DNA of 64,000 nucleotides, taken from positions 1 through 64,000 of the forward strand of contig JBHLSH010000008.1 of the NCBI GenBank assembly GCA_048881705.1, read 5' to 3'. The translations under genes were made by a program, and so were the position numbers. The stretch is from Candidatus Heimdallarchaeota archaeon (GTDB taxonomy: Archaea; Asgardarchaeota; Heimdallarchaeia; Hodarchaeales; Hodarchaeaceae). The notes below the pieces were generated by a model, which saw only the letters and a program-made list of their open reading frames with translations, searched no databases and was not told the DNA's origin. Positions 1 to 64,000 of the stretch are shown here, piece after piece. Every line of letters begins with the position of its first letter. Positions within the stretch are counted from its first letter, which is position 1.

Positions 1-2
1 AT

Positions 3-1913
3 GAGGCCCTGAAGGCCGTTGAACAATTAAGAGCCTCTGGCACCTCTGCAGAAGATTGGGAATTTGTGCATCAACTGCTTTCTTTTGAAGTAGACATCCT
101 GGGAAAATTAGGGAAGTCCCAGGCCCTCAAAAAGATAATTGGTCAAGTTAACCTTGAATATCATCGATTCGGGCGCCTCTTGCCGACTGTCGATATTCTT
201 TACAAAATCTCTCAGTTTTTTTTTGCTTTTGGAGACCATAGAGAGAGTAAAAACGTGGCCGTTCAGGCCGAAGAACTAATTTCTTCGTTTGAGGGTGATA
301 GTACCCTTGAAATAAAAGAACGAAAAGCACAGGTTATAAATCAAAAGGCGTTCAATATCCGGGATTTAGGTGAATATGAGACGGCGCTCAAAGCCCATGA
401 ACAGGCGTTAGCCATATTTAAGAAACTAGGAAACAAAGCAGGTATTGCGAATACTCTTATCTACATAGGCTGGGTTTATGGTTTTTGTATGGGAGACATA
501 GAGCGTCTGTTCGAATATGCCCAACAGAGTCTCCCTATTGCAGAGGAAGCGAACAACAAAAGGAGTATTTTCCTTGCGGTTGATGCACTGGGGGATTATT
601 ACTACTGGAAGGATGAAAGCGAAAAGGCCTTGAATTACTATCAGAGATCTTTGGCTTTACGAGAAGAAACGCGCAATAAATGGTACATTGCGTCAGGGCA
701 TCTGGACCTAGGCCGATTTTTCATGAACAAAGGGAAACTGATTCTGGCAGATCGACACCTTAAAACAGCAATAAAACTAAGTAAAGAGATAAACGCGACT
801 TTTTATGTTGCCAGAGGATATATGTACTCTGGAGATTTGTGTGTACATAAAGGGGACTACGCTCACGCCCTTGAGAACTTACATCAAAGTTTGGAACTAT
901 ACAAACATTCGGGGAATAAACGAGAACTAGCTCTAAGTCTGAATTTCATCGGGGACGTATATCGTGACTTGGGAGACCTGGATAAAGCCAGAACCTATTA
1001 CACACAATGTTTGTCATATACAAAGGAAAATTACCCCTTTATTTACGCGGTAGGCATTGGGGATCTGGGGATTCTTTCATGGCAGAAAGGGGAGCTTGAT
1101 ACGGGCTATAACCATCTTCAAAAAGCGCTTGTTTTATTGGAAGGTATCGGGAATGAGTATGAGATAATGAACTGCCTATTCTCCCTCATTTTGGTTTGTT
1201 TAGACATGAACAGTGTAGAAAACGCTCAAGCCTATTTCCAACGGCTACAACCACAGAAGGAGGACACACCATCCGCTTGGCCAGAGGATAAACTGCGCAG
1301 TCAATTGAGTCGCATTGCCGAAGCATTAATTCTCAAAAAAAGCAACAGAATCCGTCACAGGGGAAAAGCTGAGCAACTCCTAGCTGATATTGTTGATGAA
1401 AAGATTGTCCAACATCGATTGACCGTAATGGCAATGCTTCATTTATGTGACTTGTTGTTACGAGAGATGAGGGATTTAGGTAAAAATTTCAAGCTCCAGC
1501 AGGAAATTAGTAATCTTCTGGATAAACTAATCAATATTTCAAAATCTAGTAGTTCATTTCGCCTGTTACCTGAAACCTTTCTGCTGAAATCTAAACTAGC
1601 CCTTCTTGAACTGGATTTCAATGGAGCGCAGGATCTGTTGGAAGAAGCGCAAATGCTAGCTGAAGAAAAGGGTCTTCAATTGCTCGCAGCAAAGATTGTT
1701 AATGAGCAGAGGCGGCTCACGGATCAAATAGAAAAATGGGGAGAATTCCTCAAGAAAGATGTACCCTTAAGCGACATTCAGGAGTTTATACAGATCGAGG
1801 AGTTCATTACGAAAATGGTACGGAATAGAATGGTTCATAAGAAGCTGGATGTACCCCAATATACTCAAATGACCAACCTCGGTATAAAACAGGAGCAGGA
1901 AGAATCAAAATAG
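3..1913 (+). CDS. Tetratricopeptide-repeat protein, probably 5'-truncated by the window edge
   Basis: The frame is open from base 3 (EALKAVEQLRASG...). It carries many TPR-like repeats (ALKAHEQALAIFKKLGNKAGIA; ALNYYQRSLALREETRNK) and a C-terminal helical module (SKLALLELDFNGAQDLLEEAQMLAEEKGL). Confidence 0.9.
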   Translation, partial: EALKAVEQLRASGTSAEDWEFVHQLLSFEVDILGKLGKSQALKKIIGQVNLEYHRFGRLLPTVDILYKISQFFFAFGDHRESKNVAVQAEELISSFEGDSTLEIKERKAQVINQKAFNIRDLGEYETALKAHEQALAIFKKLGNKAGIANTLIYIGWVYGFCMGDIERLFEYAQQSLPIAEEANNKRSIFLAVDALGDYYYWKDESEKALNYYQRSLALREETRNKWYIASGHLDLGRFFMNKGKLILADRHLKTAIKLSKEINATFYVARGYMYSGDLCVHKGDYAHALENLHQSLELYKHSGNKRELALSLNFIGDVYRDLGDLDKARTYYTQCLSYTKENYPFIYAVGIGDLGILSWQKGELDTGYNHLQKALVLLEGIGNEYEIMNCLFSLILVCLDMNSVENAQAYFQRLQPQKEDTPSAWPEDKLRSQLSRIAEALILKKSNRIRHRGKAEQLLADIVDEKIVQHRLTVMAMLHLCDLLLREMRDLGKNFKLQQEISNLLDKLINISKSSSSFRLLPETFLLKSKLALLELDFNGAQDLLEEAQMLAEEKGLQLLAAKIVNEQRRLTDQIEKWGEFLKKDVPLSDIQEFIQIEEFITKMVRNRMVHKKLDVPQYTQMTNLGIKQEQEESK

Positions 1914-1916
1914 CCA

Positions 1917-2162
1917 TTAATTCTGAGAAACATAATTGCACGATGTTAAAATGGCGAAAGTTCTTTTGGGTAACTCCAGTTCCAGCGAGGCTCTGTCCAG
2001 ATATTGAATTGAACCATAGGAAAGAGTTTCCGTTTTTACGGTGAATAGACTATCTTTTACTGTTGCAAGATCTTCGTCTACCCAAACGAAGACTTTATTC
2101 GCATTGAATGTCTGTATAAATGCCTCATAGGATGCACGCGTTGAGAACTGCATATAAATCAA
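1917..2162 (-). CDS. Small hypothetical protein
   Basis: 81-aa ORF filling the gap between two genes, with plausible composition and no recognisable motif. Confidence 0.45.
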   Translation of the reverse strand: MIYMQFSTRASYEAFIQTFNANKVFVWVDEDLATVKDSLFTVKTETLSYGSIQYLDRASLELELPKRTFAILTSCNYVSQN

Positions 2163-2212
2163 CCTTTCTACCGTCCGATGAAAAAGTGGGGTCTGAGTTC
2201 GGAACCAAAGCC

Positions 2213-2722
2213 CTATTTTGCGAATTGCATCTTCTTTGATCCCTGCAATAAGGGCTTGAAAGGGATTATGATATCATTGCCAAAATACCGTAGTCCCAAA
2301 CACTCCTTTACAACATAATACTTTGTATGGGCAATTTTTTTGTGGTACTTGCCCAATTTCCAAGAATAAAGGACAAATAGCGTAAAAAAACTCGCGATTT
2401 CCCATAAGTAAATCGAGATTCGAATATCAAAAACAAGAATCGGGATGAAACTTAATATCGGCGTTAAGAGGAACGCGCCCCAAGAAAAATACAAAATTAT
2501 GAGAAAATGGTATCTGAGCCATCCTAGGAAATTAGTCAGAAATATTGGGACTCCTCGATTAAGTCTTCGCTGAAAAATGCTCATTGGTGTAAACCGGGAC
2601 AATAATAGGTATGGAAGAAAGATCAAAGCCAAGAATAGGGTCATAAAAAGCCCTAGATTAAACATCAAGGAAAATAAATGTGGCCATATTTCGAGATATT
2701 CCGTTATGGTTGCACTTATCAA
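2213..2722 (-). CDS. Hypothetical membrane protein (about 3 TM)
   Basis: Three hydrophobic stretches followed by a basic cytoplasmic tail. Confidence 0.65.
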   Translation of the reverse strand: MISATITEYLEIWPHLFSLMFNLGLFMTLFLALIFLPYLLLSRFTPMSIFQRRLNRGVPIFLTNFLGWLRYHFLIILYFSWGAFLLTPILSFIPILVFDIRISIYLWEIASFFTLFVLYSWKLGKYHKKIAHTKYYVVKECLGLRYFGNDIIIPFKPLLQGSKKMQFAK

Positions 2723-2859
2723 TCCATAACCCCATCCGCATAATTTTTCCTCAGAATTTTAATACCTCCCCTGGATCTTCGGTGCACATGATGGAATTTA
2801 TATATGGGACTGGCATTTGTAGGTTCGAAACCTAGCTTGAGTGGTGGTGGAAATGGCAC

Positions 2860-3129
2860 ATGGCCAGAAAATGGCTAGATCAGTATTTGACTGAAGATTG
2901 GGTCTTCATACTCAAGAATGCCGCCTTTATCGTTGGATCTGGGATAGTGGGATTTATTGTAGGTATTATTGTGGGGATCCCGTTATCAGTGGTCTTCCCT
3001 GCTTTGATGACGGTTCCTCTTTTATCCTGGGTAGCTGGCATCTTCATGCTGGTTGCCTTTTTGAAGGTGATCCTGAATATCATCAGTTATACTCGCCTTG
3101 ACAGACCTCCTTTGGATAACGAAAGATGA
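2860..3129 (+). CDS. Small 2-TM membrane protein
   Basis: ATG start, two long hydrophobic Gly-rich helices, and only 6 bp between it and the next gene. Confidence 0.65.
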   Translation: MARKWLDQYLTEDWVFILKNAAFIVGSGIVGFIVGIIVGIPLSVVFPALMTVPLLSWVAGIFMLVAFLKVILNIISYTRLDRPPLDNER

Positions 3130-3135
3130 TAGGAA

Positions 3136-3876
3136 ATGAAGATTCCTACCCTCATTATAGTTAGTCTTTTAGGATTCAGTTTAACGGAACGCATTGTAAC
3201 AGCCAATATTCAGGAATTGGATGCAGGTCAGTTTAATGTTCAAAAAAGGTTACCTATGTCAACTAACTCCGTAAAAGACCTGATTGGTAATTATAGCGAT
3301 CATGGCGAGGATATAGATGGAAACGGACTCTTCAATTTTCTTGTCATAAACATCGGTATTGATATCACCGAATCAAGAGAAATGTTTTACCTTGATATCA
3401 CGTTAAGATCAGTACAGGTCGGAATTTTATTAGGAAGAACGACATACTTTCGTAATATGAAAATGGGACACCTTGACTACTCATTTAATCTTGATATATC
3501 TATATTTCATGCCTATCAACTGAATTACTCCTTCAGAATTGATTATCTTGAGTTTGGGTATGTCACCGATCCGGGAGAGGGACGGGTTCCTACTGTACAA
3601 GAATATGGTCCGTATACAACGCGGATTTATAGTTACTTGGAATTCGATCCCCCTGAAAACCCAATCATGATAATCCCGGATTCGCCAGGGGAAACATATA
3701 CCGTTACAACCATTGTTGTTGGGCCATCTCCACAAGGCGTTTTTGGGATTTTTGAGTTCGCATTATTTTCAATACTTGCTACATTTCCTGAAGAACACTT
3801 TATCATAAGCGTTACTCTGATCGCGCTTATCTTAATCGGCCTGGGGGCCTCTGTACATTATCAAAAACGAGGTTAA
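3136..3876 (+). CDS. Secreted, C-terminally membrane-anchored surface protein
   Basis: N-terminal signal (MKIPTLIIVSLLGFSL), an acidic DIDGNGLFNFL motif resembling a Ca-binding loop, a beta-rich domain, a Pro/Thr linker and C-terminal hydrophobic helices with a basic tail. Confidence 0.75.
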   Translation: MKIPTLIIVSLLGFSLTERIVTANIQELDAGQFNVQKRLPMSTNSVKDLIGNYSDHGEDIDGNGLFNFLVINIGIDITESREMFYLDITLRSVQVGILLGRTTYFRNMKMGHLDYSFNLDISIFHAYQLNYSFRIDYLEFGYVTDPGEGRVPTVQEYGPYTTRIYSYLEFDPPENPIMIIPDSPGETYTVTTIVVGPSPQGVFGIFEFALFSILATFPEEHFIISVTLIALILIGLGASVHYQKRG

Positions 3877-3971
3877 CATCGATTTAGATCGGAGAAACGC
3901 AATAGGTAATATATGGGGGTAGGATCTTTCCTTCTCCCTTTTATGATCCAGGTTTACAATAACAGGTAAAA

Positions 3972-4415
3972 CTATCCTAATCTTTTGATCTTCAAAAAGA
4001 TAATAACAATAACTACGGCAATGAAAATTGAAGCAAAAGCGATCAGAATGATGGGAAAGAATGATTGTGTCAATTTGGCGTAATAAACAACGAAAATGTC
4101 TGGCGATGTCGAGTCGTACCCAGGCCCGACCATTTCTCCGGCAAGAAGCCAACCCACAGTGATTAATGCGAATAATATCACAGGCCACGCAATCGCTGTA
4201 AATATTGCGCTGAGGATGCTTCCGTCCTTGATAGCAAATGAACCATTAACGAGACCTTCAATAGTAATGGAATCTGCAAGACTCCAGTTCGAAACTGAAG
4301 GTAGGGCGAGGATAAAAAAATATAACATACCGAGCAGGTACCATATCACAATCCATAAAGGCAATACAAAACCAATAGGCCGGTATTTTATCGAATTCTC
4401 TCTCTTCTCGTGCAT
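3972..4415 (-). CDS. Hypothetical membrane protein (3 TM)
   Basis: Three hydrophobic helices and positive-inside termini. Confidence 0.7.
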   Translation of the reverse strand: MHEKRENSIKYRPIGFVLPLWIVIWYLLGMLYFFILALPSVSNWSLADSITIEGLVNGSFAIKDGSILSAIFTAIAWPVILFALITVGWLLAGEMVGPGYDSTSPDIFVVYYAKLTQSFFPIILIAFASIFIAVVIVIIFLKIKRLG

Positions 4416-4828
4416 CTAAACCCCTTCAAGCAACTGCAGGAGGGTGGATATTTAAAGTCTGCCTACAATCATTTTTGATCTTCCAGAGCGATCCTCTTTT
4501 CTTCTCTTAGACCGATGAGTTCAACGTCAATCTCTGGCCTTGTACACCCTGTTTACTCCGTAGTAACATTTTGTATACGAAACTGAGACCAGCACTTCCT
4601 AGCATCGCTTTAGTTACAGTTGTAAGACATATTGGTGAATTCGTCGCTATTTGATTTGGTATTATCGTCCTTAGGAGGATTCGAAATTCACCAGAAAGTT
4701 CAAATCCGTTTTCCACTGGCAAAAAGAAAAGCCTCCAAGAATGGGAAGACTAGGAAGGGTTCGAGCTGATAGTACATAGATCACGCAAAATTACCAGAAA
4801 ATGGGTAATCTTTCTCTTCCTGCTCATA

Positions 4829-7699
4829 GTGTTTCTTGTTCAGAGTTCTGCTATATATATCGTATTTTCCGTTCAGAATTCGACATCTTATATCATTCAT
4901 GATCCCATTTTCATCGATGGAAATCAGGATTTTTACGTACAAGCCAGCATAGAAAATTGGGCGGGAAATGGAACTCTGGCCTCCCCGTATACCATTGAAG
5001 ACCTCTATATGACAGGTTCGACTGATTTAATTCGAATAGAAAATACAGATGTGTTCTTTGGCATCAATAACTGCTCTATAGGATTTGGATCTAATGGGAT
5101 TTCACTGGTTAATGTAACCAACGGGCGGATTACAGGGAATGACATCTCCTATAATGAAGATAATGGAATTGATCTTTGGTATTCTACAAATATTCTCATT
5201 TCAGGGAATACAATCACCGACAACGATTTCACCGGAATAAATCCGAATTACCTTGAAAATACCACGATCTCAGGGAATGTAATATACGGTAACGGTTGGG
5301 GGGGAATAGATGGAATTTTCTCAAACAGAAGTTCCATAATTGGCAATACTATTTCTGAGCATTGGGGAACTGGTATTCATATGTATGCCTGGACTGGTAC
5401 TATCATTGCCAGTAATGACGTAAGCGGTAGCGGAATCAATGGCATCGGCCTTGAAGAGTCGTCCAATATCACTATAGCCAGCAATACCCTTACCAGTAAC
5501 GGTGAATCTGGGATAAATCTAGCCTACTCTGGGAATAATCGCATTATTGACAATACATTAGTAAACAATGGTCTAAGTATTGATGGCTGGGAAATCGAGC
5601 ACTATTTACAAGCTGAAGTGGCCAACAATTCAGTTAATGGCAAGTTAATAGTTTATTGGCAGCAGATCACTGGCGGAGCCGTTCCGATGGATGCTGGCGA
5701 AGTTATTTTGGTGAATTGCACGGGAGTAGAGGTTGCTGGACTGACCATTGAGAATACTTCGACAGGGATCAGTGCTGTTTTCGGTGCCAATATAGCAATT
5801 CACGATAATAACATTTTCAATATGATAAGATCTGGAATTAATATAGGAAGCACACAGAATACTACTGTAACGGGGAATACTCTTACCAATAATTCTGATG
5901 GCATCATTTTTCAAAATTCTATATCTGGAATCATCACTGGGAACAAAATTAGAAACAGGGGTGGTTGGGGACGGGGAATGGGAATAAGATTGGATTATTC
6001 CCATAAGATTACTGTTTTTGGAAACAACATCAGCTATAACGAAAACAATGGCATTTGGTTAGAATCATCCAGTAGTAACACTATTTACAACAACAATATC
6101 ACTGATAACCGACACAATGGCATTCGGTTACGCGATTCCGGTAATAATACTGTTTCAGGAAACAACATCATTAATAATTCACACCATGGTATTCGTGTTA
6201 AGGATTTAGGAAACAATACGGTTTTGGGTAATACCGTGGATGGAAGCGGCGCTACTGGGATTGATATCAATAACGCAGACAGTAACATTATTTTAGGTAA
6301 CAAAATCAGGAATAATGGGAGAATTGGTATGGCTCTTGTTTCCTCGGGAAATAATCGAATTTCTGATAACATCCTGGTAAACAATGGTTTCGATGTTGCA
6401 GGTTGGGATCTCGAGGATTATCTGCAAGATAAGGTGGACAATAATACCATCAATGGGAAACTCGTAGTTTATTGGCAGCAGCGGACAGGAGGAACCGTCT
6501 CAGGCGATGCAAGTGAAGTGTTTTTGGTTAACTGCCAGAACGTTGCGGTGATCGGTTTAACCCTCTCTGAGGGTTCGTTAGGGATAGTGGCCGTCTTTGG
6601 CAACGATTTGAAAATTTCCGGAAATGAAATAATTGGTACTACTATTACTGATAGAGAGGGGATTCGTTTGTATCAAACAATGAATAGCATCATTTCCAAC
6701 AATTCAGTCAGAGATAACGGAGGAGATGGTATTGGTCTGGTTACCGCAGATTTCAATGACATTTTGGATAACAACATCAGTAACAACGGAGCATGGGGGA
6801 TTACGCTATTTGATTCCGAAAAAAACATGATTAGAGGAAATCTTGTAACACAAGCGACTGGTGGTATTAACATAGAATCCTCAGATAATTCCACCATTGC
6901 CAGTAATACCATTAAGGATAATCGAAGGACTGGTCTAAGGATTAGCTGGTCGTCAAGAAGCAATATTTCTGGCAATACCATCACCAACAATGGAGATTGG
7001 GGAATATACCTGGAGGAATCGAGTGAGAGCATAATCGTAGAGAATACCATTATGAGGAGTGGTGAGGCAGGCATCTATCTCCTTCAATCATACAGATGTA
7101 ATGTTACCATCAATTTAGTCAAGGACAACGGAAGGAGCGGTATAGATCTATCGCAGGCGGAGAGAGCTGTCGTTTCAGGGAATACAGTTAGGAATAACGA
7201 CCTCTGGGGAATTAGGTTGGGTTTTTCAAGGGATAGTTTAATAATGAAGAATACTGTAGACGCCAATAGACTCGGTGGCGTACGCCTGGCTGATTCTGAT
7301 AGTAGCAGGGTCATCGGTAACCTGATCGCCAATAATTCGTACTATGGAATCTATCTAACTCAAGTAAGAACATGCGTGATCGCTGGAAATGATTTCATTG
7401 GAAACAATAGGGGAAATTCACAAGCCTTTGATAACAGTTTGAATAATACGTTCATTCTTAATTACTGGAATGACTGGACGGCCCCAGATAACAATCGAGA
7501 CGGAGTGGTAGATCAACCTTACCACATTGATGGAGCGGCAAATAACTATGATAACTTTCCTCTGACTAGGTCCGTAATAAACCCCGCGGCTGCATCCCTT
7601 GATCATTTTGTTAACGTTTCGGTTCTGGTGCTCGTGATTCTTGGCGCTTTAGGGATTTCCATTCGGATTAGAAGCGGGCAAAAGAAAGCCTGGATTTGA
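4829..7699 (+). CDS. Large right-handed parallel beta-helix (NosD/CASH-type) surface protein; true start probably about 4766-4772
   Basis: Dozens of GI-x-L-xx-S-x-NN-x-I-x-GN repeats, many N-x-S/T sequons and a C-terminal TM with a basic tail. The frame is open upstream to 4754 and encodes a signal peptide (RKITRKWVIFLFLLIVFLV). Confidence 0.9.
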   Translation: MFLVQSSAIYIVFSVQNSTSYIIHDPIFIDGNQDFYVQASIENWAGNGTLASPYTIEDLYMTGSTDLIRIENTDVFFGINNCSIGFGSNGISLVNVTNGRITGNDISYNEDNGIDLWYSTNILISGNTITDNDFTGINPNYLENTTISGNVIYGNGWGGIDGIFSNRSSIIGNTISEHWGTGIHMYAWTGTIIASNDVSGSGINGIGLEESSNITIASNTLTSNGESGINLAYSGNNRIIDNTLVNNGLSIDGWEIEHYLQAEVANNSVNGKLIVYWQQITGGAVPMDAGEVILVNCTGVEVAGLTIENTSTGISAVFGANIAIHDNNIFNMIRSGINIGSTQNTTVTGNTLTNNSDGIIFQNSISGIITGNKIRNRGGWGRGMGIRLDYSHKITVFGNNISYNENNGIWLESSSSNTIYNNNITDNRHNGIRLRDSGNNTVSGNNIINNSHHGIRVKDLGNNTVLGNTVDGSGATGIDINNADSNIILGNKIRNNGRIGMALVSSGNNRISDNILVNNGFDVAGWDLEDYLQDKVDNNTINGKLVVYWQQRTGGTVSGDASEVFLVNCQNVAVIGLTLSEGSLGIVAVFGNDLKISGNEIIGTTITDREGIRLYQTMNSIISNNSVRDNGGDGIGLVTADFNDILDNNISNNGAWGITLFDSEKNMIRGNLVTQATGGINIESSDNSTIASNTIKDNRRTGLRISWSSRSNISGNTITNNGDWGIYLEESSESIIVENTIMRSGEAGIYLLQSYRCNVTINLVKDNGRSGIDLSQAERAVVSGNTVRNNDLWGIRLGFSRDSLIMKNTVDANRLGGVRLADSDSSRVIGNLIANNSYYGIYLTQVRTCVIAGNDFIGNNRGNSQAFDNSLNNTFILNYWNDWTAPDNNRDGVVDQPYHIDGAANNYDNFPLTRSVINPAAASLDHFVNVSVLVLVILGALGISIRIRSGQKKAWI

Positions 7700-7813
7700 G
7701 CTGGGAATGTACTGTATTTACGGGAGTGGCTCTTAAGTAGAGAATCCAATTGTACCTGAGTTTGAATTGATTTTTCATCAAGAGATTTCTAACGGAGTTA
7801 GTGGATTTCCTCA

Positions 7814-9118
7814 TTACTTAAAGATAGAGTCAACAAAAGCAATGGAGGAGAATTTCCTAGTTATCGAACTACTTTTATATATCAAGAACACTAAAAAAAG
7901 AGTGGAAATCAAAATCCCTACTTGGAGGAGGAACAAGAGATCAACGATAGGCGAAGGAAGCAGGATTTGAAAATATTTCGTCATCCTGATGAAGTCTATG
8001 GCTGCAATCCCCAGCATTCCTCCAGTAAGGATACAGAACAGGTTGAATTTATTCTGAGGAAGAAGGACAAGAGTCGGATAGTACCACACCCAGTACCACG
8101 GCCAAGCTGTTGGATAGATCTTTAGGAAGATACTCAAGATTATAAACGGAACCCAATGAGTTCTCCCCCGCAGTTCTGACAAATACAAGGTGCGAGAAGA
8201 AACAATGGAAGGGATGTCAAACGCGGTGAAGATCGCTAGTCCTAATATAGCTGTGGACATTAAAGAAGATGGTGTTAAATATTCCAACAGAAAGGGATTG
8301 GTATTGTATAACTTGGTATATTGTCTTGGAACTAGTAGATAACCGAAAAACCAGAAGACAAATCCCGAGAATAGGATAGGAAACGAAAGCAATAAGATAG
8401 TTCCACCTGCTAATAGAATATTCAGGAATGTCTGCCTCCTCTGTTCCGAATCAATGATGACGAAATATGGAAGCAGTATGATCGGGACATATTTCCAGTG
8501 AAATCCTAATCCAATGAAGAGGTAGCTCAACTTGCGATGATTAGGATGTAGGTTAAGGGGAAAGAGGACAAAAAAAACTGTGAAAGCGACAGGTTGGCCT
8601 TCTATAGCGGATAAAGGAAGAGTTAAAACCAAGTACGAAAGAAAAAAGATTCCCGCATCCAGTTTTCGTCCCTGATCTCCCCAGTTTTTATTCTTAATCA
8701 GATTGGACATGAAAAATACATTAATGATATCAATTAGAGAAAAAATCCATTTAATTATAAAAAGAGGGAGAGAAAAGAGAGCAACGAAGGCCCAGAAGAG
8801 GAGCTGGATGGTTGGATAGTTGAACGATGTTAAGGGATGTGCCAGTAACCCCGAAAAAGGATCAACGACATTGTACTGTGGATCCAGTTGTACCGGGGTC
8901 ATATCATAAACGTCAAATCCATAATGCCAAAAAAACTTACCATAGAACAGATTTCGTAACAGATCGGTTGTGAACAAGGGAGGGATAAAAACGCCAAAAC
9001 AAAAATGGAGGATGATGATGGTAATCAGAATGTATTTTAGGCATCCAAAATCCTGAATGAACCGGATTCCTATGGCGAATAGCTCTCGTCTCGGAGGTAG
9101 AAAATTAAGGGGTACCAC
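7814..9118 (-). CDS. Polytopic GT-C-fold glycosyltransferase-like protein (GT87/DUF2029-like)
   Basis: About 10 TM helices, an external loop after TM1 with an acidic residue (FTTDLLRN...FNYP), and a WKYVPIILLP motif typical of lipid-linked-donor GT-C enzymes. Confidence 0.6.
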   Translation of the reverse strand: MVPLNFLPPRRELFAIGIRFIQDFGCLKYILITIIILHFCFGVFIPPLFTTDLLRNLFYGKFFWHYGFDVYDMTPVQLDPQYNVVDPFSGLLAHPLTSFNYPTIQLLFWAFVALFSLPLFIIKWIFSLIDIINVFFMSNLIKNKNWGDQGRKLDAGIFFLSYLVLTLPLSAIEGQPVAFTVFFVLFPLNLHPNHRKLSYLFIGLGFHWKYVPIILLPYFVIIDSEQRRQTFLNILLAGGTILLLSFPILFSGFVFWFFGYLLVPRQYTKLYNTNPFLLEYLTPSSLMSTAILGLAIFTAFDIPSIVSSRTLYLSELRGRTHWVPFIILSIFLKIYPTAWPWYWVWYYPTLVLLPQNKFNLFCILTGGMLGIAAIDFIRMTKYFQILLPSPIVDLLFLLQVGILISTLFLVFLIYKSSSITRKFSSIAFVDSIFK

Positions 9119-9412
9119 AAATCACTCCAACCTCAGATTGCTCTGAATGCACAGCACCTCTGCCTGAATTTATAACTTTCGAAAAACGTAGATTGGAAGT
9201 CTTTTGGGATAATGATGGTTAGAAACTATCAGCAAGCGGAAGTACTGACGTCTACTTTATCTGGAAGTAATAATTGGATTTTGATTCCAGTTTTTGCGTC
9301 TATCTAGCTTCAGGAAATGATTCCTTCGCAGCTTCTCTTCAGAATGTCAATAAGATTGTCTTGAATAGAGATGCCGATTTTGGATACCCACTTCCTATCT
9401 GCAAAAGGCGAA

Positions 9413-11584
9413 CTACGAAGCGATGGCCCCTGGAGGAATGATCTCCCACATAATCCGCCAGATATAGATCCAATCATGCGTAGTTTTATAGGCCAGTTCA
9501 TAATAGTCAGCATATGCCGCATAGGCAGGAGAAAACCCCTTTTCTGCAGGGGCGTGATCCGATATGGGGGCATAGGCCGTGATTCGGTCGTACGGGTCTT
9601 GTTCGACTTCAGCGGTGAATAGGGCCCAAAAAACCGAGTCATAAAACTTGTTAATGTATCCTTCAATGAACTGCCCTCGATCATCGTAATCCAGGTAATC
9701 AGTTTGGTTGATTTGGACAATATTGCCACTTTTTTCGCCAATCCTCACAAACCAAGGAACCTTACCGAGATCTGAATCTGCATGGGGAGGAACGCCGCCA
9801 TAACCATCTGAGACGAGGAGGATGATATAGGAGACATCATAGATCTTTGCGATTTTGAGACTTTCCCGGGGATTCAAGACCAGCATGCAGCCAATATTGG
9901 CAATTTTGGTGCTGTTTATGGTCGCATTATCTACCAGGATAGTTGTATTCGAGTTTCCACTAATCCAATACCCGTAATCCCACCAGGACGCCACAGTACC
10001 ATCATTAATGGTGACGTGATAATCAAGCCACGCGATGGCTTCTTGCCAATCATTGCCAATGATCCAACCATTCTCTCCTACAACAGGCGTAAGAATCGAC
10101 GGCGCGTAAATGCTTTGGACAACCGCCTCGCTAGCCAGCATCACCGAGGAGAACAGGAAGAGGCCGATGAAGGCAAAGGCGATGGCTGTATGTTCATTGG
10201 TCAGGGGTTGGCTAATACGGATCTTTCGCCGAGAGAGGGCAAACCTTTCCTGAAACGTGAGCACAAAGGGAAGTAGTGTCTGGTCAACACCTCTCGCTAT
10301 GAGTAAGGATGCCGCTGGGGCTAAAATAAGGGCGAGTCGTACCATACTTCCCGCAAAGAAGATGGAAGTAACACCGAACAGTAGTAAAAGGAAATTTCTC
10401 TCCGTGGGTTGTTCCCAGAGATAATATACGGTAAGGGGCAGGAACACGATTAGAATTCCTATGTTACTAAAAAACGCCAGCCAAGTAACAACCTTATATT
10501 CCGACACGGATTCGAAGATGGGCGTCTCAGCACGAAAAAATGGCAGTATGACCGTAGCAAATTTGGAAGACAGGTTGGTTAAAACACCACTCAACAGCAA
10601 GATGATGACCCCCACACCAGCAAGAATAATCAGATATGGAAGGAAGGGACGAGTCCGATCATAGACCAAAGTTGTATCATAGTATTTACCAAAATAATTC
10701 CATACTGCCACTAAGACAAGGAAGCCGACCGCTCCCAAGGGGATTAAACTATCAATAGATAGGAGTGATGTTGGCCCATTGCGGGGGATGAGGGCCATAA
10801 TGAAAGACCCAATGAGGATGGAGCCAGAATATGATATTAGCAAGCGATCCGAATATTTCTTGAACAGGACCAGTAAGAACGCGTGAAGAGCTAATAGGTT
10901 AAAGACATAAGTGGATGCTCCCCAGGAGCCTGATAGTACACCTAGTGAGAGACCAGCAAAGATCGCACTGAAAATGGAATCGGTTCGCAAAGCTCGGGAG
11001 TAGAAATAGAGACTGAGAACTAGAAATAGAATTCCTAACCCTTCATTGTCAAAAAAACCTGCAGTGGTTCGCTGGAGATGGCCTGCAGAAATGGCCAGCA
11101 ACAATGCTGACAAAAGCCCAACTTTCTTATTGGCCAGTTCTTTCCCCAAGAAATAGATTGCCATGGTAGTCAAAGATCCCATAATCGCTGGTTGAAAATA
11201 GGCAATAACCCTTAACGGGATATCGATTCCTAAAAAGAGGGCCACTTCATGAAGAAAAACGGCAGAGAGAGGAGTGCCGAGGTATTGAGATTTCCCCCAA
11301 TGCCGACCTTCGGGATACCAGGTCTGGTTGTCTACCCATGACAGAAAGGCGAATAGTCCGTGCTCAGAAATATATTCAGCGGCCCGTAACTGGGAATAGG
11401 GATCATTGGCAGACAGGATTACTTCATACTGAAAAAAAGGTAAAATTCGTAGAATGAACGCTATCACAAAAATGAGAACCAAAGAGGAGTAAAGAAAGAA
11501 ATATTCTCTGGTAAAGGTCGTTGATGCGAAATGGTACCGAGTTTTGAGATCATTGGCTATCCTAGTTACAAGGCCGTGTGCCAA
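9413..11584 (-). CDS. aglB: Oligosaccharyltransferase AglB/STT3
   Basis: WWDYG motif, DNAT, GFFDNEG (DxE), SVSE and NDPY motifs, a multi-TM N-terminal region and a soluble C-terminal domain. Confidence 0.97.
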   Translation of the reverse strand: MAHGLVTRIANDLKTRYHFASTTFTREYFFLYSSLVLIFVIAFILRILPFFQYEVILSANDPYSQLRAAEYISEHGLFAFLSWVDNQTWYPEGRHWGKSQYLGTPLSAVFLHEVALFLGIDIPLRVIAYFQPAIMGSLTTMAIYFLGKELANKKVGLLSALLLAISAGHLQRTTAGFFDNEGLGILFLVLSLYFYSRALRTDSIFSAIFAGLSLGVLSGSWGASTYVFNLLALHAFLLVLFKKYSDRLLISYSGSILIGSFIMALIPRNGPTSLLSIDSLIPLGAVGFLVLVAVWNYFGKYYDTTLVYDRTRPFLPYLIILAGVGVIILLLSGVLTNLSSKFATVILPFFRAETPIFESVSEYKVVTWLAFFSNIGILIVFLPLTVYYLWEQPTERNFLLLLFGVTSIFFAGSMVRLALILAPAASLLIARGVDQTLLPFVLTFQERFALSRRKIRISQPLTNEHTAIAFAFIGLFLFSSVMLASEAVVQSIYAPSILTPVVGENGWIIGNDWQEAIAWLDYHVTINDGTVASWWDYGYWISGNSNTTILVDNATINSTKIANIGCMLVLNPRESLKIAKIYDVSYIILLVSDGYGGVPPHADSDLGKVPWFVRIGEKSGNIVQINQTDYLDYDDRGQFIEGYINKFYDSVFWALFTAEVEQDPYDRITAYAPISDHAPAEKGFSPAYAAYADYYELAYKTTHDWIYIWRIMWEIIPPGAIAS

Positions 11585-11633
11585 GGTAGTTCACCGAGGA
11601 CACTGGACGCGGAACAGGATTCAGTAGGGAAGG

Positions 11634-12344
11634 TTAATCTCGTAAAGGCACGAGATCGGAAATCGCGAGATAATCTTCCACGATGTGCAATTGATTCTCC
11701 TCTACCTTAATCAGGCCTTGTTTGCGAAGATTCGTGACATAATAAGAGATAAGGGCCCTACTATGTCCAGTAAACGCAACGAGATCCTTTTGAAGACATA
11801 TCCCATTGTTATTTGAGATATGTGTCAGAATTGCGGCTATTTTGGGATTTCTGGTCAAAGCTAACCACGACTTTTCCTTAATCGAATAATGAGCAGAACG
11901 ATCAAAGAAATGTCGACATCGGCCTAATTTCATAGACTCAATAGTCATCTCCTTCAACTCAAGATTGTAAAGATGATATTGGATCACACCTAAAGCGAGA
12001 TCAGTTTCTCTTTGGATTTCTCTAAGCGTGATTCCTGGGTTTTGCGTTATAGTCTCCTGTATTAGATCTCTATTCTTAGATAGTTTAGTTTCCTCACGAA
12101 AATGGTCTTGGGAGTCTAAAGACGTATGTGCACCTAATAATATCATGACTTGATGTATAGAAGTCGCAGAAGATGAATTCGGAGATGTGATTAGATGAGA
12201 AAATTCAGTTCCCGTTGCACCAGATGTTGGCGATATTAAATATTGGAAATTAGAGAAAATCCCGATCATCACAAAAACTAAGACCATTAATTGAAGGAAT
12301 TTTATAATCTTCGTCTTTGTGAGTTTTGGAAGGATTGTCTCCAC
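11634..12344 (-). CDS. Membrane-anchored winged-helix transcriptional regulator (tandem wHTH)
   Basis: N-terminal TM (FLQLMVLVFVMIGIF), a Ser/Thr linker, a second hydrophobic patch, then wHTH1 (IQETITQNPGITLREIQRETDLALGVIQYHL) and wHTH2 (QKDLVAFTGHSRALISYYVTNL). Confidence 0.8.
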   Translation of the reverse strand: METILPKLTKTKIIKFLQLMVLVFVMIGIFSNFQYLISPTSGATGTEFSHLITSPNSSSATSIHQVMILLGAHTSLDSQDHFREETKLSKNRDLIQETITQNPGITLREIQRETDLALGVIQYHLYNLELKEMTIESMKLGRCRHFFDRSAHYSIKEKSWLALTRNPKIAAILTHISNNNGICLQKDLVAFTGHSRALISYYVTNLRKQGLIKVEENQLHIVEDYLAISDLVPLRD

Positions 12345-12496
12345 CCGAAATTACTGTGGATCGTTTACTTTTAAATTCTTTCCCAGAAGATGTCAAAAGA
12401 TTGTACTACATCCCTTTTTGGTAGGATAACCAATACCATTCATTTAGTTCCTAGGAGGATCAATATCTCGGGACCATTAGGAAGGCAGAGCTACTA

Positions 12497-13990
12497 TTAC
12501 AAGTAGAACTCTAGGATCCCAAACTTCCGACTATCATCATCCAGAATTTCACTATATCGTTTCAAAATAGCTACGCAAACATAGAGCCCAACCGCTGTTG
12601 TGAACAACCCAAGGATTTGTGCGATCATAAGTAGCACTAGGAAACGTAAGCCCCAGGATCTGGCTGATCGTATTTGGTATGGTTGGTTATTTAGGATATC
12701 GTTATTGTTTTGCGAAAAACTGTCAATCTTGAAGAACCCAATCACCGGTAGCATCATTAGGATATCAGCTCTTTCTGGATCCAATGGTTTTAAGATTTGA
12801 CCCAAGAAGTAGATAGAGAACCCTACGAAAATCAAACCATACATAATTCCTCTAGTCAGAGCAGAGAGCGGATCCACGGGACTGATCAATCCCGAATCAC
12901 CGATTAGTGATTGGGGGGGGGTTAATAAGTAAGCAAGTCCACTTTCGGGTACATATTGCCCGGAAACATGATCCGCTCTAAACGTCCCTAACAAAGAAAC
13001 GAGGATATCGGGCGGCTTCTGGCCCCCACTTGCACCTGCATTCCAAACCACCTGAGCCAGAAATGATATACTTGAGAACATGACCGAAGTTAAAATCACA
13101 GGAATAAGCAGAAAAAAAAGGATGTTTCCCTGATACTCGCAATCTTGCCTCTCTGTTGGTTGATCTTTGATGCATATCTTGAATTTAAAAGCTCCAATGT
13201 AGTTTAACAAGAGGAAAAAGATAATTGTAACCAAAAAGGACGATAGTGAATACGCAGGGAGGACTAGGTTATTTTGTGGATCATATCGAAACAATAGTGC
13301 CACTATTGCGGCAAACACGTTCTCTTGATTGATCCAAGAAAGAAAAGCTAATATTAGGCCTCGATTTGATAAGATGTCGTTCGTACCCTCCAAAACCGCC
13401 TGAACAGAAAAAAGGTACATGAATAGATCAAGACCTATTGTACTAAGGATAAATAGGGCTATCCCAGAACCATATCCCCATCCTTTAGAGATTATTTCAT
13501 CTAGATAGATTGCGATAATTCCCCCTACGACTAATTGGCCAAAGATAATTATCTGTCGATCTACGGTCAAGTTAACACCAAAATACTCGCCTAGCATCAC
13601 TAAAAAGGCGCCAAGAATGGTAAAAGTGATTGCCATACCTTTAAGACTCGCATTATAGGCAGCCTTTCCTTTTACGGACGTAAAATCGTTGTTGATAGTT
13701 CTTCTAAGAAGGATGAATCGCATAATCAGGCCAGCTAGAAGAATCGGGAATATTCCTAATGTTCCCAAGTATCCAAGGGGCGGGGCATAAATCACCCTCA
13801 GGTAGGCAAAGGGATCTGCTTCTCCAACGTGCGCTCCAATTAGTGGGATGGAGATCAGAAGCGAGTACGCCGCAAACACGATTAATGTCCAAGAAACCTT
13901 CTCTATAGGGGAAAGATCACGCGAAGGCCTTTTAACCGCGGGGAATATTGTTCCGATCCGTCCGAAGAATACAAGAAACATCTGAATCAT
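12497..13990 (-). CDS. secY: Divergent SecY/Sec61alpha paralog
   Basis: SecY hallmarks FPAVKRP, EKVSWT, DPFAYLRVI, LGIFPILLAGLIM, QLVVGGIIAIYLDEIISKGWGYGSGIALFI and YLLTPPQSL. The C-terminal cytoplasmic loops are degenerate. Confidence 0.9.
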   Translation of the reverse strand: MIQMFLVFFGRIGTIFPAVKRPSRDLSPIEKVSWTLIVFAAYSLLISIPLIGAHVGEADPFAYLRVIYAPPLGYLGTLGIFPILLAGLIMRFILLRRTINNDFTSVKGKAAYNASLKGMAITFTILGAFLVMLGEYFGVNLTVDRQIIIFGQLVVGGIIAIYLDEIISKGWGYGSGIALFILSTIGLDLFMYLFSVQAVLEGTNDILSNRGLILAFLSWINQENVFAAIVALLFRYDPQNNLVLPAYSLSSFLVTIIFFLLLNYIGAFKFKICIKDQPTERQDCEYQGNILFFLLIPVILTSVMFSSISFLAQVVWNAGASGGQKPPDILVSLLGTFRADHVSGQYVPESGLAYLLTPPQSLIGDSGLISPVDPLSALTRGIMYGLIFVGFSIYFLGQILKPLDPERADILMMLPVIGFFKIDSFSQNNNDILNNQPYQIRSARSWGLRFLVLLMIAQILGLFTTAVGLYVCVAILKRYSEILDDDSRKFGILEFYL

Positions 13991-14026
13991 GTTTTTTCCT
14001 CATTAGGATAGTTTTCGATACCCATA

Positions 14027-14227
14027 TTACCTAAATGATCTTCCTAGGATTAAAAAAACTATCACCCGGATCAAGAATGAGAATAATCCTAGGCCTCCAA
14101 ATCCAATTGCAGTTTTTTGGATGAGCTTAATAACTTCTGATTTCGTAGGAGGATAGGGAACTAATTGAATTTTTCCGTTCCTCTTAGGTAATCTTAGATT
14201 TACCCTCTTCTCCTCTGAATTTTCCAT
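14027..14227 (-). CDS. secE: SecE/Sec61gamma-like subunit
   Basis: 66 aa, with a PPTKSEV hinge (compare KPTxxE) followed by a TM containing GFGGLGLFSFLI. It lies directly upstream of secY. Confidence 0.8.
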   Translation of the reverse strand: MENSEEKRVNLRLPKRNGKIQLVPYPPTKSEVIKLIQKTAIGFGGLGLFSFLIRVIVFLILGRSFR

Positions 14228-14555
14228 TGATAAATCCCTAATACTCTGTTTTTTTGGGAATAAATATCCTCATCTAATCATGAAACGAGATTGATAACCT
14301 TTATCAATCCTACAATCCTATGCAACGTCCAGTTTTGTTTATAACATTAGCAAGAACATTTCGTTTTATTGCTTCTGGTACAATTATTTGACACTGACTT
14401 TCCTTAATGTTTTTCTCTGTTCCGATTTAATAGGGGCGCTATAATCGCCGGTCTGAGGTTCTTCTTTCCAAAGGATTTAATATGTCTATACCCAGATTCC
14501 TTTTCATACCAAGTTTTAATCCGAATTGATGTTACTTTGAATTGAGAGAATCGAT

Positions 14556-15398
14556 ATGACATATGGTAATCCGACCCTAAATTTAGCATCGCCAGCACAA
14601 ATCGAAATTCCGATAAAAATTGCCGGATTAACCAAGAGTTACGGAACGGTGGGCGTCCTCGAAAATTTCGATTTAGTGTTAGACCATAAAGAGTGTTTAG
14701 GGATCATCGGCCCAAACGGAGCTGGAAAAACCACCCTCTTTAGATGTCTAATGGGATTGGTGAGAATTCAACAGGGAAATATTAACCTTCTAGGGCAAAG
14801 TGTGGTAACGAACGGAAAAATATCTCCACAACTTCGTAGGATTCGGCCCAGAATAGGGTACGTACCAGAATCTTTAGAAATTTACTCATTTTTGACAGTA
14901 AGGGAATATCTTTGCTTCATAAGCAAATTGTTTGTTTTAAGGGAAGATGAGTATAATCAGTATTCACGTTACCTAATCCGCTTATTTGAGCTAGAAGAGT
15001 GGGAAGAATCCCTTATCAAACATCTATCAACGGGGAACTACCAAAAGCTAATATTATGCACTGCTTTGATTCATCAACCAGAAGTTCTTATTTTAGATGA
15101 GCCATTTTCAAATTTGGATATAAAAACCAGAAAGAAAACAAAAAATATTCTTAAAAAGTTCATCAGTCGTGGAATACCAGAACTAGATATAGATGTGCCT
15201 GGTTCGATCATCATTGCTTCCCATATTCTCGCTGATCTAGAGGAATTATGTACACAAATAGCTCTTCTCCATTCGGGGAGGATAACTTGGAAAGGAACCA
15301 TAGCGGAAATAAGGCAGGATCAAACTAAGGCAAGATCTTTTGAATCATTTGTTTTGGAGGTCTGGGACAATGAAACAGAAAAAGATTGGCAGGAGTAG
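14556..15398 (+). CDS. ABC transporter ATP-binding protein (exporter type)
   Basis: Walker A GPNGAGKTT, signature LSTGNYQK, Walker B LILDEP and H-loop ASH. Confidence 0.95.
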   Translation: MTYGNPTLNLASPAQIEIPIKIAGLTKSYGTVGVLENFDLVLDHKECLGIIGPNGAGKTTLFRCLMGLVRIQQGNINLLGQSVVTNGKISPQLRRIRPRIGYVPESLEIYSFLTVREYLCFISKLFVLREDEYNQYSRYLIRLFELEEWEESLIKHLSTGNYQKLILCTALIHQPEVLILDEPFSNLDIKTRKKTKNILKKFISRGIPELDIDVPGSIIIASHILADLEELCTQIALLHSGRITWKGTIAEIRQDQTKARSFESFVLEVWDNETEKDWQE

Positions 15399-16803
15399 AT
15401 TGCTTGTCCAATTTATGTGGCTAGAATGCAAAAAACTGTCTAAATTCTGGGATGCGATCCCCAAAATATCCATTCTGCTATATTCGATGGTTTTTGTTGA
15501 GTGTCTCCTAGCGGCGGCTTTTGGTTGGTACTACCCATTATTCCTGCATAGTCATCCGCGAGCGCTTGTCATTTCAAGTCTGTTGGTATTATCAATAGGC
15601 ATTTTTATATTCACTAGTAGTTCGTTTATCGCTCCAAGTAAGGAGAGTTTTTTTGCAGCTAATCCCTTTCATGTTGATGAATCAGATCTGAATATTCTTT
15701 CACAAACGCTAAACGACCCCATATCCTGGGCCCTTATCGGGCTGATCCGAAATTCCCTCAAAGTATTACTATATGTAGTTTTCTTGGCGTTGATCATTGT
15801 TTCGTATGCATTTAGTGTCCAGATCCCTTGGCCAAACATAGTAATAGTTCTGGTTGCCCTTTATCTAGGGATCCAAGTCTTTATGTTCGCTGGATCGTTT
15901 GTATATAGTTTCACGGAGGAATTCTTGGAACAATTGAGACCAAGATGGCGAGAACAGAACTTTTCGCTTCTCAATAATGTTATTTCAACAGTTGCCATGA
16001 TAATTGTTCTAGGTGGATTGGGGGTCCTGGCATTTATCGATACTTCTGAAGGAACTAGTTTCGTCATCTTAGAACAGATGGTTTTGGATTTGTGGTTCAT
16101 TCCCCCTTTTAATCTCATTTATTTGGTTTTAGCGGCTCTTTCTAAGACATGGCCTCAAACCTACCTGATTCAAGCAATGATTAGTTTATTGTTCGAATGG
16201 GCAATGGCTCTCGGGCTTTTCTTTCTTATCCACAGCAAAATCGATCCTTTAGCCCGGCTATACGAGAGACGACCCCTGGTAGATGCCCTCTCGGAGAGTT
16301 TCGATCTTGCTTTAGCAGGCTATTTCATTTTCACTTCTATCTTTCAAAGTGGAGCCTCATGGTTTAAGTTTCTGCAATATAAGAACCAATTTCTCCATGA
16401 AGCAGTGAGTCTTCTCCAAAAAGACCTTCTTCTCCTCGATAAATATCGTATTTCCTTTACCTATACTCTCACAGTGCTAATATATGGCATTATTGTAGTT
16501 TTTTGGCTTGCATCGGCAGCTAATATCATTCCCTGGTTTACTCCGGCCGGAATTCTCGCAATCATTGCTATTACAGTGTTTCTCTGGTTTAAAGAGTCAA
16601 GGCTTCTCGTCAAAAACCTCAAAATATCGTTTAGGGCCGTATTAATGGAAAAACTATTTCTCTCGTTTTTTCTTTCCTGCTCTCTTCTTCTCGCGATTTT
16701 GATCATAAACGAAGGAACGTTGTTCCTAGGGGGAATAGTTGTTTATGCATTCAGTTTTATCTTCGGGCTCATCTATTATAGTATCAAGCCAATTCCATAT
16801 TGA
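15370..16803 (+). CDS. Putative ABC exporter permease
   Basis: About 10 TM helices and an overlap with the ATPase 3' end. The ATG at 15370 is preferred over the TTG at 15340. Confidence 0.75.
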   Translation: MKQKKIGRSRLLVQFMWLECKKLSKFWDAIPKISILLYSMVFVECLLAAAFGWYYPLFLHSHPRALVISSLLVLSIGIFIFTSSSFIAPSKESFFAANPFHVDESDLNILSQTLNDPISWALIGLIRNSLKVLLYVVFLALIIVSYAFSVQIPWPNIVIVLVALYLGIQVFMFAGSFVYSFTEEFLEQLRPRWREQNFSLLNNVISTVAMIIVLGGLGVLAFIDTSEGTSFVILEQMVLDLWFIPPFNLIYLVLAALSKTWPQTYLIQAMISLLFEWAMALGLFFLIHSKIDPLARLYERRPLVDALSESFDLALAGYFIFTSIFQSGASWFKFLQYKNQFLHEAVSLLQKDLLLLDKYRISFTYTLTVLIYGIIVVFWLASAANIIPWFTPAGILAIIAITVFLWFKESRLLVKNLKISFRAVLMEKLFLSFFLSCSLLLAILIINEGTLFLGGIVVYAFSFIFGLIYYSIKPIPY

Positions 16804-16903
16804 TCCAAGATAAGTCCCGCTTCCAGCAGGGAAGATTGTGCAAAAAATCCATATAATCGGATTGATGGAAGGTTGATTTCACCAAAACACTGGAAACTAT
16901 GTC

Positions 16904-17881
16904 ATGAAAGCAATTGTTCTCCGCGAATACGGAGATCCGGATGTTCTTCAGCTCAAAGAGGTAGCAGATCCCGTTCCTCGCGACAATGAAGTAAAGGTAA
17001 AGATTGTTGCGGCCTCTGTAAACGCTACGGATCTGGAAATTGTTAGAGGAGACTTGATCGTTCGCCTTTCAAGCGGATTACGAAAACCCTCGAATTCAAG
17101 ACTCGGTTGTGATTTTGCGGGGCGCGTTGAATCAATTGGAAAAAATGTAAAGCAGTTTGAACAAGGCGATGAGGTTTACGCGGATTTGATGTACCAGCCT
17201 CGTGCCTATGGCGCTTTTGCGGAATATGTATGTATCCCTGAAAAATCATTACGACGGAAGCCTGCCAGCATGACATTTGAGGAGGCGGCTACCATACCTC
17301 AGGCTGGTGTTCTCGCCGTACAAGGAATTCGTGGTAGAATACCACCTCGGACAGGACAAGAAATTTTAATTAATGGTGCTGGTGGTGGTGTGGGAACCTT
17401 TGCGATTCAGGTTGCCAAGTACTTCGGAGCGGAAGTCACAGCGGTTGATAATAGCAGCAAATTAGACATGATGCGTGAACTCGGGGCGGATCATGTTATA
17501 GACCATAACAATGAAGATTTTACAAGAAGCGGAAAGCGGTATGATTTGATTCTTGATGTCATAGCTAGGCGAGGAATCCTTGCCTATAGACGTGCATTAA
17601 AGCCAACGGGGGTTTTCCGTATGGTGGGCGGAACTGCTGGCCGAATATTCCAAATCTTATTCTTGGGAACCTTGGTTTCACGATTTTCTAGTAAAAAGAT
17701 AGGTGTGCTTATGGGAAGTCCAAACAAGAAAAGAGATATGGAATTTTTGGCGGAACGGTTTGAAGATAAAACGGTAGTGCCGATTATAGACAGGATTTAT
17801 CCCTTAAATGAAGTTGCAGAAGCGCTTCGGTATCTTAGAGACGGACATGCAAAAGGAAAGTTAGTGATCACGATGGAATAG
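16904..17881 (+). CDS. NAD(P)-dependent MDR-family oxidoreductase (zinc-free, quinone-reductase-like)
   Basis: MKAIV..YGDPDVLQL, GCDFAGRVE, NGAGGGVGTFAIQVAK and GKLVI motifs. Confidence 0.93.
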   Translation: MKAIVLREYGDPDVLQLKEVADPVPRDNEVKVKIVAASVNATDLEIVRGDLIVRLSSGLRKPSNSRLGCDFAGRVESIGKNVKQFEQGDEVYADLMYQPRAYGAFAEYVCIPEKSLRRKPASMTFEEAATIPQAGVLAVQGIRGRIPPRTGQEILINGAGGGVGTFAIQVAKYFGAEVTAVDNSSKLDMMRELGADHVIDHNNEDFTRSGKRYDLILDVIARRGILAYRRALKPTGVFRMVGGTAGRIFQILFLGTLVSRFSSKKIGVLMGSPNKKRDMEFLAERFEDKTVVPIIDRIYPLNEVAEALRYLRDGHAKGKLVITME

Positions 17882-18001
17882 GCAGAGGTAGTTGGTTCTC
17901 ATCAGCAGCTTTTGGAGATGATCCAAAGATTTCATTAGCACTACTGAGCAAGACTTATAATTATAGCCTGTGTTCGGCTTTTGAACTGTGCCTTGACAGA
18001 G

Positions 18002-18829
18002 ATGGCAACGAGCGAAGTTAAATCTACTCTAATTTGCATCTTACTCATTATTGCATACGGAAATTTCCTAGTTGATGTCAACGGAAATGATGACGTACAT
18101 ATAACTCCAAACGATGAATTCTTTAAACAGGCAATTGACCTTTTTGATATTGATCCTGACAGCTATCGATTATATGTTACTGGTGAAGTAGCCAATCCTT
18201 TAAGTTTATCACTCGAAGAAATAAAATCAATGCCTGTTACCTCCGAAACCGTACGGTTGACGTGTGTTGATTACAAGCAGGGAGCCCTGTCATTAACAGG
18301 AGTCGCCAATTGGACTGGTGTTAGGTTGTCTCACATTTTGAATTTATCAGAGATAAATTATCAGGCCGCGAAAGATATCGCCTTCTATACTCCCGATCTT
18401 AGTCCTTACGGATATACAACCAGTTTAGCATTGGAAGAGGCGTTCTGGGGTGATGTTATTCTTGCTTATGAAATGAATGGAGAAATTTTACCGAAAGAAC
18501 ATGGATTCCCTATACGACTTGTTTGTCCTCGGTTTTTTGGCTATAAATGGATCAAATGGATAGCTTACATCAACGTAACAGCATTTGACTATCATGGTTA
18601 TTGGGAAAACAGGGGTTATAACGATACACCTTATGTAGATGTAGCTCTTCCTATTTATTATTCCCCAGTTGGATCAGACATACCAATCCCAGAGATAACA
18701 TCTAGCGAGTCAGTATCTGACGGATCAAAATCTACGCGCGGGCCAGGTATGGAGATAATTCTTTCTATGCTAGCAATAGCTGCAATCACGCGAGTAAAAA
18801 TTGGTCGAAAGAAAGGAAGGCAAAACTAA
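18002..18829 (+). CDS. Molybdopterin-dependent oxidoreductase (sulfite oxidase/MsrP-like) with N-terminal signal and C-terminal TM
   Basis: YRLYVTGEVANP, a candidate Mo-ligand Cys in LTCV, WTGVRLS, LAYEMNGE.LPKEHGFPIRL, GYKWIKWI and GYWENRGY. Confidence 0.88.
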   Translation: MATSEVKSTLICILLIIAYGNFLVDVNGNDDVHITPNDEFFKQAIDLFDIDPDSYRLYVTGEVANPLSLSLEEIKSMPVTSETVRLTCVDYKQGALSLTGVANWTGVRLSHILNLSEINYQAAKDIAFYTPDLSPYGYTTSLALEEAFWGDVILAYEMNGEILPKEHGFPIRLVCPRFFGYKWIKWIAYINVTAFDYHGYWENRGYNDTPYVDVALPIYYSPVGSDIPIPEITSSESVSDGSKSTRGPGMEIILSMLAIAAITRVKIGRKKGRQN

Positions 18830-18862
18830 AATTTGTTTAGGGTTTTATCTTCTGGCATAATT

Positions 18863-20035
18863 CTAGAGAGTCAACGGTGCGATCTCTTCTGGAGTTGAAT
18901 ATATCAACTCGTAATCCCCTCTACCGAGGCCGACTGCCTGGCAGAACTCAAATAATCTAGAATCATCGAACTTAGTTTCTCCTGGGTTATTACAGTTGAG
19001 TATATCAGCTTCAGTTCCTACAATTCCTGCAGCCTTATTGACAAGATCTAGTGAAGCTCGATCGATCGCTACAGGATTATTACCTAAAAGAAGGCCTACG
19101 TCAGGAACAATAGGAATACTGTTTAACGATCTACAGTCACAGCCCGTGACAATGTCATATGCAGCATTGATGTATGTGAACCTGTCTTCACCTACTAGAT
19201 CAATAACGGTTCTACTAATGTCCACAATATATTTCTGTAATAGTACTTCGCTATGTTTCCCCTCTGGGTAAAATGCTTTCAAAGGACATAAACTCTTGCA
19301 ATTGCCACAGAGAAGACAATACTTCTCATTAATTCGGGCCTTGTTGTTCATGATTTCGATTGCCGAAGGAGCTGGACACTTTCCAAGACACTCGTCATTG
19401 CATTTACTACGATCGCACTTCTCTTTGTCAACGTGGAGCGGAGGATCGAAATGAGCTAGGAATTTGCCGGTTTTTGTTGTGAGTCCTATTCCCAGGTTTT
19501 TTAGAGACGCTGCAATGGATTCGCCACGAGTATAGGGAGAATGGCCTTTAAAGTGAGAAAGACTGACCACATGATCCATGTTCAAAATTCCCCGCGCAAT
19601 CCAGGCTTCATCAAGAACCAGGCCATTTTTAACTTTAACTTTAACCCCGTCAACTCCCCAGAACCCGTCCAACATTACCAATGGAGCTCTTATAGAACCA
19701 ATAGTTAATCCATGCCAAGATGCAGCCTCCAGATATGCTTCTGCTGACTTTTTGTGACCGAAATATCCGTGTCCACAGGTTTCTGCCAAAAAAGGATGAC
19801 CCCCTGCTTGCCGTACGGTTTCAACGATGGTTCGATAGATAACCGGACGCAAGACATTCGGATTCCCAGGGTCCCCGAAATTAGTCTTTATGCACACAAG
19901 GTCTCCCTTGTCAATTTTTTCGGAAAAGCCTGAATCATAAAAGAGCTTTTGAAGTTTTGTGATAATGCTGCCGCTTCTATCGCTCGGTTTTCGATTAGAT
20001 AGCCAAGCAGGGGAATAATATACCTTGCCAACCAA
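18863..20035 (-). CDS. DUF362-family protein with inserted 4Fe-4S ferredoxin domain
   Basis: KTNFGDPGN, SHFKGH, KNLGIG, CLLCGNCKSLC, CDC and DPVAID-like NPVAID motifs. The start is placed at a TTG preceded by GAGGT. Confidence 0.85.
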   Translation of the reverse strand: MVGKVYYSPAWLSNRKPSDRSGSIITKLQKLFYDSGFSEKIDKGDLVCIKTNFGDPGNPNVLRPVIYRTIVETVRQAGGHPFLAETCGHGYFGHKKSAEAYLEAASWHGLTIGSIRAPLVMLDGFWGVDGVKVKVKNGLVLDEAWIARGILNMDHVVSLSHFKGHSPYTRGESIAASLKNLGIGLTTKTGKFLAHFDPPLHVDKEKCDRSKCNDECLGKCPAPSAIEIMNNKARINEKYCLLCGNCKSLCPLKAFYPEGKHSEVLLQKYIVDISRTVIDLVGEDRFTYINAAYDIVTGCDCRSLNSIPIVPDVGLLLGNNPVAIDRASLDLVNKAAGIVGTEADILNCNNPGETKFDDSRLFEFCQAVGLGRGDYELIYSTPEEIAPLTL

Positions 20036-20290
20036 TGTTTTTACCTCATTACCTGATCCATGATGATACGATTTATAGAAGATAAGGTTTTTGAACGAAT
20101 CTTTAAAAATTGTTATGCAAGTACGTCTCATGATTTAATAAATGTAAAAAACGATTCCTATTCGCAATCTTAAATGCATAAAATTGCCTAAAAAGGTATA
20201 AAGTTACAGAAATTTGTTAAAATCGACATATTAATTGATTAAATTACAGATCGAGTGATTAAGGGAACTGAATAGAGAAATAATTAGGAG

Positions 20291-20701
20291 ATGAAGGTAA
20301 TGACTGAAATCACAGCTGATATGGAGAATTTTCTTCAGGAACAGAGAATGATTCGAGTTGCAACGGTGGCCCCCGATGGATCACCTAACATTGCCCCATT
20401 TTGCTTTTTTATGCATGAGGGTACTGTTCATGTTTTGACAAGGCCAGAAACAAAAACAGTAAAGAATATAAAAAACAATCCAAAGGTTGCTTTCCTAATA
20501 GATTCATATGACGAGGATTGGAGTAAGAATAGATTTCTGATGCTAAAGGGTGTGGCGACGTTAATCGAGGATTCAAAGAGGACAGAGGAACTTCGGGCTG
20601 CCAGAAAAGCGAAATACCCTCAGCAGGCTGATGCCCCTCCTGATCGAAAGTGGACAGTGATAAGGATAAATCCTACAACGGTTCTTCCCTTTCGTATTTA
20701 A
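20291..20701 (+). CDS. Pyridoxamine 5'-phosphate oxidase-like (split-barrel, FMN/F420-binding) protein
   Basis: RVATVAPDGSPNIAP, KTVKNIKNNPKVAFLID and KGVA motifs. Confidence 0.9.
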   Translation: MKVMTEITADMENFLQEQRMIRVATVAPDGSPNIAPFCFFMHEGTVHVLTRPETKTVKNIKNNPKVAFLIDSYDEDWSKNRFLMLKGVATLIEDSKRTEELRAARKAKYPQQADAPPDRKWTVIRINPTTVLPFRI

Positions 20702-20789
20702 AAGAAGAAGTATAAAATAATCCTTGGTAAAAATGAAGTTTGAACCATAATTCGTTTTGAAAACCTCCCCTATGGTGTGATCTAGGACG

Positions 20790-21242
20790 ATGCTAGATTC
20801 AAAGGACACTGAAATTCTCAAGCTTTTGAAAGAAAACTCGAAAATAGCTGCAAAAGAGATTTCAGATAAAGTTGAAGTCTCGATCCCCACGGTTTATTCA
20901 CGAATTAAGAAAATGCAGGATAATGAAGTCATAAAGAATTTTACCATCGGGATCGATCACAAGAAGCTTGGAAAGAAGATTTGCGGTCTTTTGGGCTTAA
21001 ATGTTCCATCTGCAAAAACACATAAACTAGCGTCTCAGTTCAAGGATCTAAAAGAAGTCTATGAAGTTTATATTACAAACGGCCCAAGTAATATGATGTT
21101 AAAGATCCGAGTTAAAGATCTTGATGAGTTAAGAGAATTCGTAAGTGAGATCAGTAGAAATGGCGATATCCAGGGATATCACGTTTACATTGTTATGGAT
21201 ACCATCCTTGATGAGTTTACGAGTTCCTTTAAAGGTGTTTAG
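20790..21242 (+). CDS. Lrp/AsnC family transcriptional regulator
   Basis: LDSKDTEILKLLKENSKIAAKEI..VEVSIPTVYSRIKKM HTH plus a C-terminal RAM domain. Confidence 0.95.
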   Translation: MLDSKDTEILKLLKENSKIAAKEISDKVEVSIPTVYSRIKKMQDNEVIKNFTIGIDHKKLGKKICGLLGLNVPSAKTHKLASQFKDLKEVYEVYITNGPSNMMLKIRVKDLDELREFVSEISRNGDIQGYHVYIVMDTILDEFTSSFKGV

Positions 21243-21245
21243 ACT

Positions 21246-22241
21246 ATGAGGGACGTTTTTGCATGCCTCACGTTCGATTTGGAAAGAGACGTCAGTCGTA
21301 TGCCCCCTACATACAAAGGGATCGATGAAGCTCTTCCACTTCTTCTAGATGTTTTCAAAGAACGCCGGGTAAAGGTAACAGGGAATCTCGCCACCAAAAT
21401 CATTGAAGAAAGAGGCGATATTCTGAAAGAATTCTTTGCGCAAGGTCATGAAATATGCAACCATGGATATATGCACCGGTTATACAAACAAGCCATTCGC
21501 TTACCGCTGTTGGAATACGAAAAGATCCTGTTTAAACAAATAGGCAGTCAAATAGATCTTCAAATTTTTTCAGGCTTTGATCCTATACCGTTTACAGATA
21601 AAGCTGAAGTCTTCAACATGATCGATGTCAGTACCGACCTAATTACAGATTTTTTTGGAAAGCGGCCGAATTCTTTTAAAATGCCCTTTCATTCCTTAGA
21701 CTGGGACATACTCAGCTATCTGGACTCTAAAGACTATCTCGTTGATACCTCTATCCCCTATTGGAAATATTGGGATTGGAAACCTCCTCATCATCCCACT
21801 TTCCATGAAATTGTTGACCAGGATGAATCCTTCAAGATTGGCGATAATGATCGAATACCCCTAAAGCTCCTCGAAATCCCTGCAAGTTTCGATCCGTCTC
21901 CAGATATCTTGGATAGCATGGAAGTAATCCATAGAACTCTTTCCATGCTTACAAGTAGAACATTGGGTATGAAAAGGGTTGAAAACCTTCTTGATCGGAT
22001 AACAGAGAGAACTCCTGAATCTAATCCTGTGATTTTGGTATTTAAATGCTCTATATGGGAATTCACTGAACTAGGCCCTCTGGGTCCTATTGAACTTGAA
22101 CAGAATTTTGGTTCAGCAGCTATTCGACTGCTGGAGGATTTTTTTACCCTTTTAGAAGATAGTCATAAAGCAAAATACGTTACATTGACAGAATTGAGAG
22201 AGATCTGGGAAAAGAATCATTGTCCTGATCATACTTCCTAG
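21246..22241 (+). CDS. Polysaccharide deacetylase (CE4/NodB-like) family protein
   Basis: LTFDLE, HEICNHGYMH, FKMP and YLVDTS motifs. Confidence 0.8.
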   Translation: MRDVFACLTFDLERDVSRMPPTYKGIDEALPLLLDVFKERRVKVTGNLATKIIEERGDILKEFFAQGHEICNHGYMHRLYKQAIRLPLLEYEKILFKQIGSQIDLQIFSGFDPIPFTDKAEVFNMIDVSTDLITDFFGKRPNSFKMPFHSLDWDILSYLDSKDYLVDTSIPYWKYWDWKPPHHPTFHEIVDQDESFKIGDNDRIPLKLLEIPASFDPSPDILDSMEVIHRTLSMLTSRTLGMKRVENLLDRITERTPESNPVILVFKCSIWEFTELGPLGPIELEQNFGSAAIRLLEDFFTLLEDSHKAKYVTLTELREIWEKNHCPDHTS

Positions 22242-22373
22242 GATCTTTTTGATTATGATGTTTTTGCCTGGATGTCGTTGGCGGCCCAGCCCAGAATCCA
22301 ACCGTGAGGATACTTATTTCCGAAATTAAGAAACAGATGAATGGTGAAAGGGGAAGAGGGACAATTAACACTA

Positions 22374-23327
22374 TTATATCAATAAATTTCCGTTCTTTAT
22401 TATAGGGTCTCCATCAAGGGATATGGTTGGGTTTCTAGTCGATGAATCAATATGTGTGGTACTCTGGATAGTTCCCCCGAAATGAGTATTTCCCCCGAAT
22501 CCGATGTGTCCTGATCCTGCAACTCTTTCATCTTCTATCAAATCTCCGATATAGGTAGCTTTCGCGTTTGTCCCACACCCTACTTCACAAACCCGAAATG
22601 AGTTTTCATCACCTGCAGAGAGAATCTTACGAAATTGCTCTGCCTGCTCGGAGTTTCCTAAGATATTTCCGATGCCATCGGTAACCTCTACGGTTATTGG
22701 GGGATCTATCAACCCTATTGATTGGATACTTCCATTAATTATCCATTTACCTTCTGCACAACCTTCTTGCAGTGGTATTGCGACCACACCTGAAGGAAGA
22801 GAGGTAAGAATCCCATTATCTCTACAAAGACCATCAAAATACATTGCTTTCATCCCCTTCAGAGAAAAAACCATATCTGTACCAGCAGAACTCTTTATTT
22901 CTACTTCTTTTGCCTCGGAAAACCTTTTTGCGACTTCCTTGGTGAGCTTAGACAGCTTGTCATAATCAAGATCGAAACAGCGTTGGATCATGCTTATGTC
23001 AGCTCTGCTCATCGAAAGGATTCGCGCACCCTCATCCATTGCTTTTACACGGGAGGAATGGGGAAAAAGCTTGGAGTTACAAATAACAATTAGATTGGAA
23101 TGATTCATGAATTGCTGCAGGGCATCTGGGAGCCGTTTCTCTACTAAGAGGTCAGTGTGAGGTATAACCAGGATTGTCTTGCCTCCTAAACTTTCGGCTG
23201 CTTTTGCAACTGATAGCGGGATCTTCTCATCCTGTGAAAGATCAGAAATCACTAGTACTGCCTCATCTGGTTGAAGATTCGCACATTGGATCAGGTTTGA
23301 CCTAAATATATCTTCGATTGATTTCAT
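22374..23327 (-). CDS. M29 aminopeptidase / NicX-like metalloenzyme
   Basis: EVEIKSSAGTDM, LPSG, CEVGCGTN, EDERVAGSGHIGFGGN and HID motifs. The start is placed at the ATG at 23327. Confidence 0.8.
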   Translation of the reverse strand: MKSIEDIFRSNLIQCANLQPDEAVLVISDLSQDEKIPLSVAKAAESLGGKTILVIPHTDLLVEKRLPDALQQFMNHSNLIVICNSKLFPHSSRVKAMDEGARILSMSRADISMIQRCFDLDYDKLSKLTKEVAKRFSEAKEVEIKSSAGTDMVFSLKGMKAMYFDGLCRDNGILTSLPSGVVAIPLQEGCAEGKWIINGSIQSIGLIDPPITVEVTDGIGNILGNSEQAEQFRKILSAGDENSFRVCEVGCGTNAKATYIGDLIEDERVAGSGHIGFGGNTHFGGTIQSTTHIDSSTRNPTISLDGDPIIKNGNLLI

Positions 23328-23343
23328 TTTTCTATCACCCAAA

Positions 23344-24780
23344 CTAAATAGGTACGATAAGAGAATCGATAAATTCTCCGAGATCATCAAGTTGTTCAAG
23401 GCGATTAACCTTCTCCCAGATCCTGTCAATTGACGGTGGTTCTAGGAATCCTTGTGTTAAATCCTTGATTTTAATCTTCAAGTCCTCATCCGACAATGGC
23501 GTCGCCGGGTCGCCTTTGGGGGACAAAACTGTGGATTCAACAGATCTACCATCCCGTAATCTGACTTTTACAGTTGATGGCCACGGCCCTTGTTGAAGAT
23601 TTCTTGTCATAAAGATCTTCTCAAACTCCTCATCCAGTTCGATTTTAGTACGTTTGAGTAAATTAATAAATTTGGGATTTTGAACTTTTTCATGCCATTT
23701 GATGGGAAGATCGTGTTTGCCATCGACCAAAACCGAGGCTACCTGGTATGGGTGGCTAAAAATGGCGTTTACATGGGAATGAAAGGTAAAAGTGGCCCGT
23801 CTGGCTGAGTCAGAATTTAATCGGATTATGACCTCCTGTATTTCATCCGGATTGACTTGTTCTATTTGAACCAGGTTTAATGCCGCTTCAATAGAAGCAT
23901 GAAGAAATTTACATGCAGGCCAGGGTTTGAAATATCCTTCCTCTATTTTGAATCCTTCAGGGGTTCCTAAATTATCCAGAAACGCATTCCAATTAACGTT
24001 ACCAACAATTGATCTTCCAACGGCTGATTTCCCTTCGAGAATGTCTCTAGAACCCAAAATGCCGTTTTTTGCCAAGAATGCCGATTGAACTGCTCTTCTT
24101 GATTCCTGTCCACATACTATGTCTTTTTCGTGTCCCCCACTAATTGTATATTGAGCACTTACGATTTGTGCCGAGGCAGCTAAACCCATAGCTCCAGCTA
24201 TCTGTTCTTTGGTAAGGCCAAGAAGTTTACCAGCAGGAATGACGCCTGCAAGTGGAGAAAGAACAACGAAGAAAGGACTTCGTTTGGTAACCGTCAGTTC
24301 CGCAGATCGAAACAGAACATATGCCAATCGAATATAGGCTTCGTACCCAAGAGCCACCGCAGTCAGTAATTCTTTTCCGTTGGCCTTAACATTTTCAGCA
24401 ACTGCCAGAGCTGTAGGAACCACACGATCATTGATATGTCCCCCCATGTAATGTCCATCGCTAGCATCCAGAAAATTCGAGAGTACACTATTTGCAAAAG
24501 CAGCATCTTCGCAACTGGTCTTAAAACCAGTACCAAGGACCGTCGCTTCTTGATGACCAGCCTTTGTTCGAATATATGCTAAAAGATTTTTTATAAGAGA
24601 ATGCTGAGTTCCATAGCCTGCTAATGCAATTCCTGCAAAATCGAAAATAACTTCTTTGGTTCTCTTGATGACTGATAATGGTAAGTCTTCAAAATCAGTG
24701 TCAATCACGAATTCCGCAAATTTTTCAGCAACAAAACTGCTAGATTTTTCAGGTTCCGCAAGAACCATTATTTTCAACAC
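23344..24780 (-). CDS. MmgE/PrpD family protein
   Basis: AAFANS..LDASDGH, VVPTALAVAE, GKELLTAVALGYE, KPWPACKFLHA and PKGDPATPLS motifs. Confidence 0.92.
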   Translation of the reverse strand: MLKIMVLAEPEKSSSFVAEKFAEFVIDTDFEDLPLSVIKRTKEVIFDFAGIALAGYGTQHSLIKNLLAYIRTKAGHQEATVLGTGFKTSCEDAAFANSVLSNFLDASDGHYMGGHINDRVVPTALAVAENVKANGKELLTAVALGYEAYIRLAYVLFRSAELTVTKRSPFFVVLSPLAGVIPAGKLLGLTKEQIAGAMGLAASAQIVSAQYTISGGHEKDIVCGQESRRAVQSAFLAKNGILGSRDILEGKSAVGRSIVGNVNWNAFLDNLGTPEGFKIEEGYFKPWPACKFLHASIEAALNLVQIEQVNPDEIQEVIIRLNSDSARRATFTFHSHVNAIFSHPYQVASVLVDGKHDLPIKWHEKVQNPKFINLLKRTKIELDEEFEKIFMTRNLQQGPWPSTVKVRLRDGRSVESTVLSPKGDPATPLSDEDLKIKIKDLTQGFLEPPSIDRIWEKVNRLEQLDDLGEFIDSLIVPI

Positions 24781-24794
24781 CTACCGAGCTTGAT

Positions 24795-25808
24795 TTAGTC
24801 ATAGACGATTCGAGGATCTAACCACCCATAGATGATGTCGACGATTAGGTTGATAAATGCAAAGATCAGAGCGTACCAGAGAATCACAGCCTGAATGACA
24901 GGATAGTCCCTTGATTGGATTGAATCTATCATATATTGCCCTAAGCCATTATACTCAAACACTTTCTCAACGATGATGGAACCACCTAACATGGCACCAA
25001 AAGCGACGCCAGCTACGGTAATTACGGGTATCATGGCATTCTTTAGAGAGTGATAAATGACGACCCTAGATCTAGATGCACCTTTTGCTCTGGCCGTTCT
25101 TATGTAATCACTGTTCAAGACCTCCAGCATGGAAGAACGGGTCTGTCGCGCAAGGACAGCCATCAGAAAGGCTGAAAGAGTGACTGCGGGCATTATAATG
25201 TGTTGGATGGAATTTGAAACTTCATCAAAGAATTCTGAAACTGTTGAGCCCGGAGGATAGAATAATCCTGGAATGAGAGAAAGAATACGATCGTAGTCGC
25301 CGGTACCAACAACGGGAAGAATATCGAACACAACTCCAAATATCCACATCATCATTAGGCCTAGCCAAAAAGCTGGCGCAGAAACTCCAACCATTGCTGC
25401 AATCATGGCTACATTGTCAGTTTTGGAATATGGTTTTACACTAGATATCGTACCTGCTAATCCTCCAATGATTAGAGCAATAAGAGTGGCTGAACTGGCC
25501 AACACTACTGTGTTCGTAAATCGTGGCATTATTTCTTCTAGAACCGGTTGGCCAGTTCGAATTGAAGACCCGAAGTCACCTTTCAAAATGTTAATCATGA
25601 AAACCAGGTATTGTTCGAGAAAAGGCTTGTTTAAACCCCATCGCTCCCGAAGAATTTCAACCTGTTCAAACGGCGCGTCCTCAGGAACGAGTAAGAGAGC
25701 AGGATCACCAGGAATCATGCGAATCAACATAAAAACTACGAAAGAGACAACCAAAAGGACTGGAATGACTAGAAAGATTCTTCTAATTAAGAAAGAGGTA
25801 AAAGACAA
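24795..25808 (-). CDS. dppB: Peptide/nickel ABC transporter permease
   Basis: PGDPA, GDFGSSI, RSSMLEVLNSDYIRTARAKG and RDYPVIQ motifs. TTG start preceded by GGTGA. Confidence 0.95.
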   Translation of the reverse strand: MSFTSFLIRRIFLVIPVLLVVSFVVFMLIRMIPGDPALLLVPEDAPFEQVEILRERWGLNKPFLEQYLVFMINILKGDFGSSIRTGQPVLEEIMPRFTNTVVLASSATLIALIIGGLAGTISSVKPYSKTDNVAMIAAMVGVSAPAFWLGLMMMWIFGVVFDILPVVGTGDYDRILSLIPGLFYPPGSTVSEFFDEVSNSIQHIIMPAVTLSAFLMAVLARQTRSSMLEVLNSDYIRTARAKGASRSRVVIYHSLKNAMIPVITVAGVAFGAMLGGSIIVEKVFEYNGLGQYMIDSIQSRDYPVIQAVILWYALIFAFINLIVDIIYGWLDPRIVYD

Positions 25809-25827
25809 TGTTAAATCACCATGTTTT

Positions 25828-26745
25828 TTAATCAGCCACCATTCGAGGATCAAGAGCGTCTCTAAGACCGTCTCCAACCAAATTGAAAGCTAAAACGGTC
25901 AATATGATAGCTAGCCCTGGGAACAATGATAGATGGATCTTTCCAGTCAAGAGGTAAAGGCGTCCTTGATTTAACATGACACCCCATTCCGGAGTGGGCG
26001 GTTGTGCTCCAAGGCCCAAAAAGCCTAATGCCGCAGCAGATAGGATTGCACTGGCAAAATTGAGAGTTGATTGAACAATAAGGGGTCCAGCAGCATTAGG
26101 TATGATGTGCCAAACCAGAATCCTCCAATCTCGGGCACCCACCATTCGTGCTGCTTCGATGTAGTCATTTTGTTTTATTGATATAACTTGACCGCGGGTT
26201 AATCTTGCATAAATAGGGATGAGCGCTATGCCAACGGCTACCATAGCATTTTGTAAAGTAGGTCCCAAAATTGCAATTATCATGAGTGCTAAGAGGAAAG
26301 CAGGGAAAGCCATCATCACGTCGATTAATCGCATAAAGATATGATCTATCCACCTGCCATAATAGCCACATACTGCGCCAATTATTGTCCCGACAACCAA
26401 CGCGATCGAAACAGAGACCAATCCTATTGTTATTGAAATCCGACATCCAAGCATAATCCTGCTAAGTAAGTCTCTTCCAAGATCGTCAAGGCCCAAAGGA
26501 TGTTGCGGAGACGGGGCTTCACCTATTCGATCCAAACGTTCCGACGTTGGGAGGTGTCCATAGGGATCATAAGGTACCAACAGCGGATTTCCCCATGGAT
26601 CCACAGCGAAAATTGCGATTAGAAGAATTATCAGAAGAATCAAGAGCCCAAAAACCGCACGCTTATTTTTCTTAAACTTATACAAAGTTTGGGGAAGCCT
26701 AGAAACTTTTGTGGTTCTATCCATTACCTCTGCTGATGTTCCCAT
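25828..26745 (-). CDS. dppC: Peptide/nickel ABC transporter permease
   Basis: HPLGLDDLGRDLLSR, YIEAARMVGA, QPPTPEWG and GDGLRDALDP motifs. Confidence 0.95.
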   Translation of the reverse strand: MGTSAEVMDRTTKVSRLPQTLYKFKKNKRAVFGLLILLIILLIAIFAVDPWGNPLLVPYDPYGHLPTSERLDRIGEAPSPQHPLGLDDLGRDLLSRIMLGCRISITIGLVSVSIALVVGTIIGAVCGYYGRWIDHIFMRLIDVMMAFPAFLLALMIIAILGPTLQNAMVAVGIALIPIYARLTRGQVISIKQNDYIEAARMVGARDWRILVWHIIPNAAGPLIVQSTLNFASAILSAAALGFLGLGAQPPTPEWGVMLNQGRLYLLTGKIHLSLFPGLAIILTVLAFNLVGDGLRDALDPRMVAD

Positions 26746-26804
26746 TTTCACGGACCTCATAGGTTTAACACACTGAATCAACCATAGAGTGTAATATAAT
26801 GGAA

Positions 26805-27779
26805 TTAGGTTTGATCTAATGCCCAACAGGCGGTGTAATGTTCATTTCCACGCTCTAGGAAGGGAGGGTCTTCTTCGCGGCACTTCGGAAGAGTTAGCCA
26901 GCATCGGGGGTGAAACCTACATCCTGAAGGAGGGTTTGCAGGGCTAGGGACGTCTCCTTGGAGAATTATTCTTTCTCTTTTGGATTGAAGAGTTGGTTCT
27001 AGAATTGCTGACATAAGTGCCTTAGTGTAAGGATGAGCTGGATTTTGGAAAATCTCGTCTGTTGGGCCATTTTCGACAATTTTTCCTACATACATAACGG
27101 CAGTACGATCGGACATGTATTCAATAATTGATAAATCGTGAGATATGAATAAATAGGAAAGATTAAGATCTTTTAAGAGATCCTTAAATAAATTAAGGAC
27201 CTGAGACTGGACAGATACATCTAGGGCTGACGTGGGTTCATCTAAAACTATTAAACTGGGATTTAATGCCAGAGCGCGTGCCACGCAGATCCGCTGACGC
27301 TGGCCTCCAGAAAATTCGTGAGGATGTCTATCCAGGTGCTCCTCCTTGAGACCCACCTTCTCTAGAAGCTTTAGTACCCTATCACTAATCTCTTTTCTTG
27401 GATGAACCTTATTAATGATAAGTGGTTCCCCTACTATTCTCTTTATGGTCATTCGGGGGTTTAATGATGAGAATGGATCCTGAAATACCATCATCATTTG
27501 CCTTCTCTGCTTTCGTAGTTTTCTTTTGTCCATCTGAGTGAGTGTTTTACCGTCAAATCTAATCTCCCCTGATGTAGGTTTCTCTAGCATCAAAACTACT
27601 CTTCCAACAGTGGTTTTTCCGCACCCTGACTCGCCCACTAGGCCCAAAACCTCCCCCTTCCGAATCTGAAAGCTGATATCGTCAACCGCCCTTACCCAGC
27701 CCACTGTCCTTCTTAATACTCCTGCTCGGATTGGAAAGTACATTTTGAGATTTTTAACATCTAATAAAATCTCTTGCGT
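26805..27779 (-). CDS. dppF: Oligopeptide ABC transporter ATP-binding protein
   Basis: GESGCGKTT, FSGGQRQR, LDEPTSALD, HPYT and PSGCRFHPRC. The frame extends 12 codons upstream of the ATG at 27743 (xQEILLDVKNLK), suggesting a non-canonical start at 27779. Confidence 0.93.
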   Translation of the reverse strand, partial: TQEILLDVKNLKMYFPIRAGVLRRTVGWVRAVDDISFQIRKGEVLGLVGESGCGKTTVGRVVLMLEKPTSGEIRFDGKTLTQMDKRKLRKQRRQMMMVFQDPFSSLNPRMTIKRIVGEPLIINKVHPRKEISDRVLKLLEKVGLKEEHLDRHPHEFSGGQRQRICVARALALNPSLIVLDEPTSALDVSVQSQVLNLFKDLLKDLNLSYLFISHDLSIIEYMSDRTAVMYVGKIVENGPTDEIFQNPAHPYTKALMSAILEPTLQSKRERIILQGDVPSPANPPSGCRFHPRCWLTLPKCREEDPPFLERGNEHYTACWALDQT

Positions 27780-27839
27780 GGTGAATCACCTTTTTCTGCT
27801 TCATGTAACCTGTAGATTGATCTTGCTAATGGAAATTTG

Positions 27840-28886
27840 TCATGCATATAAATTACAAGCTACAAAGTGTTCTTTACCGACTTCAACAAGTGTAGGTTTG
27901 TTTTTTAAACAATCGTTACTTACTTGATCACAACGGGGATGAAATCTGCAGCCAGAAGGTGGGTTTATTAAATCAGGAACAGTTCCCTTGATAGTGTTCA
28001 ATCTCCTTCCCCTGCTTTCCCCCAGACGAGGAATGCATTTCATTAAACCTGAGGTATACGGATGTGTTGGATTGCTAAATAGGGAACGAATATCTGTGTA
28101 TTCCACAATGTTGCCCGCGTACATGACCGCGACCTGTTCGCACATCTCCGCAATTAATCCTAAGTGGTGAGAAATCAGCAATAGCGAAACGCCGAATTCT
28201 TTTCGTATTTTTTTGATCAGAGCCAAAATCTGTGCCTGAATGGTGACATCAAGGGCTGTCGTGGGTTCATCCGCGATAAGAAGTTGTGGATGGCAAGCTA
28301 AGGCCATTGCAATCATAATCCGTTGTCGCATCCCACCGCTTAATTGGTGTGGATACCCAGATGCGACCTTCTCGGGTTCGGGTATCCCTGTTAGACCAAT
28401 GAGTTCAAGAGCACGTTCAGTTACCTTTTGTTCAAACGTTCTATGATCCAATTTGGATACGTCGTCTCCATTATCTGATTGTGGGGGGTCAAAGTCATAA
28501 GTATCAGGATGAAGCAAGATAGCCTCAACAATTTGATTGAGAATAGGAATGACAGGATTTAAAGAAGTCATAGGTTCTTGAAAGACCATAGAAATGCTTT
28601 TACCTCTGATTTCCCTCTGCATGTATCTCTCACTTTTTTGTAGGAGGTTTTCACCATTGAACCAAATTTCACCTTGAACAATGCGTCCCGGTGGTTGTGG
28701 AATTAACCGCATTATAGATAATGCTGTCACGCTCTTTCCGCAACCTGTTTCTCCTACAAGACCTAGCGATCCATTTTTCCCTTTTATCTCAAGGTTAACG
28801 GCGTCTATGGCTTTCACGTTGCCTGAGTATGTAGAAAAGTGAGTAGAAAGGTTTTTTACTCGCAATAAAGGGTCGATTTCAGTCAT
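27840..28886 (-). CDS. dppD: Oligopeptide ABC transporter ATP-binding protein
   Basis: GETGCGKS, LSGGMRQR, ADEPTTALD and PSGCRFHPRC motifs. Confidence 0.95.
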   Translation of the reverse strand: MTEIDPLLRVKNLSTHFSTYSGNVKAIDAVNLEIKGKNGSLGLVGETGCGKSVTALSIMRLIPQPPGRIVQGEIWFNGENLLQKSERYMQREIRGKSISMVFQEPMTSLNPVIPILNQIVEAILLHPDTYDFDPPQSDNGDDVSKLDHRTFEQKVTERALELIGLTGIPEPEKVASGYPHQLSGGMRQRIMIAMALACHPQLLIADEPTTALDVTIQAQILALIKKIRKEFGVSLLLISHHLGLIAEMCEQVAVMYAGNIVEYTDIRSLFSNPTHPYTSGLMKCIPRLGESRGRRLNTIKGTVPDLINPPSGCRFHPRCDQVSNDCLKNKPTLVEVGKEHFVACNLYA

Positions 28887-29352
28887 TGATATTTACCAAC
28901 GGTTTCAGACTTTGAACCATCACAAAAAGCCCGATCTAGGTTTGAACATTCAAACATTGTTTCTACATAAGGTTGACGTTCTTTATTTGTCATGAGAGGG
29001 GTTTCCAACTGAAATTTACATGAAGCAATCAAAATTCGATTCGTTATTACAATTCTGGTTTACATATCTTTGTGTAATTATAGTTAACAGAAGTAATCTC
29101 CGAAATTCGCTTTTGTGTACATGTCGATTCTTCTCATACTGCTGGGGCCACTATAATTGGACTATTTGAGAACTATGTCCTCTAGCCATGTATTTGTGAA
29201 CAATTTGTACCTCTATGGTTCATCCGAGCTACATTGAATCCATCCAACCCGTTAAGAAGCCAAAATAGAAAAAACAGTTGCCCCCCTGAATTGGGGACAA
29301 CGAGCAATCAAGTTGGAGAATTCACCAGGGGCCAATTGTGAAACTTATGGTT

Positions 29353-31080
29353 TTAGTCCTTTTTTTTCGATTTCTGGCCGAAGAAAGCTTTTTTGCCCAT
29401 GATGATGGCTAGTGCAATCATCACCAGCGGGAACTCAAAGCTCGGAGTGGTTTGTCCAGGTACTGGGTATCCTGCTTCGTCTAAGAGTTGTTTAGCTTTC
29501 TCAACGTCTTGTTCGTAGCTCACATTACCCTGTTGAACTCCGTAGGCGTTGGGCGCCATCATGGTATCAATCATGGGGGATCCATAACCTGAATAAAGCG
29601 TTTCAACCATTTTTGTTTGATTGACGGCGTAGTTCAGTGCTTGTCTCACTTTTCTGTTTTTAAAGATCTCAAAATCGTGATTCAGACCAATATGCATCAT
29701 ACGAACTGAAGCTGCTTTGATCATGTAGACTTCGGGATCAGCCATTAATGTGTCAACAGCTGTTGTCGGGGCCTGATGGATGTAGTCTACATCGCCAGCT
29801 AATAATGCTGTAACCCGCGATGCGGAATCGGTGATTTTCTTCATGATAACAGTCTGAAAAGCAGGTTTCTTACCCCAATAGTTTTCATTTCGTTGCAGTG
29901 TTATGTGATCGCCTTTCACCCATTCTACAAATTTGTATGGACCTGTACCAGAGGGGTCAGTCTGAAAATCTTCAGCAGGTACAGTCTCATTAGCCTTATG
30001 CAGAGCATCGCATCGTGTTTTTGAAACGATTTCTGATGGCTGATAGTTGAAGAAGGGCATAAGGGCAGCGAATCCGATTGTTTCAACCTTCACCTGATAC
30101 TTGGAGAGAACCGTAATATTCTTTATTGGGCCTGAAGGAGGACCAAATGAGGTTGACGCCAAAGCGCCGCTGTTAGGAGAAGCTAAGCGATCCCAGAGGG
30201 TATATTTGACATCCTCCGCGGTAAGTTCACTGCCATCATGGAAATATACCCCTTGACGTATATTGATGGTCCAGTTCTCTGCGTTGCTGTCGGTCGACCA
30301 GGATTCTGCTAGGACAGGTACTACATCGCCCGTTTCCTGATCTAGTTTCACTAGCGTTTCACAAACAAGACGTACGATTCCAAGATTTGACATTCCAGAA
30401 GTATGTTGCGGATCAAACTTGACTGGCTCTGTTCCCAGGGATAACGTAAGAGTATTGTTTGACGTTTCTGAATAGGCATCAAATATATCAACCGATTCGT
30501 CGTGGTAGGTGGTGATACCTTTTACTGATTTTGCTGCATGGAGATTAGGTTCGATTGCAAGAAATATCCAGGGAGCATCGGTCATAACGATGTCATTCAT
30601 TTCTTCATAGAGTTGCATTAAGCTGACTTCGTTGGCTTCCTTACGGGATTGAACGAAAAGGTCATCAAAGTGTGTATTATTGTAGAAGAGAGGCTCTAAT
30701 CCTCGCTGGGAGATGAAATTCTTTAACGCCCCATCGGCATTCATCCAAGGGTTTCCAAAACCGACAAACCATGCCTGATAATCTCCTACTAATTTTGTTC
30801 GATTCGATTCCCTCTGAGCCGCCGCAAAAGAAGCCCAATCATGGGATTCTATCTTCATATTGATGTCCACTTCGGCCAGGAATGACTGAACGGCTTCTAT
30901 TATCTGTTGGTCCATAGCGTAGCGTCCTGCGCCGTAGAATAAAGTAAATTCGAATCTATAGTCCGCCGCTTTGACTGGCACTGTAGAAGCGTAGGGTACC
31001 AACAGCAAGAGCGCTAGGCCCCCTATTTTTAGGTACGAAAATCCTATTTTCCTTCTATTAAACGGCAATACCGTCTTCAC
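29353..31080 (-). CDS. dppA: Family-5 ABC substrate-binding protein, circularly permuted, with C-terminal membrane anchor
   Basis: All family-5 motifs are present (EPVKFDP, ETLV, PVLAESW, FHDG..TAEDV, GTGPYKF, VRQALNYA, EKAKQLLDEAG), but the normally C-terminal third comes first in the chain. Confidence 0.9.
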   Translation of the reverse strand: MKTVLPFNRRKIGFSYLKIGGLALLLLVPYASTVPVKAADYRFEFTLFYGAGRYAMDQQIIEAVQSFLAEVDINMKIESHDWASFAAAQRESNRTKLVGDYQAWFVGFGNPWMNADGALKNFISQRGLEPLFYNNTHFDDLFVQSRKEANEVSLMQLYEEMNDIVMTDAPWIFLAIEPNLHAAKSVKGITTYHDESVDIFDAYSETSNNTLTLSLGTEPVKFDPQHTSGMSNLGIVRLVCETLVKLDQETGDVVPVLAESWSTDSNAENWTINIRQGVYFHDGSELTAEDVKYTLWDRLASPNSGALASTSFGPPSGPIKNITVLSKYQVKVETIGFAALMPFFNYQPSEIVSKTRCDALHKANETVPAEDFQTDPSGTGPYKFVEWVKGDHITLQRNENYWGKKPAFQTVIMKKITDSASRVTALLAGDVDYIHQAPTTAVDTLMADPEVYMIKAASVRMMHIGLNHDFEIFKNRKVRQALNYAVNQTKMVETLYSGYGSPMIDTMMAPNAYGVQQGNVSYEQDVEKAKQLLDEAGYPVPGQTTPSFEFPLVMIALAIIMGKKAFFGQKSKKKD

Positions 31081-31334
31081 CTCGTCATTTTACTTTGATT
31101 CTGCACGAAATATCTATTACAGGTATTAGACGACCTATGTAGTTCCAATATTTAGGCCGTTTAGACCTGTATAAGTTAACAAATATTTTCGACAGATCGC
31201 CACTTCCTAATACTATCCACATAATAAACTTTCTGTCTGTTAAACCGATACTTATATACACTTAATAAAAAATAAAAAATGGCAGTCATTATTAAGAAAT
31301 CTCTAAAATTAGGATCCATAATGGAGGATAAAAA

Positions 31335-32387
31335 TTGATCACTCGTGAAGAATACCTCAAGATACCGCTTAAAGAGCGATTCATAAAGCTGGATAAGGTG
31401 GAAGAAGAACGTGCGGAAGAATTGCATAGAAAAATAATAACTATTGATTTACACAGCCACATTTTATGGGGAAATTATTTTATTCTGCCCCGTATTATGA
31501 ATTCTGGCGTTTCAGGCTTTGTTGAAGCAGTTCCGGGAGTTTTTGGAGATTTTGATGTAGCAATGGCCTATCTAGGTCAGTTTCTTTTCCGCGTGAACAA
31601 ACATAAGGAATTTACGCCCGTATATCAAGCTCAGGACTTTAGGAAGGCCAAGAAGGATAAAAAGATTGGAGTAATGTTCCAACTAGAACCCCAGCCGTTT
31701 GGAAGGAATCTAGACAATGTTGATATAGCCTATGGTCATGGTATCCGGATGGCCCTTCTGACGTTCAATAGCCGCAATTATGTAGGCGATGGTTGTGGTG
31801 AAAGGACGGATGAAGGACTAAGTTACTTCGGTTTAGACCTAGTGGAGCGAATGAACAATGTTGGGATGATGATTGACTTATCCCATGTGGGTGTCAAGAC
31901 GACGTTAGATACGATTGAAAATTCCAAAGATCCTGTAATGTGTAACCATGTAGGGGCACGATCTTTGTATCCGCAATGCAAGCGAATTAAAACAGACGAG
32001 GAACTCAAAGCTCTTGCTGAAAAAGACGGAGTAGCTGGTGTTTCCGCCATTCCCAATCAGTTAAGCGGCGATAAGGAGCAAGGGATAGAGAATCTCCTTG
32101 ATCACGTCGATTACATGGTTAACCTTATAGGTATTAATCACGTAGCAATAGGATTAGATAACGTTTTTGGTGATCAAGTCGAATCCCATCGCAGATCAGC
32201 CCAAACGGTTTTCAAAATTTCGTACATTGGCCAGGAACTAAATGCACCCTTCATGTGGGGAATAGAGAGTCCTGAGGAGTGGCCTAATATCACACGAGGA
32301 CTTGTCCAGAGAGGTTATTCGGACGAAGAAATCGAAAAGATACTAGGTGAGAATTCCCTAAAGCTCATGGAGAGGGTCATTGGATAA
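31335..32387 (+). CDS. Membrane dipeptidase (peptidase M19)-like protein, copy 1 (type A)
   Basis: DLHSH, FQLEP, GDGCGER, IDLSHVG, NHVG and GLDN motifs. Confidence 0.9.
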   Translation: MITREEYLKIPLKERFIKLDKVEEERAEELHRKIITIDLHSHILWGNYFILPRIMNSGVSGFVEAVPGVFGDFDVAMAYLGQFLFRVNKHKEFTPVYQAQDFRKAKKDKKIGVMFQLEPQPFGRNLDNVDIAYGHGIRMALLTFNSRNYVGDGCGERTDEGLSYFGLDLVERMNNVGMMIDLSHVGVKTTLDTIENSKDPVMCNHVGARSLYPQCKRIKTDEELKALAEKDGVAGVSAIPNQLSGDKEQGIENLLDHVDYMVNLIGINHVAIGLDNVFGDQVESHRRSAQTVFKISYIGQELNAPFMWGIESPEEWPNITRGLVQRGYSDEEIEKILGENSLKLMERVIG

Positions 32388-32484
32388 AAAGATGAGGTAC
32401 CGTATCCGATATTGGCTTTGACTGTAGAAAACCTGAAAAAAAGCTGAAAATTGACCAACCGGAATCTGGAAGAAGGTTTAAAAC

Positions 32485-33546
32485 ATGATTTCACGAGAAG
32501 AATACCTGAAGCTTCCTCTTGAAGAACGTTACATCAAATTGGATGCTTCTGAGAAGGAAAGAGCCGAGGAGCTCTTTGAAAAATCGATCACAGTGGACTT
32601 ACATACCCATATCTTTGGCAGTGTATTTTTTGAATATGAATACGAACAGGTACGGCAAATGGGAGTTGATGGACTGTTTGAGGCGGTACCTTGCCTCTCA
32701 GAGGACTTTTTAGAATCCATGAAAATCCTTGGAAGGTACAAAAGCATCACAATGAAGGAACCTGGACTGATTCCAGCCTACACCGCTGCTGATGTGGAAA
32801 AAGCGAAAAAAGAAGGAAAACAGGCAGTTTTATTCCAGCTAGAGCCCCATACATTCAAAAGGAACCCAGATTTAGTTGAAGTGGCCTATGGATTGGGCAT
32901 TAGAATGGCGCTTCTCACCTTCAACTCAAGGAATTACCAGGGAGACGGATGTTCGGAAAGAACAAACGGGGGGCTTAGCTATCTCGGCATGGACCTGATA
33001 GAGAGAATGAATAAAATAGGAATGATGGTAGATCTCTCTCATGTGGGGATTCAAACAACATTGGATGCAATAGAGCATTCAAAAGATCCAGTTCTCTTAA
33101 ATCATACAGGTGCCCGGGTTTTAAATCCACCAGTTCTTCGACTAAAACCTGATGAGCCCTTGAAAGCGGTGGCAGAAAAAGGTGGGCTTATAGGTATCTC
33201 TGCCATTCCTAATCAACTTTCCAGTCAGAAAAAGCAAGGTATTGATGATTTACTCAACCACCTAGACTACTGCATCAAATTGGTTGGAATTAATCATGTG
33301 GCAATAGGCCTTGATAATGTCTTTAGAGACCAAGTAGCCGGACACAAGAAACAACAAGCGAAAAACATGGTAAACTTCGCTCGATCAGGAATTGTCCTTG
33401 CGGCCGATTACATGTGGGGGATAGAATCTCCAGGTGAATGGCCCAATATTGTTCGTGGATTGGTAAAGAGAGGCTACTCAGACTCCGAAATCAAGAAAAT
33501 CATTGGTGAAAACGCCCTAAGGGTCATGAGAAAAATCATAGGGTGA
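32485..33546 (+). CDS. Peptidase M19-like protein, copy 2 (type B)
   Basis: DLHTH, FQLEP, GDGCSER, DLSHVG, NHTG and GLDN motifs. Confidence 0.9.
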   Translation: MISREEYLKLPLEERYIKLDASEKERAEELFEKSITVDLHTHIFGSVFFEYEYEQVRQMGVDGLFEAVPCLSEDFLESMKILGRYKSITMKEPGLIPAYTAADVEKAKKEGKQAVLFQLEPHTFKRNPDLVEVAYGLGIRMALLTFNSRNYQGDGCSERTNGGLSYLGMDLIERMNKIGMMVDLSHVGIQTTLDAIEHSKDPVLLNHTGARVLNPPVLRLKPDEPLKAVAEKGGLIGISAIPNQLSSQKKQGIDDLLNHLDYCIKLVGINHVAIGLDNVFRDQVAGHKKQQAKNMVNFARSGIVLAADYMWGIESPGEWPNIVRGLVKRGYSDSEIKKIIGENALRVMRKIIG

Positions 33547-33590
33547 TAAAGGGCAGTAATGAATACTTGGGAAGGTTAAGAGGCGTTGAG

Positions 33591-34643
33591 ATGATTCCAC
33601 TCCAAGAATATCTGAATCGTCCCCTGAAAGAGCGCTTTATCAAATTGGATAAAGCTGAGGAAGAACGTGCAGAGGAACTCTATGAACAGTTTATTACGAT
33701 AGAGCTTCACAGTCACATCCTTCCCGATGAGGATTTTATTGTTCCTCGGATTAAAAATTCAGGGGTAAATGGCTTTTTCGAAGCCATTGCTGCCATAAAC
33801 GAGAATTTTCACGATTCAATGGTTACTCTTGGATATCTGCTCAAGCGTGTCATCAAACATCCAGATTTTATACCTGCATTCGGAGCTGGAGACTTCAGAA
33901 AAGCAAAGAATGAGGGGAAACAGGCTATTATGTTCCAACTGGAACCTCAAACTTTCGGAACAGATCTGGGTCGGGTAGACATCGCCTATGGTTTGGGAAT
34001 AAGGATGGCCCTTCTTTCATTCAATACCCGTACGTACGCGGGTGATGGTTGCGGAGAGAGAACCAACGAAGGGCTAAGTTATTTTGGATTAGACCTAGTG
34101 GAACGAATGAACAAAGTTGGGATGATGATAGATCTTTCTCATGTAGGGATTCAAACCACCTTGGACGTTGTCGAGGCATCCAGACATCCTGTTTTGGCTA
34201 ATCATGTGGGAGCACGTGAATTATATAAACAAAGTAAACGGTTGAAGACAGATGAGGAACTTAAAGCGATTGCAGAGAAGGGGGGTTTGGTTGGAGTTTC
34301 TGCAATACCCAATCAGCTAAGCGGAAAAGAAGAACAAAGTATCCATGACTTACTGGATCACGTGGACTACATTGCTGACTTGATTGGGGTAGAGCATGTA
34401 GGAATTGGACTTGACAATGTCTTTGAAGATCAAGTGGAATATCACCGCAGGGCAGCAAAATCGATTTTCAAATTGGAACATACGGGACAGGAACTTAATG
34501 CTCCTTATATGTGGGGGATTGAAAGCCCTGAGGAGTGGCCTAACATCGTTCGTGGACTGGTTCAGAGAGGATATTCCGATTCGGAAATCGAGAGGATTTC
34601 GGGACTTAATTCACTAAAACTTATCGAAAGGATTATTGGCTAA
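33591..34643 (+). CDS. Peptidase M19-like protein, copy 3 (type A)
   Basis: ELHSH, FQLEP, DLSHVG, NHVG and GLDN motifs. The ATG at 33591 aligns with the paralog starts. Confidence 0.9.
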   Translation: MIPLQEYLNRPLKERFIKLDKAEEERAEELYEQFITIELHSHILPDEDFIVPRIKNSGVNGFFEAIAAINENFHDSMVTLGYLLKRVIKHPDFIPAFGAGDFRKAKNEGKQAIMFQLEPQTFGTDLGRVDIAYGLGIRMALLSFNTRTYAGDGCGERTNEGLSYFGLDLVERMNKVGMMIDLSHVGIQTTLDVVEASRHPVLANHVGARELYKQSKRLKTDEELKAIAEKGGLVGVSAIPNQLSGKEEQSIHDLLDHVDYIADLIGVEHVGIGLDNVFEDQVEYHRRAAKSIFKLEHTGQELNAPYMWGIESPEEWPNIVRGLVQRGYSDSEIERISGLNSLKLIERIIG

Positions 34644-34739
34644 TAAAAAGTATTATTTTGATTAGCAGGGAATCTTGCCATAAGGAATTGAAAGTTAAAA
34701 TTTGATAGGAATATAAAAACAAACTAGGAGGTAAAAAAC

Positions 34740-35810
34740 GTGTTATCTTACGAAGAATATCTGAAGCTTCCTCTTGAAGAACGTTACATCAAACTGGATG
34801 CTTCTGAGAAAGATAGAGCTGAGAAGCTCTTTGAAGAATCGATCGCCGTGGACTTGCACACCCATATCTTTGGAAGCGTTCACTTCGAGTGGGATAACCA
34901 CCTATACGAACGGGTTCGCAATTCTGGCATTAATGTTTGCTTCGAAGCAGTACCTTGTCTATCAGAGCGTTTTTCAGAATCGGTGGAGCAATTGGGCAGG
35001 TATCTAGCAATTACAGTGAAAGAACCAGGTTTAACTCCAGCGTACAATTTGAACGATGTGAAAAAAGCAAAAAAAGAAGGAAAACAGGCGGTAATGTTTC
35101 AAATGGAACCACAATCATTTAGGAGGAACTTGGATCTAGTAGATGTAGCGTACGGTCTGGGATTTCGGATGGCACTCTTGACATTTAATACACGAAATTA
35201 TATCGGAGATGGATGTTCTGAAAGAACAAATTCCGGGTTGAGCTATATGGGATTGGAACTTGTTGACAGACTTAACAGGGCGGGAATGATGATAACATTA
35301 TCCCACTGTGGTACTCAGACTGCTCTGGATGCAATTGAACATTCAAAAGATCCTTGTCTCTTCAACCATACAGGTGCACGAGCATTAAATCCAAAAGTTG
35401 GGCGCTTACGCACAGATGAGGAGTTGAAAGCTATTGCAGAAAAGGGAGGAGTTGTTGGAATATCTGCTATTCCAAACCAGCTTTCATTGGAGAAGAAACA
35501 GGGCATCGAGGATCATTTGAACCATATAGACTATATTGTAAACCTCATCGGAATAAATCACGTTGGTATTGGCTTGGATAATACTTTCCATGATCAGGTT
35601 GGATTTCATCGGAAGTTGGCTGCTAGTAAAGAAATCAATCTTGAACGGACTGGAATCGTACTTGCCGCTGATTACATGTGGGGTTTGGAAAGCCCTGAAG
35701 AATGGCCGAATATTATTCGTGGTTTGGTCAAGAGAGGGTACTCTGACACCGAGATTGAAAAAATAATCGGTGGAAATGCCCTTAGGATCATTGAGAAGGT
35801 CATTGGATAG
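34740..35810 (+). CDS. Peptidase M19-like protein, copy 4 (type B)
   Basis: DLHTH, FQMEP, TLSHCG, NHTG and GLDN motifs. Confidence 0.9.
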   Translation: MLSYEEYLKLPLEERYIKLDASEKDRAEKLFEESIAVDLHTHIFGSVHFEWDNHLYERVRNSGINVCFEAVPCLSERFSESVEQLGRYLAITVKEPGLTPAYNLNDVKKAKKEGKQAVMFQMEPQSFRRNLDLVDVAYGLGFRMALLTFNTRNYIGDGCSERTNSGLSYMGLELVDRLNRAGMMITLSHCGTQTALDAIEHSKDPCLFNHTGARALNPKVGRLRTDEELKAIAEKGGVVGISAIPNQLSLEKKQGIEDHLNHIDYIVNLIGINHVGIGLDNTFHDQVGFHRKLAASKEINLERTGIVLAADYMWGLESPEEWPNIIRGLVKRGYSDTEIEKIIGGNALRIIEKVIG

Positions 35811-35846
35811 AGAAAACGAGAAGCTTGTCTACAAGGAGAATTCAGG

Positions 35847-36899
35847 ATGATAACGCGTGATGAATATCTAAAAATTCCCCTAGAAGAACGATTTATAAAA
35901 CTGGACAAGGTACAAGAGGAACGAGTCGAACAAATCTACGAGAGGTACATATTTATTGAAATGCACTCACACATTCTCAATGATGAATACTTCATTGTTC
36001 CTCGAATAAAGAACTCCCGAATAAACGGGTTTGTCGAGGCGGTTGCGGCGATACACGAGGAGTTCAACACATCAATGGATAGACTCGGTTATTTTCTTAA
36101 TCGGGTTCTCCATCATCCTGAATTTACCCCTGCATTTCAGGTTAAGGATTTTAGAAAAGCCAGGGATGAAAATAAGCAAGCAGTGATGTTTCAGCTGGAA
36201 CCTCAAACCTTCGGAAAGGATTTAGAAAACGTGGACATTGCTTTTGGGCAGGGAATCAGGATGGCGCTTCTGGCTTTCAATACTAGAACATATGCCGGAG
36301 ACGGTTGTGGAGAAAGAACTAATGCCGGTTTGAGTTACTTTGGCCTGGATCTCGTTGAGAGAATGAACAAAGTTGGCATGCTGATAGATCTCTCTCATGT
36401 TGGTATTCAGACAACTTTGGATACCATTGAACATTCTAAGGATCCAGTTTTGTGCAATCATGTAGGCGCACGAGCTTTATATCAGCAGTGTAAGCGATTA
36501 AAGACAGATGAAGAACTAAAAGCCTTGGCTGAAAAGGGAGGCCTAGCCGGCGTTTCAGCCATTCCTAATCAGCTTAGTGGAGAGCCCGAACAAGGTATTG
36601 ATACTCTATTGGATCATTTGGAATATATGGTTGATCTGATTGGGATAAACCATGTTGGTATCGGTTTAGATAATACATTTGGAGATCAAGTTGCAGGACA
36701 TAGGAAATTCGACAAAACACTGTTTAAGCTTGATTATGTGGGTCAGGAGCTCAATGCACCTTTCATGCATGGCATTGAAAGCCCAGAGGAATGGCCCAAT
36801 ATAACGCGGGGACTAGTATTCAGAGGATATTCGGATCAAGAGATAGAGAAGGTGGTCGGAAAAAACGCTCTCAACCTCATGGGAAGAGTAATTGGATAG
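35847..36899 (+). CDS. Peptidase M19-like protein, copy 5 (type A)
   Basis: EMHSH, FQLEP, DLSHVG, NHVG and GLDN motifs. Confidence 0.9.
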   Translation: MITRDEYLKIPLEERFIKLDKVQEERVEQIYERYIFIEMHSHILNDEYFIVPRIKNSRINGFVEAVAAIHEEFNTSMDRLGYFLNRVLHHPEFTPAFQVKDFRKARDENKQAVMFQLEPQTFGKDLENVDIAFGQGIRMALLAFNTRTYAGDGCGERTNAGLSYFGLDLVERMNKVGMLIDLSHVGIQTTLDTIEHSKDPVLCNHVGARALYQQCKRLKTDEELKALAEKGGLAGVSAIPNQLSGEPEQGIDTLLDHLEYMVDLIGINHVGIGLDNTFGDQVAGHRKFDKTLFKLDYVGQELNAPFMHGIESPEEWPNITRGLVFRGYSDQEIEKVVGKNALNLMGRVIG

Positions 36900-36952
36900 T
36901 CAAAATAGCACGGATATATCCATACCTGGCTAGTTTGAGGAATAAAAATACA

Positions 36953-38176
36953 ATGGAACGTGATCTTGTACTCATTCTGATTGCGGGTTTTGCCTACAGT
37001 ACCATGCTTGGGCTCCTAAATCCAACAGTTCCCTTGTCCGCAAGTGCGCTGGGGGCCTCAACGGCTTTATTGGGAATCCTCCTTAGTTCTAGAGCAATTG
37101 TACAAACCGGGTTACGCGTCCCTCTTGGGCAGGGTGCTGATAGATACGGTTGGAGACGAATATTTTTGGTCGCATTCGTTCTTGGTGTCGCTTCAGGGGG
37201 TACTTTCTTCTTTGGTGTTGTGAGAGAGGACGTCTTTCTGTTTTTTCCGGCTTTAATGCTATGGGGAATGACAAATGCCTCATTCAGAACCACTGAACAA
37301 GGTTACATATCAGGCATTGGAGGAATGGGGGTAAATCGGACCCAGCTGATCGGGCGATATCTTGCCATTACTGGAGTCGGCCAGCTAGTAGGTCCTCCGC
37401 TCGCAGGTTTTCTGATAGAGGGTTGGGATTTTGGAGTAGTTTATTTGATGTTCACGTTATTGGCTCTTATAGGCCTTTTATCAATGTTTTTTCTTTCCGA
37501 GGGAGATTTAATAGCAGATGAGAACAAAGAAATTCAGGAAGGAGTGAATGAGGATTTAGGACTCTTCAGGAGCTATTCGCGTGCCTTTCAATTAATCCGA
37601 TCTGATAGAACCCTAGCAATTGCCACTTCTTGCGGTTTCTTTATGACCTTAAGCTTCGGGGTAGGGCTTTCTTTCCATCCAATCTTTTTGCGGGATTTGG
37701 GACTTGCATCTTTCGAGATTGGGCTTCTCCTGGCCGCTAGAGACATCAGTTCAATTATTAGTCGCCTATTTGCAGGTAACTTCTCATTGAGACTAGGGAA
37801 CCTGTTTACGGTCTTTTTAGGGATTTTTTGCGTGGGTATTGGAATAACGATGATTCCCTCGCTAAAAGATCCTCTACTGGCAATAATCCCTTTATGTGCA
37901 ACAGGATTTGGATTTGGTATCTTTTGGCCAGCCGTCGTCTCCCTAATAGCTGCTAACACGGAAAAAGCTAAACGAGGTTTGGCTATCGGCGTTCTAGGGA
38001 CAGGTTTTACAACAGGTTTTTCAGTGGGGTCGATTATCTTTGGGATTATTGCTGATATATTTTCAAATCTAGATTATGCATTCACGTATGGCGGAATATG
38101 TACATTAATAGGATTTACGTTAATTATAGTCTATTTTTATTTCAAAAGAGATCTATATTCCCAAATTAATCTTTAG
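36953..38176 (+). CDS. MFS transporter
   Basis: 12 TM helices, motif A GQGADRYGWRR and GQLVGPPLAG. The start is placed at the ATG at 36953. Confidence 0.92.
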   Translation: MERDLVLILIAGFAYSTMLGLLNPTVPLSASALGASTALLGILLSSRAIVQTGLRVPLGQGADRYGWRRIFLVAFVLGVASGGTFFFGVVREDVFLFFPALMLWGMTNASFRTTEQGYISGIGGMGVNRTQLIGRYLAITGVGQLVGPPLAGFLIEGWDFGVVYLMFTLLALIGLLSMFFLSEGDLIADENKEIQEGVNEDLGLFRSYSRAFQLIRSDRTLAIATSCGFFMTLSFGVGLSFHPIFLRDLGLASFEIGLLLAARDISSIISRLFAGNFSLRLGNLFTVFLGIFCVGIGITMIPSLKDPLLAIIPLCATGFGFGIFWPAVVSLIAANTEKAKRGLAIGVLGTGFTTGFSVGSIIFGIIADIFSNLDYAFTYGGICTLIGFTLIIVYFYFKRDLYSQINL

Positions 38177-38198
38177 AGCGAACGATTTAGGTGATCGT

Positions 38199-38855
38199 AT
38201 GTCCAAATTATCGTATTCAAATCCCCCGAGAGAGGGGGCCCCCTGGCGTGTTGGAATTTTGATTTTTGATGAAGTTGAAGTTTTGGACTTTTGCGGACCA
38301 TTTGAGGTCTTTGCTACAACTAGGTTTTTAGACGTGAATGGTGAAAGAACGGATAAGATTGCCTTTAGTGTTAAATTGATTTCACAAACTGATAGTGTGG
38401 TAGAATGTCGTGGAGGGCTTAAAGTAATACCTGATTTCGGCTTTGCAAATTCGCCAGATTTCGATATCTTGGTGGTTCCAGGAGGTTGGGGAACCCGTAA
38501 AGAGGTTGATAATCCAATCTTGGTTAAATGGTTAAAATTTCAGTCTGAGAAGGCTCAATTAATGACATCTGTATGTACAGGAAGCTTTCTTCTGGCAAAA
38601 ACGGGGATATTAGATGGCTTTGAAGTTACCACACACTGGGCGAGTCTTGAAAGACTACAAAGGGCTTTTCCTAAGGTGAAAACTATCGCAAATAAGCGGT
38701 TTGTTATCACAGGAAATGGAAAAATTGTTTCTTCTGCTGGAATTTCATCTGGCATTGATATGGCGCTGTACCTAGTCAGTAAACTGGTTGGACAGGAGAT
38801 TGCGTTAAATACTGCCAATAATATGGAATATCGTGGGAATTTCCTGGATTTATGA
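38199..38855 (+). CDS. DJ-1/PfpI family protein (isonitrile-hydratase-like subgroup)
   Basis: LDFCGPFEVF, VPGGWG, nucleophile elbow SVCTG, TTHW and SSAGISSGIDMAL motifs. Confidence 0.92.
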   Translation: MSKLSYSNPPREGAPWRVGILIFDEVEVLDFCGPFEVFATTRFLDVNGERTDKIAFSVKLISQTDSVVECRGGLKVIPDFGFANSPDFDILVVPGGWGTRKEVDNPILVKWLKFQSEKAQLMTSVCTGSFLLAKTGILDGFEVTTHWASLERLQRAFPKVKTIANKRFVITGNGKIVSSAGISSGIDMALYLVSKLVGQEIALNTANNMEYRGNFLDL

Positions 38856-39034
38856 TCAACCTCCCATTTAGGCCTTTATGCCGACCCGAGGTACATCAAA
38901 TACTGATTTCGAGTTACCATTGAAGGCCTTATTTGTTGTTTAGCAGCCTATTCGCATTTAATGCTCCATTTATTAATCCAAATTGAGATTTTGGTGACAA
39001 GAAAGAAATTCTCGATTGTGCAGGCATCCTGCCA

Positions 39035-39403
39035 TCAATACAGGATATGGCTGATTTTTTGGATTAGTTGGTTGAGCTCTAGGAGGAGAGCTTCATCCTG
39101 ATCGCCCTGAGCTGCGATCTTATCCCATGTTTCTCGAGTTAATCCATAGCCCTGTAGGCGATCGTCCAAAATGAGACTCCAGCGATAAACTCCTTCTTGG
39201 TACGATCCTGCTCTACTGAGAACAATATGATATTCTAAAGCTAGCTGAAGATACACTTTTTGCTCTGTTGGCGTAAGAGAGGATTCTTGGATGGAATCAG
39301 GAAAGATATGCTCCAAAGGAAGTTGCGAACTGATCTTCATGGATGGAGTCTGTGCCTTTGTGGATTTCTTTAGTGCTTCTAAAAGTTGCTCAAGTTCTTG
39401 CAT
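39035..39403 (-). CDS. Hypothetical protein
   Basis: 122-aa ORF with an ATG start and helical composition; no recognisable motif. Confidence 0.55.
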   Translation of the reverse strand: MQELEQLLEALKKSTKAQTPSMKISSQLPLEHIFPDSIQESSLTPTEQKVYLQLALEYHIVLSRAGSYQEGVYRWSLILDDRLQGYGLTRETWDKIAAQGDQDEALLLELNQLIQKISHILY

Positions 39404-39574
39404 GCTGAATACATCTCATTGGGTTTTCGATAATTTCTAAATCTCTGAATTTAATAATCCCAACCACCAACCTTATAGCTTGACTTACAAAAAATTGGAA
39501 GTCCCTTTTTCATCCCAAGTTAAACCTCTTCAATTTCTCAATTAATCCTGTTTGTAATACATGATCAAAACTCT

Positions 39575-39781
39575 TCAATCCTGTAGCTTGAAAAGAACCT
39601 TCAAGGCAACGAATCGATCGACTTCATCATAGTAATGCTGGTTTTGTTCCCTCTTATCTTTGCCATGGGTGAATACACGAGTATCCAGCTCGACCTCATT
39701 ATATATCTGATAAAAAATCGAGACTCTCTGCATTAAAGTCTCCACCAGGTCGGAGCTATTGATACCTGTAGCCATTTGCAT
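39575..39781 (-). CDS. Small hypothetical protein
   Basis: 68-aa ORF starting 1 bp after the stop of the upstream small ORF. Confidence 0.45.
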   Translation of the reverse strand: MQMATGINSSDLVETLMQRVSIFYQIYNEVELDTRVFTHGKDKREQNQHYYDEVDRFVALKVLFKLQD

Positions 39782-39782
39782 A

Positions 39783-39947
39783 TTATTCTAGTAAATGGGT
39801 TAAAAAACTAGATAGGAACACTTCTCCGCAGAGTTGTGAAACATCACCGATGCGTATCCATTCTTTCTTCTCGATTGGTTCGGCAGCATCGTAACGCTTA
39901 ATTTCCAGGCAGGTTTGAGTATAGTGTCCCTCGTAGAGATCTCGCAT
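39783..39947 (-). CDS. Small hypothetical protein (54 aa; below the ORF-track cutoff)
   Basis: Translated by hand: MRDLYEGHYTQTCLEIKRYDAAEPIEKKEWIRIGDVSQLCGEVFLSSFLTHLLE*. It is tightly coupled to the 39781 ORF. Confidence 0.4.
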   Translation of the reverse strand: MRDLYEGHYTQTCLEIKRYDAAEPIEKKEWIRIGDVSQLCGEVFLSSFLTHLLE

Positions 39948-40130
39948 TATGGGATTAAATTTGAGAAAAAAAAACCCTTTTGGGAATTCTAAAGGTTTTC
40001 TCTTTATTCATGGTTCCCTCAAACCTCTAGACACCATTGAAGTCAGAGGGTATCCTCCAATAGGTTTATTGCTGTATTCCGAAATGGGAATACTTAAACC
40101 GGAAAAATCAGGAAATCTTCTTGAGGAGAT

Positions 40131-40454
40131 TTGGTTCTGAGGGCGAAAGAATTGTTACTAGAATCGGATTATTCGTTCGGTATTGGACATGTAATAAGTG
40201 TTTTTCTCTTTAGTGTCCCCTTTGGTTTCTTGACTGCTCTAATAATTGGAATAGCTTATTATCGTTTCAAGTGGCTTGATTACGGAGAGGAGGACAGACC
40301 TGACATTGGCGTTTCCGAACCCTTGGCAAACACCCAGATTGGAATCCACATTATATTTGAAAAATTATTACCTAATGGAAGATTTTACCTCCTAGGAGGA
40401 TTTTTTTCACTACTTTGGCTGACCATTCTCTTGTCACCAATGCTATCGATGTAG
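40131..40454 (+). CDS. Small 2-TM membrane protein
   Basis: Two hydrophobic helices flanking a short acidic loop. Confidence 0.55.
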   Translation: MVLRAKELLLESDYSFGIGHVISVFLFSVPFGFLTALIIGIAYYRFKWLDYGEEDRPDIGVSEPLANTQIGIHIIFEKLLPNGRFYLLGGFFSLLWLTILLSPMLSM

Positions 40455-40823
40455 GTATTGTGGAGGATATTTTGGAATGATAATTATCTTTAATAAAAGG
40501 GGATATGACATCCTTTTTTATTGCAATAAACCGCTACAATGAAGTAAGAGTACCAAGAGGGCAGAAGGGGGTATTCGAGACAAAAGGGAGAGAATGGAAG
40601 GTTATATCGAAACGCAATCTGGACAAACTGGAATTATAGCAAGAGGAGATCAGGTGGGAATCGGGGAAGGAATGATGGCAGCGGAGTAGCGAAACAGATC
40701 TTGGTATGAGATTATCTTCAAAGAAAGAAAAATCAAGCCAGATCCTGTATGATATGGCTCATCATTATTTAACTTCAGTACAGGCCCTTTAGGCGGTTTT
40801 TTGGCCTAAAAGGAGAAAATTCC

Positions 40824-41678
40824 TTGTCAAATGATTTCGAATATCTGAAGAAACTTAATTTCCTCCAACCTGAAGATCTAGATAGCTCTATCCAGGAAAA
40901 TCTTCATCTCCAGGCAATTTGGGCGGATGTGTTCTGGCGAAGGCGACATAATCACACCAAAAGAGAGGATCCTGAATTAAAATTTATTTTTGATAGGCCT
41001 GTCCGTCAACTGTTGGAAATCGGTGCTGGTTACGGCCGTATTTTACGGAAAATTGCCCATATTAACCAAAAAAGGCCCGATAAAACCAAGCTAGTTGGAA
41101 TAGAGATCTGTTCGCATTTTAACAGATATTTTGATGTTTATCGGGAACAACACCCAGTTTTGAATGATGTCGAAATTCTATTTGATGATTTTTTAACAAC
41201 CACAAAATTGAAAACGCACTCGTTCGATGTGATTCTTCTACCCATGAACACGTTTCCCAATCTCCCGTTTAAAACGTTAAGGGCTCTTTTCAGTGCCGTC
41301 AAACGAGTATTACATAGTAAAGGTATATGGATTTTTTCCACATACAAAATGCCTTCCGAGTCGATGCTTTTTGAGTTCATTGATAAGAGAAGTGGGTTTT
41401 TCAGAGAACTTCTGGGAGACCTAGGGGAGGAACCGATAGCAGCCGAGTATTATACCATGAAGGCCGAAAAAATGTCTTATGGGGCTCGAACTATAACATA
41501 TATGTGCTATAATTCGTTTACTCGAGGATATGAGTTAAAAAAACGGGAAATATTCCGGACTGTTCAAGAATATATACTCCCTGGCACCTTGGAAGAGCTA
41601 ATTCTCAAAAATGGGTTTTCCATTGCCTTCCAAGATGAGTCGAGCCACTCAGCGATCTATGGACTAACCCCAGTTTAG
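40824..41678 (+). CDS. Class I SAM-dependent methyltransferase
   Basis: LLEIGAGYGR (motif I), LVGIEIC, FDDF and FDVILLPMNTF motifs. Confidence 0.88.
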   Translation: MSNDFEYLKKLNFLQPEDLDSSIQENLHLQAIWADVFWRRRHNHTKREDPELKFIFDRPVRQLLEIGAGYGRILRKIAHINQKRPDKTKLVGIEICSHFNRYFDVYREQHPVLNDVEILFDDFLTTTKLKTHSFDVILLPMNTFPNLPFKTLRALFSAVKRVLHSKGIWIFSTYKMPSESMLFEFIDKRSGFFRELLGDLGEEPIAAEYYTMKAEKMSYGARTITYMCYNSFTRGYELKKREIFRTVQEYILPGTLEELILKNGFSIAFQDESSHSAIYGLTPV

Positions 41679-41848
41679 GATAGCATTAGCGCTTGGAAAT
41701 CTTAATACGAATCAAAAAGAAACCATCGGAAACATTTAGGGTAAATGCAGGTTCCTTAAGGTTCTCATGAGCTGGACATAAACTGATAGAAGGATGATAT
41801 CCATAATCATGTAGAGAGAAGCGTTAAAATCCAGTGGGAGTTATTAAA

Positions 41849-42262
41849 CTACTTGGGAATTTGGTCAATCATCTTTTGCGCAGTCTTGAGGTAGGATAAG
41901 GCATCCTGCATTTGAAGTTGAAAATAGGCGTGGTGAGAGACTGGACGAAAACGCTCTAGATACCTCATTTGAGCTTCAATTTGCTTCAACGCTTTTTCTG
42001 ACCTTTTCTTCAAGGATTTTAACCGAGATTTTTCCGCTTCTTGCTTAGCTAACTCAAAGAGTTCTTTAGCCCTAATAAGATCGAAATCAGCACGTTTCAA
42101 ATATCCTTGAAGAAGTAGAAGTTCAATATGGGCTCTAGATAAAGATTCCTTTAAATTCAGGCGCTGCAACTCCCTCATAACGAACCTGATTTCCCTCTCG
42201 TAGTAAAGTAATTTATTCGTTATTCTCGCAGGGTTTAGGTAATCGGTTGCCATCTTACTCAC
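41849..42262 (-). CDS. Stand-alone helical protein resembling the C-terminal module of the TPR family
   Basis: LLLLQGYLKRADFDLIRAKELFELAKQEAEKSRL aligns by eye with FLLKSKLALLELDFNGAQDLLEEAQMLAEEKGL in the 3..1913 protein. Confidence 0.65.
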   Translation of the reverse strand: MSKMATDYLNPARITNKLLYYEREIRFVMRELQRLNLKESLSRAHIELLLLQGYLKRADFDLIRAKELFELAKQEAEKSRLKSLKKRSEKALKQIEAQMRYLERFRPVSHHAYFQLQMQDALSYLKTAQKMIDQIPK

Positions 42263-42343
42263 TTTTCGTTTTTGTTTCTCTCATCTAACCCAAATTCTCA
42301 ATTTTTGTCTCGTTATTTCTCTATTATCTGAAGGGTTTTGTCG

Positions 42344-42390
42344 TTATAATTATAATCATGTTATATTAATAACGACATATAAAGTTTTCC
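42344..42390 (-). promoter_or_regulatory. BRE/TATA promoter with TTATAATTATAA palindrome over the predicted start site
   Basis: The minus strand reads GGAAAACTTTATATG, and the perfect 12-bp palindrome lies at 42344-42355. The same geometry recurs at 43512-43558. Confidence 0.55.
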
Positions 42391-42850
42391 GTTTCTTGAT
42401 CGTAACCTAATCACTACGATTGAGTTTGTAAACACCTCCCAGGGCTAGAAAGTGGGAATACAAACATCATCGCAAATTTCAACGCCAATTATCTACCTTG
42501 GGGATTCTTAATGAGAAATTTACCTTTTTTAGAAAAGATCTAGGATCTAAGAGCTTTAAAAAGACCCTTTGCTTTCATCAAATACTGAGGATCTGATTCT
42601 CGAGGTTTACGGGTTGTATCCTTTTGATGCGGATACTCCCTCCCCCAGTTATGGATTTTTGATCCCTAGAAAACCCGTTTTGAAGGCCTTCACTTCTTGA
42701 GGATTTCTCGGGGCGGTACCCTCTTGGTGGCTCCACCGCTGCGTTCTACTGATAAATCTGAATATAAATAATCCAAAACTCTATGTCCCTCTCGGGCAAT
42801 GAGGAGGGAAGAGATACTCCTATTCGAGATACTGATAGGGGATCTGGAAG

Positions 42851-43336
42851 TCATCTGTCATTTCCACCCGTTGTTTCGGTTTGCGATGAGGCTGTTTTCT
42901 TTTCATGAGGTACGAATAGGCACATCTCCCGTACGTACCGAAGCACATCGAAATCAGTCAGAAATTGGCCATTGTAAACCGTATCTTGAATAAAACTTCC
43001 AATATGCTTGATTTCTAGGATTTCTCTGTAATCTCTGGTTTCTTTGATGTAATTCTTCCATCTTGCAATTTGATCTGCGAGAATCTGTCGTTCTTTAGCA
43101 ACCTGTGATGCTATCATCTGAAAATTGTTTTCCTCAGCAATAGAATAGGCCCTTTGTAAAAGAATTTGGGCCTTGTTGATACCGAATTCGAAGAGAGCCA
43201 GCTTGGATTGGAGCATTAACGAGTCAGCTAGCAATTGAAAATAATACTGGGAGCGTGGATTGATTAAAGAAGATTCATGGAGGCAATCACCAGTTTCCCT
43301 AGGATCAATCAATGATAATTGATGATCTATAGTCAC
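42851..43336 (-). CDS. Stand-alone TPR-family C-terminal module (or truncated remnant)
   Basis: LLADSLMLQSKLALFEFGINKAQILLQRAYSIAEENNFQMIASQVAKERQILADQIARW closely parallels the C-terminus of the 3..1913 protein. Confidence 0.65.
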   Translation of the reverse strand: MTIDHQLSLIDPRETGDCLHESSLINPRSQYYFQLLADSLMLQSKLALFEFGINKAQILLQRAYSIAEENNFQMIASQVAKERQILADQIARWKNYIKETRDYREILEIKHIGSFIQDTVYNGQFLTDFDVLRYVREMCLFVPHEKKTASSQTETTGGNDR

Positions 43337-43511
43337 TTTACCAATCCAACTTTTTCTCTCTTTATTCCGTAAATCAATCTGTTTGCGCCCTTAACTCTTA
43401 CAGGATAAAGGGAAAACTCTTCAATTGTACATACCTAACTGCATTGGGCTAAATCTGATGGAGTTTTCGTTTTTTATCTCGTCTTCCAGCTCAGATCGAA
43501 CGAATTTGATG

Positions 43512-43558
43512 TTATAATTATAAAGATGATAAAGGGATAACACCATATAAAAGTTTCC
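43512..43558 (-). promoter_or_regulatory. Second BRE/TATA promoter with TTATAATTATAA palindrome
   Basis: Palindrome at 43512-43523 and GGAAACTTTTATATG on the minus strand, with the same 32-bp offset as the 42344 copy. Confidence 0.55.
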
Positions 43559-43722
43559 ATTTTTCAAACCGCGCTAAAATCTCCCTTTTATGCACTAATT
43601 ACCCTAATTATCCATTCGAATATAGAAAAACCAGGTCGCTTGATCATATTATATTTATAAGCGCCTTAAGATAATCAATCCAATTTTATTATCTCTAAAT
43701 TCATCTTCTGGGCGAAAATTGT

Positions 43723-44850
43723 CTAAAAAGCAGTGTTCACGTTCAAAAACGGGAAGGAGTCATGGGCAATCTTGTTCAATGCATCATATTCTTCGGTTGA
43801 GAATCTTCCCTCTGACGCCGCCTTAAACGCAGCAGCAAAACGCTTGGAGAAGATATCCAACGAATTGTTTAGGGCTTTTGACGTGGAAGACGTAACAATT
43901 ATGCAGCTTATGCTCTCTTGCCGATTTATCAAGAGAACCGAGTCTGCCAAATGGAGTTCATGGAGGCCCAAAGAGAGAGCATCAATGACTGCACTCATCC
44001 CTGGATAGAGAGTGTCTAAACCTTTATCATCCTTTGCGATCAAGCTATACGTGAAAAGGGGTTTTTTTGTTCTTGTACTGATTACCACCAGCTGAGATGT
44101 CTTAAATGGCAGAATAAACAGGAGTTTAGATTCTGAGACAAAGGCAATCATAAATAAAATGGTTCCTAGTAAATCCAAGGTTTCTATAAGTCCAATATCC
44201 TGGGGAACTATTCGTGTGAGGATCATCAGTTGGGCCAAAAGATGACAAACTGCACCAATCATAGCCATACTAACCGTTGCTTTCAAATCCTTCGTGGAGT
44301 ATACATAAAGGCTCCCAGTAAATATAAGCAATAAAAGGGCCCTTAATATCCAAAAACCGATTTGAATGTATTGAAGTTCGATTGATACTGTCTTCGCTTG
44401 TACTCCTGGAAGTAATGCAAAAACCACCATCAATGTGGCAAGAATTCCATAAACAATGATTTTGATAGGATCGTACGTTGTTCGTATTGCCGAATCCACG
44501 AAGACAACTCGGAATACAGTAAATCCAGTAACGCTGAAAAAACCAATAAAGCCAACAACAGCAGCCAAATTCATGGATACGACATTTCCCGTGGCTGTAG
44601 TTTTCATAAGCGGAATACCTATGTCAGTCATCAAAATATTTAGTGATAGACTATTGGGATCAATTGCCAACAATAATAACTGAAATCCGAATAGGAAAAG
44701 CCAGGCAAAAAGACCGAAAAAATCTAATGAAAGCCAGAGGAATTGACGGTAGCCTGTCTTGAGCCATCTTCGAAATCCTACTGTTAGTATTATAGCTGAA
44801 TTAAAAGCGTGGAATAAAGTGATCATAGAACCGACTAATAGGTCTTCCAA
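43723..44850 (-). CDS. 7TM membrane protein with C-terminal longin-like cytoplasmic domain, paralog 1
   Basis: Seven hydrophobic helices, then ILPFKTSQLVVI..PLFTY..LHELHLADSVLLI..ISCIIVTS..FSKRF. Confidence 0.75.
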   Translation of the reverse strand: MEDLLVGSMITLFHAFNSAIILTVGFRRWLKTGYRQFLWLSLDFFGLFAWLFLFGFQLLLLAIDPNSLSLNILMTDIGIPLMKTTATGNVVSMNLAAVVGFIGFFSVTGFTVFRVVFVDSAIRTTYDPIKIIVYGILATLMVVFALLPGVQAKTVSIELQYIQIGFWILRALLLLIFTGSLYVYSTKDLKATVSMAMIGAVCHLLAQLMILTRIVPQDIGLIETLDLLGTILFMIAFVSESKLLFILPFKTSQLVVISTRTKKPLFTYSLIAKDDKGLDTLYPGMSAVIDALSLGLHELHLADSVLLINRQESISCIIVTSSTSKALNNSLDIFSKRFAAAFKAASEGRFSTEEYDALNKIAHDSFPFLNVNTAF

Positions 44851-45142
44851 TTTTCCAATCTCCTTACATTCGTATTTAGGTTCAATTCTGAGACAGAATT
44901 GCCTGTGTTTGGTGTTCTGGTTAGCTATGGTTACGTAATTGAACCCCTCCTAAGCGGCAAAACGAATACTTTCCCCAATGATATCCACCGTGTGTTATAC
45001 CAAATGTAAACATGCCATCAACTTAGAAAAGGAACAATTTACATACCCCACGATCTATTTGGGTGTTATAATTACACCGATGTAGTATGGATAACTGATA
45101 TAAAAACTTACCTCCTTCCTCGTATGGCAACGGTTTCTCTTA

Positions 45143-46270
45143 TCATATAACGGAATAAAGGGGAACAACTGGAAAAATTTCATGAACTATTTGATTCACG
45201 GCGCCATACTCCTCAGCTGAGAAGTCTGTCTTTGGTAATACGTCAAAGAGCGCTGCAAAACGTCTAGAGAAGATGTCCAAGGAATTTTTCATAGCTCTAG
45301 ATGTGTCCGAAGTAACTATTATACAACTTATCCCTTTTTGTCTATTTATGAGGAGAACTGCGTCTTCCAGGTGGAGTTCGTGAACGCCCGAGGAGAGAGC
45401 GTCCAAAACGGCAATCATACCTGGATAAAAGACATCTAAATGCTGATCTCTTTGCGCAGTCCAGCTATATGAAAAAAGTGGCTTTTTTGTGTCTGTGTTG
45501 ATTACTACTAGTTGCGATGTCTTAAATGGTAGAATAAACAGAAGTCTCGGTTCAGAGATAAAAGCAATCATAAAGAAGAAAGATCCAAGTAAATACGTGA
45601 CTTCTACAAGCCCGATATTCAATGGTAGAAGTTGTGTTAAAATCATAATCTGGGCAAGGAGGTATGTAATGGCCCCCATCATTGCGATGCCGGCTTTAGT
45701 CTTTAAATCCTTTGTAGAGTTCATAAAGAGGTTCCCGGTATAAATGAGCAATAGAAGGGCTCTTAGTATCCAAAAACCGATTTGAATGTACTGGAGATAA
45801 ATGGACACAGTTAGTGCTTCCACTCCAGGAAGTAGGGCGAAAACTACCATCAATGTGGCAATAATTCCATAAACGATGATCTTAATGGGATCATATGTTG
45901 TACGATGCGCGGAATCCACCAAAAGGACTAGAAATATTGTAAATCCAGTGACGCTGAAGAAGCCTGCAAATCCTAGGACATCAGCGAGCCTCATGGAGAC
46001 GAGCTCCCCCGTTACCGTGGTTTTCATAAGAGGAATTCCTATATCGGTCATCAGGAAATTAATTGAGAGACCATTGGGATCTATTGTCACTAGTAGTAAC
46101 TGCAAACCCACCAAAAAGAACCAGGCAAAAAGACCAAAAAAATCCAGAGAAAGTAACAGGAATTGCCGGTAGCGTGTGTCAAACCATCTTCTAAATCCAA
46201 AGAAAAGAATTATCAGTATTATAAAAGAGTGGAACAAAGTTATGCTGGAAATAAAAAGTAAATCTGCCAT
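45143..46270 (-). CDS. 7TM membrane protein with C-terminal longin-like domain, paralog 2
   Basis: Colinear and highly similar to 43723..44850 (shared DIGIPLMKTT, YDPIKIIVYGI, IQIGFWILRALLL). The ATG at 46270 aligns with the start of paralog 1. Confidence 0.75.
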   Translation of the reverse strand: MADLLFISSITLFHSFIILIILFFGFRRWFDTRYRQFLLLSLDFFGLFAWFFLVGLQLLLVTIDPNGLSINFLMTDIGIPLMKTTVTGELVSMRLADVLGFAGFFSVTGFTIFLVLLVDSAHRTTYDPIKIIVYGIIATLMVVFALLPGVEALTVSIYLQYIQIGFWILRALLLLIYTGNLFMNSTKDLKTKAGIAMMGAITYLLAQIMILTQLLPLNIGLVEVTYLLGSFFFMIAFISEPRLLFILPFKTSQLVVINTDTKKPLFSYSWTAQRDQHLDVFYPGMIAVLDALSSGVHELHLEDAVLLINRQKGISCIIVTSDTSRAMKNSLDIFSRRFAALFDVLPKTDFSAEEYGAVNQIVHEIFPVVPLYSVI

Positions 46271-46352
46271 CTTTTCCAATTCCCCAAACAATTAAGTTTC
46301 GGAATTTCTTTCTGAATTTGCAAAATTTTTTGGTGCAATTGTTTTAAAATTG

Positions 46353-47426
46353 TTACCGTGATACTCGTAATCTATCGAGAATATGATCTTGAATCATTTT
46401 ACAGCTATTTTCATCAAGTGATTCAACATCTTTTAAGGCGGCAGTAGCAGTTTGTAACGACTCCATTATATCTCTTCTTCTTTTCTCGAATATTGGCTGT
46501 AAATCTTGATTGTATACCAATAAGAATACAATTGGTATCTGCATTAGGTTCTTTATAATACGAGGATCAACTGAGGACTTATCAATCAATTTCGTCCAAT
46601 AGATTTCGAAAATCCAATTCTCACGAGTATTTTCCTTTCCTAGTATAGGAAATGGGCCGTATAGAGTATTCAGCTTGTCGGGCTGATACATTCGCCCGCT
46701 ATAGGTTAAGCTTGATAGGATTTCGGAATCATCTATCTTATCGGTTAGAAGGTCATTCTTCTGTTCGATCCTAATCCCCCGATTTTCATCAAATAATCCA
46801 ATTGCTATCCCAAGTGGCAACTGCTCTCCTCCTTTTGCAGATATTCCTATCGGACCGGATTCCTGTCTTCTTCTATAAAATGCGGGAAGAAAGAGAACCA
46901 AGAATATTAGTCCTACGACAACCAATATAACACCAATCACTACCATCAACGGAATTTCATGCTGAAATTCAACTTGAATGATGGCCTCACTGACAAGTCC
47001 TTCCGAACACTCTGCGGTAACTCGAAGCTGAACAATTCCATCGATAATAAACGGTAAATCCCAAGTGAATTTAGTACTACCTTCTACAGTTGCAATGAAA
47101 TTCCAAACATGGCTTAAAGGCCCTGGTTCTTCTGCAAACCAAAAATAGTTGAGCGAATATGTGAACTCATGCCCTAGGGTATCGGCAGCAGCAATCCATT
47201 CAACACGTACGCTTTCAAAAAAATAAGTGATTTTTGACCCATTAATTGGCAATATAATGATGGGATCAGTTACGGTATGCGGTTCTTGTGCTATTTTTGG
47301 AGCAATCCTATAAGATGGTGAAATAAAGGATGTTGAAACAGGATCGGGTTGGGCAGCAAGGAATCCTGAATAGAGAATGATTGTCAGGATTATATTGGTT
47401 ATAGTTAACAGAAGGATCCTGCGCAT
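46353..47426 (-). CDS. Bitopic membrane protein: signal peptide, beta-rich (Ig-like) ectodomain, TM, cytoplasmic LYGPFPI domain
   Basis: Signal peptide, FTWDLP..VQLRVTA beta domain, TM VVIGVILVVVGLIFLVLF, then IAIGLFDENRG...LYGPFPI...VDPRI. Confidence 0.75.
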   Translation of the reverse strand: MRRILLLTITNIILTIILYSGFLAAQPDPVSTSFISPSYRIAPKIAQEPHTVTDPIIILPINGSKITYFFESVRVEWIAAADTLGHEFTYSLNYFWFAEEPGPLSHVWNFIATVEGSTKFTWDLPFIIDGIVQLRVTAECSEGLVSEAIIQVEFQHEIPLMVVIGVILVVVGLIFLVLFLPAFYRRRQESGPIGISAKGGEQLPLGIAIGLFDENRGIRIEQKNDLLTDKIDDSEILSSLTYSGRMYQPDKLNTLYGPFPILGKENTRENWIFEIYWTKLIDKSSVDPRIIKNLMQIPIVFLLVYNQDLQPIFEKRRRDIMESLQTATAALKDVESLDENSCKMIQDHILDRLRVSR

Positions 47427-47451
47427 ACAGATCTCTCGATATCAGAATGGT

Positions 47452-48141
47452 CTATAAAAGTGATAAAAGATGGACTTCATTCTGAATAATGTCAATATCG
47501 CTTATAATCTCGTTGAAATCTACAAGTCTATCTCTCAATTTTTCAAGGTAGCTTGAAAAGACTTCCTTTCGACCGATTATTCGTGATTCAAAGTGTTTTG
47601 GATAGTGTATCAAGAAGATTGCAAGTGGATCGGTATTTTTAAAGGTTGTTTGTTTAGAAAATTTAAATCCGTAAGAAAAATAGTCGAAGGCAGGAAAGGA
47701 TGAAGTAGATTGGCTAACGCTTCGATTCATATTTTGACTGTCTATGGGGAATGGCCCATATAACTGGTCAGTCTTCCCCTGTAAATAAAACACAGCACTA
47801 TATTCCAATAGGCTCTTGATGTAATGATCAGGAAAATTACACCGTTCACTTTTGGCTAGAAGCTTCATTCTATCATTCATGAGAACTCCAAAAGCGATTC
47901 CTATTTCCATCACTTTTTGGTGCGTTTCAGATTGGATAGCGTCCGTTTGCTGTATTTTTGAGTTAAGCATAAACTGGTAGAATATAATTGGCGTAGACCC
48001 CATTAAAACCAGAAGAATTATCCATGAAAATGATTCTAGCGTCGCCTCGTCGAAAATCATGAGACCATGCAAAATTGCAATCAGAATGATAATCGCTGTA
48101 GCAGAACCAATAATCAATACGTATAGAGGTGGCCTTTCCAT
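47452..48141 (-). CDS. 2-TM membrane protein with cytoplasmic LYGPFPI domain
   Basis: Two N-terminal TMs and IAFGV...LYGPFPI...LAIFLIHYP, homologous by eye to the cytoplasmic part of the neighbouring gene. Confidence 0.72.
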   Translation of the reverse strand: MERPPLYVLIIGSATAIIILIAILHGLMIFDEATLESFSWIILLVLMGSTPIIFYQFMLNSKIQQTDAIQSETHQKVMEIGIAFGVLMNDRMKLLAKSERCNFPDHYIKSLLEYSAVFYLQGKTDQLYGPFPIDSQNMNRSVSQSTSSFPAFDYFSYGFKFSKQTTFKNTDPLAIFLIHYPKHFESRIIGRKEVFSSYLEKLRDRLVDFNEIISDIDIIQNEVHLLSLL

Positions 48142-48285
48142 AACAATCTCCAGTGTAGGATAAGTTTGCCTCTTGGAAACACAATAAGAGCTTTTTCCTA
48201 ATAAAATGAATTTAACATTTCGATCTTTTGTGATAACGAAAATTGGCTATATATTTATAACATCTAACAACCCCGTTCGATAATA

Positions 48286-49407
48286 ATGGTCGCTCTCCCA
48301 CAGGATCTCAAAGATTCCATTCCCTTTGAACCTATGATAGAAGATCTTTATGGAGAACACGTTAACGAGCAACATGCTCGAATACTCGCCGTCATGTTTA
48401 AACTTGGAGGGTACACCACTCTAAATACTCTACCTGGAATTTTAAAAATCAAACAGCCAACAGTTAGCATACGGGTTGACGAACTCGTTAAGATGGGGCT
48501 AATAAGAAAAAACACCGAATTAATGCCAATGTCTATCGTCCTGCTTTTATCCCCCGAGGCGTTACGTCGGAAAAATCAGGATCGAATTCAGAAAGTTCGT
48601 TATGCATCGGAATTCCTTCTAAAGATTTCCGAAGTGGAAGAAAAGACCCCGAGTGGAGAATTAATACAAAGGGCACTAGACATACTATTCCCAAGGGAAA
48701 AAGAAGTAGCTGCGATCCTTGCACGATCGTATATATCTCCCGAGGAATTGATTGAGTATCATGATTCACCGGATATGGTCTCAGCGTATATTCACCTCTT
48801 TACTCAGAAGCGGAAAAAACCCCTTATCCGGTTTTCCAGACCTGCACTTCCTCTAAACCTTTGCGTGAAAAGCAGGCTTAGCTATCATGAAGCCTTGCAT
48901 GAGTATTACGATTTTCTGATTGATGACCTAGCAAATTATTTCTTGGAAGAACACGTATCAGTCATACCACACCAATTGTTGCGATTTCCTTCTGAAATTA
49001 AGAATAGGATTGACACATGTTTGAAGCATTATCAGGAGATCCGAATAATAGACAATAACGTGTTTAAATCAAAAGATGGAAAGATGGGTATCGTAGATCT
49101 AGTTGTTAGCTCAGAAAGTTTTAAGAAGCCCTCTTCTTCAGGGGATAACCATGTGGTCAAGGTCATTTCCCAAGAAAAGCACAAACGAGAATTCGATGGC
49201 GAAAAAGCATTCAGTTTTCGGTATGTCCAATTGGTTGACGAGGTCAGCCGCGATTATACGACACGTGACTTCTTAATTTTTGGACAACACGGTTGTTTGG
49301 TAATACCTTCCCGAGAAAACATTGTGGCTTATTACAACATTACGCCGTCTTTTACTGACACCATATCAGAGATATTTGAAAAATATTGGAGTTCCGAAAA
49401 TGCTTAG
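48286..49407 (+). CDS. TrmB-like winged-helix transcriptional regulator
   Basis: N-terminal wHTH (YTTLNTLPGILKIKQPTVSIRVDELVKMGLI) and a C-terminus resembling the TrmB/PLD-like domain (RDFLIFG..FTDTISEIFEKYW). Confidence 0.65.
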   Translation: MVALPQDLKDSIPFEPMIEDLYGEHVNEQHARILAVMFKLGGYTTLNTLPGILKIKQPTVSIRVDELVKMGLIRKNTELMPMSIVLLLSPEALRRKNQDRIQKVRYASEFLLKISEVEEKTPSGELIQRALDILFPREKEVAAILARSYISPEELIEYHDSPDMVSAYIHLFTQKRKKPLIRFSRPALPLNLCVKSRLSYHEALHEYYDFLIDDLANYFLEEHVSVIPHQLLRFPSEIKNRIDTCLKHYQEIRIIDNNVFKSKDGKMGIVDLVVSSESFKKPSSSGDNHVVKVISQEKHKREFDGEKAFSFRYVQLVDEVSRDYTTRDFLIFGQHGCLVIPSRENIVAYYNITPSFTDTISEIFEKYWSSENA

Positions 49408-49987
49408 AGATTTTTTACGAATTATAAAAGGATTTGTACTCTTTATAGGACCTACTCAAGCAGGCAAAACATCTATCCTCAGACGTTTGGTTACGGGCAA
49501 ATTCGAAGATCCTGAGCCTACACTTGGATTTCGTGAGGAAAATATCGCAAAAGTTAGAGTTATAGAGATTGGAGGTCAATTGGAATTCAAAAAACATTGG
49601 GGAACGGCCATTGAACAGAAACCAGTCTGGATATTTTACGTGGTAGATATCACCAGACATGATGAATTTGGGGAATTCGAAGAATTTGTGGCGAAGCTTG
49701 AAGCAGTTGATTCTGGAATACGTAAAAAAATCACTCTGGTATTAAACAAGGTTGACAAACTAGAAGGGGTTACAAAAACCGTACCACCATCAAATTCAAT
49801 CACATGTAGTGCAAAAACAGGTGAAGGTATGATAGACCTGCTTGAGGAGGTAGCAAGTAATAAAGATGCGATAGCATCAGATACAAGCGATCTTGGTACT
49901 GTTACTACTGAAGAAGTTTCCTCAAATGATCAAAAAGGGGAAACTGATACCGAGACACTTCTTAATGAATACAAAGATAAGTTTTAA
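49400..49987 (+). CDS. Small Ras-superfamily GTPase (Arf-like)
   Basis: G1 GPTQAGKTS, G2 PTLG, G3 EIGGQ, G4 NKVD and G5 CSAK. The ATG at 49400 overlaps the upstream gene's 3' end by 8 bp. Confidence 0.92.
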   Translation: MLRDFLRIIKGFVLFIGPTQAGKTSILRRLVTGKFEDPEPTLGFREENIAKVRVIEIGGQLEFKKHWGTAIEQKPVWIFYVVDITRHDEFGEFEEFVAKLEAVDSGIRKKITLVLNKVDKLEGVTKTVPPSNSITCSAKTGEGMIDLLEEVASNKDAIASDTSDLGTVTTEEVSSNDQKGETDTETLLNEYKDKF

Positions 49988-50020
49988 TCCCTGGAATTAC
50001 GAAAGAGCGCTTTTTTTCAG

Positions 50021-50449
50021 CTAGGATTTGTACAGATAGGCTTGTTTTAACCAATCCAGCAATTGTTTGTCAATTTCCTCTTGAGTTTCAATCATAACGA
50101 CATGTACGATCGTCCCATTCATTTTTGCCGCTTTATAGATCCTCGGATGCGTAATCCGATCTGGTAATTTGAACTCGACCTTTATTTTATCCTTCAGAAT
50201 GAAAATCATGCCAAATTGTGCACGCGCACTCATATTGATTGCAAATGAAATAGCATCAAACCGAACGGGGAGTTCTGCCACCAGCTGATCCTTTAAACTC
50301 TGATATAATAGTTTTACCTTCTCGGATTTTCCTTTGAGATGATCCCGCGGTTTTATCTTAGTACAAGTGTGGGATTGGTTTTTCCTAGCAAACTGCCTTT
50401 TGCATTTCTTGCATGTCCAAAGGTTAATAGCCAATTCCAGACATCTCAT
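50021..50449 (-). CDS. DUF5655-like protein with N-terminal CxxC-H-C motif
   Basis: WTCKKCKRQFARKNQSHTC and QEEIDKQLLDWLKQAY motifs. Confidence 0.75.
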   Translation of the reverse strand: MRCLELAINLWTCKKCKRQFARKNQSHTCTKIKPRDHLKGKSEKVKLLYQSLKDQLVAELPVRFDAISFAINMSARAQFGMIFILKDKIKVEFKLPDRITHPRIYKAAKMNGTIVHVVMIETQEEIDKQLLDWLKQAYLYKS

Positions 50450-50496
50450 TATGTTTGATACAGGATATTACAGATGGTTAGTCCCCAGAATAGATG

Positions 50497-51960
50497 CTAA
50501 CTATTCCTGAGTTTATAATTGACTTTGTGCATCAAATGGCGCTCGTAATCAAACGTAATTTCGCCATTCGCATGAAAAGTGAATTCGACATCCATCGTAC
50601 CATAAGGATTAACAACGTGGAATTTGTGCGGAGTGCTTGCCTCAGAGGATGGAATCAAAGGGAATGAGAATTTTTCAATGAGTTCTCCTTCAAGATATAG
50701 CAGGCCTGCTTTCTCTACAATTTCCATTTTTACGGTTTTCTTGTAAGCTTCATATTTCCCTACGATCTTCTCAAAAAAATCCCTGCGTTCGATAAACGGT
50801 AGTTCCTTATCAGGTTCTTTTCCCATTAGGAGGAGAAATGCATAGTCGATTAGATGGCGAGGAAGCCAACCGATATTGTAAAGCTGAGCGTAAGTCACCT
50901 CCAATTCGGGAATAAACCCAATATATCCTCCCGAGACTCCAGAAGAGCCGCTATGTGTGATCAATGTATATCCATGATAATTTTCTACAACTCCCCAGCC
51001 ATAACCGTAAGCGCTTTTTCCACGGTGCAATAGAAAATTCCTACCTGTCAAATTAGTATTGTGAGGCTTTCGCATTTCCAGGATGAGATCTTCTTTAAGA
51101 ATCTGGTTTCCATTAAACGACCCATTATTGAGATGAAATAATAAGTAGTTTGTAAGTTCACGAACCGTTGAATTTAATCCTCCTGCTCCTGAATTAAATG
51201 GACCTGAGAGATGCGGTTTGGGTATTCGCTTGAGTTTCTTTTTTTGGGTTTCCTCCCCATATGCCCTGGAGGCATCTTTATCTTTTTCAAGCTCATCCCT
51301 AGAAAAAGTGCTTCGCTTCATGCCTAGTGGGGAGAAAATCTTCTCTCTCATATATTGCTCATACGACACCCCCGCGACTTTACTTATAATCTGGCTTAAA
51401 ATCGTAAACCCACCATTAAAATAATAAAATTTCTTTCTTGGAGCATTAAGAACTTCTTTTTTTGCATCGTTCATGTGAAACCAAAAATCATCCCAATTCC
51501 CCATGGGAAAATTAGGAATACCGCCAACAAATAACTCCTCATTGATAATAGGAAAAACATAATCGCTTAAAGAGGGGATCCCCGAGGCATGGCACATTAG
51601 ATGATGAATCGTGATGGGATCCTCTTCAAAACCGATTGTCAGGGGAACATACTTCGAAATAGGGTCATAAATATTCAGTTTGCCCTCCTGATGTAATTGA
51701 AGGATGCCAACACAAGTCATGGACTTGGTAATGGACGCGATACCATATAAAGTATCGAGGGACGCAGGTTTTCCGCCCTGCCATTCACGTGAACCATAAG
51801 CACGTTCATAGAAAACTTCTTGCTTTTTTGTGATCAAAATCGACATACCAGGAACTTTATTATCGCGCATCAAGTGAACAGCTTCTCTATCGAATTTCCT
51901 CTTGAAATCTCTTATCTCTATTTCTTTCATAAGGGCACCATTCTGGTTTAACGTGGTCAT
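50497..51960 (-). CDS. Serine hydrolase, beta-lactamase/peptidase S12 family (Pab87-like)
   Basis: SxxK (ASITK), LMCHASG, YFNG (YxN), HSG and a C-terminal beta domain. Confidence 0.9.
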   Translation of the reverse strand: MTTLNQNGALMKEIEIRDFKRKFDREAVHLMRDNKVPGMSILITKKQEVFYERAYGSREWQGGKPASLDTLYGIASITKSMTCVGILQLHQEGKLNIYDPISKYVPLTIGFEEDPITIHHLMCHASGIPSLSDYVFPIINEELFVGGIPNFPMGNWDDFWFHMNDAKKEVLNAPRKKFYYFNGGFTILSQIISKVAGVSYEQYMREKIFSPLGMKRSTFSRDELEKDKDASRAYGEETQKKKLKRIPKPHLSGPFNSGAGGLNSTVRELTNYLLFHLNNGSFNGNQILKEDLILEMRKPHNTNLTGRNFLLHRGKSAYGYGWGVVENYHGYTLITHSGSSGVSGGYIGFIPELEVTYAQLYNIGWLPRHLIDYAFLLLMGKEPDKELPFIERRDFFEKIVGKYEAYKKTVKMEIVEKAGLLYLEGELIEKFSFPLIPSSEASTPHKFHVVNPYGTMDVEFTFHANGEITFDYERHLMHKVNYKLRNS

Positions 51961-52044
51961 CTAGCTCTGCACTAGAGACTACTTCGTTTTATAAATAGTA
52001 AACGAGTAAATAGATATTAATCGTCTCGAATCGTGGAATTTCAA

Positions 52045-52974
52045 TTATTGATGAGACAATAATAATCTTTTCGTGTTATTTCCAAGTATATCCCATCTAT
52101 CCTCATCCGTAATGATTTTTCGAATCACCAAATCTTCCAAGATGCCTTTTTGTCTAAGAACCACATCGTGACGAAGGGCAAGACGCCCAGAATCAGTACC
52201 AAATAAAATATGTTGGGGGGTTAGCGCAAGTACGCTCTTCTCAAACACGGTGGTTAATGAGTCAATAGGACTCCATTGTATCCAATCATTAGATCCACTT
52301 GTATCAACGTATAATCGATCCTGGTGGGAATAAGCCATTAAAAAGATCTCGCGTAAGTATCCTGCACCAAAATGCGCAATAATATATCGTTGTTCTTCTA
52401 ATTTAGGATTTTGTAACCAAGGACGGAGTTCGATTGGATTGGCAGGCCAGCTTGCGAGATTTCTTGGCCCACCTTTCATAACTCCAAAGTGAATCATCGG
52501 TACCAAGTCTAAATCAAGACACTTTTCTAGATAAGGAAGAACACGGTGGTCATTAAAATCAAAATCATTCCCCCATGCCCCAGGATAGAATTTTATCGAT
52601 ACGGCGCCTTTTTTCTTATATTCATCTATCATATCTGGTGAATCATATCGTGGATCAATAAACGGGATTAACGCTGGGAATTTATCTGGGAACATTTTAT
52701 GTGCCTGGTATACGGTATCAAAATCACCACTAAATGACATGAGGAGAACTTGGTCGACGTTTGATTTCTCCATCTCTGTTACAGTTAATCTGGCCCGCTG
52801 TTCCGTTGTAGGGAGCGCCTCAATGAACTGTTTTAATTCAGGATTGGTTTCTAAAATGTCGTCTGGAAAATTTTGTTTGAACGCTGGAATGCTTGATTTG
52901 GTGAAAAAATGATGATGAACATCACAGGTGAGTTTTTCATTCACTTCGCTAGATTTAGAAAGTTCGTATGACAT
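52045..52974 (-). CDS. Amidohydrolase family 2 protein
   Basis: DVHHH, IKFYP, MIHFG, IIAHFG, YVDTS and LFGTDS motifs. Confidence 0.9.
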   Translation of the reverse strand: MSYELSKSSEVNEKLTCDVHHHFFTKSSIPAFKQNFPDDILETNPELKQFIEALPTTEQRARLTVTEMEKSNVDQVLLMSFSGDFDTVYQAHKMFPDKFPALIPFIDPRYDSPDMIDEYKKKGAVSIKFYPGAWGNDFDFNDHRVLPYLEKCLDLDLVPMIHFGVMKGGPRNLASWPANPIELRPWLQNPKLEEQRYIIAHFGAGYLREIFLMAYSHQDRLYVDTSGSNDWIQWSPIDSLTTVFEKSVLALTPQHILFGTDSGRLALRHDVVLRQKGILEDLVIRKIITDEDRWDILGNNTKRLLLSHQ

Positions 52975-53365
52975 AATGTTGCCCGGAGAGAAGCGAATAT
53001 TTCAGTATGCTGTTTGGTACTTCGCAATTAGGGTAGCAACTCCCAATCGGGCCGTGAGAAAAATCGTAAGGATCACCATTAAGTTCACATTTGGATACAA
53101 TGCACCTTATTAACTGGCTATGGACTTATTTCATCGTAGTAAGTAGATAGTAAGGAGTGAATCAACTGCATCGCTAAGAGAAGATTAGAAATGAGATGAT
53201 TTGGATGGAACCTAGAAATGAAATATCAAAAACACATAAGAGAAGGAAGAAATGAATTTGAATCGAGATCAAACCGGCTGGTTTCCCTTCCCGAACTGAA
53301 ACGCCTTATTGGACGGTATAATCCTCACAAGATGGATCTTCTCAATATAGCCTTGAAAAATTCCC

Positions 53366-54862
53366 TTATTTCCTGCTTTGTCGGTGGATAGATAGTCCCA
53401 ACGCCCCCAGGATTCCCAGAATCAAAATCATTGTAGGAAAAAAATGAGAGGGAATTCCATCGGAAGGTTTTTGCGTTGAAGAAGTTCTAGGAAAATAATC
53501 GTGATTAATCGTTCCTCCCTCGATAAGATAGGGCCGATCCACGAGGCCATCCAGATTGATATCTGGGGATGTCCAGTCACTCCAATAATTATAAGCAATA
53601 TAGTTGTTGTTTCCATCATCATATGCTTGGGAGGTTCCGTTTGGATTGTTTTCGATGAAATCGTTCCAAATTACCGAATTATTGTGGGACGAAGATAAAG
53701 CTATTCCTCGGTCATAGTTTCCTCTAAATGCGTTACCGGAGATAATGCATCTACTTGTGGTATCTATCCCAAGGCCGGATCCACTGTTATTAACAATAAG
53801 GTTGAACATAATGGAACACTCGCTAGAAGAAGATAAGAAGATCCCATTTCCATCATTGTCTGTCAGGTTGTTTTTAGCAATGGTGGTATTACCAGAAGCT
53901 AATAAAAATATACCAGATGCCCTATTACTATTAATGGCATTATAAATTATGATATTATCGCCTGAAGAAAGACCAATAACACCATTTTGAATGCTGTCGG
54001 TAATAGAGTTATTTGATATCGTGTTGGCAATACTATACTCCATAAAGATTCCCCATTCGTTGGCGGTCAATAGATTGTTTGAAAAAAGATTTGATTCCGA
54101 GCTCAGAAGAGCGACTCCGTACTTGCTATTGTGAGTGAAAACATTATCTGAAACGGCGTTGTTATACGAATGTGCGATCCTAATTCCCCCTTCACTGCTG
54201 TGATTAATTATATTTTCTGCGATGATACTCGTTACGACCGATTCAAGGGAAATCCCATATCCTGCATTATCGAGAAGGATATTGTCCGTAGTTCTAGTAG
54301 TACCTGTTCTCAATTGGAAAATGCCATCAGCAGCATTTTCTGTGATCATATTACTATTTATGGTGATATTATGGGAGTCCTGAACATAGATGCCATATCC
54401 GAGGTTTTGGGTGACTGTATTATTGTAAATATGAGCATTAAGACTGTTTTCTAAACGAATGCCGTCCATAGCTCCTTCTAACCGACAATACCTGACGTCA
54501 AAAAACACGGTTGTATTTACAATTGAAATCGCATAGGCGCCGCCGACTATGCCAAGCTCCTCGATAATATATGGCGATGCCGCAGATCCATCCCCTGACC
54601 AGTTCTCGGTTGTGGATTGTATCTGAAAATCCTCGTTTCCCTGGATCAATATAGGCAAATGACTTTCAAAGGATACGGTGGGGCTGACAGCTGAATGGAT
54701 CTTGTTGGTATTTCTTTGGATTACTGGTAGATGACTTCCGTGCCCAAAAAGTGATTGAGTTTCGCTGATATGCCCCACTTTTGGTGAGATTAATGCAATG
54801 AGTATTAATATCGCAAAAAATCCTTTTACGGCTTTTTTTTTAATTTTCTTTGAGAATTTCAA
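53366..54862 (-). CDS. Parallel beta-helix (NosD/CASH-type) membrane-anchored surface protein
   Basis: Signal peptide and beta-helix repeats. It shares an N-cap (PILIQGNEDF..NWSGDGS..PYII) and a C-cap (NYWSDWTSPD..DG.VD.PY.I.G) with the 4829..7699 protein. Confidence 0.9.
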   Translation of the reverse strand: MKFSKKIKKKAVKGFFAILILIALISPKVGHISETQSLFGHGSHLPVIQRNTNKIHSAVSPTVSFESHLPILIQGNEDFQIQSTTENWSGDGSAASPYIIEELGIVGGAYAISIVNTTVFFDVRYCRLEGAMDGIRLENSLNAHIYNNTVTQNLGYGIYVQDSHNITINSNMITENAADGIFQLRTGTTRTTDNILLDNAGYGISLESVVTSIIAENIINHSSEGGIRIAHSYNNAVSDNVFTHNSKYGVALLSSESNLFSNNLLTANEWGIFMEYSIANTISNNSITDSIQNGVIGLSSGDNIIIYNAINSNRASGIFLLASGNTTIAKNNLTDNDGNGIFLSSSSECSIMFNLIVNNSGSGLGIDTTSRCIISGNAFRGNYDRGIALSSSHNNSVIWNDFIENNPNGTSQAYDDGNNNYIAYNYWSDWTSPDINLDGLVDRPYLIEGGTINHDYFPRTSSTQKPSDGIPSHFFPTMILILGILGALGLSIHRQSRK

Positions 54863-55127
54863 GGACGCGCACAGGTCTTTGTCTTTGATATGGTCGAGTT
54901 CTTAAGTTGATTCGCGGATTTTAATCTTCTCATTGCCAGCATTTTTCTGAATTTAACGGATTACCTCTTCATCATAATATTAGAGAACACAGCGGGCTGT
55001 GTTTAAGAAAAGTTATGTCCTTAAAAGGGTACTTCGCGAATGAGGAATTGAATATACGAAAAAGCCCTTTGGGTGACAGAATAAAATCGAAGGGACTGAT
55101 ATAGGACAAAAGGAGAGTCACGAAAAC

Positions 55128-55319
55128 TTGGTAGGTCTCCTAGGACTCGAACTTCCATTTTTTTGCTACATAGACGAAAAAAATCATTCTGGATCAGAAA
55201 CAATGTACAGGTGTCAAAACTGCGGAATATATATGTGTAGTGACTGTTATAAGGCGCTCACTATCACAGCAGGGCCGATTAAATGCCTTCAATGCAACGG
55301 TATTCTTACCTTGGCATAA
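55128..55319 (+). CDS. Small Cys-rich zinc-finger protein
   Basis: Pattern C-x2-D-x3-H...CxxC-x4-CxxC-x12-CxxC in 63 aa. Confidence 0.7.
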   Translation: MVGLLGLELPFFCYIDEKNHSGSETMYRCQNCGIYMCSDCYKALTITAGPIKCLQCNGILTLA

Positions 55320-55439
55320 ATTTTGCTCACTTACGAACAGAAAAAACGCAAAAACCTGCGGCGATCCTTTAGGGATGAGATTACGGGATATTTTGGCTAG
55401 GAGAAAACAATTAGATACTATACTGTGGATTGTTGAGAA

Positions 55440-55613
55440 ATGAATGACCAGCTTCGAAAATTTAAAGAAAAAACCGCCGAAATTTCAGAGGAAAAGGCGA
55501 AAACAATCATGCTAAAGGCAAATGATTTAACATTTAAGGAACTAGAGGAGCGGGATGACCTACTAACATATTCACGTCTTCAACGGGAGTTTTCAAAAAA
55601 ATCCTTTAAATGA
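55440..55613 (+). CDS. Small hypothetical protein (57 aa)
   Basis: Translated by hand (MNDQLRKFKEKTAEISEEKAK...). Its TGA overlaps the next ATG (ATGA). Confidence 0.4.
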   Translation: MNDQLRKFKEKTAEISEEKAKTIMLKANDLTFKELEERDDLLTYSRLQREFSKKSFK

Positions 55614-55888
55614 TGGACAATTGGAGGTATAACAACGAGGACAGCGTAAAAAATTCAGCTTTATTCGAAGTACATGTCAAATACCAATATATGGTAAACT
55701 CTTGCTGGTTTCAGCCAAAAAACATTCCTGTTGTAACAAACGAGAGCGTTACGATAGCTCGGAGCGAGATATCACTACCTGAATTGCAAATCTGGATGGG
55801 AGTTCTCCAAAACATGGGAAATAGATTTTATATGTCCCGATTAATAGTCGCAAGGAAATCATTTAATTCATATCTATCCACCGAGTAA
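55610..55888 (+). CDS. Hypothetical protein upstream of the methyltransferase
   Basis: 92-aa ORF with an ATGA overlap upstream and 7 bp to the MTase start. Confidence 0.5.
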   Translation: MMDNWRYNNEDSVKNSALFEVHVKYQYMVNSCWFQPKNIPVVTNESVTIARSEISLPELQIWMGVLQNMGNRFYMSRLIVARKSFNSYLSTE

Positions 55889-55895
55889 CGGGAAA

Positions 55896-57413
55896 ATGGG
55901 CCATAGAATCAAAGAATTTGGAGATTTTCAAACATCTGATGATCTTGCAGATGAAATCCTCCAGTACTTATTGCGTGAAGGAGTAAAACCCCAAACCATC
56001 ATCGAACCAACATGTGGCAAAGGATCTTTCGTTAGATCAGCTCTCAGGTACTTCCCAAACACCAAAATTATAGCGAGGGATATTAATCGTAAATATATAG
56101 CAGGCATTAAATCTGATCTGGGTGAGAATGCCAAACTAGATATTAAAGTTGCAGATTTTTTTAAGGTTCCTTGGACTAGAATAATAAAAAAGGCGGCTCC
56201 TCCTGTTTTGATTGTGGGCAATCCGCCATGGGTGACAGCGGCCGATATGGGAGTGATGGAGGGAAATAATATACCTCAAAGATCGAATTTCGCAGGGTAT
56301 GCGGGACTTGATGCAATAACTGGTAAAAGCAATTTCGACATATCTGAATGGATGAGTATTGAACTTTTGAAGGCCCTGGGTGGAAAATATGGTACCTTTG
56401 CCATGATTTGTAAGGCCAGCGTGGCTCGAAGGGTTTTTGAATTTCTAGCAAAGAGTTCTGTTTGGGTTCAATCAGCTTCTTTCTGCATTATCGACACGAA
56501 ACGACATTTCAATGTTTCGACGGTAGCAGGCGTTTTCATCTGCACCATTAAGCCTGGGTTTAGAACGAACACCTGTCGGGTGTTAAGGGGATTAGAAAAT
56601 GGTCCATTGGTTCAGGAAATAGGCTACATTGACCAAACGTTGGTCGCGGATATTTCTCTTTACCAAAAATATAGTTATTTAAAGGGAGCTGGCATTTATA
56701 GCTGGCGTTCTGGTATTAAACATGATTGCGCCTCCATTATGGAACTAGAACTTCGTGACGGCCATTTATTCAATGGACTAGAGGAGGAAGTTAAGATAGA
56801 GGATACCTATCTCTTCCCTCTGCTTAAAAGCTCAGATATCGCAAATAAGCGGACAACCTCTACCAGGAAATTTATGCTTGTAACTCAGACTTTTATTGGA
56901 GAAGACACACGAAAAATCGCAAATACTGCTCCAATGACATGGGAGTATTTAATGACACATCAAGAGCTGTTTGATGGAAGGAAAAGCAGAATTTATAAGG
57001 GGAAACCTCAATTCGCCATATTTGGGGTGGGAAGCTATACTTTCTCTCCTTGGAAGGTAGCGATTTCTGGAATGTATAAACATCTCACTTTCGAATTGAT
57101 CTCCCCGCTTTATTCCAAACCGGTGGTCTTGGATGATACCTGTTACTTTATCCCAGCGCGCTCTCGTGAGGAGGCATCAATTTTACAGCACCTCTATATG
57201 CACTTCAAGGTACAAGGCTTCTATCGTTCCCTTATTTTCTGGGATTCCAAACGGCCAATCAAAAAGGAAGTATTGCAGCAATTAGATCCGAGGAACTTAG
57301 TAAAGGAAATAGGACTCGAGCAAATATTACAGGGGATTAATGCCAAATCTCCAACCTTGGATCAGGACAAGGTAAGAAACGCGTTATCGTCTGTTATAGG
57401 ATATCATGCCTGA
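55896..57413 (+). CDS. Amino (N6-adenine-type) DNA methyltransferase
   Basis: FGDFQTS, motif I EPTCGKGSF and catalytic motif IV GNPPW (gamma order), followed by a probable target-recognition region (SGIKHD). Confidence 0.88.
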   Translation: MGHRIKEFGDFQTSDDLADEILQYLLREGVKPQTIIEPTCGKGSFVRSALRYFPNTKIIARDINRKYIAGIKSDLGENAKLDIKVADFFKVPWTRIIKKAAPPVLIVGNPPWVTAADMGVMEGNNIPQRSNFAGYAGLDAITGKSNFDISEWMSIELLKALGGKYGTFAMICKASVARRVFEFLAKSSVWVQSASFCIIDTKRHFNVSTVAGVFICTIKPGFRTNTCRVLRGLENGPLVQEIGYIDQTLVADISLYQKYSYLKGAGIYSWRSGIKHDCASIMELELRDGHLFNGLEEEVKIEDTYLFPLLKSSDIANKRTTSTRKFMLVTQTFIGEDTRKIANTAPMTWEYLMTHQELFDGRKSRIYKGKPQFAIFGVGSYTFSPWKVAISGMYKHLTFELISPLYSKPVVLDDTCYFIPARSREEASILQHLYMHFKVQGFYRSLIFWDSKRPIKKEVLQQLDPRNLVKEIGLEQILQGINAKSPTLDQDKVRNALSSVIGYHA

Positions 57414-57445
57414 CTGTATTGGCCAACATCATACTTTTGGAGCCC

Positions 57446-58288
57446 TTACTCCTGATTTACAATCCACTGACTCATGTACTTCCGAGATGCACGTTGTGCA
57501 AGTCTTCCGACGCCCGGTAACCCCATAATAGCCGTTTGTATATGCGTAGCCCAGTTAGGATACATAAATCCACTTTTTTTCGCTATAATTGCAGCTGCCA
57601 TTGTTTGAGCGACTCGATCTGGTTGAAGGAGGTTCCACTTTATGTTCTGGATTAACGGGATAACCTTGCTACCAGGGGCCGTTTGAGCTTTTGAATACAA
57701 AGCCGTATCAACTTGACCAGGGCGGATTACAAGGGTCTTCACTTTTGACGGTAATTCCTGACGCAAGGATCTTAATAGCACCTCTAGACCAGCCTTGGAC
57801 CCAGGATATGATCCAAAAAAGGGAATAGGCAATATCGCTGATGTACTAGAGATAAATGCTAGATAAACAATTCCTCGGGAGTTATCTAGAATGGTTGGAA
57901 ATATTTCCCGGATCATTAGAAGGGTACCAAGAAGATTTACACGAACCACATGTTCTAGGACTCCTGAAGGAATAGAAAAGAATGGTCCGAATGTAATAAC
58001 TCCTGCACAGTTAATTAATCCCGCAAAATCCGTAATTTTTGCCTCTAATGAAGTTTTTAGGATCTCTCTGGAAGCAGCGTCAGTAATATCGCAGTCCTGA
58101 TAATTTATCTGGTGATCATACGTGCGGAGGTTTTTCCGTGCGAGGACAAATTCAGAGGGATCGTGGCTAACTATTACTAAATGGGCTCCGTGAGATGCTA
58201 GGCGTTTACTAAGGGCTAGGCCAATTCCACTTGAGCCACCGGTTATTAGAAAGGTTTTACCGGCAAACCAGGCATTATTCGAACTCAA
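57446..58288 (-). CDS. Short-chain dehydrogenase/reductase
   Basis: TGGSSGIG, INCAG, ISS and YPGSK (YxxxK) motifs. Confidence 0.93.
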   Translation of the reverse strand: MSSNNAWFAGKTFLITGGSSGIGLALSKRLASHGAHLVIVSHDPSEFVLARKNLRTYDHQINYQDCDITDAASREILKTSLEAKITDFAGLINCAGVITFGPFFSIPSGVLEHVVRVNLLGTLLMIREIFPTILDNSRGIVYLAFISSTSAILPIPFFGSYPGSKAGLEVLLRSLRQELPSKVKTLVIRPGQVDTALYSKAQTAPGSKVIPLIQNIKWNLLQPDRVAQTMAAAIIAKKSGFMYPNWATHIQTAIMGLPGVGRLAQRASRKYMSQWIVNQE

Positions 58289-58393
58289 ACAGAATCCATC
58301 CGTAATGTATAGTATTTTTATGGAAATAAATCTGTTTTTTGGAATATATTTACAAACCCTTATTATGTAGAGATCACTAGGAAGAAAAGGAAC

Positions 58394-58585
58394 ATGCCTT
58401 CATTAAAATGCGGAACTTGTGGAAACACGATCCCACTCCCACGTTGCGTTAAACATAAACAGGAAGTAGTTGTTGGGGAGCTTGGAGGAATCAGAAGTGT
58501 TTACTGCGCGGTAGAAGGGGAATCGTGCGCTTCTCAACCCCTTCCGAACTGTTGTCCAAATCCAGCGTATTCGCGATGGATATAG
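58394..58585 (+). CDS. Small Cys/His-rich metal-binding protein
   Basis: GGAAG SD-like sequence, ATG start, and CGTC...CVKH...C...C...CC (7 Cys in 63 aa). Confidence 0.7.
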   Translation: MPSLKCGTCGNTIPLPRCVKHKQEVVVGELGGIRSVYCAVEGESCASQPLPNCCPNPAYSRWI

Positions 58586-58611
58586 CTTCGCATCCACGTC
58601 TTATTGACCTA

Positions 58612-59289
58612 CTACGAGGTTTCTATGGTGATACTCGGGGGCGTGTCCAACATAGTTATTGTACGCTCCGCTTGCGCAATTTTAGCTGGTGATTCATCTG
58701 ATCGTGTTTTTAAGGGGCTGATAGTGGCAATTTGGTATGTAATACCCGTTTCAAGTATTAAAGAATCAATCTCCTGAAGTAGGTTTAAGATATCTGCAAT
58801 GGTAGGGATCTGTAACCACTCTATAGCGAAATCATAATGGCCAACCAATGCTCCAGTTGTAGCTTTGACTCCAGGGAAGGAATGTATTTGCCCTTCAAGG
58901 ATTTCTAACGCTTGTGCGAGCCAGGGACCGTGGATCTCAAAAAAGGTATACGCTACTCCCGCTGATTTAGAGGCCAAAAGATCCTCTGCTTCTTCAGAAC
59001 GCAAAGGAGTATGTGTTACCAAGGAATATTTGGCACGACAGTCGGATCGAGAGAGAACTTGGTCAAGATTGTGGGCCAAAAGAAGGATGTCGTGTTTGGT
59101 GGCGGTATCCGTCCAAAAAAACTCGTAATCTGCTTTTTCGCCGAGGTAAGGTCGTCCGAAAGATATCTTTTCGCGCAGGCTAGTCAAAGTTCTTATTTCA
59201 CGAGTGAGATCCTCTAATCTTCTTAATGCAATAGGAATTCCAGGTCCAAAGAGTTTCACTCGAGTGACACTTGGGTTCAAGGTATCCAT
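58612..59289 (-). CDS. Hypothetical protein with duplicated ferredoxin-like (RAM/ACT-like) domain
   Basis: Internal repeat: VKLFGPGIPIALRRLE...DYEFFW versus FEIHGPWLAQALEILE...DFAIEW. Confidence 0.7.
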   Translation of the reverse strand: MDTLNPSVTRVKLFGPGIPIALRRLEDLTREIRTLTSLREKISFGRPYLGEKADYEFFWTDTATKHDILLLAHNLDQVLSRSDCRAKYSLVTHTPLRSEEAEDLLASKSAGVAYTFFEIHGPWLAQALEILEGQIHSFPGVKATTGALVGHYDFAIEWLQIPTIADILNLLQEIDSLILETGITYQIATISPLKTRSDESPAKIAQAERTITMLDTPPSITIETS

Positions 59290-59598
59290 CTTCGATGTTG
59301 GCAGGTTATCATAGATTTTAAGTTATTTCACTTTGCATTGTATACATGAGTTTACAAAATTTGATAAGATATTAAGATTCGATAATTCCCAAACACTGCA
59401 TCTGGCATGGATGGCTTGCATTTTAGTTAGTAAATTGTAAAATTGAGATCCTTTAATAAATCTGGATACATTGATAGTTAGGTTATTCACAGATCAGCAA
59501 GTAGTGTTTCACTAGTCCAAAATTGTGAAAAATTCGATTTCGTACAAAGGTATGTTCACTTTTTATTATCTAATTCTACTTATCAGTTGGTATGACCG

Positions 59599-61011
59599 AT
59601 GGAAACATCTCCCGAGGCAATTATGAGAAAGTTTGGTTTAGAGTTCATTAAAGATAACGCGAAAGATCGGAAGATCGCTATCCAGACCCTAGGGGTAACC
59701 TTCAAGAACGCAATGCAGACTTTGGGGAGATCAAGTGTTATGGCTATCGCTAGGGTGGAAGATAGAGAATACATAGATGATCTGTTTGAAGAACTTCATA
59801 ACGAAACTAACCGAACAATTGAAACTCAGCTGACGCGCCTCACTGTTAAAGCATTTAATTGGATTAAAAACATTTTAGTATCCTCAGAGAAATTAATTAT
59901 TACTGAGGAAGGTTCAAACGAGGCGTTGGTGAATGAACTTCGCGAAAAGGTGCGAGATCTTCAGCAACAATCGAAAATGCAGTCGGATGAGCTATCGCGC
60001 CTTCGATACGCTCACGAGGCGGCTGCGGATCAGATAAAAGAGAAGGAAGGTCTAGTCCAACGGTTAGAACAGAAATTTTCATCTATTAAAACAGAATTGC
60101 AGGAGCAATTGATCGCAGAAAAAACCCGTGGAGAAACGCTTTCCAAGCAAATTGAAACGATGGATCAAAAAATCAAAACTCAATCGGTTGAGCTATCTGA
60201 GAAGGATTTACAAAATCGAAAATACCAAAATGAGGCGAATGAACTTAGCATGCAGTTGGTGGTGCATAAAACTGAAATCAATAGACTTCAACAGTCGTTA
60301 GAACAGAAAAATGAAACAATTGAAAAGATAAACATCTCTACAGATCGAACAGCCGCCGAGGCCATGGCAGCATGGGCTGAGAGTTATCAAAAACAGGAGA
60401 TCAGCTTTCAAGACCAGTTGACAGCGGCCCGCCAAGAGTATGAGGGAACGATGCAGCAAAAGCTAGAAGAAGCGGCTGATCGATTCGAGGGGCAGATTGC
60501 TGCCCTGAAACAAAAGGTTCGTCTTGCTGAATCGCAAACCGCAAATCAAAGCGATGCCTATACTAGTAAAGTCTCTGAATTATCCACTAAACTTAAACAG
60601 ATTGAGGAAAGAAACAAAGAACTGGACAACTCAGTCGTAGAATTAATCCAGAAAAACGACCGGCTTGAGAAGGACTTGACCGAACAACGAATTCGTAATG
60701 ATAAACTTCTATGGGATATTGAAGCTGCAAAGAATGCTGGCCCCGCCATTTCATTAACGGATATTCAGAAGACTACCAGTAAATTGAAAAACGTCAATGA
60801 ATACATTGATCAGGTTCTCCAGCTCTCCAATTTTTCAATGATTACGATTTTACTCCGTATGGATGGGAGAATGAGTCTTGATCACCTTGCTAAGTCGGTT
60901 GGGATGGATCCAGTGGTACTGGAAAACCAGCTCCAACCATTACATAAACGAGATTTGATTAATATTCAATCAGATGGACAAATCGTCGCAAATATTCCCA
61001 AGGGTGCATAA
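59599..61011 (+). CDS. Long coiled-coil protein with C-terminal winged helix
   Basis: About 280 aa of E/K/Q/L heptads, ending in ITILLRMDGRMSLDHLAKSVGMDPVVLENQLQPLHKRDLINI. Confidence 0.85.
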   Translation: METSPEAIMRKFGLEFIKDNAKDRKIAIQTLGVTFKNAMQTLGRSSVMAIARVEDREYIDDLFEELHNETNRTIETQLTRLTVKAFNWIKNILVSSEKLIITEEGSNEALVNELREKVRDLQQQSKMQSDELSRLRYAHEAAADQIKEKEGLVQRLEQKFSSIKTELQEQLIAEKTRGETLSKQIETMDQKIKTQSVELSEKDLQNRKYQNEANELSMQLVVHKTEINRLQQSLEQKNETIEKINISTDRTAAEAMAAWAESYQKQEISFQDQLTAARQEYEGTMQQKLEEAADRFEGQIAALKQKVRLAESQTANQSDAYTSKVSELSTKLKQIEERNKELDNSVVELIQKNDRLEKDLTEQRIRNDKLLWDIEAAKNAGPAISLTDIQKTTSKLKNVNEYIDQVLQLSNFSMITILLRMDGRMSLDHLAKSVGMDPVVLENQLQPLHKRDLINIQSDGQIVANIPKGA

Positions 61012-61418
61012 GTCGATTCAATCCACTGTCATTTGATTATCGCAGGGGATTAAGATATAATACGATGTATGCAAGGTTTTCTGGATACCATCGAGATACC
61101 TTGCCATAGGGGTGGATAGGCAAACTAGCGAATCTACAACACAGCCGACAAATTCCCGTATCAATCAAGAGTCAGGTGGTGTTTATCGTAAACTATAAAA
61201 ACTAATGATTAGAAGAGGGGCATAAGAAGTACAAAGAAAGTTCCAGGAATCTCTTTGTGCTCAATCGGTGTGACACGATGAGGCAATTGATGCACCCCCT
61301 TCAATGGCGGAAGTGTAATTGTATCATTATAGAGTTCACACCGCACTCTTTTGCGTGAATCAAGCCATCTCGCCTCTCCTGGAAGGTTCGAGATCAATAA
61401 AAGGAGGTTTAAGTCGAA

Positions 61419-61538
61419 ATGTTTTGTGAAGTATGTGGAACAGTCCTAAATCCCGATATGGAATGTGTGAACTGCGAGAAAAAAAGAACAGAAGTGAAAG
61501 AAAAACCCATAGTCTTAAAGCCAACAGTACAAGGATAA
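61419..61538 (+). CDS. Small zinc-ribbon protein (39 aa, not in the ORF track)
   Basis: Perfect SD AGGAGGT at 61402-61408 and translation MFCEVCGTVLNPDMECVNCEKKRTEVKEKPIVLKPTVQG* with two CxxC pairs. Confidence 0.7.
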   Translation: MFCEVCGTVLNPDMECVNCEKKRTEVKEKPIVLKPTVQG

Positions 61539-61759
61539 TCTTGGATGAGAAACCTGTGATATGGCATGAAAATTCGGATTCAAATACGAGTTCAAGACGA
61601 AATCATATTAGATTTATTCCACACTCCCAAAATATTACAGATTTATACCAAACAGTCTAAACCAATTTCTGAAAACCGTTTTGCGGGAATCTTTCCATTT
61701 CCTTGAAAGGGTTCTCCTCGAAACCAGAAAAATAAACTTCATATAAGTTAACAATTGTT

Positions 61760-62710
61760 ATGTCAATTAAAGTGTTAACGCTAGACAAACCCGTTTACCC
61801 TTCGAGTCTCATTAAAAACCACGGAATCTTGGGCCAGATTGGCAATACACCGTTAATTGAACTAAACCATTTTTTTTCCAAGAAAAAAAATGTCAAAATC
61901 CTTGCCAAGGCTGAATGGTTAAATCCTGGCGGTTCTGTTAAGGATCGCGCTGCGCTTTACATGGTTGCTCAAGCAATTCAGGATGGAAAGCTCACAAAAG
62001 AAAAAATCATCCTTGATGCTTCATCTGGTAACACGGGTATCGGATATGCGCTAGTGGGAGCGGCGCTCGGGTACAGGGTTATGATTTGTATACCCAAAAA
62101 TGCCTCACCTGAACGTTTAAGACTGTTAAAAGCATATGGAGCGGAATTAGTCTTGACCGATCCACTTGAAGGGATTGATGAGGCAATACTGACCGCTCGG
62201 AAGATGAAAGCTGCCGATCCCGATTTGTATTACTATCCTGACCAGTACAGCAATGAGGCAAACTGGATGGCACATTATCACACCACTGGCAAAGAAATAT
62301 GGGAACAGACTCAGGGACGGGTAACTCACTTTGTTGCAGGTTTGGGAACAACAGGAACTTTCACTGGAACCTCTAGGTTTCTGAAGTCAAGGGATCCAAA
62401 GATTCAAACCATCGCTCTCCAACCTGATTCACCATTTCACGGTTTAGAGGGTTTAAAGCACATGGAAACCTCCCTGGTTCCTGCGATTTACGACTCTCGC
62501 CTTGTTGATGAAATGCTTTTTATCTCATCCGAGTTGAGTCAAAGCTTAACTCAAGAATTGGCAAGGAAAGAAGGACTTCTGATTGGACCTTCTTCTGGAG
62601 CGGCTTTGGCTGGGGTTCTCCAAATTGCGGAACGGATTGAAAAAGGCGTCATTGTAACTGTTTTTCCAGATCGTGGGGATAGATATCTTTCCGGTAAGTT
62701 TTGGGAGTGA
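61760..62710 (+). CDS. cysM: PLP-dependent cysteine synthase family protein (CysM-like)
   Basis: IGNTPL, NPGGSVKDR (PLP lysine), SSGNTG, GLGTTGT, GPSSGA and FPDRGDRYLS motifs. Confidence 0.93.
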   Translation: MSIKVLTLDKPVYPSSLIKNHGILGQIGNTPLIELNHFFSKKKNVKILAKAEWLNPGGSVKDRAALYMVAQAIQDGKLTKEKIILDASSGNTGIGYALVGAALGYRVMICIPKNASPERLRLLKAYGAELVLTDPLEGIDEAILTARKMKAADPDLYYYPDQYSNEANWMAHYHTTGKEIWEQTQGRVTHFVAGLGTTGTFTGTSRFLKSRDPKIQTIALQPDSPFHGLEGLKHMETSLVPAIYDSRLVDEMLFISSELSQSLTQELARKEGLLIGPSSGAALAGVLQIAERIEKGVIVTVFPDRGDRYLSGKFWE

Positions 62711-62715
62711 TTTAA

Positions 62716-63135
62716 TTGACGATTCACATTAGAAAATCTGAGTTAAAGAAGATTCAAAACCACGCGGTAGGTGAATTTCCATACGAATGCTGTGGAATAC
62801 TTATTGGCACGTCCGCTCCGTCTCTTCGCGTTACAGAAGCCCGTAAAGTTCCTAATACTAATCGTACGATAAAAACAAGGCGTTATAATATCGATCCAAT
62901 GAGCTATAGAAAGATCGAAGAAGAAACCGAAGAAAATGGAATTGAAATTCTGGGTATATATCATTCTCATCCCAACCACCCTGCTACTCCCTCCGAGTTT
63001 GATTTAAACAATGCATTTCCGAATTTCTCATACATCATCCAATCAATAGACGATGGGAAGGTGGGAGCGATTACTTCATGGCGATTAGATCCATCAAGGA
63101 TGAAATTCTACCAAGAACCTATTAGAATCACATAA
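62716..63135 (+). CDS. mec: M67/JAMM metallopeptidase (Mec-like CysO-cysteine peptidase)
   Basis: PYECCGILIG and the JAMM motif YHSHPNHPATPSEFD. Confidence 0.92.
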   Translation: MTIHIRKSELKKIQNHAVGEFPYECCGILIGTSAPSLRVTEARKVPNTNRTIKTRRYNIDPMSYRKIEEETEENGIEILGIYHSHPNHPATPSEFDLNNAFPNFSYIIQSIDDGKVGAITSWRLDPSRMKFYQEPIRIT

Positions 63136-63152
63136 ATTGAGATGAATTAATT

Positions 63153-63434
63153 ATGGAAACCGTTATCTTAATACCGACTCCCTTACGAACTTATACGGAT
63201 AATCAAAAGGCGATAACTCTGACGGGAAATACCGTTGGAGATATCTTGGAGCAACTCACGATCCGCTTTCCGAAGTTGGGAAGCCATTTATACAATGAAC
63301 ATGGAAATCTTCGTAGTTTTGTTAATGTGTACCTAAACGATGAGGATATACGTTACTTGGACAATGAGAAGTCTATTATCAAAAACGGAGACACCGTTTC
63401 AATTATCCCTTCAATTGCAGGAGGAAAAGCGTGA
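63153..63434 (+). CDS. moaD: MoaD/ThiS/CysO ubiquitin-like sulfur carrier with C-terminal GG-KA extension
   Basis: IPTPLR, FVNVYLNDEDIRYL and SIIPSIAGG-KA-stop. Confidence 0.93.
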   Translation: METVILIPTPLRTYTDNQKAITLTGNTVGDILEQLTIRFPKLGSHLYNEHGNLRSFVNVYLNDEDIRYLDNEKSIIKNGDTVSIIPSIAGGKA

Positions 63435-64000
63435 GTGTATCTACCTACGTTAGAGGAACAAAAAATAGCGGCCCAAACCGACCTTTCACAAGAAGAGATA
63501 ATCAGGTATAGCCGTCATTTGATCCTTCCGGAAGTTGGAGTCAAGGGTCAACAAAAGCTAAAACAGGCACGAGTCCTCCTAGTAGGCGTAGGAGGTCTGG
63601 GATCCCCTCTGGCTCTATATCTTGCAGCAGCGGGTGTTGGAACGATTGGGATTGTTGACCATGATAAGGTCGATTTAACGAATTTACAGCGACAAGTGAT
63701 TCATTCGACGGAAGACCTCGGTAAATCAAAACTAGAGTCCGCCCGCGCTCGAATTCTCGCGATTAATCCTGAAATAAAGGTAATAACACACGAAAAAGAA
63801 CTTGCCTCTGAAAACGCGCTTGATATCATAAAGAACTACGATATTGTAGCGGATGGAACAGATAATTTTCCCACGCGGTACTTGATCAACGATGCCTGCG
63901 TTCTCCTCGGCAAACCAAATGTTTATGCTTCAATATTTCGTTTCGAAGGTCAGGCATCTGTTTTTTACGCTGAAAAAGGGCCATGTTACCGTTGTCTATA
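63435..64000 (+). CDS. moeB: MoeB/MoeZ (E1-like adenylyltransferase), 3'-truncated by the window edge
   Basis: Translated by hand: DLSQEEIIRYSRHLILPEVGVKGQQKLKQARVLLVGVGGLGSP...SNLQRQ-like TNLQRQ...DGTDNFPTRYLINDAC...CYRCL. It starts with a GTG directly after the moaD stop, in the same frame. Confidence 0.95.
   Translation, partial: MYLPTLEEQKIAAQTDLSQEEIIRYSRHLILPEVGVKGQQKLKQARVLLVGVGGLGSPLALYLAAAGVGTIGIVDHDKVDLTNLQRQVIHSTEDLGKSKLESARARILAINPEIKVITHEKELASENALDIIKNYDIVADGTDNFPTRYLINDACVLLGKPNVYASIFRFEGQASVFYAEKGPCYRCL

Follow-up and report, generated by a model that had tools for sequence, protein, structure and literature searches.

A divergent second SecY–SecE pair in a Heimdallarchaeota genome: a candidate accessory translocon with remodelled ribosome-contact loops

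The window analyzed here comprises 64,000 nt of the genome of a Candidatus Heimdallarchaeota archaeon (assembly GCA_048881705.1, contig JBHLSH010000008.1, positions 1 to 64,000). It contains a divergent paralog of SecY/Sec61α, here termed SecY2, which is preceded by a paralog of SecE/Sec61γ, termed SecE2. The pair and its surroundings exhibit the following features:

7814..9118, minus strand: GT-C-type glycosyltransferase, 434 aa, polytopic; GT87/MptA-like by its features and structural look-alikes
9413..11584, minus strand: AglB2, a second STT3/AglB oligosaccharyltransferase (Pfam STT3, 151.6 bits), with an intact WWDYG motif
11634..12344, minus strand: winged helix-turn-helix (wHTH) protein, 236 aa (Pfam HTH_HVO_0163_N, HTH_24, MarR_2), with an N-terminal basic stretch, one transmembrane (TM) helix and two winged-helix domains
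12497..13990, minus strand: SecY2, open reading frame of 497 aa, divergent with the channel core kept
13998..14001, minus strand: GAGG, a ribosome-binding-like site by sequence pattern, 7 nt before the SecY2 ATG and inside the 36-nt gap that follows the SecE2 stop
14027..14227, minus strand: SecE2, open reading frame of 66 aa with a single C-terminal TM helix
14260..14267, minus strand: TATA-like box ATATTTAT by sequence pattern, 32 nt upstream of the SecE2 ATG
14556-16803, plus strand: ABC ATPase and polytopic protein, near the SecY2–SecE2 pair

Both open reading frames of the pair were recovered on the minus strand where the initial annotation had placed them, all of the strings it quoted are present in the translations, and no ribosomal-protein gene flanks the pair, as it had also claimed. 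SecE2 exhibits a P-x-(K/R)-S-E-V motif followed by the hydrophobic helix, and the altered string PYPPTKSEV reported earlier is part of this derived paralog, which ends 36 nt upstream of SecY2. Since the GAGG sits in the short gap before the SecY2 start codon, its position suggests that the two genes are co-transcribed, and ATATTTAT is a candidate archaeal promoter of the pair. A β-helix protein of 956 aa is also encoded in the neighborhood.

General family profiles recognize these proteins poorly. Pfam hmmscan at E ≤ 0.1 assigned no family to SecY2 or to SecE2, six-frame searches of the genome with Pfam SecY returned the canonical copy only and missed SecY2, and the Pfam SecE search did not recover SecE2, while a precomputed table does assign PF00344 to SecY2. 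Against the NCBIfam archaeal SecY profile NF006341, SecY2 reaches E=1.8e-44 and 152.7 bits, about half of the cut-off of 300, and it scores 73.6 bits against TIGR00967, below the cut-off of 253.6. Pairwise matches are found to human Sec61α (E=8e-34) and to the canonical SecY of the same genome (40% identity, E=3e-109). Notwithstanding the shortfall against the profiles, the homology of SecY2 to SecY/Sec61 is, as judged from these alignments, far above chance. SecE2 matches the NCBIfam SecE profile NF006907 at E=0.007 and 16.4 bits, below the cut-off of 99, and shares 43% identity over 51 aa with the canonical SecE (E=2e-12).

The canonical SecY was located by a genome-wide search at C73:3604-5109 (Pfam, 219 bits), near the ribosomal-protein genes S8/L6 and L15-L32e, which makes SecY2 the second copy that the initial annotation had supposed. 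The canonical copy adjoins a ribophorin I homolog, an arrangement that holds for the genus, and the canonical SecE lies on C134 next to Spt5. SecE, SecY, AglB and the GT-C glycosyltransferase are each present in two copies in the genome, with one of each in the cluster described here. In a set of 5.8 billion proteins, SecY2 has a single close relative, and the window-type form is carried by two species only, namely this one (G000) and a second one (G001), where the SecE2 orthologue adjoins SecY2 in the same arrangement.

The claim that SecY2 has lost its ribosome-binding motifs was examined by aligning the protein with the canonical SecY of this genome and with 13 further copies of canonical type. 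Because canonical copies of the same lineage were aligned, the differences are departures from the lineage's own consensus and not from the textbook one only. SecY2 reads APPLGYLGTLGIFP at residues 69-82, IKDQPTERQDCEYQGNILFF across loop 6/7 and LPVIGFFKIDSF within loop 8/9, while the canonical consensus in the same columns is ASTQGSLAELGIGP, Y(K/R)G..(S/T)YPIKLLY and MPGWR(R/Q)SKK..ERRLEMYIPT, respectively. SecY2 has neither the YPIK nor the PGWR motif. Its identity to the canonical form falls to 0.12 in loop 6/7, 0.06 in loop 8/9 and 0.15 in the C-tail, and the net charges of these three elements are 0, -2 and -3 as opposed to +3, +3 and 0 in the canonical form. The ribosome-contact loops have thus been remodelled, from basic to neutral or acidic, as had been proposed. 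Two arginines (in QIRSARS) are left at the membrane-proximal end of loop 8/9 right before TM9, and a charge of +3 persists in the cytosolic segment at the N-terminus. AlphaFold2 (AF2) models, each built from an alignment of 40 sequences, most of them common to both, show a helical hairpin (pLDDT 66-74) for loop 8/9 of the canonical protein, while that of SecY2 is unstructured (pLDDT 34-45).

The membrane core and the outer face are of a different character. The SecY2 model comprises ten long helices (pLDDT 76.6, pTM 0.79), and each of the 45 best Foldseek matches is a Sec61/SecY chain, with TM scores of 0.73-0.77 for Sec61α. The pore-ring residues I81, V85, I179, I183, I292 and L449 of human Sec61α, mapped by hand from a HMMER alignment, correspond to I, L, I, I, I and V, so that SecY2 as aligned retains a hydrophobic six-residue pore ring. 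The extracellular loops 5/6 and 7/8 remain 0.59 and 0.69 identical to the canonical copy. Synonymous sites between the two copies are saturated throughout, with about 30% identical codons among identical residues; gene conversion as the source of the conserved outer loops was therefore rejected, and their conservation is attributed to selection. TM3, TM6 and TM8-10 are strongly altered, and the polar cluster of the lateral gate (human T86/Q127/N300), which reads T/E/D in the canonical copy, aligns with L/G/S in SecY2. The initial annotation had also singled out the plug region. The change in sequence was borne out: ASTQGS has become APPLGY and the E of L.ELGI is replaced by T, with 88% conservation of the region between the orthologues. 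The AF2 models give it a helix of four residues in SecY2 and the canonical copy alike.

Comparison with the G001 orthologue yields a dN/dS of 0.22 for SecY2 (bootstrap 0.17-0.29) and of 0.06 for canonical SecY, i.e., the constraint on SecY2 is about four times weaker. SecE2 is constrained weakly and is near neutral overall (0.88), with 0.55 in its core and values above 1 in its N-tail. Together with the confinement of the SecY2 form to two species and with loop tips that vary between the orthologues, these rates favor a redundant duplicate in slow decay, drifting to loss with no distinct function, in which docking would no longer be needed, that task being left to the canonical SecY. The G001 locus points the same way, as its SecY2 orthologue carries an in-frame TAG, AglB2 is missing and the GT-C gene is present as fragments only. 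Decay of this kind is nevertheless unlikely. The dN/dS of SecY2 lies well below 1 even at its bootstrap upper bound, and the orthologues differ by zero indels in 497 codons (1.5 kb) at a dS of 0.74. In 51 of the 149 canonical-invariant columns, both carry the identical new residue, and identity between them reaches 88-100% in the plug/TM2 and TM5 segments. Constraint is equal on both sides of the TAG (dN/dS 0.23 before and 0.20 after), and lineage-specific departures number 16 in G001 and 21 in G000, so that the absence of a rate acceleration in G001 indicates a recent stop codon. The dN/dS of 0.08 for AglB2 likewise speaks against decay. A reading of the TAG as pyrrolysine was rejected, since matches to PylS and PylD are sub-threshold in both genomes. 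SecY2 of the window is no pseudogene, its 497-codon frame being intact and under purifying selection; the G001 copy alone carries a stop. None of the three circumstances that the initial annotation had named as counting against its reading, i.e., a sole secY, loop arginines retained in shifted register, or relaxed selection, was found outright.

Further second SecY copies occur in related genomes of the genus. Several of these are loop-less paralogs to which a SecE-like helix is fused at the C-terminus (loci L046-L050; proteins P0042-P0049, P0015 and P0016). Like SecY2, they are fast-evolving second copies without PG[WF]R or YP.K, adjoin the same wHTH family and carry R-x-W in place of YIPT..GG before TM9, and their SecE part ends in ILGR(E/S), as SecE2 does. 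They differ in that their SecE is C-terminal and loop 8/9 is deleted, whereas in the window SecE2 is a separate upstream gene and the length of loop 8/9 is kept. These fusions provide an independent sign that divergent SecY copies go with a SecE of their own. Other species carry conservative second SecY copies with full ribosome loops at the same locus. A tree of all forms groups the window-type and fused loop-less paralogs (96-99 SH-aLRT). Once the fused forms are left out, the two window-type sequences become part of a polytomy next to canonical SecY from their own subclade, and P0071, an intermediate form, takes a different place. Long-branch attraction may account for the grouping, so that a single origin of the two forms is no more than possible.

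The wHTH family is found in 18 of the 21 genomes of the genus and almost nowhere outside it, and is single-copy in this genome. In at least 11 related genomes, a homologue of the wHTH protein neighbors the second copy of SecY, with an orientation that differs among genomes. From the basic N-terminus and the positive-inside rule, the winged helices are predicted to face outward, a poor fit for a transcription factor. A complex prediction for SecY2 and the wHTH protein returned a score of 0.00, which gives no answer for or against binding.

Some of these observations would also suit a SecY2–SecE2 pair that still works co-translationally, as an Ssh1-like isoform with another substrate range, via contacts such as the membrane-proximal arginines, a β subunit or a hetero-oligomer with docking canonical SecYE. 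The two arginines before TM9 and the positive N-terminal segment would be available for this purpose, and the cytosolic face is not featureless, as parts of loop 8/9 (0.54) and the C-tail (0.72) are conserved between the orthologues. Moreover, the ancestral role of the locus was probably co-translational, because the conservative second copies keep full ribosome loops. On the other side, all three canonical contact elements are altered together with a loss of positive charge, and the related fused forms have loop 8/9 deleted outright. In yeast Sec61p, mutations in loops 6 and 8 chiefly affect the SRP-dependent route, and a single charge reversal in loop 8 (R406E) abolishes ribosome binding (PMC2171681). 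A co-translational isoform is accordingly regarded as rather improbable.

The genes downstream of SecY2 were considered with regard to the earlier suggestion of a glycosylation-coupled channel. AglB2 shares 82% identity with the genome's other AglB (C90); the two copies are separated by a dS of 1.2-1.45 at the dN/dS given above, while orthologues of the main copy are separated by a dS of 0.54. The GT-C protein has no match in Pfam, and its nearest Atlas clusters are GT87/MptA_B (score 0.98, TM 0.61-0.69), a likeness to be taken as a lead only; its paralog lies at C4:46828-48018 (E=3e-93). The adjacency of AglB2 holds in this genome, but it is not conserved, with no AglB at the G001 locus or at any other second-SecY locus in the genus, and the linkage of AglB2 and the GT-C gene to SecY2 is seen in this genome only. 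The ABC ATPase and its polytopic neighbor were rejected as a conserved partner or motor: G001 is without the pair, and although two other genomes have ABC ATPases close to their second SecY, no homology could be detected among the membrane partners. A search for SecA in the genome gave only a sub-threshold Pfam SecA_DEAD match (20.8 bits) in a 939-aa frame on C40.

Taken together, and with somewhat more belief than doubt, the pair is read as a functional accessory translocon which would forgo conventional ribosome docking and may be coupled to glycosylation. As part of this reading, SecY2 is best regarded as the channel subunit derived from a SecY duplication at the level of the genus, with SecE2 as its own clamp subunit, while the housekeeping SecY and SecE remain elsewhere. 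SecY2 keeps what a channel needs, i.e., the ten-TM Sec61 fold, the pore ring, a plug segment of altered sequence and lineage-specific extracellular loops, and every cytosolic element by which canonical SecY/Sec61 docks the ribosome has been replaced. By analogy with the yeast Sec61 mutants, conventional docking is most likely absent, and a subset of substrates would be carried in a ribosome-independent manner, whether after translation or following a hand-over. The adjacent genus-specific, membrane-anchored wHTH protein would control expression. Because the pair is co-oriented with AglB2 and the second GT-C gene in this genome, translocation may be coupled to a dedicated N-glycosylation route, where the addition of a glycan outside the cell could give directionality. 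A stronger version, in which SecY2–SecE2 is physically coupled to AglB2 and the GT-C enzyme and the N-glycan acts as a ratchet for ribosome-independent export of selected surface proteins, is a doubtful proposition. That the scaffold has been reused for a purpose other than secretion, as a membrane chaperone or insertase, a retro-translocation route or a sensor with the wHTH protein, is very improbable: the L/G/S lateral gate, the altered helices and the conserved wHTH adjacency would suit it, but the best-kept parts of SecY2 are the pore ring and outer loops, which serve passage and external partners, and we know of no SecY homologue with a purely regulatory role.

SecY2–SecE2 shares the fold, the hydrophobic pore ring and the single-helix SecE/γ partner with canonical SecYE-β and Sec61 (Methanocaldococcus jannaschii 1RHZ, mammalian Sec61). 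It is without their basic tips of loops 6/7 and 8/9, their basic C-tail and their ribosomal-protein neighborhood, and it coexists with a canonical copy. Paired duplicates are also found in Arabidopsis plastids, where SCY2–SECE2, a second SecY with its own second SecE, stands beside the housekeeping pair and is served by the motor SecA2. The plastid system, which arose independently, differs in this dedicated SecA2, as none is present here. In bacterial accessory Sec systems, SecA2–SecY2 and Asp1-3 export serine-rich adhesins that are O-glycosylated in the cytoplasm. There as here, the second SecY is divergent, has glycosylation genes in its cluster and is presumed to handle few substrates. Unlike in these systems, no SecA is present, the pair has a dedicated SecE, and the linked AglB and GT-C enzyme act outside the membrane; the neighbors identified at this locus are the wHTH protein, AglB, the GT-C enzyme and the ABC ATPase. 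The divergence of bacterial SecA2/SecY2 has been treated separately (bioRxiv 10.1101/202358). Yeast Ssh1 (PDB 2WW9), which is among the sequence and structure matches of SecY2, is likewise a lineage-specific Sec61/SecY paralog beside an essential copy. However, Ssh1, as described in part in PMC8503631, is a ribosome-binding, strictly co-translational channel that has the γ subunit Sss1 in common with Sec61, whereas SecY2 is without docking loops and has its own γ/SecE. A search of the literature for SecY paralogs in archaea or in the Asgard group gave no relevant result, and no report of a second SecY–SecE pair clustered with duplicate glycosylation enzymes was found for Archaea.

To our knowledge, post-translational export in archaea is an open problem, with no dedicated machinery and no motor known and with SecA and Sec63/BiP absent. 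As SecY2 has shed its docking elements, is under selection and has a pore and its own SecE, it would represent a concrete candidate for this kind of route, and one that can be cloned. Even if the pair were only a decaying duplicate, the locus would still document repeated SecY duplication, SecY–SecE fusion and loop loss within one genus. The locus belongs to the Asgard group closest to eukaryotes, and because the canonical SecY adjoins ribophorin I and, in this genome, the second SecY adjoins a second STT3/AglB, it bears on the coupling of translocon and oligosaccharyltransferase and on their diversification. If the glycan-ratchet route were true, it would be the prokaryotic equivalent of the division found in eukaryotes between a co-translational route (Sec61 with STT3A) and a post-translational one (Sec complex, STT3B), a division that a close relative of eukaryotes would then have evolved on its own.

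Five genes of the window run in one direction on the minus strand, separated by small gaps, and one gene each for SecE, SecY, AglB and the GT-C enzyme, all of which the genome holds in two copies, lies inside this cluster.

Genes of the SecY2 cluster and surface-type proteins near it
14027-14227, minus strand: SecE2, a SecE paralog (66-aa ORF)
12497-13990, minus strand: SecY2 (497-aa ORF), starting 36 nt downstream of the SecE2 ORF
11634-12344, minus strand: wHTH protein (236-aa ORF), an N-terminal TM helix and two winged-helix domains
9413-11584, minus strand: AglB2, an STT3/AglB protein (723-aa ORF)
7814-9118, minus strand: GT-C enzyme (434-aa ORF), resembling a GT87/MptA-type GT-C glycosyltransferase
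4829-7699, plus strand: surface-type protein
L033:10-2880, 4623-7670 and 7748-9055: surface-type proteins at the orthologous locus of the related genome G001

The resemblance of the 434-aa protein to GT87/MptA-type enzymes, based on Atlas features and structure, serves as a lead only. In both genomes, the SecY2 locus is flanked by large surface-type proteins, of the beta-helix (NosD-like) and DUF7948/beta-propeller/fn3 kinds, which are possible candidate substrates. Between SecE2 and an ADH gene, a 280-aa ABC ATPase and an overlapping 487-aa polytopic protein (14556-16803, plus strand) form an insertion relative to G001; ABC ATPases are also found beside or near the second SecY of the related genomes G018 and G012.

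SecY2 scores 152.7 bits against the NCBIfam archaeal SecY model (E=1.8e-44; cut-off 300), and its closest solved structures are those of mammalian Sec61 alpha, matched over the full length (E=8e-34). It has no match in a Pfam hmmscan and is not recovered by a six-frame Pfam SecY search of the genome, although a precomputed table assigns PF00344 to it. SecE2 is 43% identical to the canonical SecE of the genome over 51 residues. The divergent strings quoted in the initial annotation were all found where it had placed them, and its proposal of a second SecY-SecE pair was borne out by a search of the assembly (155 contigs totalling 3.96 Mb, completeness 91%), which revealed a canonical SecY (C73:3604-5109; Pfam 219 bits; 40% identical to SecY2) near ribosomal-protein genes including L15, as well as a canonical SecE on contig C134, adjoining Spt5. 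The spc-type ribosomal-protein cluster is split here (C73:189-15331), with L32e-L19e-L18-S5-L30-L15 located upstream of the canonical SecY at a distance of about 7 kb and S8-L6 on its downstream side, beyond an unannotated protein of ~640-660 aa. Divergent from the canonical SecY lies the gene for a 700-aa ribophorin I (OST1) homolog (C73:5332-7434, plus strand, outside the window; also L034:4751-6853), which adjoins the primary SecY in all genomes of the genus examined. This pairing links translocon and OST genomically at the housekeeping copy.

SecY2 was aligned with 14 canonical-type copies from the genus and class, and each region was scored against the genome's own canonical SecY.

Regions of SecY2: identity to canonical SecY and net charge (SecY2 vs. 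canonical)
Loop 6/7: 12%; 0 vs. +3
Loop 8/9: 6%; -2 vs. +3
C-tail: 15%; -3 vs. 0
Extracellular loop 5/6: 59%
Extracellular loop 7/8: 69%

The suggested loss of the ribosome-docking motifs thus holds, as both cytosolic loops are hardly conserved and YPIKLLY and PGWR(R/Q)SKK are absent. R406E, which reverses one charge in L8 of yeast Sec61p, eliminates ribosome binding, and in L6/L8 mutants it is preferentially the SRP-dependent transport that is lost (PMC2171681). Synonymous sites between SecY2 and the canonical SecY are saturated throughout, which rules out gene conversion as the source of the conserved outer loops and indicates that their conservation reflects selection at the protein level. 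All six pore-ring positions, mapped via alignment to human Sec61 alpha, are still hydrophobic, while the polar gate cluster reads L/G/S as opposed to T/E/D in the canonical copy. The AF2 model of SecY2 adopts the Sec61 fold (pTM 0.79; Foldseek TM up to 0.77). When both proteins were modeled from equally large alignments (40 sequences each, mostly shared), loop 8/9 formed a helical hairpin in the canonical SecY (pLDDT 66-74) and was unstructured in SecY2 (pLDDT 34-45), whereas the plug helix had the same short length in both.

The only close relative of SecY2 among 5.8 billion proteins is an N-terminal piece of the G001 orthologue (L033:10062-11555, minus strand), which is 73% identical and colinear. 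This orthologue contains one in-frame TAG, aligned to Cys284 of SecY2 at the tip of loop 6/7, and pyrrolysine genes were not found in either genome. Pseudogenisation, which the initial annotation had considered, is contradicted for SecY2 by zero indels relative to the orthologue and by the dN/dS ratio, which is similar on both sides of the TAG.

dN/dS between this genome and G001
SecY2, whole gene: 0.22 (bootstrap 0.17-0.29)
SecY2 before the TAG: 0.23
SecY2 after the TAG: 0.20
Canonical SecY: 0.056
Flanking genes: 0.10-0.16

Lineage-specific departures number 16 in the G001 copy and 21 in SecY2, i.e., evolution is no faster in G001, and the TAG is either recent or an error. Out of 149 canonical-invariant columns, 68 are unchanged, and at 51 both orthologues have an identical new residue; the remodelling of SecY2 therefore predates the divergence of the two species, after which the gene was maintained. 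Constraint is weaker on SecE2 (dN/dS 0.55 in the core and >1 in the N-tail, from few sites).

In 11 related genomes, a wHTH homologue lies directly beside the second SecY copy, in divergent or tandem arrangement, making this gene, whose family is essentially restricted to the genus, a marker of the second SecY locus. A Lys/Arg-rich stretch precedes the single N-terminal TM helix in 11/12 aligned members (alignment A2); from it the positive-inside rule predicts an N-in topology, in which the winged helices would face the cell exterior. The second SecY is still canonical with complete loops in some species; in others it is fast-evolving, lacks PG[WF]R or YP.K, has loop 8/9 deleted and carries a C-terminal SecE-like helix. 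Such fusions form at least 10 protein clusters, named, where NCBI gives a name, "hypothetical protein". They comprise ~500 aa without loop 8/9, and their C-terminal extension finishes in the SecE-like helix (...FLRFIVFVILGRE).

SecY-SecE fusions in related genomes
Loci: L046:2443-3957; L047:7008-8513; L048:7037-8557; L049:7516-9024; L050:7501-8988
Proteins: P0042-P0049, P0015, P0016

G018 encodes three fusions and a canonical copy. An intermediate form is P0071 (519 aa, labelled Hodarchaeales), whose loop 6/7 still contains YPIR, whose loop 8/9 is of full length with neutralised arginines (PGWR to LGLE) and a neutralised basic run, and which gains a TM helix at the C-terminus. The window-type and fused forms may share one origin, but whether they join in a tree depends on which long branches it includes. 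NCBI labels are inconsistent across the MAGs of the genus (Heimdallarchaeota B3_Heim, Hodarchaeales, Kariarchaeaceae, and Thorarchaeota for two); the organism belongs to the Asgard archaea and most probably to their Heimdall group. One more SecY, which branches deeply and has its motifs intact, lies on a 2-kb contig in another MAG of the genus (L051; G006:C312:709-2091); it is possibly a contaminant from another Asgard lineage.

AglB2 is no recent copy, as it is separated from the main AglB by a dS of 1.2-1.45, compared to 0.54 between main-copy orthologues; its dN/dS is 0.08 and WWDYG is intact. G001 has the main AglB alone, and its SecY2 locus retains mere fragments of the GT-C gene, surface-protein genes having taken over the site, suggesting that the full cluster was probably present in the common ancestor and partly lost by G001. 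AglB is absent from all other second-SecY loci of the genus. The window contains the intact exemplar of the SecY2-SecE2 pair and the sole one linked to AglB2 and the GT-C enzyme.

Second SecY copies are known from the SecA2-SecY2 system of Gram-positive bacteria, plastid SCY2-SECE2-SECA2 and yeast Ssh1. The system described here is distinct from each of them: it lacks a SecA-type motor, possesses a dedicated SecE2 and a linkage to extracytoplasmic glycosylation enzymes and, in contrast to Ssh1, no longer has the ribosome loops. Literature searches returned no publication on SecY paralogs in Archaea. Loss of the loops would abolish ribosome binding and allow ribosome-independent transport by SecY2, which may be coupled to AglB2, and the wHTH protein may regulate the locus. 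SecA was not found in the genome, and we know of no archaeal motor for such transport; speculatively, an AglB2 glycan ratchet could take this role. SecY2 best fits a putative functional accessory translocon that has a SecE to itself and in which the pore and the outer face are kept and the canonical ribosome-docking surface is no longer presented.

Follow-up and report, generated by a model that had tools for sequence, protein, structure and literature searches.

Five M19 genes and their neighbourhood

The window, a stretch of 64,000 nucleotides from a Candidatus Heimdallarchaeota genome, carries five tandem open reading frames on the plus strand between positions 31335 and 36899, designated c1 to c5. 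In a profile search all five matched PF01244 (Peptidase_M19) with E values of 9e-64 to 1e-67 and scores of 216-229 bits (gathering cut-off, 26 bits), and the matches opened at about profile position 36-41. A preliminary description of this DNA had recognised five M19 paralogs with intact reading frames, of type A (c1, c3 and c5) and type B (c2 and c4), which was confirmed by the open reading frames and the Pfam matches. The array and its neighbours are listed below.

31335-32387, plus strand: c1, M19-like amidohydrolase of type A, subclade A-alpha, sister of c5; 350 aa
32485-33546, plus strand: c2, type B, B-I lineage; 353 aa
33591-34643, plus strand: c3, type A, A-beta; 350 aa from the ATG at 33591
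34740-35810, plus strand: c4, type B, B-II lineage; 356 aa
35847-36899, plus strand: c5, type A, A-alpha, sister of c1; 350 aa
22374-31080, minus strand: conserved operon, divergent from the array
29353-31080, minus strand: SBP_bac_5 binding protein
27840-28886 and 26805-27743, minus strand: two ATPases
25828-26826, minus strand: OppC-like permease
24795-25877, minus strand: OppB-like permease
23344-24780, minus strand: MmgE/PrpD-like protein
22374-23429, minus strand: M29/NicX-like aminopeptidase-family protein
36791-38855, plus strand: downstream syntenic genes, an MFS transporter followed by a DJ-1/PfpI-family protein
38199-38855, plus strand: the DJ-1/PfpI-family protein

Each of the five genes was preceded by a Shine-Dalgarno-like motif. 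The start codon of c1 is TTG, with GGAGG 8 nt upstream, and that of c4 is GTG, with GGAGGT upstream. A longer alternative start for c3, the GTG at 33543, is unlikely. The true start of the MFS transporter probably lies later than the listed one, because the latter overlaps c5. Spacers within the B->A pairs measured 36-44 nt in the window and about 9-52 nt in genome G012, and c1 to c5 probably form a single transcription unit. Inspection of the sequences revealed no signal peptide or hydrophobic N-terminus in the copies.

The amino acid identity was 69-73% between A copies, 72% between the B copies and 57-60% between A and B copies, with most of the divergence at residues ~30-104 and ~285-299. 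The motifs previously listed as shared within each type were present, except that VPRIxNS was limited to c3 and c5, c1 having LPRIMNS instead. The signature QMGV(D/E)G was common to c2 and the B-I copies of other species. No specific NCBIfam model matched A or B.

Metal site and type-specific loops

Human renal dipeptidase (hrDP) has been described as a dimeric binuclear zinc enzyme (PMC9305348). Of its ligands His20, Asp22, bridging Glu125, His198 and His219, four were conserved in the copies as H40, E118, H184 and H205, the equivalence being taken from alignment ranges; the position of Asp22 is occupied by a histidine (H42), and the full hrDP set is not present. All five copies and almost all of their relatives had the resulting HxH motif. 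The ligand positions H40, E118, H184, H205 and D275 were invariant in an alignment of 44 sequences. HxH is the usual motif of the amidohydrolase superfamily, and metal binding is therefore still expected.

An AF2 model was obtained with a pLDDT of 94.9 and a pTM of 0.94. The top 20 Foldseek matches in the PDB were all M19-like, with TM scores of 0.74-0.82, the best being 2i5g, Sco3058, DPEP1 and GliJ. Signature segments distinguishing A from B were located at residues 43-58, immediately after the HxH motif, at residues 90-96, and at residues 287-306, immediately after D275. Five sites discriminated strictly between the types (S41/T, L44/F, I54/V, H90/E and F93/L); two of them, H90/E and F93/L, belong to a segment with no obvious place at the catalytic face. 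With barrel topology as the sole guide to their position relative to the pocket or a subunit interface, the A/B signatures and most of the differences between paralogs would fall in the loops after beta-1 and beta-8, flanking the metal site. The clade-specific loop signatures were kept from bacteria through Asgard archaea.

Origin of the A/B pair and history of the array

A careful tree placed c1, c3 and c5 apart from c2 and c4, as the preliminary description had anticipated, with a support of 100/100 for clade A. When bacterial sequences were included the support was 99 for clade A and 96 for clade B, each consisting of bacterial members and a monophyletic Asgard subclade, while the deeper B nodes lacked resolution in both trees. 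The operon was found in 5 sister species, 4 bacterial phyla, Bathyarchaeia and about 40 metagenome contigs, most commonly in the form SBP-OppB-OppC-M29like-A-B-PrpD. An adjacent A-B pair occurred within this operon in Fraserbacteria, Anaerolineae, Thermotogae and many metagenome contigs. By these comparisons the A/B split is strongly supported, is far older than the Candidatus Heimdallarchaeota genome and preceded the spread of the operon over several bacterial phyla.

The pair was raised to 4-7 copies, in the form of two conserved B->A units, in a single Asgard genus of Hodarchaeales type. The pairs B-I->A-beta and B-II->A-alpha were syntenic in six species, and the careful tree showed that orthologous subclades were kept across species. 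The gene c1 is an additional duplicate of the c5 lineage that stands outside any pair. The earlier suggestion that an A-B unit had been duplicated thus holds for the two-gene B->A units, but the A/B split itself did not arise locally and c1 is unpaired. The strict alternation of types is not statistically remarkable alone, because it is one of 10 possible orders for three A and two B copies. It is the footprint of pair-unit duplication and a derived accident, not a selected order or a rule.

The array of the sister species reads A-B-A-X-B-A, the additional copy, X, lying between the counterparts of c3 and c4. The last ~15 codons of c3 and the spacer downstream of it derive from X, whereas up to about position 34570 c3 was 82-95% identical to its sister-species counterpart per 60-nt window. 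The switch was located as follows.

34570-34600, plus strand: unequal-crossover junction; the upstream sequence resembles sister c3, the downstream sequence sister X and the 3' spacer of X

By this evidence the window appears to have lost X through unequal crossover. A wholesale c3/X mosaic was also considered for c3 and rejected, as the switch is at the extreme 3' end only. In the X subclade the HxH motif is altered to HxL (H->L), a change that is kept in three species.

Co-assembly of strain variants could in principle have produced the array, or its exact copy number, artificially. Contamination of the genome, a MAG, stands at 7.5%, and the c3/X junction falls in the most similar stretch of both genes, where a misjoin skipping X is possible. 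However, the copies differ by 27-43% in protein sequence, far above strain variation, and equivalent arrays were present in independent assemblies; the array is therefore not regarded as an assembly artefact, and such an origin is very improbable. The c3 and X genes of the sister species also lack a long exact repeat at the junction. No X-like sixth copy turned up in the rest of the assembly: C47 and C26 carry M19 pieces that were only 24-34% identical and belong to distant M19 genes, and C48 carries a canonical M19.

A further exchange was detected between the two B copies, in the first ~135-150 nt encoding the N-terminal helices and the HxH motif.

32485-32630, plus strand: gene-conversion tract, c2 side
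34740-34885, plus strand: gene-conversion tract, c4 side, from the same comparison

The nucleotide identity of c2 and c4 was 84-91% in the tract compared with 65-66% outside it, both in the window and in genome G001, while the equivalent B-I/B-II pairs of other species were 58-60% identical in the same segment. The identity of 49 of 50 nt reported before (32506-32555 versus 34761-34810) was exact, and codon-column permutation put it beyond chance (P=1e-4 for the 50-nt window; P=0.0014 for a 33-nt exact run). Among sites with the same residue, identical codons were used at 30 of 38 (79%) in the first 45 codons versus 92 of 216 (43%) in the remainder. This excess at synonymous sites bears out the gene conversion proposed earlier, and the shared 5' end is evidently the product of a genuine, lineage-specific conversion. 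A conserved nucleotide or regulatory element was rejected as its cause in view of the unrelated upstream spacers and of an identity of only 54-60% between the equivalent B-I/B-II pairs in four other species.

Function of the paralogs and comparison with known systems

The ratio of nonsynonymous to synonymous substitution (dN/dS) against the sister-species ortholog was 0.050 for c1, 0.032 for c2, 0.085 for c3, 0.047 for c4 and 0.053 for c5. We consider it rather probable that the array is a tandem expansion of an ancient, non-redundant A/B pair followed by birth-and-death, and that the paralogs are cytoplasmic amidohydrolases with differing substrates. The same estimate covers the explanation as a whole, including the propositions that the five intact, selectively maintained copies are non-redundant, and that the operon, which comprises a peptide/opine-type ABC importer, an M29-like aminopeptidase-family protein, A, B and a PrpD/MmgE-like enzyme, is horizontally distributed. 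According to this explanation A and B would represent a branch of the M19 (renal-dipeptidase-like) amidohydrolases that has the HxH motif and has yet to be characterised. The pair would have resided within the horizontally distributed importer operon and been amplified as B->A units in one Hodarchaeales-type genus, where the array was presumably reshaped by the A-alpha duplicate (c1), the loss of X by unequal crossover and the 5' conversion between c2 and c4. The proteins would act as cytoplasmic binuclear-metal enzymes and cleave imported dipeptide-like amides, each paralog with its own substrate range. Different substrates are suggested because the A/B signatures and most of the differences lie in loops flanking the metal site, and specificity diversification of the array is favoured.

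Simple dosage amplification, in which the extra copies supply more of one enzyme and their differences are neutral drift, would agree with the catalytic residues in all copies and the probable single transcription unit. Such arrays are normally young and near-identical, whereas these copies are old (57-73% identity), with orthologous subclades kept across species, loop signatures conserved from bacteria to Asgard archaea and strong purifying selection on each copy. Dosage is consequently an improbable explanation.

A and B could alternatively be subunits of one hetero-oligomeric enzyme, M19 enzymes being dimers, with the array supplying interchangeable subunits whose combinations set specificity. 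A adjoins B in three bacterial phyla, the Asgard genus and many metagenome contigs, the B->A spacers are very short, and some A-containing operons carry instead a second, more distant M19 gene. The H->L change that the X subclade keeps in three species is of the kind that a non-catalytic partner would be expected to show; the M19 family already has a non-hydrolytic member in PvdM, and human renal dipeptidase is dimeric (PMC9305348). Against this, complete operons with B only were found at five loci (L061-L065), and two Acetothermia genomes (G041 and G042) had a single B copy genome-wide, although these are MAGs whose assemblies may be incomplete. The A:B ratio varied from 3:2 in the window to 4:2 in G001, 1:2 in Thermotogae and 2:1 in several contigs, and every metal ligand was kept in both types. 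Because of the B-only operons and single-copy genomes, an obligate A/B heteromer is unlikely as a general rule. The obligate hetero-oligomers of the preliminary description were weakened by the same findings and by the catalytic residues in both types. Overall we regard the heteromeric enzyme as unlikely, though A and B might still associate facultatively. That two distinct M19 paralogs have stayed side by side in many lineages would fit a heteromer equally well. Somewhat less likely again is a version in which A and B paralogs form combinatorial heterodimers, the X-type HxL copy serves as a non-catalytic subunit in the sister species, and the array widens the substrate range of the operon. 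If true, it would give the amidohydrolase superfamily a natural example in which the mixing of paralogs determines specificity.

As an expansion of an ancient A/B pair in a widely shared peptide-uptake operon, the array is therefore a real but fairly ordinary gene-family expansion. No general principle is changed by it, and tandem expansion of a hydrolase family beside its own transporter is a familiar pattern. The analysis nevertheless defines, within the renal-dipeptidase family, an HxH-type branch that is so far uncharacterised and in which two paralogs, probably non-redundant, were kept together from bacteria to Asgard archaea in one uptake-and-catabolism operon. With its 5-7 maintained copies, the Asgard expansion offers a set of natural variants from which the determinants of specificity, or of subunit pairing, could be worked out for this branch. 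Compared with each other, the arrays of the sister species and the window give a clean before-and-after picture of how unequal crossover and gene conversion act on such an array in archaea.

The best sequence match among known structures was PDB entry 2i5g, an 'amidohydrolase' of Pseudomonas aeruginosa from structural genomics (E 1.7e-35). It was also the best fold match (Foldseek E 4e-28, TM 0.82, 29% identity) and belongs to the same M19-like TIM-barrel branch. Unlike the window copies, it is ~25 residues shorter N-terminally and lacks the conserved N-terminal helical segment. A literature search on 2I5G, M19 in Asgard archaea and cog2355 yielded no more than general references to M19 as a marker of peptide metabolism, and no paper naming 2i5g was found.

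The canonical M19 enzymes DPEP1 (1itq), Sco3058 (3id7, Streptomyces) and GliJ (5lwz) share the Pfam family and the fold with the window copies at about 20-22% identity, and the canonical positions Glu125, His198, His219 and Asp288 correspond to E118, H184, H205 and D275. The first metal motif is His20-x-Asp22 in canonical M19 but HxH in the window copies, which are also presumably cytoplasmic, without a signal peptide or GPI signal. Unlike the canonical enzymes, they have a conserved N-terminal helical extension of 35 residues and are encoded as an A/B pair or array within an ABC-importer operon. PvdM (3b40) likewise has the M19 fold and is encoded beside uptake systems, and it illustrates that proteins of this family can serve as partners instead of enzymes, having lost metal ligands (PMC9305348). 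This precedent is relevant to the X subclade with its HxL motif. PvdM is periplasmic and lacks four of the five zinc ligands, whereas all ligands are kept by the five copies of the window, which has no X. With generic tandem birth-and-death arrays the window array shares unit duplication, copy-deleting unequal crossover and a short tract of conversion between paralogs that are not neighbours. It differs from them in that its paralogs are old and individually conserved, not recently amplified, and its two-type unit is conserved across domains.

The five M19 paralogs and their ancestry

Five consecutive open reading frames, each with a Shine-Dalgarno-like motif upstream, matched PF01244 (Peptidase_M19) in a Pfam search with E values of 9e-64 to 1e-67:

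31335-32387, plus strand, c1, type A
32485-33546, plus strand, c2, type B
33591-34643, plus strand, c3, type A
34740-35810, plus strand, c4, type B
35847-36899, plus strand, c5, type A

Protein identities were 69-73% pairwise among the A copies, 72% between c2 and c4 and 57-60% between A and B copies, confirming the A-B-A-B-A order of the preliminary description. Its motif lists were also found, apart from VPRIxNS in c1, which reads LPRIMNS. The A-to-B spacers measured 97 and 96 nt and the B-to-A spacers 44 and 36 nt. Elsewhere in the genome one canonical M19 gene was present on a different contig. Two distant M19 fragments (C47:30817-31299 and C26:2-595) are probably a single gene cut by an assembly break, as both lie at contig ends and complement each other in their coverage of the Pfam model (positions 160-317 and 7-203).

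Close homologues carried NCBI labels including Thorarchaeota, Promethearchaeota, Hodarchaeales, Hermodarchaeota and Candidatus Hodarchaeum mangrovi, and all belonged to the GTDB genus of the window, which identifies its genome as that of a Hodarchaeales-type Asgard archaeon. At a cut-off of E <= 1e-90 the subfamily was restricted to this genus in a sample of 301 Asgard genomes (70 genera), with copies in the window's genome and in 6 of 20 other species. A careful maximum likelihood tree of 33 copies of the genus and two outgroups recovered clade A with 100/100 support. After sequences of Fraserbacteria, Anaerolineae, Thermotogae, Acetothermia and Bathyarchaeia had been added to the tree, clade A (99) comprised bacterial A copies and a monophyletic Asgard A group (98), and clade B (96) bacterial B copies and a monophyletic Asgard B group (96), while the single Bathyarchaeia copies branched outside both. 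The proposed separation of c1, c3 and c5 from c2 and c4 was thus obtained. As both clades combine bacterial copies with a monophyletic Asgard group, the A/B duplication is ancient, and the Asgard genus began with a single A and a single B copy.

Two B-to-A units, B-II with A-alpha (c4-c5 in the window) and B-I with A-beta (c2-c3), were syntenic across six species of the genus, which supports the earlier suggestion that a two-gene unit was duplicated. Copy c1 grouped as sister of c5 (support 90/94) and is an additional A-alpha duplicate. Every copy is old and conserved, which makes pure dosage amplification unlikely; that the array is an assembly artefact is essentially excluded.

Gene conversion and probable loss of a sixth copy

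The reported identity of c2 and c4 at 49 of 50 nt (32506-32555 versus 34761-34810) was exact on re-checking, and the patchy gene conversion proposed from it was well supported. Over the first 45 codons the two genes were 84-91% identical in nucleotide sequence, in the window and in the sister species G001 alike, compared with 65-66% beyond; B-I/B-II pairs of three other species were 58-60% identical over the matching segment. Same-residue codons were identical at 30 of 38 sites within the tract and at 92 of 216 outside (A-type pairs, same region: 31-43%). Codon-column permutation gave P=1e-4 for the 50-nt window and P=1.4e-3 for the 33-nt exact run. Since the spacers upstream of c2 and c4 are unrelated, the tract starts near the start codon. 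Paralog identity within it about equals ortholog identity, so the conversion dates to about the species split or has recurred later. The tract overlaps a helical N-terminal segment of about 35 residues (EEYLKLPLEERFIKLD...ERAEEL; window 31335-31440), which has equivalents in every copy, is strongly conserved among A and B copies from bacteria to Asgard, and lies beyond the Pfam M19 match.

The locus of G001, 84-89% identical to the window in nucleotide sequence, held six copies in the order A-B-A-X-B-A:

L011:12171-13295, copy X of G001, with orthologs in the species G009 and G015

Copy X falls within an A subclade that is conserved and occurs in two more species besides G001. In this subclade HxL replaces HxH and the motif is followed by an insertion of about 20 residues; two of the species also have GPD in place of GLD beside the catalytic Asp. 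The subclade may represent a non-catalytic M19 paralog and is absent from the window. The window's c3 tracked c3 of G001 until about 34570 and then X from about 34600, the X-matching part being the last ~15 codons of c3 and the entire 96-nt spacer downstream. Barring a misjoin, this switch at the c3/X junction is the mark left by an unequal crossover in which the window lost X. No X-like sequence was found elsewhere in the window's assembly. Other species had one to three more copies, flanked by the permease and PrpD-like genes. Strict alternation, one of the 10 possible orders of three A and two B copies, therefore did not hold as a rule, given the order in G001 and the loss of X.

Operon context

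The array is divergent from a minus-strand operon and is followed by two further plus-strand genes:

22374-23429, minus strand, M29/NicX-like aminopeptidase-family protein
29353-31080, minus strand, SBP_bac_5 binding protein
minus strand, two ATPases
minus strand, two permeases
minus strand, MmgE/PrpD-like protein (nearest: IDS epimerase, cis-aconitate decarboxylase)
36791-38176, plus strand, MFS transporter, downstream of the array
plus strand, DJ-1/PfpI protein, downstream of the array

The M29/NicX-like protein was kept in every operon version. It had no match in a Pfam search, a weak PDB match to the 2,5-dihydroxypyridine dioxygenase NicX (E 3e-5) and M29/NicX 'aminopeptidase family' clusters as language-model neighbours. 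In tblastn against bacterial operons, residues 216-539 of the binding protein aligned before residues 43-205. The listed MFS frame shares 108 nt with the end of c5. In the sister species its first ~50 residues align in a different frame, so that the true start probably lies about 150 nt after the listed one.

The neighbourhood was conserved in five sister species. The operon core recurred in bacteria and on some 40 metagenome contigs, and the Asgard arrays were the largest observed. The commonest layout was SBP-OppB-OppC-M29like-A-B-PrpD, with the variants A-A-B, B-A-B, B only, and A with a more distant M19 gene. In the last (metagenome contigs L048, L050-L052, L054, L067 and L071) the partner, a much more distant M19 homologue (~40-45% identity), lies on the opposite strand and adjoins the binding-protein gene.

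Active sites and possible function

The dN/dS values of the copies against their G001 orthologs were 0.032-0.085, and the equivalents of the renal dipeptidase ligands (as listed in PMC9305348) and of its catalytic Asp were kept except at the Asp22 position (H40, E118, H184, H205 and D275). Both agree with the five intact frames described before, and c1-c5 are all functional genes. The AF2 model of c1 was confident (pLDDT 94.9); its top PDB match was 2i5g, an unnamed amidohydrolase that lacks the N-terminal helical segment, followed by Sco3058, DPEP1, GliJ and PvdM. The hydrophilic N-terminus suggests that the array proteins are probably cytoplasmic.

Deep A/B signatures were located in residues 43-58, immediately past the HxH motif on beta-1, in residues 90-96, and in residues 287-306, past D275 on beta-8. 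Loops that follow beta-1 and beta-8 are known to border the active site in amidohydrolase barrels. We therefore favour, with moderate confidence, putative enzymes of differing substrate specificity acting on imported peptide-like amides. The main rival, a hetero-oligomer of A and B paralogs, seems rather improbable. It would fit the way in which two M19 paralogs keep occurring as a pair, the short B-to-A spacers and the HxL of the X subclade. An obligate A/B complex, as first suggested, has against it complete operons with B only, genomes with a single copy, A:B ratios that vary, and active sites that are intact in A and B copies alike.

No description of the A/B pair, the operon or the Asgard array was found in the literature searched, and the Asgard papers found mentioned M19 solely as a peptide-use marker. 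Unlike renal dipeptidase, the window copies have His at the position of Asp22, which makes the motif HxH. The enzymes form an HxH variant branch within a known family, and the array is an ordinary, though nicely documented, birth-and-death expansion.

Follow-up and report, generated by a model that had tools for sequence, protein, structure and literature searches.

Four genes on one strand close the window, by which we mean the whole 64,000-nt stretch of DNA that was analysed, and encode a CysM-type synthase, a JAMM protease, a sulfur carrier and a ThiF-family protein (Table 1). They belong to a metagenome-assembled genome (MAG) of 3.96 Mb in 155 contigs, which is 91% complete with 7.5% contamination. 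An earlier note on this DNA had named the last three genes JAMM, moaD and moeB, and the Pfam matches to Prok-JAB, ThiS and ThiF agree with these identities. The NCBIfam scores are lower than the respective cut-offs: the CysM-type protein reaches 350.8 bits with cysM TIGR01138 (cut-off 394.2), the JAMM protein scores 77 bits with the desampylase model, again under the cut-off, the carrier gains 55.3 bits with SAMP1 (cut-off 60), and the ThiF-family protein, whose best matches are MoeB and MoeZ, obtains 503 bits with MoeZ NF005902 (cut-off 647). The JAMM translation carries the intact motif E...HSHPNHPATPSEFD (HxHx7Sx2D). The moeZ gene extends beyond the window to contig position 64622, and in the full protein of 395 aa (L001 1836-3023) the GxGxxG motif, both CxxC pairs and the C-terminal rhodanese loop CRSGARS are all intact. 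At the domain level, the locus belongs to the known operon type that combines ThiS, E1-rhodanese, JAMM and cysteine synthase genes (type 4c of Iyer et al.). Directly 5' of the operon lies an ORF of 470 aa (59599-61011, +) with Glu/Lys/Gln-rich, heptad-like stretches, which looks coiled-coil.

Table 1. Features of the operon at the end of the window and of its carrier-moeZ junction
Feature	Position	Strand	Description
cysM-like PLP-dependent cysteine synthase	61760..62710	+	316 aa; TGA stop; Pfam PALP, E 1e-72
JAMM/MPN+ metalloprotease (Mec-like)	62716..63135	+	139 aa; Pfam Prok-JAB, E 3.3e-23
CysO-like ThiS/MoaD sulfur-carrier gene	63153..63434	+	93 aa, ...IAGG-KA, stop included; Pfam ThiS (PF02597), E 2.9e-15
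Gly-Gly codons GGA GGA = Shine-Dalgarno site GGAGG	63420..63425	+	10 nt 5' of the moeZ GTG; sequence
Two-codon Lys-Ala tail after the di-glycine, presumably trimmed	63426..63431	+	tail hypervariable among relatives
Carrier TGA stop	63432..63434	+	aligned codon TAA in the sister genome (G001)
moeZ 5' part (E1-like adenylyltransferase + rhodanese), GTG start	63435..64000	+	Pfam ThiF; PF00899 + PF00581

Stop, spacer and frame at the junction

The carrier gene and moeZ share one reading frame across a single stop codon, with zero bases between the TGA and the following GTG (...GCA GGA GGA AAA GCG TGA GTG TAT CTA CCT...), exactly as the earlier note had described. This in-frame layout without a spacer is commonplace in the genome and is no more than chance would give, since 31 such pairs occur there. 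Specifically, the genome has 271 pairs of long ORFs (at least 80 aa each) that share a frame and are separated by one stop only; in 31 of these 271, an ATG, GTG or TTG stands directly behind the stop. For genes that abut, an in-frame junction is a 1-in-3 outcome. Large zero-spacer pairs include C5:18706 (863 aa, TGA, ATG, 724 aa) and, on the minus strand of C30, 26078 (599 aa, TAA, ATG, 914 aa); each of the 31 could represent coupled genes, one split gene or a pseudogene.

The codon at the junction can be followed through a small clade of related genomes. In the sister genome, the MAG of Candidatus Thorarchaeota archaeon isolate TM1M.79 (G001; 89% identity in the carrier and 97% in MoeZ), TAA stands in place of the TGA, and the GTG behind it is the same. 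Four further clade members, with MoeZ proteins that are 73-75% identical, read either GG-R TAA ATG (L097; L098/L099/L100) or GG-K TAA GTG (L104), so that among the clade junctions read only the genome of the window has TGA at this codon; P0119 has the same gene coordinates (coordinates only). Unlike a recoding site, ordinary terminators and initiators behave in this way, the stop changing between TGA and TAA and the adjacent start between GTG and ATG. TGA is also a normal stop genome-wide, closing 731 of the 2348 ORFs of at least 200 aa (31%), among them cysM of the same operon, whose orthologue in G001 terminates at the same residue. An alternative genetic code was rejected on these grounds.

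Outside the zero-spacer junctions, the spacing between the two genes is variable in Asgard relatives. TAATG overlaps of -1 nt occur in G203 and G296, ATGA overlaps of -4 nt in G248 and G186, spacers of +1 nt in G023 and L105, a spacer of +34 nt after a TAG in the Heimdallarchaeota record L106, and longer called overlaps in L107 and L108. L109 (carrier 1208-1495), with a spacer of +5 nt and a carrier that ends exactly at GG, is the member of the in-frame clade that lacks the zero-spacer layout. In the listed non-zero-spacer Asgard junctions, moeZ lies in another frame than the carrier. Thus, relatives have separate genes in varying frames, moeZ having its own start and ribosome-binding site, which is the arrangement that the earlier note had named as refuting evidence, pointing to chance in-frame adjacency. 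The start codon stands at the same aligned position, 23 codons 5' of RYSRH, in every member of the in-frame clade, and in G023, where the genes are separate and out of frame, the MoeZ tail before RYSRH has about the same length. The 15 codons behind the GTG, which had been taken for a linker, are the ordinary, poorly conserved N-terminal tail of MoeZ.

Fused and split forms of the carrier and MoeZ

Fused carrier-MoeB/MoeZ homologues, which the earlier note had mentioned for bacterial operons, do exist and are common in bacteria. When the joined translation of the two genes was used as the query, about 113 of the best 120 matches were ThiS+ThiF+Rhodanese proteins of 477-501 aa, collinear with the query at 59-63% identity and 99-100% coverage, in which 10-34 residues link the GG to RYSRH, compared with 26 in the joined reading here. 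True carrier-MoeZ fusions without a stop are also present in three Asgard genomes of the same class, L034 (G240:C225), L041 (G139:C289) and L035 (G192:C100); two of their linkers are Ser/Thr/Asp-rich and 34 residues long, and the third has 13 residues. G192 has an additional, unfused MoeZ copy on contig C24. A different picture emerges with MoeZ alone as the query, since the nearest 24 of the best 120 matches are all unfused and only 19 of the 120 are fused. After G001, the nearest MoeZ proteins (65-75% identity) come from records named Promethearchaeota, Hodarchaeales, Kariarchaeaceae, Heimdallarchaeota or Thorarchaeota archaeon.

A first tree had a mostly fused backbone, and the inference drawn from it was discarded, since the joined query that had supplied its rows places fused proteins at the top. 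We instead rely on a careful maximum-likelihood tree that comprises 48 MoeZ domains and was rebuilt after the MoeZ-only search. In this tree, a single clade (100/98) unites the Asgard sequences. Seven rows (99/92) make up a clade with the in-frame junctions and the protein of the +5-nt locus L109, and this clade is nested in one of 11 rows (96/89), the rest of which are unfused throughout. The fusions from Asgard genomes are placed in other parts of the tree, where each has a split form as its sister (96/87 and 100/99), and the tree requires at least 6-8 changes between the fused and split states. In the simplest history, split genes became in-frame abutting ones, for instance when one base was inserted into a TAATG overlap, and fusions arose on at least two independent occasions.

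The cysM-JAMM-cysO-moeZ operon is conserved as a whole among the Asgard MAGs of one clade (window 61760-64000; L034-L041, L097-L109). The nearest relatives of these MoeZ proteins outside the Asgard archaea are bacterial, at 60-68% identity, with several records named Terriglobia, Acidobacteria or Chloroflexota. These relationships suggest that a transfer between bacteria and Asgard archaea took place long ago. The fused architecture has been described before, together with a proposal that it moved from Acidobacteria to Archaea (PMC11237513), and the bacterial relatives of the Asgard operon fit this proposal for the fused form.

Probable coupled translation and its alternatives

Given these observations, we consider it very likely that the carrier and moeZ are two separate, translationally coupled genes in a CysM, Mec-like JAMM, CysO-like carrier and MoeZ operon of an Asgard (Thorarchaeota-type) archaeon, that the TGA is genuine, and that the shared frame is incidental and was inherited in one small clade. 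Translation of the carrier would end at the TGA, and the terminating ribosome would make use of the abutting GTG to begin moeZ (termination-reinitiation). Alternatively, a ribosome recruited to the GGAGG within the carrier's own Gly-Gly codons would start at this GTG. By either route the carrier and the E1 would be made in a coupled way, after which MoeZ would adenylate and thiocarboxylate the carrier, CysM would make cysteine on it, and the JAMM protease would release the product, as in Mycobacterium tuberculosis. From the sequence we infer that the genes are coupled, that the GTG is used and that no readthrough product is made.

The 3' end of the genome's 16S rRNA on contig C20, ...GGATCACCTCCT (also ...GGAUCACCUCCU), carries the anti-Shine-Dalgarno (anti-SD) sequence CCUCC, and SD-like motifs are about threefold enriched 5' of long ORFs (22% vs 8% in a control window). 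The distance from the GGAGG to the start codon ranges from 7 to 10 nt in the clade, with 7 nt in L097/L098 (ATG start) and 10 nt in the window. In Haloferax volcanii and E. coli, termination-reinitiation couples genes that lie -8 to +10 nt apart, a range enriched for pairs whose products interact and form complexes (Huber et al. 2023, PMC10666635); MoeZR and CysO do form a complex (PMC3227635). As a separate observation, the Gly-Gly codons spell GGAGG in 10 of 12 tight split junctions, compared with 38% of Gly-Gly pairs genome-wide, and those of two fusions (L035, L041) and of the +34-nt junction (L106) read GGTGGT, GGGGGG and GGTGGG. The choice of di-glycine codons may be shaped by a second role as an SD site, and since the loci are related and few, we make no claim on this point.

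The earlier note had offered three explanations for the shared frame: a recent fission, UGA recoding or readthrough, and a sequencing error. In the first case, an ancestral fused carrier-MoeZ gene would have been split by a nonsense mutation in its linker, leaving both halves in frame and without a spacer. The collinear fused proteins with linkers that bracket the 26 residues seen here, the three fusions in Asgard genomes of the same class and the repeated switching between the two states all speak for such a history. However, the 24 closest MoeZ homologues are all unfused, and with the in-frame clade nested among unfused lineages and the Asgard fusions placed elsewhere, a fused intermediate costs an extra step. 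Moreover, a one-base insertion produces TAA ATG from the common TAATG just as easily, whereas fission by a nonsense mutation would in addition require a new start codon immediately 3' of the stop. We therefore do not favor a recent fission and regard it as unlikely. A sequencing or assembly error, or a pseudogene, hiding a true sense codon within a fused gene is almost certainly not the explanation: the genome is a fragmented MAG with some contamination, but a stop also occupies this codon in an independently assembled MAG from the same genus, four further clade assemblies have a stop abutting a start at the same junction, MoeZ is recorded as a separate 395-aa product on two contigs, and both ORFs are intact with all catalytic motifs present.

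Readthrough or recoding of the UGA as Trp, Cys or Sec would yield both a free carrier and a carrier-MoeZ fusion that the JAMM protease processes. The frame is indeed open through the single UGA, UGA is generally the leakiest of the stops, the product of the neighboring JAMM gene could cleave after the GG, and natural fusions indicate that a fused product is viable. Yet the TAA codons in the sister and in the four further clade members contradict such a role. A search that took in archaeal as well as bacterial components of the selenocysteine machinery found no match to tRNA-Sec (RF01852) or SepSecS in the 91%-complete genome, and neither SelA nor SelD above the cut-off, and selenocysteine at the UGA was rejected. 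Both the stop (TGA or TAA) and the next codon (GTG or ATG) vary, which speaks against a programmed site. In the 4.5-kb locus, no Rfam match was found up to E=1, and the RNA fold at the junction is unremarkable relative to shuffled sequence (z -0.80), leaving no sign of a stimulatory structure. The residue that would align to the TGA, raised previously as possibly Trp, Cys, Sec or variable, is a stop (TAA) in relatives and falls within a variable linker in fused homologues, with no conserved residue and no conserved Cys apparent among the linkers listed. We find programmed readthrough hardly credible. One observation does count against an incidental frame: the zero-spacer layout persists in a clade whose MoeZ proteins are about 25% different, despite a change of one codon in tail length. 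This persistence could hint at selection on the frame, with occasional readthrough of the stop giving a carrier-MoeZ pro-protein that JAMM cleaves after the GG. If this were true, a single locus would provide both split and fused forms, and the clade would be a living intermediate between the two architectures; we consider this very improbable.

The separately translated, coupled carrier would still end in a two-residue tail. In relatives, the tail after the GG reads KA, FA, R, K, none, GME, N, L, TS or LK. Its first codon is AAA (Lys, 63426-63428) here vs TTC (Phe, L033 1774-1776) in G001. With all three bases changed in a carrier that is otherwise 89% identical, the tail is seemingly under no constraint, and such free variation fits a tail that is removed, while the carrier of L109, ending at Gly-Gly without a tail, indicates that the cap is dispensable. 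By analogy with known systems, the Lys-Ala tail is plausibly trimmed by the operon's JAMM protease, exposing the GG carboxylate, in keeping with the earlier note's view that the GG-KA carrier needs JAMM trimming. The operon's JAMM protease would in any event have to cut after the GG in each catalytic cycle, freeing cysteine from the carrier-cysteine adduct (PMC3227635). A capped carrier is known to be trimmed by a JAMM protease in the QbsE/QbsD pair, and the same has been proposed for CxnE/CxnF (PMC5925218); this role was also predicted where the carrier is fused to another protein (Iyer et al., PMC1779556).

Significance and comparison with known systems

As a junction of the ordinary coupled kind, the locus calls for no annotation as a selenoprotein, readthrough gene, pseudogene or fusion. 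The main value of the analysis is this negative result, namely, that an eye-catching pair of genes in one frame across a single UGA proves ordinary. Beyond this, the analysis shows that one clade of Asgard archaea has a complete CysM-JAMM-CysO-MoeZ operon of the bacterial type. The in-frame zero-spacer arrangement is only one point mutation away from a fusion, and since this gene pair repeatedly switches between split and fused states, the family is handy for studying how gene fusions arise.

The closest functional counterpart is the cysteine pathway of M. tuberculosis, comprising CysO, CysM, Mec+ and MoeZR (Burns et al. 2005, described in PMC3227635), together with operon type 4c (Iyer, Burroughs and Aravind 2006, PMC1779556). 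All four components are shared: a ThiS-fold carrier with a GG, a CysM-type PLP synthase, a JAMM protease and an E1 with a C-terminal rhodanese domain. Unlike in M. tuberculosis, the host here is an Asgard archaeon, and a single operon contains all four genes, moeZ following the carrier gene immediately. CysO of M. tuberculosis ends at GG, whereas the carrier here has a two-residue tail after it. In addition, the CysM-type and MoeZ-type proteins of the Asgard operon score under the NCBIfam equivalog cut-offs.

The fused MoaD/ThiS-MoeBR (MoeZR) proteins of cluster 356.3, found in Acidobacteriota, Chloroflexota, Gemmatimonadota and some archaea (PMC11237513), have the same domains in the same order, 59-68% identity and a comparable linker length. 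Here, however, a stop and a start codon separate the carrier from the E1, so the pair is not a single ORF and does not belong to the fused ThiS-MoeZR family. With regard to its spacing, the pair resembles the coupled genes described by Huber et al. (2019, PMC6728339; 2023, PMC10666635), since 0 nt lies within -8 to +10 nt and the partners interact. It differs in that overlaps of -4 and -1 nt are the commonest among coupled pairs, while the zero-spacer arrangement is less common and happens to keep one frame.

Residues after the di-glycine, together with a JAMM protease in the cluster, are likewise found for QbsE/QbsD of Pseudomonas fluorescens (GG-CF) and for CxnE/CxnF (GG + 10 residues) (PMC5925218). 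In contrast to those clusters, which serve thioquinolobactin and chuangxinmycin, the operon here includes a cysteine synthase, and trimming of its carrier is a prediction. Finally, the SAMP, UbaA and HvJAMM1 proteins of Haloferax volcanii likewise make up an archaeal set of ThiS/MoaD-fold protein, E1 and JAMM protease, and the best NCBIfam matches of the proteins encoded here include SAMP1, the SAMP-activating E1 UbaA and desampylase, all three under their cut-offs. What sets the Asgard operon apart from the Haloferax volcanii system is the rhodanese domain of its E1 and the presence of a cysteine synthase gene; these two features, along with the grouping with bacterial MoeZ-type proteins, point to sulfur transfer rather than protein conjugation.
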